A stretch of DNA of 56,064 nucleotides, the filler included, from Platydemus manokwari (lineage: Eukaryota), in assembly GCA_037951405.1 (NCBI GenBank). It is 5 parts of 5 records of this genome, joined end to end, with 100 filler letters (N's around TTAATTAATTAA, not from the genome) between each part and the next. Parts side by side here need not be neighbours in the genome. Positions count along the whole stretch, not along the records: positions 9,032 to 19,797 come from JBBMOY011107331.1; 4 more parts are not named here. One strand, written 5' to 3'. Both the position numbers and the translations under genes were made by a program. Numbering within the stretch: the stretch's first letter is position 1; each line of letters begins with the position of its first letter. Below the pieces are notes generated by a model that ran no database searches, was not told the DNA's origin, and saw nothing but the letters and a program-made list of their open reading frames with translations. Below are positions 1 through 56,064 of the stretch, in pieces.

Positions 1-101
1 TTTTATTGGACTCAAAGGTTTTGGATCTCTGAAATAAACACTTTGCTCAATAACCGTGATATTTTTAGAAGTCTAATCAAATTAAAATAATATTATTATA
101 G

Positions 102-611
102 TTAGCTAAATGGTTGATGATTTTTTTGCTGTTGTTTCTGTCGTAGATACTCAGTCTGTAGATCTTGCAAGTTTTGCTCAAGCATTCTCACCTCATCCAT
201 TCGGTGTGCTTGCTTGGCCTGATGAATGTAACTCTTGATGATCTCTATTTGCTGCAGCATAGGATCGTCAGCTTTACTCACATTCACTGCTTCCTCTTCT
301 GGTTTCCAACCACTGTTAGAATTGGCATCTTCTGAGTTACTCCTAGCCACAATTTTGGGATTTGAATTGACAGAAACTTTTATTCCAAGGAGCCTTTTCT
401 GGAATTCAGATGTTTGTTTGTTTCCAGATTTATTAATTCCTTCTAGATGTGACATTGACTCTTTTGTAAGCTCCTTATCTAATCGTTCCCTTTCTTGGCG
501 TTCTTTCTCTTGAGCATCCATAGCAGCTTGTCTTTCCGCTGCTATTTTTCTCTGTATCTCTGCAGCTCTAGCTTGGCGGAGTTTGTTGTGCTCTTCCTCA
601 GTGGGGAGTGC
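102..611 (-). CDS. RBSN: Rabenosyn-5, terminal exon (Rab-binding helical hairpin)
   Basis: After acceptor ccatag| at 612 the exon reads ALPTEEEHNKLRQARAAEIQRKIAAERQAA...GWKPEE...DDPMLQQIEIIKSYIHQAKQAHRMDEVRMLEQNLQDLQTEY. This matches rabenosyn LPT..ERQAA and DPLLQQI.NI..FI.QAK.A.RMDEV..L..NL..L..EY. Upstream exons were not found. Confidence 0.9.
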   Translation of the reverse strand, partial: ALPTEEEHNKLRQARAAEIQRKIAAERQAAMDAQEKERQERERLDKELTKESMSHLEGINKSGNKQTSEFQKRLLGIKVSVNSNPKIVARSNSEDANSNSGWKPEEEAVNVSKADDPMLQQIEIIKSYIHQAKQAHRMDEVRMLEQNLQDLQTEYLRQKQQQKNHQPFS

Positions 612-3275
612 CTATGGAATTATAAAATTATGCTTACTCTTATAATTTTATTTAATAATAAATCCAGCCACATTATTAATTGTTATTATACTTTTCCTTA
701 GTGGATTTATTTATTATAATTTTATTTTTTATAATCGCTTTGAAAATAATGCAATTTATTTCATAATGATAATTTAATAATTCAAAATTCCATAATCCGA
801 ATAACAATTCAAAAATAAAATTACATATACTGATTTGTTTAATCAAAAAAATTTTCTACATTGAATAAAAAGTAATTTGCAAAATAAAGATTGCAGTCAA
901 ATAAAAGTAAAGCCACATAAGATTGAAATGTTTATCACATAAATTCGTTATTCATTAATACCCACTTTCCAATTGGATTTGGATTGAAGCTTTTGGAGAG
1001 GCCATTTTAGGCTTTCATTAGAGGATTGGGTTTGAGATTGAGATCCTACCTTCTGGTAAACTGAATACTAAGATTGAGAGAATTGAGAAGTTGAAGTCTC
1101 TATTCTGGCTCTATAAGAGATTTGTTGGATGATTGATCTAATCAGCTAAGACCGCTTTGAATGGTAATCGATATTGCTTGAGTTTAGACGGTTAAGCCTA
1201 GAAACTAGAGATTAGATTTATTTGTGACTATTTTATTTTTATTTTTGTTTCTTTTGGGGCTTACCTCGGCATAAATACAGTGTCATTCAGTGATATAGAA
1301 CAATTATAGGAAAATCAGCAATTTTAACCACAATATGCGCAAAAGCACTTGGACTAATAATAGTATGCATAAATAAATCATATGGAGACAGAGAAAGACA
1401 GAATAGAAACCAAAAACAATGTAGTTTAAATTTAAAATACTGCTTTGAATAAATGCTGAAGCCAAATTATCTTCGTCACCGCCTTTAAATTCTAACATTG
1501 TAGTTCATAATCATTCTTATAATATTATCAAACTTTTCTAGATCCTTAGGTATAAAATTTAAATAGATTCGGTCAAATATTATATTAATTTGTGGTAAAA
1601 ATACATAAAGCTAAAATTAAAATTAACAATGAAATACTTTTCATTCATAAAATATTTTTCCTATAAAATGTCATCACACTTGACCTTGTTTATAAAGAAA
1701 CATAAAAATTCCTATTTTATAAGACTACTATTTCCTCTAAATAAATTGATAGATTCAATCATCAAACAAAAATGTTTATTTGGATCATGAGTCAAAACAT
1801 CAATGGCATTTTACAATTTGGATCTAACGAAACCCAAACACTTTTTAGAAGTGACTTGATTGACTTAGTTCATTATTTTTAAGAATCTTATTCAATAACT
1901 AGATTTCATTATCTACAGGAAAACTAGAAACAAATATTGTCAAAAATAAATAGTGAGCTATTAAAAAATCGAAATATTTTTAGCCATTGCTCACAAACCA
2001 AATATTGATTTAACAATTTCATTTTTCAAAAAATAATGTAATAAATCTGATAAGAATTAATAATTTTTCGAATCTTAACGAAAAATAAAAATACGTATTA
2101 GATGATAAATAAAAATTTACCTCGACATTCAATGGGTCATTGTCATATATAATATCTGTAATGCGTGAAAATTTGACTTTTGAAAATAAATATAACTACT
2201 GCCTATGTAAAGAGAAGCAGTCCTCTGTCTTAATTTCATTTTAATGAATTTTCGCGTATAGATTAATTTTATAATTACGTTTTGTGTAGATTTCTAAAAT
2301 TGTATCCAAAAATTTATTTTTATAAAAAATTTTTAATTGTGGATCAAAATTGAATGAATTAATTGTTCTTCATTACAATGGTTGAAAATGCCTAGGTTTA
2401 ATGGATTGATGAAGCACTTCGAATGCTTGAATAGCTGAATGATAAGTTAGGATTGGAGGGAACTACAAGACTTCCAATAAAACTTATAAATTACTGATCC
2501 GGCCACATCTATCTTCAGTTAAATATTAAGTAATTCATAAAATGCCAATTTTAACTTTATCTAACAATTATTCCTTTTAGGATGGTCATATTTAGGTTCT
2601 GGCTGCAAATTAAAAAGCAGTCAAGACATCTACAAATGTTAAATATGATAATAAACTATTTAAAATCTTAAGTTTTATATTTAAAATTTTTATCACTTTG
2701 AGGTTTTATTTTTTTCACTTCGAAATAGGGACATAACAGAAATGTTAAACCAAGTTCTTATTCTAATCACAGTTCTTATATTTGTAGTATTGGTGTCTAT
2801 ATGACTGTTTGCTTTGCAAACTAAATTTATTTTTAAATCAACTAGTTAAACTCCTGACATGTTTAATAATTTAATAACTCGTTCTCATTAAATAATTGTT
2901 AATTTAATTTAAATAAAAATGAACATAATCGATGTATTTGAATTCAAAAAATACGACTTCAAAGACTAGTGATTAGAATCGATTTAATTCATAATTGATA
3001 GTACATGTTTCAACTTAAAATTAATTTAAAAATAATGGGGCATAACAATTGACATTTATATTTTTCAGAATAAAGTTAAGTGGCAAAATATCGGTGAATT
3101 ATTCAAAACGAATCAAATCAGAATATCATACATTTTAAATTAAATACCACAATTATTTTAAAGTACTTTCACAACCACAGAACCACGTTGCATATTTATC
3201 CATAAAATACTAAATAATTGAATAAAACAACATTTACAAGGAGAATATATTTAAAAAATTTAAAATCACAAATTA

Positions 3276-3641
3276 TCAACTGGAAAATGTGTATAACATG
3301 TCATAAATAATTATCCAGATAACAACAAAGCTTGCAAATGCAGATAAAAATCCTTCTTTAAAAATATCTCCGTAACCACCAAATTCATCTTCGTCAATTT
3401 GTTGAAATACAGAACTATACAAATAAATAAATAAAAGAGATATACCAGCAAATAGAACAAGTCCTAGAAATCCTTTCAAAGGTATAAATCCCCATATAAG
3501 ACCTAATAAAACACCAATAATCTGTTTAAACCAATATATGACATCTAGGAATTCGTCTTTATCCTGCCATTGGGATTTTGTTGTTATTGCTTTTTTAAAA
3601 GTGTCTAATACGCTCGACTGCTTCTTTGGAATATTTTTCAT
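3276..3641 (-). CDS. RAB5IF: RAB5-interacting factor / C20orf24 (OPTI/RCAF1) small membrane protein
   Basis: WQDKDEFLDVIYWFKQIIGVLLGLIWGFIPLKGFLG...QIDEDEFGGYGDIFKEGFLSAFASFVVIWII is the C20orf24/Rab5ip signature. Intact 121-aa ORF. Confidence 0.93.
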   Translation of the reverse strand: MKNIPKKQSSVLDTFKKAITTKSQWQDKDEFLDVIYWFKQIIGVLLGLIWGFIPLKGFLGLVLFAGISLLFIYLYSSVFQQIDEDEFGGYGDIFKEGFLSAFASFVVIWIIIYDMLYTFSS

Positions 3642-4439
3642 CTAAAATAAATATTTTTTAATTTAATTTGAATATATTACAACTTAAATTATTCAAAATG
3701 ATAAACCAAATTAAACAAAAAATTGCATGTCTTTACATCGTTTCAAATCACAATTCAAATTTAATTCATTAAAAGAAAAATGTTATTAAATTCCAATATT
3801 TAAAATTAAATTTAAATCTAGTTAGATTTCAGGATTTAGTAATTGATTATTTTTATTTAAGAAAAAAAGTTTTACATAAATGACATTTTTATTTATTTAA
3901 TTAAATTAATTTTCAAATTATATACCAACCAAAGAATATTGTTTTCTAAACAAATAAAAAATAATCATAAACAATATACTTATAAATAAGCACAGGAAGT
4001 TTGAAAATATTAAATTCTTACATATTTTGATACTTTTTGAAAAATAAATGAAAACAATAAAAAGAACTTGTTCATTTATTTGGAAAATATCACAAAAATT
4101 CAAAAACTAAGAATACTTGATTCATAATAAGTTTAACTTTAATAATAATTTTGTACAATTGATGATGATTTGGTTATAATGAAATTGCAAACCAATAAAT
4201 CCTCTAGTTATTACACAATGTTGCCGAGACCAGACCCCATCGCAGATAGAAACAACAATTAATATAAAAAGTTTTAAAAACCTAAAAATAGGTATGTAAA
4301 TAATATTATTATTAATAAAATATCATATTAGAAGGATGAAAAAATAATTAGAATAAATAAATTACAAAAATAGAAATTAAACAGAGACAGAAAAATAAGT
4401 ATCATAAATATGCCTAAAAATTGACCTAAGACTATCTGA

Positions 4440-7400
4440 ACATATTAGAGGACATGTCTGACATCGAGGAACTACAAACCACCACAACCCAATTGGAATC
4501 GCTTGCTCTAATCTAACGTCTAAATTTCTCGTTGGGATATAAATTTGAATTCTCTTCTGGACGAAATCCGAACTAACTTAGACACCTACCTGATTGGAAA
4601 AATTTCTCTTTACAAAAACTTTTGACTCTGTCATTCGTAACCATCAACAAACTCATTCTTAGCATCAAGTGGTCTCGTGGACCAACAAAGCTCATTAAGC
4701 TAAAACATTCCCTCAACACAACTATAGTTATCCAGATAACATCAAGTCACCATCAACCTTGAACGAACTCCTTAAGAATGTGGCCCAAATTCCGGAAATT
4801 TGAAATGACATCTGCACCTGCGAAGCATATCAAGTTGATGTAAAGCAGTCCAAATGTGCCAAAAAACCACCCCAAACATATAGGTATCGAATATTGAACG
4901 AACTCCTCTCCCTATTGATCTGCAAATGTGATCAATGTATAAAAACTACGTGAAAACGTGTTATGGCATAACAACTAGTAACTCTTCAAACTGAGTTCAG
5001 AACAGGTTTTCATGCAGTCCAAAATATCAAATGTTACTGCGGTCTGTGCGGAAACTCTTTCAACAGGTGATTAAATTGCACTGCCTTTATATAAGCTACT
5101 ATATACCTATAATTGAAAGCAACACAAAAATAAAATATCTCAGATTCCAGCCAAAAATCAATGACAGAGCACACTAGTTCTGATACATCTGGGGTAGTAG
5201 TAAGGATAGTCAGCAAATGATGCATCCCTGAAAAAAACTTTCGATTATTTGATGTTTGCTATTTTCACTACTAAAATGACATTTTTTTAATAAAAAAAAC
5301 AATAAATATATTTGATATTGATAAAAAAATTGGAATAATTAAGAAAAATTATTTAAAATCAAAATTTAGTAAAATGCTTTTTCCAGACCACCAATAAGCC
5401 CAAACTCAGCTTAACACAGTATCTATAACCAATCAATTTAACTATGCATCAGGTTCGAGACTTGCAGACTAAGAATAGCAAACTGATGTCATACCAACTT
5501 TCACTCCGAAAAACCTCGAACAAAACCCCAGTCATACTCCCACTCCATACCAAGTTGCCTCTCTGGACAATATCGACATCGATGATGTGACTCTTACTCA
5601 AACTAAAACAGATACTCCTTACAGCGAAGAAGAATCTAACAATGAATTTCAACCAAACAGATCAACCTACAGTATCCAAATCTATCACATTCTTCTTAAC
5701 CAATTCTTGTCTAAAGTAAGTGGCGGGTTTCCAACAACCTTATAATTCAAGACTATAATCGATGATAGTAATGCTCAGTACAACTTATGTCCAAAGATCT
5801 ATCGTTTCTCATTTTCCAACACATCAATTGTTCGAATTACTTCCTACAAAATCACAGTGTCAGTCTGAAATTTGAATTTGCTGTCCAATGTTATTGAGGT
5901 TTCATCACCTCTTTTAATCTGAATTTGAACCAGCACAAGACTGAAAACCTACAAACAAACCAAGTTCAGTTACGTACCAGCATTCCTTTAACCAACCAAG
6001 ATGCTCAATCTCAATGACTATCAGGCCTAGCAACAGAAGCCTATCTCTTTTACAAAACTGTCCAATTTCAGTGACCTCATTTTCATCAAATCACAACGTA
6101 CAATCATCATCACCAACCAATATTTTGAAAATTTCTATCTCTCTTTTTCATCCACTGACAATCTCAGATATCGTAACTTCATGGCGTCTTATAGCTCTGA
6201 TGGACACATCAACCCTAATTTTTGCAACTACTCTGATCATACAAATCCCTAACTTAATCAAAGCTGGAAATTTTCTTTCTCCAAATCAAAAGGTAATGTT
6301 CGCCTATGATGTATGTGCCAAACATCATGTCTACTTATTCACCCAATCTATACACAAAATTCAACAGTACAAGAATGTGTTGCTCTGCTGAATAGATTTA
6401 AAGTTCTGGTTATTGGCATCACTAACATCTAAAAGTATTTGGGAGTTCCACTTGGTCTTCTAAAACTAACACGAGTGGGCCATATTGTTCAATTTATCAA
6501 ATCAGTCTATAAACCTTTGCAAAGTCTCGGCTTCACCATTTCTAAAAGTTTCAAGCTTACAGCATCTTCCTGCACTCAATAATCCTGTTCGACTTCATAA
6601 TTCAACAGATTGAAACAACTAAACTCGATTCTTGTGCTCTGATCATTAATGAAGACAACAAACCACCCTAATCCTTTGACAAGAATATCCGAGAAATGTC
6701 TCGTAAAATACTGAATCTGCAAAGCTCAAAATTTAGAAACAATTACTTTCTCTACTCTCCACGCAAACTAATTGGAATCGTCATAAATATCCCGCTCATG
6801 GAGTACTACATCCAGAGCATTGATTGTGCCTTTGGATTTCCAATAAGTTAAGAAAATCAATTTAGGTCATTTATTATAAAACACCTAACCAACCTGTCCA
6901 GCTCAGACTCAACGAATCCACAGATTTATCAAGTGTACTCCCTTGGATATCAAACCAAATTGATATGACTAAAATTCAAATCCCACAATTTGGTGGACCA
7001 AGACGTGATTTGTTACTAGAAAATTTAGAAAACTACAAATTGACAATTATTTTAAAAAATCACAATAATCAAATTCAACTGAGAGTCACCACTGCAGTGC
7101 CGAAAAAGACAAACTTTTTCTTAGAAGATAGTCTTGACAAACTCTCAGATATTCTATACGATTCAGTATACGTGTCGTTCTTCAATAATTGGTTCACAAT
7201 TAAAACACAAGGAAGGATGGTCCACAGTTTCTCCTTCTGATCTATAATAAAAGCCATTAAAGAACATACATCTGTCATCAGAAGTGACCTTTTACTGCTC
7301 AATCACACGCCGTACTTTATCAAAGCAAACAAATCAACATTGTGCAGTGTTAAATCACAGAACTGATGCTACTATGTTTATCCACCGCCCGGCTGCCGGG

Positions 7401-7810
7401 ACTAGTTTAAAAAAATCACTAGATAATCCCTGATCATTTAGAAAATTATCTGCAATCAAAGGCTTTGACGCGATCATCGATACAACACCACTTGAATCTG
7501 CGTGCAAATTACGGATAAATTTCGTCAACCTCAAGATTCCTTTCGACAAGAACGACAAATTCCAGCGTTATCGATTCTTCAATCAGGAGAAATAAAGAAT
7601 CATTGCCAAGGAGATCTGCATAAAAACCAGATTCCAAATTCTCATCAGTGTCAATCGCATCGGTGTTCTTGGATCTTGGAATCCTGACAACGGCAAGGTC
7701 CTATCGAATATTGTGCTGAACAAGAAGAAAATTAAGTTTATCTCGGGGTTTTTAATAACGGAATTTCTCAAAATGTTTATGCAACTTATAAAGTTCATAC
7801 GGACCAAAAG
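4440..7810 (+). mobile_element. Decayed RLE-class non-LTR retrotransposon (R2/R4/NeSL-like)
   Basis: RT motifs SWRLIALMDTS..LSPNQKVM..C..H..LC*IDLK (6170-6403), KYLGVPLG (~6433) and FLYSPRKLIGI (~6748). Endonuclease region NLKIPFD..EK*RIIAKE..IGVLGSWNPDN (7525-7690). Many stops; the 5' boundary is approximate. Confidence 0.8.
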
Positions 7811-8931
7811 AAACCAAAGAATATCTGGTAGTATCGAGTACTAATTCTTCAGTATTAGTCAACCAAAAAAGCTATAACAAAAGTTAATACAGAGCTATAC
7901 GGTAATGCTAAAAAACTAAAAAGAGGACTTCAAATGGAGAAATCTAAAATCAGAATATCAGATATATCGAGTCTAAAGATTCTTATTCATCATATTTTTA
8001 TCTTAAGAACCCTAAGAGTCAAGCAATGACAAGAATTATAAATAATTCAAATAATTATTAAAATTAAAAACGGAATAAAGAAATAGATATTAGGAGGTAT
8101 AGTAAATAATTTAAACTACGGAATTTTTCAACAATTTTCAAAATTTTTTCAATAAATCTGATATTTCTACTCATGCTGATGACAAGAAATTCAATATTGA
8201 AGAAAAAAAATCGATGATTTGAAATCCAAAATTTCAATTCTCACTTCCAAAATTAATGAAATAGAAGCTCTTAATAATTCTCAAATTAAAAACATTATTT
8301 CACGTTCTGAAGAGAATTTAAATGTTGAAGATACAAAGGACATTACAGAAAAATCATCTGTAAATCCTACTAGCCAATTTAGTGATTCCAAAACACCAAT
8401 TGTTTTCGACAAAAATGTCTCTGATGGCAAATTAAATGAGAATTCTTTAAAATATTCTATTCAAGATTCTACTTTATCAAATATTGCTCAAGATACAAAA
8501 TTCCCAAGAAAATCAAAAAGAAATGAAAACAATGTCAACTAAAATGAATAAAATCTGTATGAAAACAAGAGTAACTCAAATAACAAATCAAAAATTCTTT
8601 TGAGGAAACGCAAAATTTTAATACCGACGAATATATTGAAGATAATTCGAGGAAACAATTTTCAACCAATAATCGTGTTATCAATAAAATTGAATATGAT
8701 CTTCTCCGACACAGACTTGGTAAGAAATGAAATGAAATTAATGGTCTACCTATGAGAAAACTATCGAACGATCGAAACGATTAACAAACATTCTTCTCAA
8801 TTTCAAAGCTCATGAACGGATTAAATCTGTAACACCAGCATGTCGTCAAGTTTTTATTAAAGCTTTACTCATAAGTCGGGACACTAATTTGCATATTGTG
8901 TTATATAAGAAATTTAATAATTAAATTATAA

Positions 8932-9031
8932 NNNNNNNNNNNNNNNNNNNNNNNNNNNNNNNNNNNNNNNNNNNNTTAATTAATTAANNNNNNNNNNNNN
9001 NNNNNNNNNNNNNNNNNNNNNNNNNNNNNNN
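8932..9031. other. Artificial contig linker
   Basis: 44 N + TTAATTAATTAA (stops in all six frames) + 44 N. Confidence 0.97.
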
Positions 9032-9805
9032 AATATTCAGAAAAAGAAATTAAGATAGGACAATGATTTTTAAATAAAATTATTATTAATAAAAATAAAA
9101 ATTAAGTTGAAATAATAAATAAATAAAATATTTGATTTAGAAATTATTATTTGTTTAAATGTGTTAAAAAACAAAAATAGGAATAGGTTCCTAATGTAGG
9201 AGATTATTGATTAAAAATAGTAGTTAGAAATGCATCATAACTATGGAAAGAAAATTTTGCTCTTACCAAAGTTCGGTATAAATAGGGCAATCAATAGTTG
9301 ATTGTCACAATTAACATTTAGCAGAAAAATTAGCAGTCTTTTCGAAATGATTAAAGAAGCAATATTGTCCGATCACAGAAGAATATTATTAATTAAAAGG
9401 AATATTATCAAACCAAAAGCGATCAGATTTTTTTGTTGATCACTTTTGTTGCAGGACAGGATCAAGCCCAACATCAACAACAATGTCCACAGAAGGACTC
9501 TTATCTTCAGCATACCAAAAGATCAAACTCAAACTCTAATAGTCCCAATCAACCTCATATCAAAGCCTGCAATCCAGATAGAAAGACGATATGGACGAGT
9601 AATAAACCCCTGACTCTCGTGATTTATTGATCTGATCTGATTCTTTTGTGATTGATTCTTGAATGAATACGACATATAAACAAGATTTATTTGTAAATTT
9701 TTTGAAAACTCTATTTGTACTGGTTAATTGTATAAAAACAATAAAAAATTATATTTTTAAAATAATATGCAAAAAATTATATTTTAAGCAAAAATTATGA
9801 GAAAT

Positions 9806-10536
9806 AATATTGGGTAGCCGGCCGATGAGCTACTCCTAGCCTAATAATAAACAGGGACAATAATATTTCTATTGAAAGCTTGGAAACAGGAAAATATTAA
9901 GACAATAATATATTGAAAAACGAAACTAATTGAATCAAATGTGTGGATTTTTAAAGACAATATTTAAAGAGCCAGCCGATTTTATAAATAGTAAAAATCT
10001 TATATAAACGCAATGGAGGCTCGGTATTTGAGCCTTCCCTTATTGAGCACTTTTATAAAACTGCGCGTTTGTGTAAATTTGATATACTGTTTTATTGCGT
10101 AAATAACATTGCGTGAAAAATCAAAATTAAAAGGAATTCATAAAATTTGTAATTGTGCAACAAAAATTGATATATTTGTAAATTTGTTATAACTACTAAT
10201 AAACTTTATTGTTGCAATCATTGGGTTGATTTATTGTATTATTTGATTATAATTATAAGAGCACGCACCTACCGGATTGATATTGCGCTTCAACCGGTAG
10301 TATCGAATTCGCACATATATTAAGATCTAATAACCCCAACATTTTTATTTTTATTCGAGGAAAGAGTTTTCCCTAATATTTGAAGAAAAAAGTAGAAGTA
10401 TATATTTGGATATTCGAGGACACTGTCCAAATATTGTTAAAAAGTTTAATAAAGCAATGCGTTCGTAACTGTTTGTTGTGCACGCTTGTATCGTAGTATA
10501 GGCCAGAAGTAGCTCCTCGACCGGCTGCCCAATATT
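9806..10536. mobile_element. Non-autonomous TIR element (MITE-like, TA-flanked)
   Basis: 9806-9843 aatattgggtagccggccgatgagctactcctagccta is the reverse complement of 10499-10536 with 5 mismatches in 38 bp. Ends read TA|TTGGG...CCCAA|TA. No transposase ORF inside. Confidence 0.65.
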
Positions 10537-13500
10537 GTGTGCGGACAAGTGCCGTGATTTACTGAACTGAATATAAGGATACAAGCCTTGATTGTTATTT
10601 CTATTGTGAGCTGAATAAAGTTTTCTTAGTGTTCAGCTACTGTCTTTTTGGAGTCAAATATATAGGGTCTAGTGAGTATAGTTGTGCTCTACAGCAGGTA
10701 GACTGAACAAATATATTTAAGGAACAGAAATTTAATAGATTGGTATTTCGATTTTAATTATTCAATTTAATCTCTAAGGATAGTCTCACAATAAATGTTA
10801 AGTGTTAAAGTATTTTATTATAATATAAACATATTTGATATAATATTGATCAGAATAGCTTGAAAATTAAATAATATATATGGTATTTATAATTAATTTG
10901 ACTCCAATAAAGATGTAAATACAGAATAAATAAAATATATGATTGTTAGAACAACTGAAACAATATTTGAAAACAATAAATAATTGCAATGAATTTTATG
11001 ATTAAAGAATTATTATATGAATCAATACTAATACAATAACCAAGTAATATTATTTGATTAATATTATAAAAAGTTCTATTATTGTAAAACTCAAAATTAA
11101 GACTCCTAAGCTTCTGAAGTAGGAGCCCTCTCTGCTGAATAGCTTACTGATAATTGAGACTATTAGTGCAAGCAACCACTCATTAAGTTTTGTGATTTTA
11201 GAAAAGTAACTTTGAAGCTTTATTTAAAATAATGGCCGGATAGGGTTCAAGCCATTTAAATTAATCATAAGTATTACAGAGAATAACATCATAATGTTAA
11301 AGTAAAATTGCATCAAAATGTTCAAAATTAAAAAATGACTTGTGAATAATTGAATAAAATTTAATAAAAATGTCGAAGGGACATAAATCAACTTTACTAA
11401 AAATTTTGTATCTTAATTGCAAATCAATATTTCTTATGGTTCACACAAGTAGCAAAACGTTAATTGGTAACTATTTTTCATCATAAATTATTTATTGGAA
11501 CATATTGTGAAATCCGACCTGACCCAGCATTATTAAACTATGTACAATCACAAATCTCTATGGCTGTGTGATTGTTCTAAATTTATCAAGTTCTATTTAT
11601 TATCTCCCACCTTTTTTAACCACAGAGTTGTCTCGCCAACTAGTTGGCCAGACTTGACTGTTCTCCTGAAGGGTCTATCCGTCAACAATAGAATTGTACC
11701 TTAAATACATTATAAAATTCGATTTATATTGTTAAACTTATTTTATTGTATTCGTTTATTTAAAAATTTATTTTCATATTTTTCAGGATAAGTTCATATT
11801 TTACTCGTCTATTTATATTTTAATATTATTATTAGTATAAGAGAGTGATTCGGACACTTCTTACATATCTGATATGAGCATATTCTGTTAGAAACAAAAT
11901 CGTAACTTATTCTTATATTTGTCTTCAATTCTATAGTCTAAGTATATTAATTGTTAACTTTTAACACCAGAATTTTAATTTGATTTCATTTCGTTCCTAT
12001 ATCTTCATTAAACCCCAAGAATATTTCAATATAATTTTTTGAAATTAATGTGAGCATTTGTCAAAAATCGAGCTTCGGTCATTAAGTTATAATGTAATGT
12101 GGGTTTTGTATATTTTCTTGGTTGTGTTTATACCGTATTTTCTATATAGGTACTCTTTCATTATTCTAATTTTTATCTATTATTTACATTTTTTCTAATT
12201 TTCAATAATTTCTAAAAACTTTGTCTACCAATGATTCTTCTTGATATTCGACACAACAGTTTTTGTATAATAAATTTCTTACACTTATCATATCCTATTA
12301 TCCGATATTACCGCAACCTATTATCATTACATAAGGTACAAAGTAAATTGCATAAAATCTTTTATAAAACGTTTAATGATTCATATGAATGATTATTCTT
12401 ATTGTAGAATTACCAATAAATCAGTAGCAGTAGCCTAGCTGCAAATAAATGAAAATACGAGTAAAGAAAAATTGAAATAGTTAAACAATTAAACCATACG
12501 AAGAAAGCGGAGTATAGAGAATAAAAAAAATAAAGGAAGACAAAAGGTAAGAGACGCAGAAAGAACTCAAAAATTCGAACCAAAGATAAACCTAGAATCA
12601 AAGGTAAAAAAAAGTTTAAACAAAGGAAAACAATATATCAAAAGCCAATGTAACAAAAATTCACCACATAAGAAGCTCAACAGTTGACAAGCCTTAAATC
12701 TCAACTACCAACAACCGCACGGAAGAAAGAAAATTGCAATCCTATGAAATCAAAATAAAACCAAAAATAAGGCGATCATGTTAGATTCCCCAAAATCATT
12801 CGGGTTTCTGGGCGAAGATGATTTGGAAAACCTAGAAATGCGAGTAAAATTTGAGCGGCCTAATAGAGTAGAAATGAAATCATATTATTTCAAGACAGAA
12901 AACAAATAGTCGCTATAAAAAGCAACAGAAATTAATGAAAGTTGTTTAAAAGTGGAAGGACCAGGAACTCCCGCAGTCTATGAAGCCTTAAACCAACCAA
13001 CATAAGCTAATTAGAGAAAATGGAAGGAGGGACAAACTCATCTTAACTTCAACCATTTTTGTGAACATACAAAATAATTTTGTAGTGTTATATAAATAAA
13101 AATGAGTGAATAAAACTATTTGCTTATTGAAGTCAGATAAATAATCAAGTAGTTGTGCATCGTATCAAGTAGGCTTAACATATATACGCGTGTGTTTGTG
13201 TGTATACTGAAACTAAAATCATACAAAATAAATTTGTTAAATTATAGAAGACTACTTAACAAATCTGAGCGATAATAAAAGCAATCTTAATAAAAATAAT
13301 TTGCATTTTGATGATACGGTGAATGAATTAACAAATGTAATGATTTATGTAAATATGAAGATGCGAAAATGTGAATGAATAAAATAAAACGCGTAAAATA
13401 ATTAAACGTGATAGATATAAAAGATAAGAGAATAATGAAAAATAAAATATATCATTCAAGATAATTAAATTTATTAAATAACGAAATCAATAATAATGGT

Positions 13501-14039
13501 AGAATAAATTGACAATAAGTCAACGCGCACGACAAGTCTATAAAAAGATTCGACTTCCGAGAGCAAATGCTAGTCTTTTATGGTCGGTAATTTCTGTTGT
13601 CATTTTCTTTCAGTTGCTGAACCCATTGTGATTTGACATTCGACGTTTAGAAATTTCTATTTTTGAGTAAATGGGATTTACGATTTCTGAGTTTGGCAAG
13701 TTGACGATTTTATTGAATTTGTACGAATTTCTGTTAAACAATTATAATTTTGAATGTTTCGTCTTGGTTATTATCGTAACATTATCGTCATTGTGATAAT
13801 TTATTTTAATATCTAACAATAATTATTATCATTTTTATTAATTATAAATGTTATTGTTATTACTACTATTGTCATTACTATTGTTGGATAATAATGAAAA
13901 ATAAATAACTAACTCCAGCATAAAGTGTATTAATCAATACACAACTACAAAGTCTTTATCTAAACCCGGCTTTCAGCTGGCAGTTGTCCATCTTTACAGT
14001 GATTTTTATACTCGCGATCTGTACATATTTCTGTGTCAT

Positions 14040-14400
14040 GTTATATAATATTTTGAATTGATATTTATTTTTCTGTGTTCTTATTGGGTTTTTAATTTTT
14101 TACATGAGTGGGGATTCGTCAATCCCTATGTGTGTTTTGTGTAGTTATGCCCTTTATCATTCACCATCTAACTTCACTGTGATTGGCTGATTGCTATACC
14201 TGTATGGCCGTGAAAGCATGCAAATGTTCAAAGTGCCAAAATAAGAGTTCCAAGCTGTAATTTCGCGTTTCTTTTTGCAGAATTTCATCTCACGCAACAT
14301 ATCTCCCTCCTCTATAAGATTTTGTTCTCAAAATCTTAGAAATTGACTACATTTTCGCTCAGTTAAAATGGTGTTAGTAGTCAAAATATTACCAATAACT
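14040..14400 (-). mobile_element. Merlin/IS1016-like (ISXO2) transposase relic
   Basis: Degenerate YRGGRY and GHNY..GLTNP motifs. Clear nucleotide homology with 50075-50227 (ccatacaggYatagca...ccaatca...cataac...ggattg..aatcc). Confidence 0.45.
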
Positions 14401-14833
14401 ATTCATTCATGTCAGTTGTCGATTTGATTAAATTTGGGAATTTTTGAAAGGAATAAAATATAAAATATACCTAAGGTTGATTGAAATCAGTAGTGAAATC
14501 AGTGATGGTATATCATCACTCATTAACATTAAATAGAAGTCTCTTAACTCTCTTAATAATAAAAATTCTGTACGCAGAACGAGATGTTATTTTATTAAAA
14601 CAATTTTCATAATTTTTAAACTGACCACATGTAAGGGGAATTACTTCGACTAGTTTAATCAGACGTACCGCGCGCAGATAATCATGTAGATAATGTAATT
14701 TTAAACACTTCTCAATCAACCATCATATAAATATCAACATCATCATATAAATATTATCAATATAAATATTAATTTTATTGATATATTAATTTCATTAAAA
14801 ATTCCTTTCTTTTGAAATACAAATCCATTCAAG

Positions 14834-15130
14834 ACTGCCGCCGCGGGGAATCCCAGCAAGCAGCAACTGGAGAGCGGTATGATTTTAATTAATTTTATTA
14901 TTGATTGTTATCTCTTTCCATCTCTGCTTTAGACGATCGCCCGAGGAATTCCAGTAGATGGCAACTAGAAAGAGGTATCATTTTGATAAATTTTTATTGA
15001 TTAACTCATTCCATCTCTTATTTAGACCACCGTTACGAGGAATTCAAGTGAGCAGTAATGATTACTAAGTATAAAAGTCAGATTTTTTGAAATTTATTTA
15101 TTTATTTCATTGTCACTTCTTTTTCTTTAG
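14834..15130 (+). repeat. Three tandem ~95-bp micro-exon+intron units
   Basis: GC-rich 42-43 nt blocks at 14834-14876, 14933-14974 and 15026-15068 share a cgRggaaty core. Each is bounded by ag| and |gtat and followed by a 51-62 nt AT-rich spacer; the first two spacers end ttccatctct..tttag. Confidence 0.7.
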
Positions 15131-15858
15131 TATAATACAAGATAACTTTATAGTGAAACTTTCATTTCTATTTTTACTTAATCTATAGCCTGTTCAATTA
15201 GTTCCAACGATAACGTTTTTTACGGAATCTTTTCTAGGTACGGCACTTTCAGTAAACAAAATTTGATCTTACACTTTCGATGATTAATTTATCGTAAGAA
15301 AAATTAATAAACAATTCGTCAAATTATTAAAACATTAAAAGCAATACAACTAAGTTATTTGATGAGAAAATTCATGTATTATTTCAAAAACTACATAATC
15401 TTATTGTGACGAAAATAAATTTGAGTTGTCCTCAACTTTATTAGTGAATTTATACGCGCAACCTAGAGTTTGATTGGAATCAGATTATTGGTTGGAAAAT
15501 GGTCAAAATCTCATTCTACTATATACACACTTGTACAACATGAACAAGAGTTAAATACCGTCAGTACGATAATTATTTAATACATAATTATTATATTTAG
15601 TAAAGTGTATAGCACATAAGTGGAGCTAATAAAAAATAAGTAAAATAAATAAGTAATTAACCAAGAATTATAAATAAAAAATTAAGAATCATTCAAAAAG
15701 TAGAGTAAGGAAAATTTTAATATATGAAAAATCATGTATCATTGAAAAAAATGTTGAAAATTTTCGTAGATCATTACAAGCACAACCTGCAAGAAAAAGG
15801 CAAATATCCTTGGGAAAGTTACGAAAAGAAACAATCTTAATAAATGCATTGTGTAAAA

Positions 15859-16500
15859 CAATGTTTTTTCAAACCGGTGGCGCGACCTACCAGTGTGTCA
15901 CGAAACATTTTTAGTGGTCTCAAGAAATTTTAAAGTTATAGTAAATAAATTATAAGAAAATATTCTTTAATACAATCTTTTATTTTATTGATATTATCAG
16001 ACAAAATAGTAAATTCTTTCTCAATGCAAATAACATTCAACAAGAGTATGTTCTAATTATTAAAAAAACATGAATCATCTCTCACTTAAAGCTCAAGATT
16101 TTTTAGTACTCTTCAATGATTTAAGCTTGAAATTAAATTTTTAACAAAAAACTTAAGCTCCGTTTGGCATAGTGTAAAAACAGAATATCTACTATTATAG
16201 AAACTAGCCATACTTTCTCTTCTTTCTTTTGTCTCTAACTACTTGTGTAAAAAATCATTTCGACACTTACTTACATTAGAAAAAATATCGATCAAATTTT
16301 AAAGATTTTGAATTAGTAATGAGACCAACCATCAAAAATTGATGTTTTATTCCAGAATATGCAAAATCGTTGTTATTATTAAATATATTTTAATTTTTTG
16401 ATGTTAAAAAAGTTTACTTTATTATTTTTATTTTAGTTCCTAGGGTCGCGAAAAGATTTGGACTCGTAAAGTGGGTCGCAACATAGTGTGAAGACCACCA
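15859..16500 (-). mobile_element. hAT (Charlie-like) non-autonomous element
   Basis: Ends caatgttttttcaaaccggtggcgcgacc ... gggtcgcg..gtgggtcgc..gtgtgaagaccacca, with the subterminal GGGTCGCG motifs typical of Charlie/URR1. Degenerate 8-bp TSD gtgtaaaa/gtataaac. A decayed C-terminal transposase-like remnant lies on the minus strand. Confidence 0.8.
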
Positions 16501-17843
16501 GTATAAACTAAACCCAAATCTTAAAAGAAATGCGGGACTCCGATGTATCAAACTAAAATGACTAATCACATAGAGGGGTGTAGGTGACAAGTTTTTTTAT
16601 TAATATTAACTGTTATCATTATTCCCATTGTTAATGTTTATTGGTATTATCACTATTATTATTGTTGATATTGGTGAGATATCACAGTCATTATTGATAT
16701 CAATTTCGATGGACTTACAATTAGTATTATCATAACAATTAATTATTACCTATTTATTATCAATGATAATATTAGAATTACCAATATTTTTATTAACTAT
16801 TAATTGTAAATTGACTTATTGTTATTCTTAGTTTGGATTTTATCATTCTCATTACTATTGTTATAAATATGTATTGATAATAGTATTATCATTATATATA
16901 TGAAATTAAGGATACCACCAATGAATTTCAGATTCATGAACTATATTAAAAAGGATTCATACTTCGGATTATACAAATAGATTTTTAATGATTGCCCTCT
17001 CTTGTAAAACATCAAACCCTTTGGTATATCTACGTTACTACGCATCTCTAATCTAGATCGGATAATCCTTTTACCGGTTTTCATAAGCATCTCATTAAGT
17101 ACACTCTAAACATCGAATAAGAATAACACGGATCTCAAAATTTGAACGAATAAAATATGCTCTTATAGGCGAAAATATTTGTTACAAGGAGCCATCAAAA
17201 TTTTATAATTTTGATACAAACATTATAGAAAAGTATACATATGTTGAGTGTTTCGAAAGTAACTCAAATTTTGCCAAAAATCCGACAATTAATAATCGTA
17301 ACAATATTAATGCGACATGTTTTAAGAATTTTTTTAAAATATTTAATTTTAAAATAGAATTTATTTACTTCACACATCTAAAAAACACTGAGATGGAAAT
17401 CATCTAAGACAAAACAGTTTGGACATTTGTGACTTAGAAGCTTCTAATAAGTTGATATGATGTCAATTAAAAAATGCATCGTGAATATCAGTTAAACATT
17501 CCATGTCTGTCTAGCATATTCCATGATTTTTCTGTTTGTAGATTTAATTCATAATATTTATTGAAGAAATAGATGAATATATTTAGTGAAAACGTACCTT
17601 TTTTGATTATTAAGCAATTAATTCTGATTATTTTGATATGAAATTTTTAATATTTTGTACCTTTGTAATATTAATAAACATTCTTCGGAATGTATTTTCA
17701 TATTTCTTACTCAGGAGATTGATAAAGAGCATTGTTAGTTAAATAATCGAACCTAATCTTAGAATCTGTTGATTACTATCGATATATGGAGGGTTAATAA
17801 GACTCTATAAAATAATTAATAAGTAAAATTTTTAGTTTATTAG

Positions 17844-18693
17844 GAACCCAGCAACTCAGGGAATACCGGCAAAAGATACAAAAACTTTAGATTTAGTCTC
17901 CCATACGGTTAGAAACATTACGAAAAATATAATATTAATTTTATTTACAGCAATGTGGAGGGAAAGAAAGGATAGACTGAACGAATTATTTCATAATCAT
18001 TGCAATATGGTGATAGGCCAGGAGGAAAGAAGTGACTCTGGCTATCATCATATGGAATTTTTTATTAATACAAAAACCAATAGGATGTTCACGGCAACCA
18101 AGAAGTTTTTTGGAATTCCCTATTGCTAATACTTTACTAATTCCCTATTGACAATACGGTAAGTGTAGTTGTGATTTAATAGTATTATTTAATCTCCACT
18201 GCCCTTACAGACAGAACTTCGAAAAGCTTGGCCCAAACAAATTTAAATACGATGGGGTTGTAATTGATGATTTACCTCTGCACAAGATGGAAGCAGAGGA
18301 AGTCATAAATATGACAGACATGTCATATTCTACGTCAATTACCGTTAAATATTCTACCGGTATCTTAGAAGAAGGTCAGTATAGGATAATATGTAGTAAC
18401 GACGTTGATAAAGTAAATTTAACCTATTTAATTAATGAAAATTAATACATATTACTCAGGTGATCAATCCATGCTGGCCTGAGTGCCGAAAGGCGGCGAT
18501 AAGAAGACGCTGCCATATAATATTATTTGACGATCGTCCATTATACAAAGAAACTAAGAAATCGGACAAACCAGTAGGGCGAATATCTAGATTTGTCCAA
18601 CAAGAGGAAGCCAAAACAATTTTTAGTGACAGTCGAACGAATAAAGTTATCCAACCTATTTATGTTTTAAAAGATACTACTGTCATTCCTTAA
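17844..18693 (+). pseudogene. rep: Intron-containing CRESS-DNA-virus-like Rep (HUH endonuclease + SF3 helicase), internally deleted
   Basis: Exons 17844-17907, 17951-18158, 18211-18412 and 18460-18693 join in phase across GT-AG introns of 43, 52 and 47 nt. Motif I RYKNFRFSLPY; motif II MVIGQEERSDSGYHHMEFFI; Walker B YDGVVIDDL; B' SITVKYS; motif C RIICSN; Arg finger AAIRRR. Motif III and Walker A are missing and there is a stop at ~18127. Confidence 0.85.
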
Positions 18694-18789
18694 AAATATA
18701 TGTATTAAATGTTATTGAGTTATCTTAGTTATTTTATGAGTAGTTAAAAAAGTATAAATAGAAGTGATTAGTTACCTTTTTATTCATTG

Positions 18790-19125
18790 ATGGATGTTAA
18801 AGTAAGCGATGGAGAAATCCTTGACTTCCTTACTAATAGCATTAACCATATTATCGATAATGGGAACTGGAAGTTCAATCATAATCATGACGTGTACATG
18901 GAAAGGGCAAAAATTAATAGATCAGATCCGAAATACGACTTCAAATATAAAGTCATGGCCCAAAATTCAATGTTGGTCATCAATATTTCTACTTTGACAA
19001 CAATACAACAATTAATCTCACCCAATCGTTATTCCAACCTCCAATCTCTAATTCTCTTGCAGTCAGAATCAGTACCCCGATTGCAACAACAATCCAATTC
19101 GCCAATTCTAGCAATTACACAGTAA
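18790..19125 (+). CDS. Orphan 111-aa ORF directly downstream of rep
   Basis: ATG at 18790, TATAAATA at 18753 and Inr-like TCATT at 18784. No recognisable domain; the C-terminus is Q/S/N-rich. Confidence 0.4.
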   Translation: MDVKVSDGEILDFLTNSINHIIDNGNWKFNHNHDVYMERAKINRSDPKYDFKYKVMAQNSMLVINISTLTTIQQLISPNRYSNLQSLILLQSESVPRLQQQSNSPILAITQ

Positions 19126-19797
19126 TTTCAATATAAACAATAACTTACAAATTAATGTGATTTTTACAAATTAATATTGGGCTTCGCTATTTATCTTTAT
19201 GAATTTGACATGTTATTACGCAGAATGATTATTTTGTGTCAATGAGTTTGCGGATTCTTTCTTTTAAATTTTAAACCGGAAGGGATGACAGCAGAAATCG
19301 ATATAGAATTAAGTAATGTAATTAAAGAAAGATAAAAATCGACAGTGAATACATGAACAAAATAATAAGGATAATAAAATAAAGTCAAAAATAATAAATA
19401 AATAGCAACTATAAGAATAGCAACAGCAAAATTAATAACAATAAGAATAAATATAATAATAATGATAATAATACCAGTAAAATTTATTTCAGTTTTATAG
19501 ACGGAGACTTTTGAATATATAATTACTTATATATATTATTACGATATATAATTATAAAAATTTTAGAATGAGCTTGTCCAATTGGTGGTTATGAGCTCAA
19601 TTGCTAGGAGGGAACTGATCCCCAACTAACCGAACAGAAGGATAAAAAAGAGAGGTGAAGGCTAGACTGGTCGACCGGCTTCTCAGAAGTTGGATTGAGT
19701 TGCATACTGAGTTCGATATGACTGGATTCATCATTGGTTCAAGTTCTATATTCCAATATTCTGTCCAGACTTGAGAGCTCTTGGATTTCCAGATTCT

Positions 19798-19897
19798 NNN
19801 NNNNNNNNNNNNNNNNNNNNNNNNNNNNNNNNNNNNNNNNNTTAATTAATTAANNNNNNNNNNNNNNNNNNNNNNNNNNNNNNNNNNNNNNNNNNNN
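19798..19897. other. Artificial contig linker
   Basis: 44 N + TTAATTAATTAA + 44 N. Confidence 0.97.
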
Positions 19898-20008
19898 AAT
19901 ATTTTCTTATGAGTTATGCTTCTTCAAATATGTGCATGAAAATCGGACATTTCATATGGGACAACCTAATATTTTATTAACTTGATATCATATATTGATG
20001 ATATGAGT

Positions 20009-20332
20009 ATTATAAACAAATATATTAATGTTATAAACAAATATATTAATATTGTAAACAAATATATCAATATTATAAACAAATATATTAATATTGTAAA
20101 CAAATATATCAATATTGTAAACAAATATATTAATACTATAAGCAAATATATTGATATTATAAACAAATATATTAATATTATAAACAAATATATTTATATT
20201 ATAAACAAATACATCAATATTATAAACAAATATATGGATATTATAAATAAATATATTAATATTATAAACAAATATATCAATATTGTAAACAAATATACTA
20301 ATATTATAAATAAATATATTGATATTATAAAA
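20009..20332. repeat. 21-bp minisatellite, ~15 copies
   Basis: Consensus attataaacaaatatattaat. It produces the IINKYIN-repeat ORF and its antisense ORFs. Confidence 0.95.
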
Positions 20333-23300
20333 AATATGAGAAAAATTCATTTCTATACGAAATACTAGAACTCGTTACATATTTTTTATTTATAGTTACT
20401 ATTGATTACTTTTAATAATCAGAGGTGGTAATTAATGAAAATTATTTTAATATCATCAGATTTTTATTATTTACCACCGAATCACAAATAATATCAACAA
20501 TATCTTTATGTAATGCTTGTAAAACCACGCGTATCGGGTTTTGAATCACGTATATAATTATGAAGTCGATATATTATAAGAAATAAATTTCTTTGATCAT
20601 ATTTTGGTATGTTTTGTTCCAGAAGGTATTACAGCCAAATAAAGTGGCCTCTGGCAATATATCTTTATTTGGAAAAATAGTCTAGTCTTTTGCTACATTG
20701 ACCTCAGACTGATATCTTATGTCTTAATTAATTTTGCACAAATTAGAAATAAACATTTGACACCCACTTCGCGATCATTTTGGCGTTATGAAATTCATTA
20801 TACTTTCAAAATGATTAACAATTCTGAGTGATACATCTGGGTAATTTGCTTTTATAAATAGCGTTTATTTTATAGTTCTTGTAATACCTTGTTATTTATG
20901 GTTATTTTCTTTACTAAATTTACTTTTTTTTTAATCATTTCTTTCGCATCCCCCCTTGAACATTATACCTTAGTATAAAAGTCTGTATTATTTGTTATCT
21001 ATTCTCTTATTGATGATTGTTATTACCGCTTACTTGTTATAATATTATTTAACCATTATCTTTTCTAATGTTATTATATTTGAAGTGACTTTAGCTTACT
21101 TCTCAATTTTTGCAAAACATTTTCAAAATCAATAACTAAATATAAATAATTAAAACAAAAACTACTTCATAAATAATCATGCACAATGACATAGTAATCC
21201 CCTTGTGCACTCAATAATACAGTGCTTCATAATATTTTCTTTGTCCCTCAGTTTCACACAATTTGTTTTTGAAAGTTAAAATCGCATAAAAGAACTTGGT
21301 GTACATATTGAATTTCAACCTAATATTTTTTTAAAATACCCAACGAGTATCTTAAATAATCTTAAATCAACAAGTATTCTATCCTTAATCATAGATTAGA
21401 TAACATAATCAGTACTTTTGAATTTTTGTAAAATTTGTTCTATTTATATCTCTAACTGAAACATAAATTTAGCAAAAATTTCATTGTGAGCTTCTAATTA
21501 GATTGGATTTGTTCTCTTTACCAATTAAGTGAATTTTGTATTTTACATTGTTAATTTTTTGTTATTAGTTGAGAGTATTTCTATGTTGGAAATAGTTTTG
21601 TTTTGGTGACAATGTGCAATTTAAGAGTTTAATTAGTCGACACCTTAATCTTATGAAAGAAATCAACAAAATTGATTTTAGTGATTCACAAATAAGGAAT
21701 GAGATTTTCAATATTATTATTAAATTACATGCTTATAAAATGGGAGCTAAATTTAAAAGTTGAGTTTTAACTTAGATTAATGGAATTATAGTTTAAAATT
21801 TGATATTGATATTCTTTTATTGAAATTCTACAATAAATCTATATTTTAAGTTCCTCAGCATGACTATATTATTTGTTTACATATATCTATACCAGAGCTT
21901 TATTGCATTATGTTTAAACAATCTGACACTCACTTGTTTTTTCGTTTCTAATCTCAAATTATTTTCTGACATTGTTGTATATAATAAAGGACAAATGATA
22001 TTTAGATGTCTGTAAATATTGTACAAATCAGTCAATTTAGGTATGCTAGAATTAAGCTAATTGGAATCTATTAACTGACTCCGTGTATGTTTTGATTGTT
22101 GTAAAACCATTGCTTAGATTATTTAATTTGTAAATGTAAAACCATTTTCTTCAGCAAAATATATAAAGAATATAATAATTCCGTGAACATAACAATGTCA
22201 TAAACATAGATTTTATTTCCAAATTTTCTCGATAATTTTACCACAATCCTATCGGTTATTGATAATTAGTATCCTGACGGATACTTATTGGATTGTTATC
22301 AAACGTCACAAATTTTTTTGTAGAGTTCAATATAATTTACTTCCAAAAATGAGAGATTATCCAAATCTTGACTAAATTCTCCACATTTAAGGCATTGTAC
22401 ATTAATTTTTGTTATTCAGTTTTCTTTAAGACACCAAAATTAAATTGGAACAGATTTGAAATTTTTGACCACCAATTAGCAATTATATAATTAAGAGCAC
22501 GATACAAATGATGTCAAGTTAGGTTTTTAATTATTTTTTCAATTTGGTATTGCACACTTTAAGTAATTATTTTGTGGTTTGCATTTGCAATATTTTTATA
22601 TTGGAGAATAGAATTAAAAGTTAAATGGTTTAGAAATGCCCAATAATAGAGAAACTGATTCTAAAATATGTAAATATGCATTATGCACAACTACTGGATA
22701 TTGACTAAACCTTGATGCCACGAATGAGTCTGTCTCAATTTACCAATTAATGATTCATTTGGTGACTCAGTGGTGATCAAGGAGTCATTTTATTGACAAT
22801 AACGGAGAAAGATTTACTAATACATACAGAGATAACATTAATTTGCTTTCATTTAAATTGTCCCAGTTTTAATTCTCAAATTCGAAACTTAACAAAATAA
22901 TTTCCCCTCAAATAAGAAATTCTGACATGATATCACCACAAAAATATTGTTTGTAACTAGGAAAATATGAATTCGTTTATTTATTTGAGAATATAAATAA
23001 ACATGTACATGTAATTACACAATAATCATTTACATAAATTAGAGATGAAATTGTTTTACATAATGATTGAATGGGGGAAATCTAATTTATGATAAAAATC
23101 CATTAGATTATATCTACTGTTAAAACAAGGTTTATAAATATGATATTCGATTAGTATGGTAAAAATACTTATATTAACTTAATCCTTTTATCATTACACC
23201 AAAGCATCATTCCAGGACATTCACTTTACTCACACGGTTCAACATGAGAGGCTTATTTCATAAACATTGTTTTATTATTTCTACATTCTTATCAAAGTGT

Positions 23301-23782
23301 CGAATAGTCAATTGAATAGTTTTAATTATTATTTGGAAACGATTAATAAAACTAATGAACCTGACGTTCTAGTTTTAATGAAATTTCGAATATTTTTGTC
23401 GGATTTATAATCAATATCTGATAAATTAATTTCACTACAAAATAACTCAAGAAATCAATCTATTATTAAGAATTTACTGGCGGTTAATCAGATTTAGTAT
23501 GTGTAACAAAGTGGGTTTTTCTTAACTGTGTTAAATGTACAGCAGTGAGTATGACATTCTATATATTTGACATTGATTTTGACTATTTGAAATAAAATTA
23601 ATTGAATAAGGTGCTATATATAGAAGATCCTATTATCAAAAGGTTGTCAACTTTTTCACGTAGCAATAAGATTATTTTATATAGGAAGTCAATTTGCATA
23701 ACCTGTCTAAAATACAGTTCAAACTACACTATACATAAAGTTATGTAACTACATTTGATAAGTACATTTTGATTTTCGATAG

Positions 23783-25444
23783 GGTTCAGATTCCAATTCC
23801 AATTCGACCCCCGAATCTCCGTTAAATAACGAGAGTGGTTATAATTCTGCTGCTAATAATCACATTTCACCCAGGCACCCAAATAAACTGTTAAAAACTC
23901 AAAAATTTGATTTTTCCAGTAAGCCGTTATGGTATTGATTTTTAATTAGACAAATTTTAATTAGAAATTGATGAAACCGATTCGCTGAAACCATTAAATA
24001 ATAATGTGATCAAGATTATTTCTCATGACAATGTTGAGAAAGATGACAATGACAGGTTTTTGTTTTTTTCATAAGTCTCTATTTTACAAATATTATTAAA
24101 TTGATTTCTAGTAAAAACTTTGAGACTGTTAAACTTAATCAGGTAAAAAGTTATTTCTATTTTATTATTCTTTCAATGAGTTGCTGTACAACTAGAGATT
24201 TGAATCTACAGAAAGTCAAGACGAAAGTTCTCACCTTAGCCGTGCAAATAGCGTATTTAATTTTATACATTTTAGAAATCGATAATAAATTATATTTTAT
24301 AAAGATTTCGGTAGCTCTCAAAGAATGGGAGATCCCTTATAAAAATCTGGAACTTGGTGAATTGTTAGGGAAAGGAAGTTTTTGGACAGTATTTAAAGGC
24401 AAGTGGCATGGTGAGGTGGCAGTTAAGATAATGAATATTGATCCGCAAGATGAAAAAGACGCTTGCATGGCAGCTTTTAAAAGTGAAGTTGGAGCATTAC
24501 ATAAAACTCGTCATGAAAACCTGGTTTTATTTATGGGTGCTTGTATGGAACCACCAAAATTAGCTATAGTTACTCAGTTGAGCCAAGTAGAATTGCTATT
24601 TATTTTTACTAGTAAACATGAATTTTTAAAGGGTGAAACATTGTTTTATCAATTACATTCTCGTCACGTTTCAATTCCCGTAATTCGAGCCATTAATATC
24701 GCTAGTCAGGTTGCCAAGGGAATGGGTTATTTACACGCGAAAGATATTTTGCACAAAGATTTGAAAAGTCGAAATATATTCATTGAAAGCAATTGTAAAG
24801 TTGTAATTAGTGATTTTGGTCTCTTCGATTTCGTTCGAATGTGTAAACAGGCAATGTAAGAAAATTGATAAAATTTTCATTGATTTTTATGTCTCGATAT
24901 TTTCACATATTAGATCCGGAAGCTATTTGCGAATCCCGCCTGGTTGGTTGTGTTATCTTTCTCCGGAACTGATTAGAAAATTGAATTTAAATTCCATTTT
25001 TTCCAATAACAGCAGTGAGGACCTACCGTTTACTAAGTCATCGGATATTTATGCCTTTGGGTAAAGCGCCGGAATTGTATTGTTTTTTATTTTAAAATAT
25101 GTTTAGAACGATTTGGTATGAAATTCTCAATAGTAAATGGCCGTTTGAAGGTTTACCTTCCGAAGCAATCATATATAGGGTAGGAAAGGGTATAAAAGAA
25201 TCGTTAAAGGTTGTCCATGCTAAAGAATTTAAAGTAATTAATGTTGAACCGGAAATGATCAATATTATATAATCATCATTATTAGGATCTATTAATTCAA
25301 TGTTGGTCTTCAAAACCAGAAAACAGGCCCGCTTTCACAAACATCGTACAGATACTCGAGAAACTACCCAAATTACAAAGAAGTCCAAGTTACCCTGTAA
25401 AATCAGTCAGTGTTGTTAGAAGTCATGATAACCTCATTACTTAA
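23783..25444 (+). CDS. KSR: Kinase suppressor of Ras (KSR), S/T-rich region and kinase domain, multi-exon, 5' end unresolved
   Basis: Spliced product GSDSNSNSTPESP..KFDF..SRANSISVALKEWEIPY..GKWHGEVAVK..KTRHENLVLFMGACMEPPKLAIVT..GMGYLHAKDILHKDLKSRNIF..DFGLF..LRIPPGWLCYLSPE..SDIYAFGTIWYE..LEKLPKLQRSPSYP. HKD, GWLCYLSPE and RSPSYP are KSR-diagnostic. Short GT-AG introns. Confidence 0.93.
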
Positions 25445-28400
25445 ATTACGTGATTCATAACTTTTTACTTTTGTATTACTTTTATAAAATTGTAAATATA
25501 AAATGAATTATTCGCTTACTGTTATGATAAAATATTGCATTTCATTCGGATGAGAAAATATTTTTTATAATTATATAACAATAATGTTTGGTTTTGCTCA
25601 TTCAGTTAATAATGTCAAGTATAAGTCATTCTTTTATTAAATTAGTGATTTTAATTATCGATGTCAAGTATGAAGTCAATACATTAAAGATTTAAGTTTA
25701 AATAAAAATGATAGTAATTACTTTAGCAAATTTATAATTAAAAGAATTTAGAAATTGTTAATTAGATTATTCTTGCAAAACTTTTTGATAATTAATCCAA
25801 AAAAATGGTGATTTGGGAGTTTTGCTGATATTTCAATGCTAAAATAAAAATAGCTAACTTTTAAGATTCATAGATTTGACAATAATTAAAAAATTAAATT
25901 AATGGCAATTTCAATTTTATGTTTAGTACCAAATTAAATTATGTAAAAGTAAATATTTTATTCATCCGAAGCTGCAATTTGACATTTTAATAATTTTTGA
26001 CCATTTAAATTTTGAAATTTCTTTTACCAGACTTGTTCAAACTTTAATGAGATGAATCGTCGTTTATGCATAATCTTATGTTATTCCGTTCTTTAAATTC
26101 AAGGAGTAAACTGGAAAAGATATTAAAAGAGGACATATTTATGAAATTTTAAAATTTTGTGAGATTGTTACGTTCTAATCTTATTGATTTTATGGCTTTA
26201 TTAATCTTATTTCTATTTGATATCACTAATTGTCTTTAATTATGTATCAGAGGTAATTGTGAATGCTGCCTCATATAGGCAGCAATGAATCACTTGTTGA
26301 AATTCTTTACGATTATAATTTAATGCCATGGATTTTTCGTTTTCATTTTAGAATTTATTTATCACGGACAGTAGGTCTCTGCGATTGAATTAATTATACA
26401 GAGGAATTCTCTCTGTTTAAATTTATTCGACTGAATATTTTATCCACTGCATGCATTTATTGTACGTGATACTAGGTGGCAATTTGTCACTGTTATTGCG
26501 CGATAATTTATTACGGGTTGTTATTTTATGAATAAATTTATTAGTCAGGGAATTTTAATTGGTTTTTGTTTAACGGTTTTTATTGACATTATTATTTTAA
26601 TATTCATGGATAATAATTAGGAATTGTTAAGTCATAAAAAATAAGCACTGATTAATTAAAAATTAATGCACATGTAATACGTATTGTTATGCGTAAAAAT
26701 ACAATTGTCATAAAAATTGATATACAAGGGCTTGAATACAACGTGAATATTTACTGACGGATTCTTTTGCTGAAATAGAGTCGATATCACAAGCCCGCAA
26801 GTATTATTCATTGCACATAAGCTTTCACCTCAATATAAGTTATGTATATATTGAATTCATTTTATATTAAGGCTGAAGTCAATCCACTAACATATTTATA
26901 ATTAATCATCGATAAATTAATAAAGCTTACTTTTCTAATTTATGCATCCAACTCATATTCGAAAGGAATCAAATTATTGGTGGGAACAGTGTCATATTTC
27001 AATTCAATATTTCATTTAACAGAAATTGTAATCAATTAATCATACAAATCATACAAATCAAGTTTAGTAGTTACAGGAGCCTTAGTCCTAACCAACAATC
27101 AACTATTTTGAGAAATCTTACTGGTATATCCATAAGAACCCGAATAAACTACCATTCTATCCTAATACAATCATATAATATAAAACAACTAAACAACTTT
27201 TTATTGGCTACAATTCAGTATCTTGATAATTTGTTCAATTATTATCTGTCTATTGTATTTGATTTAACAATCGTTGTTGTTGTGATCCTAATTATATAAT
27301 TTTATTTATCATATTGTTATTTGACAACTCAAATTCATAAAGTTCATAATTTTATTTACATATACCTTATTGAATCAGGTGCACTATTAAATTATATTTA
27401 TCATTATAATAGAGGTCAACTGTTAATGAGGTTTGACACTTAATTATTTAAATCATACTAAATATCTTTTTAATCACATAAAGCCAACAAAAGAATAGGA
27501 CGCTATTTAACACGTACCCATCTCCTCATACAAGTTGCTTAACGATCAAGAAAATAAAATATTAAGTAAGGTGCAATTACTTTGAACTTTAAGGACTAAT
27601 CAAGCCGTGAAGCTTGTAAGTAATATATAAGTATAAAAATAATAATAAGATTAAAATTATTAATAAAGTTACAAATAATAGAAAAGTATAATACACGAAT
27701 TTTTTAACAAAAGTAACAATAAGAGTATAACAAGTTTTAATAAGCGTTTGCGAAAAATACTATTCTTTAAGGGTTTTTGACTATCGCTCTTTTCACCTAA
27801 AATGACTGAACATGACCTTTGCAATTGTAAGTTTTTATTTAACAAAGAATAAAGTTAAAGGATTTTCACAAAGCTGTTGACACAGTTTTGGGTAAAAATG
27901 ATTTTACAAAAACAAAATTTGCTCGAATTCATTTGTCAAATATATGGCTGCACAAATTGATTTGAAATAAATAATAATATAATATCCTTGATTGAATTGC
28001 CCAAAACGTTAAACAGAAACATATACTATAATATCGATAATTGTACCAAGTTAAATGCTATCTACGGTGCTTTGATTAATTATGTTGGGTTTGTCTTCTC
28101 CCAGTCTTTATGAAATGATAAGTTCTGTTCGTGCTTTATTTATTTTAACTGGGATTTTTTAGTCAACAGTAATGTCTTTGTTTTAGGCATTTTCTTTGTC
28201 CAATAGATAATCGTCGTTGTTTAAAGATTTAAATTGTCTCTATTTTTGTTGAGAATTAAATTTTAGTTTGGAGTTATTATTCTTTGTTTAGAATTTTTTC
28301 TGTTTAAATTTGCTTTATCAATTTTGAAGGTTTAAATTTTTTATTTTATTTGTTAAAATATTTTCTTTATATTATTTTAATATGCGTATTCCATAGACTC

Positions 28401-29393
28401 CAATGAAAATCTGACTGATTGAATAAGGTTTATTTATTATTAACTAATTATTTTTAATTGTGAAAGGCTGAGATATGATGCAAGTGCTGATTCTTAATTG
28501 TGAAACAAAAAATTAAAAGGCATTGGCAGAACATAAATAATTTTGACAAATAAACAGTGCAGCAGAAATTCTCGATTGATTGATCTTTGAAATCCTAATC
28601 ATAAATTTAAATAGTCAAAAACAAAAAATTAGTTTCGATCATATTAGTAAACAATATCTTTATAAAATTTATTATTAGTTAATAAGAAGTTTCGAAAGGT
28701 AGACTGTTCTAGATCTTGTCTTTTTACTATTTTTGTGAAATTGATTGTGAAACACTTGAAATGCAAGATTGAAGTATAATTTTAATTAAGCAGTGTTGCG
28801 TTTTATTCTATCAACAAATAACTTTAAATTTAATATCACATCGAGCTACAAAAATGTGAATTAATATCACCAAAAACCCAAAAAATATTTATAATTCAAA
28901 TAAAGCTGAAATAAAAATTAAGATTTTTAGACGAAAATGATTTGTTCTACCCCAATGCACTAAATTATTGATAACGTTAACATGTTATGATAATTGTTTC
29001 ATTTAAAACAAATATAATTTTTATTCAATTATTTAAAGATTCCGATTATCATTTGTGGATCCAATCAGCAAATTAAATTGGATCATAATGTTTACTAGAT
29101 CTTAATATTTTTTAATATCTTCTGAACAATTAGAAATTATCAATTCACATTATTTGAGTATATTAAAACAATGATTCAGTTTCAAGTCTTATAATAATCA
29201 TGTTTTAAATTACCTTTAAATTCAAATTGTATAAAATTAAATTGATCAACAAAAGATTGATTTTATTCTAAATAAAATTTTCATTTTATCGAAATATTAA
29301 ATTTTATTGAAAGAAATCCTTATATCAGATTATAAAATGAAGGTCATCAATACCATCACAAAGTTTGTAATAAAACTGTCAGCCTTGTTCGTT

Positions 29394-32300
29394 TCAATAG
29401 CTAAATATGTTATGCAATTTGGCAACTGTCAAACTGGAACCTAAAACAGGTATTTGCTTGTCGATTTCAAGATTACGAGTAAAATTTATGCATCCAATTT
29501 CATTGTTGTTGGAATTCTTCGATTCGACGTTGTGGTGTGATGAATTCCAGATTTTATTGAATAAGCAATCTTCATTGACAATTGCTCCCTTGTCGCGCTT
29601 CAGCTGAAATCGAGTATAAATTTTTATTCATTATTGTGACCACAACAAATAAGAATACCATATCAAATTGGGATTTAAATCGTGATTTAGTGGATAATTC
29701 ATTCAAATACAATTTATCAGGATTTTTATTGGAAAGGTCCACCACTTTTATTGCACTCAGATGAGAATAGATATCACGAAACAATCGTTCCGATTCGTTG
29801 ATTGCCGAAGTAAGGTTTTCAATCTTAGTAAAACGAGAATCGAGTCGATTTGATCCATTAGTATTTGCGTTTGGTTTTATTGGAATGGACAGAGGTTTCA
29901 TTTGATTAATGTGTTTCTGCATAATGATTAATGGAATTATTTATATGAATTAATTAGAATTAAATAATTACTAATCAATGAGAGCAGTTATGAATTATCA
30001 AAAAATAGGTAGAGATGAAAATAAATTATAATTTATAAATAAAAAATAAAATATCGATCTTTAATTAATAACATAAAAGCCAAGAATCTACCGTTGATGT
30101 AACCGATCGTAACCGTAAATTTTCATTGCGTAAATTTTGAATTATAATTCGCAATGTTTGGATTTCATTGACAAATGCTCCTATCTCATGATTAGCAGCA
30201 TCAGATTGATCAGATGACACTTTGGCACCTAAAGAACGAATATTTTTTGAAGATCATTTAAAACAATGAATTTACTCGAAATATTGATGTTATCCAGAAA
30301 ATTTCGCTTCTTAGTTTCTTTAAGTTGCCTTTTTAATTCTTCTTTCTGAGATTCTAGATGATTGATGTCAGATTGTAATGCTTCTGACGTTTGATCGAGC
30401 TCCCTATATATAAGAAAAATGTGAAAAACGCTCAGAAATTTAGACATTCTATAAAGGTCAGACTGATCAAAGTGATACATAAAATTATCAATCTTTCGAA
30501 GCTTTAAAATTGTCAAGTATATTGTTCTAATCGTCAAACTGGTATATTAAATCTGTTATAAAAATAATCTGAGACACTGATTGATTATTATACAACAAAG
30601 CAAAATTTCACCGAAGTACAATTATTATATCCTCAACAAGTTTTATTTATTAAATAATTATTTTAATTTTATTATTATTATACTACTTTCATTAAAATAA
30701 ATGTTTACGCCTTTCTCATTAACCTTAGATTTCACCAGACTTATTTATAATCGAATATTTCCAAAATTTTGGAAAGCGCAACAATACTGATTAACAGATA
30801 TTGTATGAAGCTATTTTATTAATATAGCAAAAGTACAGATACTTTCCAAAACTATTAAAATCCAACATAAAAGAAGCTCATTATATATCTGTCAATAATA
30901 TAGATATCATTAATAAACGAGTGAATATAAAAATAAAGTCATTATATATAATATCAAAGCATCGATTATTGATTAATTTGAAAATATAAAAATTAATCAT
31001 ACTTTTCTTTACGAATTAAAGCTGCCTTTGTTTGTTCAAGTTTTTGTTCCAATCTTTCAATGATTTCATCTTTTTCTTTAACATTCGTTGACAATTTCTT
31101 TTCGACAATATTTAAACGAACAGACATTTCACTTAATTCGTCCACTTTCATTTTTAGATTCACTTTAGCTTGACGCAGTTCTTCATCTTTATGTTCCAAT
31201 TTGTAACAAGTATTTTCCAATTCTGACAATTCATTTTTGAAATTTAATGCAATTACAACTATAGGTTCATCAGTCTGAATTTACTGTAATCACAACGAGT
31301 AATCATTAAAACACTAATAGAAACCTTAGCTGGTGTTCCATCAAAATCATATTCACCATGTTCCAATGAATTAGATATGTTAAGTGATACTTTTAAAATG
31401 TTTTCGGTATTGGAAAAAATGGGCTGAGTAGTCGATATATTGCGTATTTCCATAAATTTCTCAATATATTTATACACTGTTGAAAGATTCAACTGTTTTG
31501 CATCATCCTATTTTTCAATAAATCAATATTATAATTTTTTGATTAAAAATCATAACATAAATAATCACACAGATCTTTAAAAACCATATAATAACCGAGT
31601 AAATATGAGATTCGGATACATTTAAGAAGCAAAAAGATTGTCAAAGGTACAATCGATCAAAACTATTTCTATCGCAATCGATATATGTTCATACAAAATA
31701 AGCAAAACCATAAAATTTGTAGTCGTTTTGTAGATTAAACATTGATTATTTAATAAAATATCTGATATGTGATTCATGTCTTTATGATCTTGCTATATCC
31801 AAATTACGTAACTCAAAATTTTAAGCACAACTTAATAATATAGCCAAACAATATTCAAATCGATTAAATGAATATTGTAAAACCAATCATATTACGAGGT
31901 ATATGTTGCTATGTAAACCAAATATAATTACAAATAGTGCTCATCAGTGATAACGAATTTCAGTGCAATGGCTATGTGTGCCAGTTCACCGATGAACGAG
32001 TGCTATTCGATACTAATATGCAGAAAGGACCAGAAAATCGATATAACGGTGAATTATCTGTTAAAATTATTCTCGGTACAATCATCAAACTCTCAGAATT
32101 GCTAAAAGTTAAAAAAATTTCCAACAAATCATAGCTACCTCATCATTGCAAGAAGCCAATTCCAGAGAAAAACTAGTGATGATCTTCATGATTGCCGATA
32201 GATCAGTAACACATTTATCCAAGCTGGTTAACAAGTTATTTGAAAATTGCAATGATCCACTATTGACCAAATGCTTACGAATATTTTTCGTATTGGTTTT

Positions 32301-35300
32301 CAAATCAATACCGAATTGTTGCAATTTGAATGCAAACTCATAGCTTTCACTATCTTCTTTGTTCTAGAGAAGATATTGTAAATTTTCAAACCGACTTTCG
32401 AAATCGAAAAATAAACACTAACATATTTCCTCAATGAATTCATAATGTATTTGCAACAATATTCCATCGATTCAGCACCACACATCATGATTTTAATGAA
32501 ATCATTCAATTTCACATTATAATCCGGCTGTTCATTGACAAGATGAACTTGATAAAATGTTTGGAAATAATTTATCGAACGTTCCAATGGTTCCAATGAA
32601 CTGTTCTCATCCAAATTTCCTTTCTTCAACAAATCAATTAAATAATCAACAGATTTCTCATTGGGACTCATTTCAATGAATAAAGAACCCAATCGACTGA
32701 ATGTCGATAATTGGCAAGAATTTAACGTTCTGAATATCAATCATTACCACCATCGCATAATTCTTGAAAATATACTTTTTATAATGTCGAAGAATACTGT
32801 ACCAGGTGCTCAATAAATATATCAATTTATAATAATATGAAATCGATTCTGGTGTCACTGTTGGTACGACTGATTCTGGAGTGTCGACAGTTGGAATGGA
32901 AAGAAATTTCTCCTTAATCTTTGAAAAAATGTTTAAAGTAAATATTTGAATAGGAAATACTTGATTAGACAAGAATTCTATTTTGAAAATCAGCTTGTCA
33001 ATTAAGAGAATCATCATTATTGAATCGTTGTCACTACCGGTTTTAAAGAATTTGTCCGGCAAGAATTTTTCCAACATTTGTACGTGATTAGTGGTCTGGC
33101 TTACTTCGAGTTTTTGTAATTCTGATTCAATTATCTAAATGATCACAGACAATAGAGACTCAATGAAACGTATAATATTTGCTAACAGTTGCTATGGTTT
33201 TCGTTTCATAGATTTTCGTCTTATAGATCTCCGATGATTTTTCCAGAGCTATTTGGTGTTGATTTTTCGATGATTCGGTATTACTATCAGCTTGCTGTTT
33301 CAGATCTTTGATCTGATTTTGTAAATCCTTAACGAGATCTCGAAACTTTTCAATGGTATCTTCATAATCTAAGATGAATTCATTTTTGGCAACAAGAGCC
33401 TGATTCAATTCTTGAATGGTGACATCTTTATTAGCTATTTCAAATTTCAATTCGCTCATCAAGCTAGCATTGTTTTCATTAATTTCATTGTTCATGTCAC
33501 ACAATTCTTCCTAAATCATAAGTTAAAATCACCACATACACTTTACAATAATCATCACCAATTCCACTTTGGCTTCTTCTAGAGCTCTTACACTTTCTTC
33601 GAGAGTTAAATTTTTTTCTGTCAAATCGCTAACCATTTCATCTGCACCGAGTGCACTATCAACTTGTTCTTTTAATTCTATTATGCTTTCTTGACAATCT
33701 TTCAAATCAACTAATAATCTATCGCGTTCTTTAACACATTTTTCAAGTTCACCTTGCAATCGGGTAATCTTAAATTTCGATATAATAGAAATGTCATCAA
33801 AAAATTTTAAATACTTCTTTGACATTTTTTTCATTTTCCACTTTTTGATTTTCACTTATATCGCGCATTAAAATGATGGCATCTCTCAATTTGGAATTTT
33901 GTGATTTTAACATAACTAATTGAGCTTCATCACTAACAACGTCTAAAAGAGCAAATTTATATTATAAATTCAATACATATTTTCTGTTAGCAATAGGAAT
34001 ATTTGTGATATACATTTTTAAAATGCTAAAAACCCTTGCGTTGCTCATTTAATCGGTTTGAAACTGTTACACTAACTCTTTCCTTTAGTATATGCACCTT
34101 TCTATGTAAGATCTGATAATTACATGCACGTTCAAAAGGAAAAAATGTCAAAATTTCACAATATTAAAGTCAGATATACTAAAAAATGTGGTATATATGG
34201 TTTAAATAACAATATTCAACAGGGACCGTTATTCAAATATATCTAATTTTCTAACCATTTGACTTGGCGATTGTCATTTTAAGCAGTAAAGATAAAAGTC
34301 AAGCAGACCAAACAATATCATTTACTGAATATTGTTTATTCGACACCAACTAATCAGAAATATTTCAGAAATTATAAAGCATCATTATCAAAATACTTAC
34401 AAATAAGTCATAATTTCTCATAAATTGCCTAGTAATGCTTTCTAATATATTATATCATGAAATCGACAAATATTGTTTCAGTATGTAAGAATAATTAAAA
34501 ATGATCGAAATGGTTCCTATAGAGATTTTTCTTGGAAGAGTGTACTTTATTCAAAGGTATTAGAAAACTTAAATTTTATTGATTTTGTCACTAACAAAAA
34601 CGACGAATATTTATTAAGATTGAGCACATTAAATTGTTTAAAACAGGAAAATTGTTGCTGCTTATTTGTCTGTATGCTTGATTGGCATACATAATAATGT
34701 AAACAAATAACCTGCCAAGCAAAGCAATATTTTAGTTTCTAAAAATTATTTAGGGGAACATGTTCTGATATTAAATCAAGTTCTAACATAATAATGTAAG
34801 GAATTATTTCTATTTATTTCTATTAAACATTCAAAACAGTAAGAAACATAGTACATTATTTGTAATTTCTTGTACAGTTTTAACTATTTTATTCTAAAAA
34901 GAAATACTTAGTTCTGAAAGAAGAGTTTGACTTGGACTATTTATAAAGTTAAATAAAACAAAAGAAATACAATTGTAATCTCTGAGTCATGAATCTTATT
35001 GTATTTAGAGTTATAAATTGGGAAATATATTTAAAGGTATTAATATGGTTGCCAAGACCTAGCAAATTGTTAATAAAACGCATTGTGCAGCAAAAAAACA
35101 TAATAAAAAATCGATAATTTAAAAATTAAATCTCATACATCCATGATAGACCTTAAATTTTTTAAAAAATATTTTTTGGGAGACAAATGTTCTTATTGAA
35201 ATGGAAAACTTGTTCTAAAATTGAAAAATCATTGTAAAAAATAAAAATAATTTCAAAAAATAACATTATTTATTTGGATATATATATATATAATTAATCA

Positions 35301-37051
35301 AATGAGTTTGTCATATTTATAAAAATAAAAATATTTGAAACAATATTTTAATAAAAAATTATAATTTTATATTATATTTAATTATAATTTATAATTGAAA
35401 ATAAAAACAAATCTCACAAAAAATTATAAAATATTCTAATGAGAACAAATGAATTATAATGAAAATAGGAAATATAACGAAAATATAATTTATACATTGG
35501 CATTTAACAAATAATTTTACAATCAATTATTGAATCGGGGCAACAGGAACATTTGGCAAAAGATATCAGAATTATATAAAACATTGAGAATAATTATAAA
35601 TCAATTCTACATGATTATTTGTAAGGAATTAATTAAAAATAATTGAAAAATTAATTAATAAATAAATGAAAAAACTTAATTTATTGTGCTAAATAAATAT
35701 TAAATAATCAATTTGATCTCACCTTGTGAGCCACCTTTCTCCAATTTTAAAATTTCATTTTCCAGGCTTATTTCCTCATTTTTTGATTTTAATAATTCTA
35801 TTTCCGAACGATAGCTATCCAATTTTTCTTCCGCCATTTCTTTGTCAATGGTTAACATTTCAATATTATCCGCTAGAGTGGCCGTTTCTTCTCGATAATT
35901 GTCAAATTCTTCCGTTAATTTAGCATAATCCTGAATGGAAATAATAATTATTAACAATGTTGATAATAAATAATTATTATAAAACGATATCATTTCATAT
36001 CATATGATTAATCATACATTAATAATATTGATAATAAATAAATAAAAGAGGCTCTAATGATAATAATAGTTTTTATTCATTATTAATAACCGTATTTTAA
36101 TTATCACCTGTTTCACTTTATCCAAGCCTCTTTGGTATTCTGCAGCTTTTTCTTGAATGTGCTTCTTATTCTCTTCTAATTGTTGTACTCGCATTTTTAA
36201 TTTCTCATAATCTTTCAATTTTTCTTTGTCTTCACTACGCTTGATTTGTAAGGTTTGCAATTTTTCCATTAAGTCCTGCACTTGTTCATCGTGACTGGAT
36301 CCTTCCTTCAATTCGATTGGTTTATCTGCTTTTGACTCGGTTTCCTACAATCAGTTATTGATTTTATGTTAGAAATAGTTTACTTGATAAGTATTCTCAG
36401 GGATCTCCTTGACTTCTTCTGTAGGAGTCACTGCGCTAGTATTTTCATCTACAAACAGTTAATTTATATTTTAATTGTTTAGCCTTAATAATGTCATATA
36501 TGGCCTAAATCAGCTGCATGTTTTCGTGCAAGCAATAATTCTAAATGGAATACTTACTCAAAATATTATCAAATAATAAATTTACATTAATTCGGTCTAA
36601 AATTAATTTCAATAATTCAAAATTTTAATAAAAATTTTAAAATTCAAAACAATGAAATATACTTTTAATAGCTGTTGGTTTACGCAAGGCAGATGGTCTT
36701 GCTATCTTTGAATCAGTACTAACTGGTTCATCAGTTTCTATTTTAGTCAACTTAAAATGGTTTTTTGAAATAAATTTAATTTGAAGAAAAATATATACTT
36801 GTGTATTTCTTACAAAGATACCGTGATTTTTTTCACATTTAAAATATGATTTCCCAGCTACAGAACCATCATTTTTCCCTTTGGGTGTATCTAATTTAAC
36901 TCCATACCAAGTACCTGTTAAATATTCTTTAAATAAAGTTAATTTTTATCAAAATTTAACCAGCTGCAAAATGAGTAGTTCCTACATACTCAACTGTTCC
37001 TTTTAATGTACCATTATAAAGAACTACGTCGCTAACTTTGAAATCTGACAT
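29394..37051 (-). CDS. DCTN1: Dynactin subunit 1 (p150Glued), multi-exon
   Basis: ATG at 37051. CAP-Gly exons read YVGTTHFAAG|TWYGVKLDTPKGKNDGSV..YFKC..HGIFVR. Coiled coils include KRSEDKEKLK, IEMLTIDKEMAEEK and LKEQVDSALGADEMV..LTEKNLTLEE. Also GEYDFDG, ELSEMSVRL and AIKVVDLS. Stop TGA at 29394-29396 after KLHNIFSY. Confidence 0.95.
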
Positions 37052-37324
37052 ATAATTAAAATATTTTCAAGTTTGTTGTTTAAAAATATTTACAAATTAG
37101 ATAAATTAAACAAATCTAATTTATAAATAAAATTTTGTATTATTAACTCTTTATCCTCAAATAAGTGATTGAAATGTTGAATTCTCAAGAATGTGCTACA
37201 TATTACATTTTTATAATTGTATTTTGATCTAAAACTATTAACTTAATTATATATTATTCTAATTTAGTTTAACAATGTAATAAGCAGGAGTTTGTTTCTT
37301 GAGAATTTTTCGAAGCTATCTTAC

Positions 37325-37424
37325 NNNNNNNNNNNNNNNNNNNNNNNNNNNNNNNNNNNNNNNNNNNNTTAATTAATTAANNNNNNNNNNNNNNNNNNNN
37401 NNNNNNNNNNNNNNNNNNNNNNNN
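37325..37424. other. Artificial contig linker
   Basis: 44 N + TTAATTAATTAA + 44 N. Confidence 0.97.
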
Positions 37425-37739
37425 ATTTCAGTGCACATTGTATCAATGATTGCATCAATATTGATTGTAAGAAATCAAAAACACAATAACTCACACTATG
37501 GAAAACTGATTCAGCATTGATATCAGGTAATAATAAAATAAGAGACCAGTAAAACATTATAAATGAGAAAGATCAGCTAATCTTTCAAATATATCTGATT
37601 TGTAAATGTATGTTTATTTTGTTTGAAATTTCATCGGCTGTATGAGTTTTGTGCCAAAGCAAAAAAATTCTTTTCTGCATTATGAGGTAATCAATAAAAC
37701 AATAAATCAATATTTATCATAGATTTTTTATCATAGACC

Positions 37740-39580
37740 TTGTTTATAATTTTGCTTTTCTACAATCATCGATATAATCACTGTCACAGAGTGATCGATC
37801 CACAGAACAAGTTAGTAATTTTGATAATTGCTTTGGTATGACAAAATGACACAATAGAAATGTAAGTAATGACAACATTAATCTCGAAAACCTAGTTTTC
37901 TTTATTATAAATCCAGTGAAATATTTAGGTGTGTAGTGAGAATCCACATTTGTTTAAAAGATTGATTTATATTTTGACTAATAATGTTAATTTGAGCTTG
38001 ACGATTTGATTGCGCATTGATAGAGTGTTACGGGTGTTTAAATGATTATCAAAATTGTGATTGGATCATCATGAATTCTTGTCTCAATAACAATGAAATG
38101 ATATTCAATTAAAGTACCAAGAAAACTATTTAGAATATTCTCGAACACATTGATTTTCATTATTATCAAACGATTAATTAACTATTTTTTTACATTGTTG
38201 GCATTAGTGAATCAATAATATTGAAAACAACAAAGAAGCTGATCTAATTTATAACACTTACACATAAAAGTGATAACATCATTTAATTTATCAGAAAAAT
38301 TCAGATAAATTAAACAATTATATTAAAGTCAGAGGACCACCATATACTATTTGCATAATTATCTTCATTAAACACATTTTATCCAAAAAAAGGAATCATA
38401 AAAGAAACCAAGCGATCAGATAATCAGATGAAAATTAATATACATTTTTTTTATCATTTCCCTCTAAATAAAATACGCTTGATTTCTTGCGTTTTAATTT
38501 TGTCCCATCCTTATTTATTTCGTACTCCTATTATTCATACGACGTCTGTTATTTTTCCTTTATTACCAGATGAAAACGATGCAATATAAACTTTCTTTTC
38601 TCCAATTTATTTTAAGGAAATTCCATATTATTATTAGATATATTATCGTTATAATTTTTTTTTAATGAAAATAAATCTTTTAATAATAATGATAATTATA
38701 TTATTGAGATTTAAAATTATATCTTTGATTAGATTTTTGTTTATCTGATTTTACTATTGTTTTCACTTGTATTTAATGCATGGAATTAAGTTTTTTCATG
38801 TTTTGATTTATTAGAATCAGAAATGCATTTCTAACAAAATTGTAAAAAATAAAATGAATTTTTATTTCAAAATTGGAATATATATGGGACCAAAATAAAA
38901 GATATTTTAATCATCATAAAAATATTTCCTAACGGTCCATATATTCATGTTTTAATCAATAAATTTGCATACTCTCTTACCATTTCTCCTTTATTCTCTT
39001 TTAATATCATTAATATTTTCTTTTGTATCTTACTAACATTGCATGATCTTGAACAATTTCCTAATTACATTTCAGTCTATAACATGGGTAATCTTCTGCA
39101 CATGATTTTTGAATCTTAACTATGTGCATTGGTCAATTCACATCATCCAAAAATTCCAGGGTTGATCAGGCGTTTTTGTAAGCATACTTAAACAAGGCAA
39201 AAAATAAAAATAGTGAATAAGTTATACATTGCATTGTCATAAATCCAAAATATTTAAGTGTGTAGTAGGAATCCATATTTGTTTAAAAGATTGGCTTATA
39301 TTTTGAATAATGATGACCTTTTGATGTTGAAGACTTGATTGTGGATTAGTGGAGTGATAAAGTTGTTCAAAAAATTATCAACACAGTGATTGGATCATCA
39401 TGAATTCTTAATCAACTTAATAACAATGAAATGATATTCAATTAAAGTGTTTAAAATAAGTATTTAAAATTAAATTTTTGATTGGATATTTTCACCTCAA
39501 ATTTAATTTTGGAAATAGAATATGTATGGGGCCAAAATAAAATATAATTTAATAATCATGAAAATATTCGTATTATAAAA
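37740..39580 (-). mobile_element. Two tandem decayed piggyBac-like transposase fragments
   Basis: Duplicated blocks 37907-38115 ~ 39238-39447 and ~38870-38930 ~ 39512-39570. Minus strand reads QNISQSFKQIWIPTTHLNILD (cf. N..F...Y.P...LSIDE) and KTPDQP..FWMM (cf. KP.KYGIKFW.LC). Confidence 0.5.
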
Positions 39581-39769
39581 TATGACTTGTTTGAATCTGT
39601 CGAGGAGTACAATTACTTTTTAAAATGTCATTATTCGCAAATTTTTTAGATTGTATTAATTATTTCAAAAATAAATCAAATTCTAAAACATGGATTTGTA
39701 AATGATTTATTAAAAGGGAGTATAAGAGACACATATTAAAAGAGCAAATTAAGCTTGGTAAACCAGTCC

Positions 39770-40250
39770 TATCAAAACTTTCCAAGATTTTATTAATTAT
39801 TTATTTTACAACTTTGAATTTTCCTCAATTTCGACATGATAATTTGCTTGAACTAAATATATCATGAGAAAATGTCGCACCATACGCTAAGTCTAATAAT
39901 GTTTGGATATCAGGTACCGGGAAAGAATATCTCATGATCAGAAACACAAACACAAACATATTTCAGAAACACTTCCCGATTGATTAATCTTTCTTTAGTC
40001 AACAACCAAAGAAGAGTTTCAATAGGTCTTGCAAGGTGTTATGACATTACTTTCTAGAAGATTATCTATCAATTCTTGAATCTTTATTTTTGAATTTATT
40101 AGTTGCATTCTAGTGTTCTACGCAATAGGTGCATCCTTTTGTCAGATCTGGTGCTTCATTAAATATGTTAGTCTAAAATCGAAACGAGACGCCTTAAAAG
40201 TTAAACCATTTTCTTTTAAAAACCTATTCAATTAAATATCATTCTTATCA
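39770..40250 (-). mobile_element. Ty3/Gypsy reverse transcriptase relic
   Basis: IQELIDNLLESNVITPCKTY*NSSLVV...YSFPVPDIQTLLDLAYGATFS...NYHVEIEENS matches the Gypsy RT N-terminal motifs. Frameshifted. Confidence 0.75.
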
Positions 40251-40639
40251 GCAATACTCTTCAGCGTTATTTCGATTCTATCTTCGTATTTCTTTTCGAG
40301 GTTTTTGATATCGATTGATACCAATAAATTAATAGTTAATTTTCCCTCATTTTTTTAAAATAAAATATTTTCTTATGATTTATATTTCTGTTTAAGGTTA
40401 ATTCAATCTTCATGTTAGCAAACGGCCCATTGTAATTCTGTAAAATTCAAAATATGTGTTTTAATAGAAATTCTCCTTTGAACTTGTTTTATGAATTATA
40501 AAAAGCTTTCTTCTAAAATTCTTATTATCTTTATACGGATCTTCTTTATTTTATCTGGAATCCAATCATGTTAATTCACCAGTTCTTTCATCAGATTGAT
40601 CTAATAATACAATTCTTATTATACTAGATATTTCCCCAT

Positions 40640-41420
40640 CATATGGAATATTTCCAATTTCTGTACTTCCTAATGTTAATCACAGGGTATCGAATAAAGA
40701 AGAAAATTGATTAATTTCTACAATGATTTTGAAGCCTTCTTTTACATCAGTAGCACTTTTGTCCTTTTTAAATAAATTTCAATTTCATATCTTAAGAAAC
40801 TATTACAAATATCTAACGGATGTGGAATATGAAAGCATTCAAAAGCAATGATAGCAGATTTATTTAAATCAGTTCATGTTATTGCTGATGGATAAAAAAT
40901 ATATAAATTCTCTTTTGTAAAATTATGTTTAAATTTATAAATATTTTTATCTAATTCACTAAATATTTTGATGAATAAAAAAATCTTTTAATTAAAATAT
41001 TTCTTTGCATATATCTTATTTTTTGTCATTTTATTCATATATTCTAATTTATATAATTTTATTAAAATAATACTCTTGTAGAATTATTGAATTATTGTAG
41101 AATTATTATTGAAGCATTATTATGTCCACCTTATTTAGCAGCGGACAATTTTCTAAATTCATAAAATAATTTTCCATTGGATTCACCAGAAGCGACGACT
41201 TTAGATGATTATTATTCAATGCTGTTCCTGATGTACACGGAAAATTTTCAATTTTAGAATTATTTTGATTCATTCTTTTTAACACCTTTAAGATCTCTTG
41301 AATATTTATTTGATGCAAATTGTTGAGCAGAAATTCTTGTTCTCCTTTAAACGTCTAGATGAATATCGATATCTTAAACAAGGAAGTGGCCTTACTTTTT
41401 AGTTTTTCTACATCTACCCC
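40640..41420 (-). mobile_element. Possible non-LTR RT relic
   Basis: Weak motifs AIT*TDLNK, AFECFHIPH and VKEG in RT order. Heavily decayed. Confidence 0.3.
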
Positions 41421-42691
41421 TCCAAGTATTGAATTCCATTGATTTTCATTTAGTTTGACAAAATTTGACAAAAAAGTTGAATTTAATTGATTTTTCTCTT
41501 AATCTTTAATAATAAATTCATGAAATTTACTTTATTGGTAGAATATTTCCGATTCTTCTTAGCGGCAGATTTAATTTATTCTCTCACTTTTCTCTATCAA
41601 GTCTCAGGTTTTTGTGTTCCTGAAAATTGGATGTTAAGCAAGCCGAATATTTTAATTTCAATTTTTGGTGCTTTGTTTAAAAAGTAGTATGTCGCTCGTG
41701 TTTGCTAGTGAGTAAAAAGGTTAGGTAATAGTCTGGTAAATGTGATGTAATAGTTCCAAATTAAGAAGATTATTTTGGTGTACATAAAAACCTAAAAGTT
41801 CCTTAGATTTCGCTTTGGTAAGAGTATTGATTCTGTTATCTTTGCTTTGTTCTTTTCAATATCAATAAAAAGAGCCTTAATGTACTTGTGTAACTTTATC
41901 AAAATCAATAGTGACAGTCCAGTTTAAAGAGTGATATCCTTTGCGAGTTTCATTATTAATAATAAAGAAACTATTTGAATTTCGAAAGAAGAATATCAAA
42001 CAGTAAATAAAAATAAATGAGATAGCAATGTTCATTATATTTCAAATGATAGACATGTTGCCGATGTTAAAATGATAAAATAAATGAATAATATTACAAA
42101 TCCAACATTTAGAGAATATTTAGAAAGAGATTTTCTCAATTTTTATAATTAATTTATAAAAATAACCAATGACATTATTAAACATATCTGTAATTAACTA
42201 ACTCGATTTATCATTATGAAAAATTAAATTTAAAAACTCAAATAATCATATACGATCGCTGTTATTAGAATAGGAACTTGGCTTTCAAGCTATTTTGTCA
42301 CTAATAGATATCTTAAAATTGATATTTTTACTGAAATACACGAATAAATCAAACATAGCAGTTATACACATAAAATTAAGTTATAACATTGTCTAATGCT
42401 CGAAAATTTATTATAATAAAAAAACTCTTTTTCTTAACTTAAGCCGTAAATTATAATTGTGAAACTTTTACAAAATAATAATATTAATGGTTAAAAATTA
42501 AAGTCAGTTGTAAAGACATTGAAGATTTTGTAAAATAATTTTGTTCTAAGTCATTCTGACGTTATTTTATTAATATTTCTGTATTTTTATTTAAAAATAA
42601 TTTAGACCAATAGTATTTAGAAGAAAAAAACTTTATTTATTTATTTGTTTCTTTTATGAATGATATTTAATTATTTTTAAAAAAACATATA

Positions 42692-44666
42692 ATGCAAAAT
42701 ATATCAGTGGAACATAATAGAGAATCAAATGACACTTATAATGAAAAAATTAAGCTAAGTGAGACACGAAATAAATTCGAAACATCTACTGAGCACATTA
42801 TGTATTTAGTCAATAATAAAAATTAAGTGTCTAACGAAACTGAACAAATAATAACAAAAGAAAATATTGTAAATCAAACTATAAAAACTACGCAAAATAA
42901 AAGAATTATTGATTCTTACGAGACTAAATTGAAAGCCGTTGTAATGTATCAAGAAGGATTTACGTTGCACGAAATTGCGAATAAATTTAAAACGTCTTAC
43001 AATAATGTCTGGTATTAGGTCAATAATAAAAATAAAATATTAGAGAAATTTGTTAAAAGCAGAGATCAGATATCACCGGACGAATTAAAAAGATTAGAAA
43101 ACATTATAAATGGAAGCAGGCAAGTTTTGCAAAATGAGGAATTTAAGATTTTTGAAAGTAAATTGAAAGCCATTGAAATGTATCAACAAGGAATTGATCT
43201 TAAAGTTATAGCCGAAACGTTTAAAACGAGTTACCAGCAAATTTATTATTTTGTCCATAGAGAAAGTAAGATATTAGAAAACGCGTTTGATAAACGTAAT
43301 CAGTTATCACCAGAAGAAATAAAAAGGTTAGAGAATATTAAAAATGGAAACCAAGATGTCTTCCAAAAGAAACCACGTATTTCTGCAGAGACTAAATTGA
43401 AAGCCGTTGAAATGTATCAAGAGGGTATCTCATTGAAAGCGATTGAAGATATTTTGCAAGTCTCCTTCAACCACATTAGGTATTGTATCAATAATAAAAA
43501 TAAGATATTAGAAGAATTTGTTAAAAGCACAGATCAGATATCGTCGGACGAATTAAAAAGATTGGAAAACATTATAAATGGAAGCAGGCAAAACTTGCAA
43601 AATAAAAAAATTAAGATTTTTGAAAATAAACTGAAAGCCATTGAAATGTATCGAAATGGAATTGATGTTAAAGTTATAGCTGAAATGTTTCAAACAAGTT
43701 ACCAGCATATTTATTATTTAATCGATAGAGAAAGTAAGTTATCAGAAAAAGCCTTTAACAAATGTGATCAGATATCACCGGACGAAATGAAAAGGTTAGA
43801 AAATATTAAAAATGGAAAACAAAATGTCTTCCAAAAGAGAACACGTATTTCTGATGAGATTAAATTGAAAGCTATTGAGATGTATCAAGAAGGATTTACG
43901 TTGCACGAAATTGCGAATAAATTTGAAACGTCTTACAATAATGTCTGGTGTTGGGTCAATAATAAAAATAAGATTTTAGAAAATTTTGTTAAAAGCAGTG
44001 ATCAGATATCACTGGACGAAATGAAAAGGTTAGAAAATATTAAAAATGAAAACCAAGAAGTCTTCCAAAAGAAAACACCTATTTCTGACGAGTCTAAATT
44101 GAAAACTGTTGAAATGTATCAAAAGGGTATGTCAATGCCAGCAATTGCAGATAATTTTCAAACATCCCTCAACCACGTTTGTTATTGGGAACAAAATAGA
44201 AGTAAAATATTTGAAAATGTTTCAAAAAATAATGATCAGATCTCACTTGAAGAATTTAAAAGATTAGAAAATGTTTTAAATGGAAACAGGCGTGAGTTAC
44301 AAACGAAAAAGTGCAAAGTCTCCACAGATAATAAATTTAATTCCATTGAAATGGATAGAAAGGATTTCCAAGCAAAACCCTATCTGAAAAGCGTTGGTCA
44401 GACTGATTATAAATTATTGGAAAAAGACAAAGCACAATGATCAGATATTATTAAAGGATGGATCTGAAAGTTTAGATTTATCTGTAAATTTATTGAAAAA
44501 TGAAAGTGTATGGTTTGATGAAATGTTAGTAAAAAAGAAAAATGAAACAAAAGAAGATTTTAATAGAAAAAATACAAAGAGAAAAATAACTGACACTGAA
44601 AATACAAATGAATTCAAGAAAATACGACATGAATTTCCTATAAATATAAAATTGGAAGAAATGTAA
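42692..44666 (+). pseudogene. Tandem helix-turn-helix (CENP-B N/psq/Brinker-like) repeat protein, 78-aa period
   Basis: One reading frame from ATG 42692 through ORFs 42827-43018 and 43127-44440, with in-frame TAA 42824 and TAG 43016 and a frame change after ~44355. Repeat consensus RIS.E.KLKAIEMYQEG.....IA..F.TS...V.Y.V....KI. KLK codons fall at 42926, 43160, 43394, 43628, 43862, 44096 and 44333. Confidence 0.75.
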
Positions 44667-45789
44667 TTGCAATAGATCATTGATAGATCATTACTTTAAT
44701 TCTGTCACTTTAATCGAAATATTTAACTTAATTACTTTAATAAAATTTATGTTTTATAAATTTTCAAATACTTTCAGTTTTATTTTATTTATTATAAAAG
44801 CTTTGATTTCAGAATAGAATATTATCATTAATATCATTATCATCATTATTATTCGAAAGATTCTTAGTTATATTTAGTTAGATTTAAAAAAATTATCATT
44901 TTTGACGAAATTTAAATCTAATTTTCATATCTAAAATAATTATTGTATTTGAAGGAAAACACGAAATTATATAAATTATATAAATATAGTTTAGAAGAAT
45001 GGCTTTTGGATATTATATCTTTAATTATAAATGAAATTTTATCAGTTCGTATTTTCTCTTACTACATCGAAAAATGGATTTTCGTTTAATAAAAGTGAGT
45101 GATGAAATTTTCTGTTTATCACGTCCATAATTAATTTTTACTAGTTTCCATAATATTTATTTATATCAAATTATTATCCAAGATTTAAACAAAAACAGCT
45201 ATAAAATGTTCCCACATCATGCTTTTTAAATTCATTAGAAATTTCTTAGCAAAAACATCGTTTCTATAATTTCATCTATAAAATAAAATATCATTTTCTC
45301 ACTCTTTAAAACAATTTCAAATTTTTTTTCTTATACTAATTGTTGTTTCTCATAATTAAGTAAGGGCGAGGAAATTCAGAAATTATTGACTTTAGTCACC
45401 GTCTTTTTTGACTTAACATTTCAAAGCTTTACATTTTAACAATTTCTCTATCCTTTTACCGATGTTAACACCATTTACTGTACAATTAGGATTATTTTAG
45501 AAGAATTTCATAAGTATCAGTTTTTTGCTTTTTCAGTTTTCTTTTGATGTGAAGTTATTAAAATAATATTTTTATTTCAGAATGTGTTGTCATTCAATGG
45601 TTATTGTTGTTACAAGATTTATTCAATACAAATTTGTTGGAATTATTGGATTGATTGTGACCTGCTTGGGTCCGAAAGCTTTTGTTCGAGAAGTCATTTT
45701 TGCATTTTCATTCATTCATCTCGGCTTTTCGTTTGGTTGAAATTGTTTGATTCTATGTTGTGTTAGATAATATCTATCAAAACACTGGT

Positions 45790-46255
45790 TGAGTGAAATT
45801 GCCAGATTTTTGCCGAATGTTCAATATTTGAAATTACACACTCTTTGACCATAATCTAGATTTTTATTTTTTTTAGATTTTATTTTTCGACACGCCAATT
45901 TTTGCCAAAATTGATTCCTTTGATGCCGGAACTGTACCGAGTGAGCCTATAATGTTTGTGAAAAACTCAATATTGAAATCCGGTTTCAATTTGGCGAGCT
46001 CATTCCTAAATTCAGTATAATAAATTACATTATTTTTGTTTGGCTGCTCGAAGATTTGTATTGTGTCGATTGTACATTTCATGTCTTCCGGAAAGATCTT
46101 TCTTCGCTCTACTAATAAATCGATGCGGTCTTTTCTGTCCGGTTACAGTAAGCACATTTGGTTAACTACTACAATAATATTTTTTGATCGAAGACAGTCA
46201 ACAATTTTGTTCAGGCATGCATCATGGCGAGGAGTTTGTAGCTTTTTGTTCGCGT
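45790..46255 (-). mobile_element. RLE non-LTR retrotransposon C-terminal endonuclease fragment
   Basis: TPRHDACLNKIVD...RIDLL...EDMKCTID...IIGSLGT correspond to the RHD/RPD/D.K/GxLG motifs. Confidence 0.8.
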
Positions 46256-46545
46256 TGTAGATCGTTCGATTGATGCTAGTATGGTGAGCTGAATTCCTGT
46301 TTGATACCCAATTTTGAACACGCCTCTCACATAAATTTTCCTCCAAATTGTTTCCCGTTATCAGATAGAATGCTCTTTGGCTTTCCAAAACGATATATCC
46401 ACGAGTTCAAAATGACCTGGAAAATTGTCTTTTCGTCTTGCTTAGATGTAGCAGTGAGGCTCACTAGATTGCTGAATCTGTCGATAATGACTACTAAGTA
46501 CTTCTTGTTACTATGCATCGCGTCCATTTGTGCAATGTCCACCAC
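46256..46545 (-). mobile_element. Ty3/Gypsy integrase core fragment
   Basis: VDIAQM..KKYLVVIIDRFS...WIYRFGKPKSILSDNGKQF..ACSKLGIKQEFSSPY*HQSND matches the rve core. Confidence 0.88.
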
Positions 46546-46645
46546 NNNNNNNNNNNNNNNNNNNNNNNNNNNNNNNNNNNNNNNNNNNNTTAATTAATTA
46601 ANNNNNNNNNNNNNNNNNNNNNNNNNNNNNNNNNNNNNNNNNNNN
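46546..46645. other. Artificial contig linker
   Basis: 44 N + TTAATTAATTAA + 44 N. Confidence 0.97.
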
Positions 46646-48471
46646 ATGTTCATGTATTCCTTAATTTTAGTCAAAGTACAAAATCATGATAATTCCATTC
46701 AATCGTTAGAATATAAAGTACAATGTTATCCAGACTTTATAGCTATTTAATTCCGTTTTCACTAAAAAAAGGTTTGTTGTAACTGCCCCGATTTCATAAA
46801 TTTGTTTCTAAATAAAAAGATTTCTTAAATATATGTATTTTAAATACAAAAATAAATAAAAATCGAAAACACATCTGAATTGAATACACTAGTTTTGCAC
46901 AAAAATTTTACGGTGAGATAATGATTAGACTTCAAAATATCTTTTAATCAACGGTTCTTATTATGAAGGGAGTGCAATAGTGGAACGAAAGAAAATCAAA
47001 GAAACGACAAAACTACTGAGAAAATAAAATATTTATAAAATAAAATTGTTAGTAATCTAGTTAAATAAAAAATAATAAAATTTTCCAGAATAATTTGTTT
47101 AAATGAATCAATTTAATATTTTTGTCTGATGGAATTTTAAACAGCACCCATTCTTAGGAAAATTTTCGGTTGAAAGTCAAGTTTCGTTGATATTTTGAGC
47201 AGTGTAATTTGTGTACTGATTAATACATAGAAAAATATATTAATTGCCTTCGAAATAGGAGCCTGGGTTTCATTAATTGTTTGTAATTACCCAACAAAAC
47301 TTAACAGTCTTTTCAAATTACCATGATGGCATTAATATATCTGAAGACATACTTGTCAAAATCGAGCATACTAAATTCCATAAACATTGTTAAATAACTG
47401 ACATTGTAGTCAACATAAAACATGTAGAACAAACATTTCGCAGAATTAACAGAAAATTTTAATTGATTACCAAAAATTTTTCAATTATATTTGCACAACA
47501 AACACCATTGGAAATAATTGAAACGCATCGAAATTATTATTTAAATGTATTATTCAGAATTCTAATTTTAATGAATCCAATGAGATTTTACATCAAAGCA
47601 TAGGTCTGCAGATAATATATTGATTTCCAGAATGCCTACTAATTCTATTAATATCTACAAAAAATCTGTCCCGGATTTTGTATCATAGGATGAGTATAAT
47701 TCACTTAAAACTATCGCTATTTTTAGTAATATTTTATGCTTAATGTCACGTGGTATCTCTTAGTAGTTATTTATGAAATCTTTTTTATACTATTTTTAAA
47801 CATGACATTTCTATTTTTAGACTTTAATTGGACTTTGCTATGACCTTGAAGTCAGTAAAGCAATTGATGTGCTAAAAAAACTAAAATTTTCTTGTATATT
47901 TTTTGTTGAAAAATTTAATTTTTATTTTATTTTATTTCAAAATTTTTTAATACTTATTGTTTGATTATTTGCTTACTTGGATGACTTTGCATGGTTTCCT
48001 ACGGTACTTCACTAGGACATTTAGTAAGGAAGGAATCTCTTAGTGTTGGCAATACATAACCTTTTGATTTAGCAATAACTTTCAGTCCAAAGAGAAAACT
48101 TCATTGAATTAAATAGAAGACAATCTACTAGATTTTTTAAACGAATTTCGTTAAGTAAAAATTGAAATTCAGTATATTAATAGCTTTTCCTATTATCTTG
48201 ATAAAGTTCCATCGAAATAAATTATTTGATATATTAAAAGAATTAAGATAATATTATTTTGATTTGATAGAAATTCATCAAGAAACTTGCTACAAATTAT
48301 TTTCTAAGAAATTAAATAAAAAACAGAAACTTTGATTTAAAATCCAAATCATTTACTAGTTTCGTAAAATAAATTTGTGGTTATCCTGACCCATCATTAT
48401 CAATTCAGCACTTTAAATGAATAACAAATTATTAAAATGAATAATTGCTTACTAAATTTGTTGCATTGTAG

Positions 48472-51400
48472 ACGGACTTTGGATTTGCAAAAAAAATTGG
48501 ATTTTTAAGAAAAACGTGGACATTTTGTGGAACCCCTGAATACGTGGCACCAGAAATTATTTTAAATAAAGGACACGATTTTTCAGCAGACTTCTGGTCT
48601 CTGGGAATTTTGATGTTTGAATTACTTACTGGAACGTAAGTGATTAACTTTTATTTCAGCTTTATATGTGGAATTAAATTAAGCGTAAGATTTCAGACTT
48701 GAAACCTAAGATCAAAATATAAAAAGAAAATTTTTTATTAATTTTTTACAAAGAATTGATTTTTAAACTAACCATATTTTATAATTTAGTCCACCGTTCA
48801 GTACATCAGATGCTATGAAGACATACAATATCATATTAAAAGGTATCGAAGCCATAGAAGTACCTGTTACAATGTCGAAAAATGCTTACAATCTTATTAA
48901 AAAATTAAGCAGGTATTAAAATAAAATTTGTTATTCATCTTTCAATGTTAAATTGGTTGGTAAATATTTGACTAAAATTAATATAGTATTTCACACATCA
49001 GATGATCTAATGAAAAATATGTCATTTCGATTTCGGTAAAGCTTGGTAATATAATCCAATAAAATATTGGCAACCAAAATTGATTAGAATATAATATCTC
49101 ATAAAAAATGATGTTGGAAGAAAAAATATTAATTTACTTTAATATGATGTTTTAAATTCAATTTTTTAGTTATTTATTCTTTTAAAAAAATCATTAAAAA
49201 ATTTTCTAATTTTATTAGATGTTTAATGTATAATATGTTCAATATGTATGTTTATTTGTAATATATTAATTAAATGTTTTCGATGAGCCCATAATCGATT
49301 TATTTGAGACAATTTAGAGATTAGAGCACGCAAATAATTACTATTATTATAAAAAGTTTATCAAGAAAATTCGTAGATATTTAAATCAATTTTTAATTTA
49401 TATATCGTTATATTGTTGTTGATGCAGTTTGATAAGATTATATTAAAGGTAATCGGAATAAATTGATTTTTAGTTTGAAAAATACGTCAGTCAGAATTAT
49501 TAGTCAATCTTTTTGTAAGAGACCCTCAGTTGATGATGGATATTTGATGGATATAGTTCATATTTTTATGGAAACAGTTTCAGTTTCATTGGATATATGG
49601 CTTTGTGACCTTTCATAATGTCCGAGTTAAATGCACTAATGTTTTACTTTTTGTAATTTTTAAAAGTTGCGATGTTAAAATACAAAAGGTGGTTAAAGAA
49701 CATGTCAAATTCTTTTGGTATTTCAATTAATCAGTTGTGACAGTAAAAATTATCATAAAGTTCGGAGAAGTTTTATTTTGCTATAACAAGAAACTTTATA
49801 AAGACAATTTTTTGACAGTCGAAGATTTGGGAGAAGTCAATAAGTTTAATGAAATCAATAATATTTTATGTTTAGAGAACATTGAAAGAAATTTTGAATA
49901 ATTCAAGGCAAACATAATTTTTGAGAAAAAAGTTTTAATTTTTCAAAAAAATTGCAGATCTATTTAAGTCTACATGTACAAAGAAATTCCAAGATAACAA
50001 CTATCTCATAATTGTCAAGCCAATCAGAATTCAATGCTAAGAATTTGTGAACATCTCAAAAAAATACGATTTAGTTACTTGGAACAGTTGTTTCAATGTT
50101 TTACACATACATCCTCACACTACCATACAGGCATAGCAGTCGACCAATCAGAGCGATGCAGGTTAAAAATCCCATTTCGTTAAAAGACATAACCACCAAA
50201 CAATACACTCAATGGATTGGCCAATCCGATCACAGAAAATTGATAAACTAGATAAGAAACATTGAAATAAACCATGAAATTGAAATTTGGAATACAATAA
50301 TTTAATCAAACCTTAAGTAAAAAGTTGAGATGGCCTATTACCCGTTAAAAGCCGATTAAAACTTGTATTTCTTTTGGAGATAGTGCCGAGGTGGCTTTGT
50401 GTTGAGTAGCACTAACTGTTTTGATAATACAACTTTCCAACCTTCATTATTTTGATAAACCCAACAAATGTTTGAAACTTTTATTAAATATATTAAGGTC
50501 AGAAAAATCTATATAAATAAATCATCAAAATAATAAGTATTTAATAATTCCGAGTGTTATTAGCTGAATCAATTAAGAGAAATTAACAAATTAGCTGAAT
50601 CACTAATTGGAAAATAATAATAATACAATTAGTTGAATCAATCCAGAAAGCGATTGCCAAAATTAGCTAATAAGTCATTAATTAAAATCCAAAAACTAAA
50701 CTGACACTAGTGATCAAAGAGAAAATTGAATATTGCTAAAATAGTAAAAATAATATTTCGTTACACGATTATGTAAGCGTTTTAAAATAATATTAATTAT
50801 TGGTAATTCTTGTTTTATTATATTATGAAATTATAAAATATTTTTTTAATGAAAATAAATTATTTATGGCTGCTGTTCTGACACACACTGATAGGCAGTG
50901 GAAGCCTTAAATTTATTATTTAAGAAAAGACCAGCAATTGATTTTAAAAATATAAGACTCTCATTAATCAAGTAAGAGTCAGGACAATGTCTATATTATT
51001 TAATGAAGCTGAGTTTGCTATCAACACATTAACAAATATCTTAGAACCATCGTATAAAAAGTATTACAATAACTTATTACACATGTGCTAATCAGTTAAG
51101 TATGTGCAGCATTTTTCAAAGAAAAATTCCGATAAGTCAATAATTGATTTCATTTTTCTTTTATGATTCTTAAAAGAAAAGAATAAATTAACTTTCCACC
51201 GGCTTAGCTGTAAATTAATTAAATTTTTCTGATGTATTTATTTTATCTCATCAAAATTATGAAATTCCATCTTTTATTATATTTTATTATATCAAGAATA
51301 ATTTTTAAAAAATATAGAGACTCATTTAATGAAATTCGTTTTAAATAGTTAAATTTTAAATTATGATTTATGAACCAAACTTTTGTCCAATTAAATATCG

Positions 51401-54400
51401 ATGTTAATTAAAACAATTTAATAGTATTTCACGAAAGTGAAATTACTTATTTTTCAAGTATATCAAATTTTTTGTTAATAAAATTTGAGGTTTTCAAAAC
51501 ATGTATTCAGCAAAATCAAAGTGTAAAATTTACTTTTTGTTCGTAGAATCGATAATTGATAACTTTTAGTGTTTAATTATGTGAATTTAAGAAATAATAT
51601 AGGGCAAGTAACAGCCATAATGAATATAAATAAATTTTAAAAACAAAATGAAACAACTGAATAATAAAACAATTAATTACATGACTCCCCCGCCCAAGGT
51701 CAGATCACCTCTTTGACCATGATTGCATATGGAAATTGAATCTCTTCTTGACATTAAATTTCCCTGAGGCTCTTGTACTTTATACCACTTTTTCCCAACT
51801 TGAAATTCTAGGTGCCCACTTTATCCGATATCCTTCGTGTACATCTTGTTAAGGACCCATTCAGAATTAGCGCATACCATTTCCTTCGGTACATATTTGT
51901 AGCCACCATTTACAAGCGACTTCAGAAAGAAATTTTTCGAATCTTGTAGAGTAGCTTTGATAAAAAATTTATTTCTTAATCAGAATAATAAAAAATTTCG
52001 CTCACTACATACCGTCTCTAGTGATGTAGCTATTAAGTAGCTATTTGAGAAAATCGTGTTTCCTTTGGCATTGAAAACATCAAAGCATTGATAATTCGAA
52101 ATAATTCTTCCACGTCACTATGCTGCTCACCTTTTGATATCTTAGTTCAAAGTCGTATTCCGATAGATTGACTATCCATACTTGAAGCTGAAGACTAATT
52201 GGATTTTTTGTTGAAATTGAGAACACTAATGCTTTATGATCTGTACATACACGAAATTTCTTCTCATACATATATTCTCAGCAATGCATAACGAATTTGT
52301 GAATGGTCACAAGCACTTTTCTTGTTACACATTTGTTCACTGCTCGTCAAATACCGCGATTCATCAGTGGTGAATGCTTCTGTCTTCTATAATCTGACTG
52401 CGCCAATTGCTTTAAAACTTGCGTCAGAATCCATAATACATATTTGGTTAATCCTATAATCTGGAATGGGCCTTCACACCAAGATTTTTGTCCACGCACA
52501 TTTTTTCTCTGAAGAAAAAACATTTATCTGAATTTATATATCCAATCCAGAGGCCTGAATAATTTCAAACACTTGTTTTCCTTGTTTCGGTATATTTCAA
52601 TATGTCTTTGAGTTAAACAACAACCCTTTTAATTAACAAACTATCCAATGAAGGATGCGTCGATTTTTGAAACATTGTCTATCCTGTAGCCAACCCAAAC
52701 GGCAAGTCCTTGTGCAAAATCTTAATCTTCTGCAAGCTCAACTTGGCAGTGCCCTTGTCCGAGGTCAATCGAAGAAAAAATCTACCCACCATCTAAGCAA
52801 TTTATAAGCATGTGAATGACAAGCATTTGGTAGGAAATCTTAATGATGATTCCATTTACTTTACGAAAATCCACGAATCGATCAGTCCTTTTCACGACTT
52901 TATTCTACGGGCTCTTGCATTGCCCAATCACCCCTAATCACGTGAAATCTGAAACTAAATTGTCAATTTTCTTCTCCAAATCCATGGGTTGTCATCTCAT
53001 ATTTTGTGATATTGAACGTACAGTCGATTCGATGCCGTAAAGATTCCAGCATATGGCTTCATTAGTTTACTAAGTTCAGATTCTCTTGTGCTTTCTTAAG
53101 CAGCGACTCCAACAATATTTTGCGCAGTTGGCTTCTGGTAATATCATTAATTTTCATAGCGTGATCGTTAGCAATTGTCATAGTAAATATAAATGTATAT
53201 TTTAAAAACAGTATCAATAAATTTAATATTAAGACAGGCGATCACTTGACAGGGAATAATGATTTAATCCTTTAGTACAATTCTATTGGTTTACAATCAT
53301 CTGAAATTTCTTCAAAAAATTTTAAGGGTAAAGTTTGAATATTAAAATCATCTCTTAATAAAAAAAATTTAATATCAACTTTAATTATAAATAATATTAA
53401 TTAAAAGAAATTTAATAGAAAAAACAATGGAAAACCTTATAAATTAATTGAAAATTTATGAAAATATTTGGAATTTTTCAGTCTTAGAAAGACAAATTTT
53501 ATTAAATATCATTTTCTAAATAGTTAATTATTATCAGCATCACAGATTTTGTAGAAAAAATTCCTCTCATTTCAGCAATTGTAATCGAAAACATCGGAAA
53601 TTTTGAAAACTAATTTCTTAATATTCAAAAAAATTGTACTTATTTCTAGAACTTATGTCCAAATTTTATAACTAGAACTTTGTTAAACATTTGATCTAAA
53701 CAAAGGTATTTGTAAAAACTATTTTTAAATTACGACAAATGGATAATGCATTAACAATATTTACTATTTATTACCATTGAGAAATTATAATTACTCTGCT
53801 AATTATTATTCATTAAAAATGATTAATTCGAGGCAATATAAAAGTTGAAAAGATTATATGTATTTATTTGCCTTTCTAATTTTTACTACACAGATAAATT
53901 GAAACTCAAAATTCTATAAATAGATTTTATGGCTTAAGCAGACTTTTATTATCCTGAAAATAGTCATTCAAAAAGCATTATCAAAAAATATATATATTGT
54001 TAAAAGAAAACATTACAAGTTAATGATTAATTTGTATAAATTTTAGAGTTTTAAATACTTTAAATATTCTTAAAATAATATTTTTAATTTAACCAGATTT
54101 TTAATATTTTTAATTTAAACTTATTATTGTGTTGTTACGAGCCAAAAATTAAATCATATTTTTTATTTTCAATAAAATTCAACAAGGCATTATTTTTCTA
54201 AAAATGGTTAGCTTGGTGTAAAAACTTTACTTTCTGAATTCACATAATAAATTAATTAATTTCATTTTATATATTCACAAGATGGCTAGAAATAATTTGA
54301 AAAATATTGAAAGTATTGTTTCTATATTTTATAGTAAAATTCTTGTTCGAATAACAAATAAATACAAGAAAATAATGAGTTTCAGACACGAATTCGGAAC

Positions 54401-55315
54401 AAATGTTATGGTGATTAACCTTTGCCAAAAATTCAACGATATTAAAAGATTCGTTTGGACTGTTGATTATTTAGCTAAATTCTACCTATATTGATCACTT
54501 TTATTTCCAACAATTCTTTAGGACACTGCACAGTTATCAAATTGTTTTAGTTATTTCCTAGTAGCCACGCAAATTTTTATAATGAAGTAAATGCTTTTTT
54601 AATGTTAAAGTCCTTAGATAAAATCTTCTTATTCAAGTTTGACATACAATAAAGATGCCTTCTCTATTATATTCATTTAAAAATGAAAGAATGTGGATAA
54701 AATATTTATATTTAATTTTAAAAAGTACTGTTTCCAGTCTTCGTTTTCAATTCTAAATTCTTAGTTTCCACAAATTACTTTGATTTTCAAAATTTTTTAT
54801 ACTTTGAATTTTTTCAAAACTCGTGTAATCAAGACAAGATAAATGAATCATTATAGTATGAATTTGTTTGTTTGTTTTCACGTTAATTAATTAATGTAAT
54901 AGCTTCTTGATCAATAACTACTTAGTAATAAAACCTCTCATTCTGTTGATTTGATTAAATCATAATTAATGAGACGATAATGTTATAATAAATAAAGTTT
55001 TTGATATCAAATATCGTCTTACTAATATTTATATAAGAAGTTATCATATGACGTATTTTTCCAGTTTTTAATAATCTTTTCTAAAATTGTGCTGATTTTA
55101 ACGAAAAATAAATGAGAAAAAACTCAAAAGTTAATAAATGGATAATTTTCAAAAACTTGATAATTTTACCATAATTTTCTTTCAGAGATAATCCATCAGA
55201 AAGATTGGGTTACGGCAAGAAAGGAGTTGTTGAAGTTCAAAAACATGTTTGGTTCGAAGGATTCAATTGGAATGGATTGATTTCAAAGACAATTCAGCCA
55301 CCAATTATTCCAAAA
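48472..55315 (+). CDS. PRKG1: cGMP-dependent protein kinase, three kinase-domain exons (48472-48635, 48790-48912, 55186-55315); partial
   Basis: [54 protein letters not shown]|[27 protein letters not shown]|[25 protein letters not shown]. Splice phases are consistent. Confidence 0.93.
49480..50330 (+). mobile_element. Merlin/IS1016-like transposase relic in PKG intron
   Basis: Degenerate [21 protein letters not shown] (cf. LGG..KIVEIDE), HIHPHTTI and HNH..GLANPIT in Merlin order. Homologous to 14040-14400. Confidence 0.5.
51682..53170 (-). mobile_element. Ty3/Gypsy pol relic (RT, RNase H) with polypurine tract, in PKG intron
   Basis: [30 protein letters not shown]; [13 protein letters not shown]; [21 protein letters not shown]. 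On the minus strand the PPT gggcgggggagtca is followed by TGTAA at 51681. Confidence 0.88.
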
Positions 55316-55559
55316 GTAATATTTTTAGTGAAATATAATACTAGTATTTGCTTTTATATATTTCCTAATTATACCAATTATTATGCTCATTGGAATGCTA
55401 AGCACTCAGTTAGAAAATTAGTCTCAAAGACTCATAAAACTCAGAAATATATACTGTTTTATTGTTATAGAGCAGAATATAAATATAATATAAATTAACT
55501 TGGTTTAATTAATTATTTGTTAAGTAGTCTAACTTTTTAATTTCATTTGAAACTTTGAC

Positions 55560-55930
55560 AACATTCATTCAATTATAATAAAATATTGTTTGGGCAACTT
55601 CTTAACTTTTTAAAACACTTTGAATCGAAAATTCTTTCAACACAACCATTAAGCTTAGAATTTTCACTTCATGTATTATGATATCAAATAATTTCACCTA
55701 GTGACTCATCTATTGCAGGCAAATCAAAACTTCCCATATGAATCCCTATTTCAAATAACTTATTTCTTTCGATAGCTTCTCGAATTTGCAAAAATGCATT
55801 TCGTGAAATAGCAGTCATCATAATTTAGCTCTATTTTCTCTATTTTCTCATCAAATCTATTATTGCATCAGCAACGAATACTCTTTACTTTTAAAAGATT
55901 TTCATTCGTATGAAAACATAGTAGGCATTA
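55560..55930 (-). mobile_element. Merlin/IS1016-like transposase relic
   Basis: FLQIREAI...MGSFDLPAIDES...LNGCVERIFDSKCF matches Merlin ..LRE.C, GG...VEIDES and VFG.VER....KCF. Confidence 0.55.
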
Positions 55931-56064
55931 ATATTTCTAATTGTATTGTTTAAATATGTTAAAAAGATTTAATATTTTTTCATTAATATTGACATAGTTT
56001 ATTAATATAGTTATATGTTTATGTTAAATATGTTTATTAAATAAATAGATCTGGTATAGGCTAT

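Follow-up and report, generated by a model that had tools for sequence, protein, structure and literature searches.

A deleted CRESS-type Rep pseudogene with three predicted introns in Platydemus manokwari and its likely kinship to the PEVE/PIVE lineage

CRESS-type Rep proteins, which combine an HUH nuclease with an SF3 helicase, nick the replication origin through the tyrosine of motif III and unwind DNA as an SF3 hexamer; in HUH enzymes nicking needs this tyrosine, and in SF3 enzymes ATP binding needs the Walker A motif. Spliced Reps are known in mastreviruses, genomoviruses and porcine circoviruses, and a second segment with a parvovirus NS1-like helicase is a feature of the PEVE/PIVE lineage. 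In Zhao 2019 (10.1101/687855), introns of CRESS Reps appear as rare, inherited events, with one rep site common to gemini- and genomoviruses and a separate one in circoviruses. Craig 2023 (PMC10288648) describes Replitrons as lacking a helicase, Helitrons as combining a Y2 nuclease with an SF1B helicase and Replitron-1 as having two introns, and summarises a proposed origin of parvoviruses from CRESS viruses. According to Liu 2011 (PMC3198968), PEVE was not found integrated, while the integrated PIVE of Schmidtea is its closest relative; such elements are drawn there with terminal inverted repeats, and Fig. S7 lists the PEVE large-segment protein beside gemini- and circovirus Reps. The PEVE/PIVE lineage is already known; shifting introns and a capsid were not found in the literature searched, which yielded no published report of either in PEVE-like elements, and the original PEVE paper (Rebrikov 2002) may describe splicing.

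We analysed a stretch of 56,064 nucleotides, filler included, made up of five joined parts of the Platydemus manokwari assembly GCA_037951405.1 (hereafter the window), in which a rep locus lies within the part from JBBMOY011107331.1. By its genes the window comes from an AT-rich animal. A sequence-only reading had described the locus as a CRESS-type rep gene of four exons with three host-sized introns. We consider it quite probable that the locus is what remains, as an endogenous fossil, of a linear PEVE-like DNA virus with a rep predicted to have been spliced by the host.

Exons, introns and lesions of the rep locus

The features of the locus are listed below; residue numbers refer to the intact relative P0002, which has no introns at the three sites and to which the exons match collinearly.

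17793..17843, + strand: candidate further intron, 51 nt, GT...AG, 5' of exon 1, read from the sequence only; no relative aligns upstream
17844..17907, + strand: exon 1, RCR motif I; P0002 5-15, 6/11 identical
17908..17950, + strand: predicted intron 1, 43 nt, GT...AG, phase 1, 16% GC; rank 1/23
17951..18158, + strand: exon 2, HUH motif II region (P0002 22-73), followed by the deletion junction, which contains an in-frame stop, and by about nine codons that precede Walker B in relatives
18114..18157, + strand: deletion junction, an imperfect 19-nt direct repeat (18114-18132 and 18139-18157, 89%) around the TAA at 18127-18129, found by repeat search; a contig of DNA run X1 spans it without difference
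18159..18210, + strand: predicted intron 2, 52 nt, GT...AG, phase 2; rank 1/20; P0001 and P0002 continuous across the site
18211..18412, + strand: exon 3, SF3 Walker B, B' and motif C; 60% identity to P0001 (E 7e-20), 40/65 identical to P0002 (208-272)
18413..18459, + strand: predicted intron 3, 47 nt, GT...AG, phase 0, 17% GC; rank 1/43
18460..18693, + strand: exon 4, arginine finger and C-terminal tail up to the stop; P0002 274-290, 18/35 identical to P0001, profile match E 2e-8

For each intron every nearby GT-AG pair was enumerated, the flanks were translated with an X at the joint, and the product was scored against relatives. All three introns of the sequence-only reading score highest among their nearby pairs, and their phases agree with the exon frames. 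The lead is narrow for intron 2 (166.4 vs 164.1, the runner-up containing a stop) and for intron 3 (245.8 vs 242.2). A reading of the 3' end of intron 2 as coding, raised because the tblastn alignment extends into it, was set aside, as the spliced reading ranks first, narrowly; an acceptor candidate at 17714 gave no clean exon on inspection and was likewise rejected. The last nine or so codons of exon 2 match relatives weakly. Intron 2 has 33% GC and the exons 35-42%. The joined exons contain one stop in 233 codons, where shuffles average 17.2 and none of 1000 has one or fewer. Splicing out introns of 45, 58, 46 and 52 nt leaves a single open frame in a neighbouring kinase gene, and three candidate introns of 39-61 nt are seen in a gene with a CAP-Gly domain (we take the two genes to be KSR-like and DCTN1, respectively), which bears out the description of the rep introns as host-sized. 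Screens based on open reading frames do miss the three-intron Rep, as had been predicted.

The joined exons do not, however, form an open gene: exon 2 is interrupted in frame by a TAA (18127-18129) and about 125 codons are absent. When every six-frame fragment of the window was compared with a profile of 22 relatives (356 positions), three fragments matched, at positions 15-71 (E 9e-14), 199-273 (E 2e-27) and 268-328 (E 2e-8), and positions 72-198 found no match anywhere in it; the relatives were collected via exon 3, so that the exon 3 match is circular, while those of exons 2 and 4 are independent. The missing part corresponds to about P0002 74-198 and includes motif III (Y88), the helical oligomerisation domain and Walker A (184-191). 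Y88 and the Walker A residues G184, G189, K190 and T191 are nearly invariant in relatives (Y88 among 74 of them), and both motifs are absent from the window. No in-frame ATG was found in exon 1, and no start codon was found. The rep copy in the window is a deleted pseudogene and is dead: lacking the catalytic tyrosine and Walker A, it is capable of neither nicking nor ATP binding, and it most likely has no function.

In run X1, a single 2756-nt contig covers 16825-19406 without difference, X1 possibly being the window's own source and not independent of it. Depth over the exons is 13.0 in three bins and 16.9, 21.1 and 14.6 in the others, a single contig corresponding to 13; the bins at 21.1 and 14.6 are those that cover exon 3 and intron 3. 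Neither X1 nor the window yielded another complete copy with at least 80% identity, a search that copies below 80%, filtered copies and missed variants would escape. From this contig and its depth it follows that the lesions are in the DNA, with no second full copy seen at that identity. Terminal inverted repeats were not found at the locus, where the best flank alignment scores 39 against a shuffle mean of 42.6 and is reached by 157 of 200 shuffles; an AT-rich inverted match (16632-16672 and 19446-19486) was rejected as a terminal repeat. A tblastx search with L001, a linear viral contig described below, found no capsid gene near rep in the window.

Several further elements were observed in the window. 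High-copy repeats flank the locus at 16300-16500, 17280-17420 and 19520-19790, with summed depths of 2,700 to 29,000 vs 13. Just 3' of rep, 18772-19125 holds a 117-aa open frame with no Pfam match, part of which is covered by about five diverged X1 contigs. An AT-rich minisatellite with a 21-nt unit in at least 15 copies occupies 19940-20420, and 43019-44440 contains a 473-aa frame with tandem helix-turn-helix repeats (PF13384, E 1e-22) and internal DNA repeats, possibly derived from a transposase.

Family assignment and the linear relative

The assignment to the CRESS-type HUH+SF3 Rep family is confirmed by profile, Pfam and structure-model matches of relatives, and the motifs named in the sequence-only reading are present: RCR motifs I and II in exons 1 and 2, and Walker B, B', motif C and the arginine finger in exons 3 and 4. 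Searches with exon 3 led to P0001, P0002 and 375 representatives at E<=0.001. Exon 2 matches the family alignment in hhalign (96.6%, E 6e-10). The Pfam families proposed as a check agreed in part: exon 2 matches Viral_Rep (PF02407) at E 0.0016, which falls short of Pfam's cut-off, and 34 of 74 family members match it at E<=0.001, while PF00910 is not among the families matched by these 74. Exons 1, 3 and 4, each searched alone, have no Pfam match, and P0002 has only a weak one to IstB. A profile of the 74 relatives matches the PCV2 Rep 7LAR over positions 9-301 (E 7e-22), whereas P0002 alone finds nothing relevant in the PDB with phmmer. P0008 scores 0.98 to Cressdnaviricota Rep clusters. The predicted model of P0002 (pLDDT 94.5) resembles Reps of circoviruses, nanoviruses, vientovirus and AAV, and in this model the intact relative has the three-domain CRESS Rep fold. 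Plasmids gave no relatives (0 matches in 72,556), and of 135 pattern matches in prokaryote genomes one passed, a weak 43-codon piece; on these grounds a bacterial pCRESS plasmid Rep was rejected as the source.

A Rep phylogeny of 167 rows, comprising the window and those 166 of 179 profile-matching sequences that span the helicase part, places the window in a group of nine rows (SH-aLRT 93) together with P0009, P0002, P0005, P0004, P0008, P0001, P0019 and P0036, nested in a group of 14 (SH-aLRT 97). The tree comes from an IQ-TREE quick search with SH-aLRT as its one support measure and a midpoint root, and several of its rows are less than half filled; P0006, P0007 and any protein shorter than 110 aa had been excluded in advance, and nearest fragments such as P0010, P0016, P0024, P0048 and P0052 are therefore absent from it. 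All 27 rows from more distant IMG/VR contigs fall outside the 14-row group, and direct terminal repeats, a mark of circular assemblies, occur in 27 of 30 of those other IMG/VR contigs. In P0019 a piece of Rep helicase is joined to a PIF1-like piece, probably adjacent decayed elements.

Scans of viral contigs with exon 3, P0002, A5 and A6 returned no relative, and L002, L003, L006 and L038 are short, weak matches that were not used. The best viral contig, L001, is linear, 5699 nt long, with inverted ends of 243 nt at 98% and no direct terminal repeat. It encodes P0009 (272 aa), which is about 40-50% identical to the window over the matched stretches. The PEVE Rep in UniProt is also 272 aa, the length of the unspliced L001 frame, and lacks motif I. 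On the indirect evidence of equal Rep length, similar identity, inverted ends and a PEVE large segment of about 5.7 kb, L001 is taken to be a PEVE large segment. Through P0009, the Rep of the window likely belongs to the PEVE/PIVE lineage.

Predicted introns and a capsid candidate in relatives

The rep of L001 contains two in-phase candidate introns, 3542-3589 (48 nt) and 4028-4083 (56 nt). The latter ranks 1/24, and its removal brings motif I into the main frame; the 272-aa database Rep begins after it and hence lacks this motif. The related loci L004 and L005 each have a predicted intron just 5' of motif I (48 and 45 nt, respectively) and one of 40 nt in the arginine finger, of which the arginine-finger intron of L004 ranks 1/18 and the other three were read off unscored. 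In P0002 numbering the predicted sites fall at about 16, 207 and 273 in the window, at 28 in L001 and at 4 and 290 in L004/L005, so that six predicted sites lie in the conserved region and none is common to any two of the three lineages. P0024 ends exactly at the codon of intron 2 of the window (P0002 207), and the matches of P0008 and P0010 start where the main exon of L001 starts (28-29); these ends hint at intron sites common to other members.

The Rep of L004 sits inside a non-LTR retroelement, with parts of it that bear Ulp1-protease and zf-RVT domains on either side (L004:1-1940 and 3566-4594), and that of L005 is frameshifted. For these reasons both look endogenous, and because they do, their introns could be chromosomal gains. 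The window holds a decayed retroelement akin to that around the L004 Rep at 5950-7240 (tblastx E 1e-8). Over 44 codons of exon 3 compared with L004, 32 of 53 differences lie at third positions, and this bias, together with the clean splice sites, suggests that the gene was still functional when the introns arose. Introns are also predicted in a relative for which integration is not known, so that chromosomal residence would not be needed to account for them. The three short predicted introns of the window and the differing ones of its relatives suggest that the lineage likely keeps gaining introns, which would conceal it from standard gene searches.

A 277-aa frame of L001 (207-1040, - strand) scores 0.95 to ssDNA-virus capsid clusters, with five of its ten best family matches in agreement. 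Both of its predicted models are poor (the single-sequence fold has pLDDT 33.8), and the viral-contig scan returns the frame itself alone, with no match in phages. It lies behind a basic, proline-rich frame of 626 aa (1290-3170, - strand) that is divergent from rep, and candidate introns are present near 1057-1154. L001 probably carries a capsid gene, and it may be that PEVE is a genuine virus whose transcript on the capsid side is spliced.

Origin of the locus and comparison with known systems

The parent of the locus would have been a small virus built like L001, its ends inverted and its rep and capsid genes divergent, an architecture borrowed from this relative because the window has neither a capsid gene nor a terminal repeat. 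Its rep would have been transcribed in the nucleus, where the host spliceosome could excise the short AT-rich introns, and by analogy its Rep would have nicked the origin through the motif III tyrosine and unwound the DNA as an SF3 hexamer. Each lineage may have gained its introns independently, while the gene was functional. Part of the viral genome would have entered the germ line by end-joining repair, as judged from the sequence, with the deletion occurring before or after insertion; the short junction repeat would fit templated end-joining.

Of the two origins offered by the sequence-only reading, the evidence favours a lineage that infects invertebrates and has several introns in rep, with the amendments that the closest viral relative with a complete genome is a linear contig with inverted ends that matches the known planarian element PEVE, rather than a circular CRESS genome, and that the present copy is a deleted pseudogene. 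The other, a long-term resident transposon or domesticated gene that gained introns, found no support, the locus having no tyrosine motif, Walker A, second full copy or termini. An active HUH transposon such as a Replitron or Helitron was likewise discarded, as many copies, common termini and an intact transposase were not found in X1 or the window. The transposon-like alternative would make the locus a defunct member of a PIVE-like family of integrating repeats whose introns were acquired while it resided in the chromosome. We regard this as unlikely, yet it has points in its favour: the integrated PIVE of Schmidtea is given as PEVE's closest relative in Liu 2011 (PMC3198968), L004 and L005 look endogenous and carry predicted introns, two bins over exon 3 have extra X1 depth, and copies of less than 80% identity or filtered out would escape detection. 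Against these stand the lack of a further full copy of at least 80% identity in X1 and the window, the missing inverted ends, with a flank alignment below the shuffle mean, and the predicted introns of L001, given that PEVE is reported as non-integrated.

A host-expressed, domesticated Rep remnant, for example a DNA-binding or interfering antiviral fragment, would account for the canonical splice sites and the near-absence of stops from the exon codons, but a recent insertion accounts just as well for the open frames, the stop comes before the final introns, the locus has lost motif III and Walker A, and a start codon was not found; we hold this to be very improbable. Hardly credible at all is an assembly artefact, in which the deletion would be a collapse between short repeats or the whole stretch viral contamination. 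The imperfect 19-nt repeat at the junction might invite such a reading, but it is shorter than the 31-letter words with which contigs of the X1 type are built, the X1 contig crosses the region at depth 13 without differences (with the reservation that X1 is possibly the source of the window), and high-copy repeats flank the region it covers. A fossil of a PEVE-like linear DNA virus is our preferred reading.

The locus itself is dead, and its value lies in the lineage it exposes, where a viral rep has apparently gained introns lineage by lineage and a linear relative has a probable capsid. With six sites, none of them in common, across three lineages of one small clade, these viruses would offer a compact model of intron gain, a long-standing open question. 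Splicing would restore motif I to the PEVE Rep, and together with a capsid would turn the 'virus-like element' into a probable virus with a CRESS-type Rep and a linear genome, which, if true, bears on the proposed CRESS origin of parvoviruses. Splice-aware searches of invertebrate genomes should yield more members. We suggest tentatively, leaning slightly against it ourselves, a wider proposal in which PEVE is the sole sequenced complete member of an unclassified, capsid-encoding family of invertebrate viruses that combine a CRESS-type Rep with a linear, parvovirus-like genome, and whose rep introns are gained and lost so fast that no two lineages share sites, hiding the family from ORF-based discovery.

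Compared with described systems, the locus shares with Replitrons and Helitrons an HUH nuclease in a eukaryotic chromosome and, with Replitron-1 as described in Craig 2023, the possession of introns (two in that element), but its family has an SF3 helicase, and neither the copy number nor the termini of a transposon were seen. Intact relatives have the HUH Y1 nuclease, oligomerisation domain and SF3 helicase of the Cressdnaviricota Reps of PCV2, nanoviruses and Vientovirus, whereas the locus is chromosomal and its nearest complete relative, L001, is linear rather than circular. Unlike the spliced Reps of gemini-/genomoviruses and circoviruses, the present lineages have differing predicted sites, six across three of them. 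PIVE of Schmidtea mediterranea (Repbase), compared here by its description, is likewise an integrated relative of PEVE, its third protein grouping with the PEVE large-segment Rep in Fig. S7 of Liu 2011, but it is described as numerous, while one copy is seen here. From PEVE itself the copy in the window differs in being chromosomal, deleted and interrupted by a stop, without inverted ends or a capsid gene and with its three predicted introns elsewhere; it resembles PEVE in an HUH+SF3 Rep that falls in the same small clade, if L001 is PEVE, in short predicted rep introns and in an animal host with introns of similar size.

What the first reader, a model, noticed from the sequence alone, without database searches (positions are those of the whole stretch)
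42692..44666. Modular array of HTH domains with an exact 78-aa period and variable recognition helices
Seen: six full modules spaced exactly 234 nt apart, a seventh at +237 nt, and a partial N-terminal one. The scaffold (KLKA.EMY..G, DQIS..E.KRLENI.NG) is conserved. The predicted recognition helix varies: SYNNVWY*, SYQQIYYF, SFNHIRYC, SYQHIYYL, SYNNVWCW, SLNHVCYW. No DDE domain or TIRs were seen. Known: this pattern resembles the first HTH of pogo/Tigger/CENP-B and of psq/Brinker domains, usually present in one to a few copies. Inference: a transposase-derived DNA-binding module amplified into a ZF/TALE-like array whose specificity could be set by module choice, possibly a lineage-specific family targeting TEs or satellites.
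Basis: partly seen in the sequence, partly recalled or inferred. Interest (0 to 1): 0.78.

Follow-up and report, generated by a model that had tools for sequence, protein, structure and literature searches.

The report
Tandem array of helix-turn-helix modules
A single-exon reading frame in an AT-rich eukaryotic genome encodes six complete and two decayed copies of a 78-residue DNA-binding-type module; it evolved as real coding sequence and belongs to a multi-copy family, but this copy carries two early stop codons, and similar unstudied arrays turn out to be fairly common.

Summary
Module starts lie at 42920, 43154, 43388, 43622, 43856 and 44090 (234 nt apart), then 44327 (+237). A decayed module sits at each end.

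The "variable recognition helices" are therefore mostly two types plus one divergent module.

- **Fold:** residues 1-40 of a module fold as a three-helix HTH (pLDDT 86-92). A conserved, low-confidence helical spacer follows.
- **Family:** Pfam places the protein in HTH_23/HTH_28. CENP-B_N is below threshold here but clearly met in the nearest relative, P0001.
- **Selection:** 1 stop in six modules against 18.5 ± 4 expected, pN/pS 0.43-0.57, all indels in whole codons. The array diverged under purifying selection.
- **Copy number:** contigs of a same-species run show many diverged copies and versions with one module more or fewer.
- **Damage:** TAA at 42824 and TAG at 43016 interrupt the first 110 codons.
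- **Rarity:** a profile search found 123 protein clusters (E ≤ 1e-10), most of those listed with 4-13 such HTHs, all unannotated.

Verdict: a real, probably recently disabled member of a lineage-specific multi-HTH family. DNA binding is inferred. A TALE-like code is untested.

The parts
42692..42826 (+). Start of the reading frame (ATG 42692), running through decayed module 0 to an in-frame TAA at 42824-42826
   Evidence: Intact modules have Lys (AAA) at the homologous place. The only X1 contig laid there reads A at 42824 (AAA).
42686..42919 (+). Module 0: decayed N-terminal module that keeps only the helix-3 and post-helix relic
   Evidence: translation; the repeat finder family D12, 42794-42823 against 43472-43501, 87%.
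42920..43153 (+). Module 1 (type A, 78 codons) with in-frame TAG 43016-43018 where other modules have Trp (TGG)
   Evidence: In X1, 43017 reads G in depth 245 of 273; the remaining ~28 (about single-copy depth) keeps the window's A.
43154..43387 (+). Module 2 (type B, 78 codons)
   Evidence: 86% nt and 69% aa identity to module 4.
43388..43621 (+). Module 3 (type A, 78 codons); the module that was folded
   Evidence: AF2 with alignment A1: helices 2-11, 16-23 and 27-35 at pLDDT 86-92, then helices 37-50 and 53-72 at pLDDT 72-60.
43622..43855 (+). Module 4 (type B, 78 codons)
43856..44089 (+). Module 5: type A HTH (84% nt identity to module 1) joined to a type B spacer end, a recombinant module
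   Evidence: alignment.
44090..44326 (+). Module 6: divergent module of 79 codons (one extra codon)
   Evidence: 42-54% aa identity to the other modules.
44327..44440 (+). Module 7: decayed, truncated module that ends at TGA 44438-44440
   Evidence: An X1 contig matches 44326-44529 with 0 differences.
43019..44440 (+). Longest uninterrupted frame (473 codons; listed as a 437-aa ORF from TTG 43127)
44441..44840 (+). 3' tail amplified together with the array in the related run. It holds a +1-frame ORF (44394-44666) that still shows an 'NDQI' relic of the spacer motif
   Evidence: (summed depth 111-250 against 21-31 further right).

Best explanation
This is a single-exon member of a lineage-specific, multi-copy gene family of an AT-rich eukaryote. 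It encodes a string of independent three-helix HTH domains. Each 78-residue module has four parts: a short arm (basic before type A heads), a transposase-type HTH (Pfam HTH_23/HTH_28, CENP-B_N/psq-like), an 'NNKNKILE'-type cap, and a conserved spacer (DQIS..E.KRLENI.NG) predicted helical at low confidence. The array grew by tandem duplication of a two-module (A+B, 468 nt) unit. Unequal crossing-over then reshuffled it, producing recombinant module 5, decayed modules at both edges, and copies with one module more or fewer in a related run. The modules diverged under purifying selection with spacing held to whole codons, so the encoded protein was functional. The most likely function, by inference, is multivalent sequence-specific DNA binding. 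In that model each helix 3 sits in a major groove and the spacer sets the distance between sub-sites, as in the four psq repeats of Pipsqueak. The copy in the window has two nonsense codons in its first 110 codons. It is therefore probably a recently disabled copy, or at best an N-terminally truncated one.
For: Shown: (1) Periodicity of 234 and 468 nt. (2) Stop codons: 0 in 473 codons against 23-72 in the other frames. A neutral simulation at the observed divergence gives 18.5 +/- 4.0 stops in six modules (minimum 6 in 5000 runs) against 1 observed, and differences are in excess at third codon positions (83/75/118). (3) Pooled pN/pS is 0.43 for same-type pairs and 0.57 for all pairs; Fisher p is 0.0002-0.014 for pairs 1-3, 1-5 and 3-6. 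(4) Pfam HTH_23 1.3e-22 with 5 stretches, HTH_28 6e-18, HTH_7 1e-13. (5) The AF2 module gives three helices at pLDDT 86-92, and a three-module model has pTM 0.28, i.e. no confident arrangement of one domain relative to another, as expected for beads on a string. (6) Structural neighbours are all HTH DNA binders, including the paired domain, LCoR, IstA, CENP-B (Z 5.1), Brinker (Z 4.5) and Dan (Z 4.4). (7) The nearest relative, P0001, has six modules at an exact 62-aa period although they are only 31-48% identical. Its ORF is intact, and it scores CENP-B_N 5e-25. (8) In run X1, 886 contig pieces were laid, most of them under 95% identical. Summed depth is 300-1200 on the array against 21-54 on the flanks, and joints skip or repeat 234 nt. 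Inferred: DNA binding, the spacing role of the spacer, and pseudogene status.
Against: Expression is unknown, because no RNA run holds the stretch. No intact paralogue was actually read end to end. Depth summed over contigs is not a true copy number. Structural matches are weak in absolute terms (Foldseek E > 1, Z about 5), as expected for a 40-residue domain. The spacer is modelled at low confidence. Pair 2-4 alone does not reject neutrality (p = 0.34). The source organism could not be identified.
Confidence: 0.62

Rival explanations
1. The unit is the cargo or ORF of a mobile element, for example a non-autonomous or pogo-derived DNA transposon whose N-terminal HTH was amplified. On this view its multi-copy state reflects transposition, and the array binds the element's own ends or repeats.
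For: The HTH type is the one found at the N-terminus of pogo/Tc1/IS630/IS3 transposases. A roughly 2.1-kb unit (about 42770-44840) is multi-copy while both flanks are near single-copy depth in X1. The unit is intronless. TE debris lies nearby: a high-copy repeat left of 42420 and a decayed integrase at 45700-46545.
Against: No DDE or other catalytic domain appears in the ORF or in any flanking ORF. No convincing terminal inverted repeats were found: the best inverted match between the two boundary zones is 15 nt. The only flanking direct repeat (42654-42685 / 44861-44892, 78%) is of a quality that is common by chance in this AT-rich piece. Purifying selection on the protein fits a host gene family equally well.
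Confidence: 0.2
2. It is a non-functional minisatellite-like amplification of a fragment that once encoded an HTH. On this view the open frame only reflects the youth of the repeat.
For: Decayed modules sit at both edges. There are two nonsense codons and a frameshifted 3' relic. No expression data exist.
Against: The modules differ by 14-39% in nucleotides, yet show 1 stop against 18.5 +/- 4 expected. pN/pS is 0.43-0.57 and the only length change is one whole codon. The relative P0001 keeps an intact array of much more diverged modules.
Confidence: 0.08
3. The helical repeats serve as a protein-protein, RNA-binding or structural scaffold rather than a DNA reader, with the HTH fold reused for another purpose.
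For: The spacer is conserved as strongly as the HTH (pN 0.20 against 0.23). The best PDB sequence hit of the profile is a designed helical repeat protein. Bacterial relatives combine such arrays with ankyrin repeats and signal peptides.
Against: Every natural structural neighbour of the confident part is a DNA-binding HTH. The conserved Thr-Ser N-cap of helix 3 and the basic arm before type A heads are typical of DNA-contacting HTHs (established knowledge of CENP-B, Brinker and paired domains).
Confidence: 0.1

Closest known systems
Pipsqueak (Psq) of Drosophila and the psq/CENP-B HTH superfamily (Siegmund and Lehmann 2002, as cited in PMC10027918)
   Same: It also has several tandem copies of a transposase-derived three-helix HTH within one protein. 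The fold is the same (2cob LCoR 1.2 A over 37 columns, 2elh Dan Z 4.4, 2glo Brinker Z 4.5). The family is known for lineage-specific expansions, e.g. 43 HTH-Psq genes in Hydra.
   Different: Psq has four repeats of about 50 residues and an N-terminal BTB domain (own knowledge). The window has six to eight modules of 78 residues with a conserved 25-36-residue spacer, an A/B dimer period and no BTB. HTH_psq is not among the 25 best Pfam families listed.
CENP-B and pogo/Tigger transposase N-terminal DNA-binding region (PDB 1hlv)
   Same: The HTH type is the same: a basic arm, then helix 1 ending in ..G, helix 2 with ..IA..F, a T/S cap, helix 3, and a 'K.K..L' cap. 1hlv gives Z 5.1. The relative P0001 scores CENP-B_N 5e-25.
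   Different: CENP-B and pogo have two different HTHs (CENP-B_N plus HTH_Tnp_Tc5) followed by a DDE domain. Here a single HTH type is repeated, no DDE is present, and the window protein scores only 17.9 bits against a cut-off of 21.2.
Unannotated multi-HTH array proteins in metagenomes (P0001-P0150)
   Same: They have 4-13 tandem HTHs of the same profile. P0001 has an exact 62-residue period. The N/K-rich, apparently eukaryotic members (P0003, P0005, P0008, P0011, P0016, P0031, P0071) have closely similar helix 1-3 motifs.
   Different: Their periods are mostly 50-62 residues. The DQIS..KRLEN spacer occurs in none of them. Some are bacterial, carry ankyrin repeats or a signal peptide, and match the IS3-type HTH_Tnp_1.
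C2H2 zinc-finger arrays and TALE repeats
   Same: They are modular DNA-reading units at a fixed period, and they evolve by unequal crossing-over with more variation in the reading positions.
   Different: The fold is unrelated. One-module-one-subsite reading is not shown here. Only two module types plus one divergent module are present, and pN/pS of helix 3 is 0.72, not above 1.

Membership tests
Pfam HTH_23 / HTH_28 (homeodomain-like, transposase-type HTH) | Whole-protein score above the curated gathering cut-off | tested here: met
   HTH_23 scores 79.4 bits against 24.6 (5 stretches) and HTH_28 scores 65 against 25.
Pfam HTH_23 / HTH_28 (homeodomain-like, transposase-type HTH) | Three-helix helix-turn-helix fold | tested here: met
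   AF2 gives helices 2-11, 16-23 and 27-35 at pLDDT 86-92. The neighbours are HTH DNA binders at rmsd 0.6-2 A over 33-41 columns.
CENP-B_N (PF04218) | Score above the gathering cut-off | tested here: not met
   The window protein scores 17.9 bits against 21.2, E 0.0025. The feature is met in relatives: P0001 87.3 bits, P0071 81.6, P0031 61.3.
pogo/Tigger transposase or CENP-B-like domesticated transposase | Second HTH (HTH_Tnp_Tc5) and DDE_1 catalytic or relic domain downstream | tested here: not met
   Neither family is listed for the ORF or for flanking ORFs. No long ORF lies within 5 kb upstream or 2 kb downstream.
DNA transposon (element as a whole) | Terminal inverted repeats at the ends of the multi-copy unit | tested here: not met
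   The best inverted match between 42430-42930 and 44440-45100 is 15 nt. Pair I1 is only 71% complementary.
Pipsqueak family | HTH_psq (PF05225) match and, for the Psq subgroup, an N-terminal BTB domain | tested here: not met
   Neither is among the 25 best families shown for E up to 1. The ORF starts directly with a decayed HTH module.
Pipsqueak family | Tandem repetition of the HTH within one polypeptide | tested here: met
   Six complete and two decayed modules lie in one frame.
ZF/TALE-like programmable array | Each module reads a defined adjacent sub-site, so that module order sets the target | not testable with these tools
   This needs binding data. The sequence shows only a fixed period and somewhat higher amino-acid turnover in helix 3.
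Functional gene (as opposed to pseudogene), for this copy | Uninterrupted frame from a start codon | tested here: not met
   TAA at 42824 and TAG at 43016 follow ATG 42692. The first ATG after the TAG lies inside helix 1 of module 2.

The most novel reading that the evidence does not exclude
The window samples a so far undescribed class of eukaryotic DNA-binding proteins. In this class transposase-derived HTH modules are strung at a strictly fixed period (78 residues here, 62 in P0001). Module number and order would be reshuffled by unequal crossing-over to retarget the protein, as a fast-evolving reader of repeats or transposons analogous to KRAB zinc-finger arrays.
Probability: 0.15. Interest if true: 0.8.

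Novelty: new variant of a known kind. Interest (0 to 1): 0.5.

Why it matters
Multi-copy arrays of one DNA-reading module are the basis of zinc-finger and TALE biology and engineering. HTH domains are usually thought of as working singly, in pairs, or at most four in a row (Pipsqueak). This locus shows long HTH arrays at a fixed period that are maintained by selection. The 123 unannotated clusters found with its profile, many with 4-13 HTHs, show that such arrays recur in eukaryote-like and bacterial sequences, and none has been studied. If the modules read adjacent DNA sub-sites, the family would be a new natural modular DNA-recognition system and a case of transposon-domain domestication by amplification. 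If not, it remains a tidy example of a higher-order coding repeat that evolves by unequal crossing-over.

Tried and rejected
- **Ciliate-type code (TAA/TAG read as Gln).** It was tempting because the frame ends in TGA and the two internal stops are TAA and TAG. It is rejected because Gln is written CAA/CAG 37 times against 2, and the stops sit where paralogous modules have Lys and Trp.
- **Stops as assembly errors.** This is unlikely for the TAG. At 43017, X1 keeps about 28 of 273 depth with the window's A, which is about single-copy depth.
- **RNA genes.** Rfam and tRNA scans of the piece found nothing.
- **PDB by sequence.** The whole protein gave no hit. The profile gave only weak HTH hits and a designed repeat protein.
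- **Word-indexed protein search.** It returned one relative only.
- **Exact look-up of three window ORFs.** None is on record.
- **JGI metagenome scan.** The protein found no relative.
- **ESM Atlas.** It was busy for the window protein. For P0001 it gave only generic transposase-HTH clusters.
- **Cluster look-ups.** They gave no names for the eukaryote-like relatives, so the source organism stays unidentified.
- **Upstream exons or domains.** No ORF of 35 aa or more in 37425-42690 looks coding, and those scanned had no Pfam match.
- **Literature.** I found no description of psq/CENP-B_N arrays longer than four.

Full report
**Setting**

Only the piece 37425-46545 of the window is genome. It has 20-30% G+C and no long ORF except the one in question. 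It has no tRNA or Rfam match. At its right edge it carries a decayed retrotransposon integrase: rve scores 1e-11 on 46327-46545 (minus strand), and the frame continues only through stops and frameshifts. This is non-coding-rich, transposon-littered eukaryotic DNA. I could not identify the species, because the sequencing-run names are coded and the relatives carry no source names.

**Observation**

Tandem Repeats Finder reports period 234 (67-68% matches) and also period 468 (76-79% matches, score up to 1552) over 42913-44287. The repeat finder gives spacings of 234 five times and then 237. Identity to the first copy alternates 66/82/65/79%.

In the frame of ATG 42692 the anatomy is as follows:
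- module 0, decayed (42686-42919);
- modules 1-5, 78 codons each, starting at 42920, 43154, 43388, 43622 and 43856;
- module 6, 79 codons (44090-44326);
- a 38-codon stump of module 7 that ends at TGA 44438-44440.

It still shows an 'NDQI' relic, so the last module lost about 11 codons with a frameshift.

Modules 1, 3 and 5 share one head type, here called A (post-helix 'NNKNKILE'). Modules 2 and 4 share another, called B ('RESK'). Module 5 joins an A head to a B-type spacer end. Module 6 is divergent. A basic arm (Q-K-K-x-R-I-S) precedes every A-type head, and an acidic or hydrophobic arm (N-E-E-F-K-I-F) precedes the B heads.

**Coding sequence or drifting repeat?**

The frame 43019-44437 has 0 stops. 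The other two forward frames have 27 and 72, and the reverse frames have 23-30. I mutated the module consensus to each module's observed distance (23-63 differences per 234 nt), using the local base composition. This gave 18.5 ± 4.0 stops in six modules, and never fewer than 6 in 5000 runs. One stop is observed. Observed differences favour third codon positions, 83/75/118.

Nei-Gojobori pN/pS is 0.24-0.72 for all 15 pairs, pooled 0.43 for same-type pairs and 0.57 for all pairs. Synonymous changes exceed non-synonymous ones significantly in pairs 1-3, 1-5 and 3-6 (p = 0.0002-0.014) but not in pair 2-4. The only length change among modules 1-6 is one whole codon. The array therefore diverged under purifying selection.

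Helix 3 changes faster in amino acids than helices 1-2 (pN 0.37 against 0.23; pN/pS 0.72 against 0.47). The ratio never exceeds 1, and the pairs are not independent, so diversifying selection is not shown.

**What the module is**

Pfam gives HTH_23 1.3e-22 (5 stretches), HTH_28 6e-18 and HTH_7 1e-13. CENP-B_N reaches only 17.9 bits against a cut-off of 21.2.

AlphaFold2 on module 3, with an 11-row module alignment (A1), gives helices 2-11, 16-23 and 27-35 at pLDDT 86-92. Two further helices (37-50, 53-72) follow at pLDDT 72-60.

Foldseek finds only HTH DNA-binding domains. E-values are above 1, as expected for a domain of 40 residues, but the superpositions are tight: paired domain 1.7 Å over 39 columns, LCoR psq-type HTH 1.2 Å over 37, IstA transposase 0.6 Å over 33. 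The Foldseek-independent search lists CENP-B-DNA 1hlv (Z 5.1), Brinker 2glo (Z 4.5) and Distal antenna 2elh (Z 4.4), among sigma-70 region 4 and response-regulator HTHs.

A three-module model made without an alignment has confident HTHs, weak linkers and pTM 0.28, so the domains are not confidently placed relative to one another, as expected for beads on a string.

**Relatives**

The word-indexed search found one protein, P0001 (367 aa, ENA metagenome; E 1e-24). It is an intact ATG-to-stop ORF on a 3.1-kb contig of 25.8% G+C. It has six modules at an exact 62-residue period. Its modules are only 31-48% identical to one another, yet the period and the frame are intact. It scores CENP-B_N 5e-25. 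This is independent evidence that a fixed period is maintained by selection in this kind of protein. It also ties the window's modules to the CENP-B_N/psq type.

An exhaustive profile search with A1 against 1.84 billion representatives gave 1199 hits at E ≤ 1e-3 and 123 at E ≤ 1e-10. Most of the 150 listed have 4-13 matched stretches, with periods mostly 50-60 residues.

Some of these are N/K-rich and look eukaryotic (P0003, P0005, P0008, P0011, P0016, P0031, P0071). Most of them exceed the CENP-B_N cut-off (P0003, P0011, P0016, P0031, P0071). Others are bacterial. P0002 lies on a 2.66-Mb contig beside ParE and AbiE genes, and P0004 and P0006 add ankyrin repeats.

None carries a source name except two labelled 'transposase(-like)'. 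The spacer motif DQIS..KRLEN occurs in none of them. I found no paper describing arrays of this HTH longer than the four psq repeats of Pipsqueak. A survey of transposon-derived transcription factors does report lineage-specific HTH-Psq expansions.

**Copy number and dynamics**

Two DNA runs hold parts of the stretch. On X1, which is the same species by its near-identical flank contigs, 886 contig pieces were laid. Of these, 691 were below 95% identity.

Summed depth is 300-1200 over the array and 111-250 over the 3' tail (44368-44837). It is 39-54 on the left flank (42488-42675) and 21-31 on the right flank (44838-45100). Cross-laying between modules of this locus can explain at most a factor of two or three, since only pairs 1-5 and 2-4 reach about 85% identity. 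The genome therefore holds many diverged copies of a unit of about 2.1 kb. Summed contig depth is only a rough guide to their number.

Joints that skip 234 nt, go back 234 nt, or span about 4 × 234 nt show versions with different module counts.

No terminal inverted repeats bound the unit. The flanking direct repeat (42654-42685 / 44861-44892, 78%) is no better than many chance pairs in this piece.

**State of this copy**

TAA 42824-42826 replaces a Lys codon, and TAG 43016-43018 replaces the Trp of helix 3 in module 1. A ciliate-type code is excluded by 37 CAA/CAG against 2 TAA/TAG.

In X1, position 43017 reads G (TGG) in depth 245 of 273. The remaining ~28 keeps the window's A, which is about single-copy depth. 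The TAG is therefore probably real, and other copies have Trp. The only contig laid over 42824 reads AAA, but it comes from a diverged copy.

This copy is thus most likely a recently disabled family member. After the TAG, 473 codons remain open, but the first ATG lies inside helix 1 of module 2.

**Mechanism and confidence**

Shown:
- an array of HTH folds at a fixed period;
- a coding constraint during divergence;
- a multi-copy family with variable module number.

Inferred:
- the protein binds DNA through several helix-3 elements at once;
- A and B modules read different sub-sites;
- the conserved spacer sets the distance between sub-sites.

I give this reading about 0.6. The rivals are cargo of a mobile element (0.2), a scaffold that does not bind DNA (0.1) and a non-functional minisatellite (0.08). 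It has no direct support, and I put it at about 0.15.

**Limits**

- Only the one read-laying run returned contigs only, so starts, strands and RNA levels are unknown.
- No paralogue was read in full.
- The organism is unknown.

Noticed in passing
window 42300-42420 (extends left of 42300): A very high-copy repeat lies about 270 nt upstream of the ATG. Summed depth in run X1 is about 37,500 (42300-42393) and 3,000 (42394-42487), against 20-55 in the neighbouring sequence. About 90 variant contigs were laid, and loose ends at 42366 and 42414-42416 mark its right end.
   Followed up: no
window 45700-46545, minus strand: A decayed retrotransposon integrase. rve scores 1e-11 on 46327-46545, and the 'SSPY*HQSN' continuation is interrupted by stops and frameshifts. 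It is cut by the edge of the piece.
   Followed up: partly
window 37919-38115 and 39248-39448: A pair of direct repeats of about 200 nt, 1.33 kb apart (81% over 162 nt, then 97% over 33 nt). It could be a small LTR-like or duplicated element.
   Followed up: no
L001 1488-2591 (protein P0001): A metagenomic relative with six HTH modules at an exact 62-residue (186-nt) period, although the modules are only 31-48% identical. Its ORF is intact and the contig has 25.8% G+C.
   Followed up: partly
proteins P0002, P0004, P0006 (ENA; P0002 and P0004 on one 2.66-Mb contig): Bacterial proteins with 8-11 tandem transposase-type HTHs. P0002 has a hydrophobic N-terminus, and P0004 and P0006 have N-terminal ankyrin repeats. 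P0002 lies beside ParE and AbiE genes. They are possibly secreted DNA-binding effectors of an intracellular bacterium.
   Followed up: partly
proteins P0011, P0031, P0062: N/K-rich relatives with 1-3 HTHs share a C-terminal helical region ending in an 'SDYF..I..RY' motif. It has no Pfam match. P0062, with a single HTH, is very close to the window's type A head and may resemble the progenitor architecture.
   Followed up: no
window 42654-42685 and 44861-44892: A 32-nt direct repeat (78%), each copy ending in a run of seven A, sits at both edges of the multi-copy unit. Its quality is no better than chance pairs in this AT-rich piece, so I gave it no weight.
   Followed up: partly
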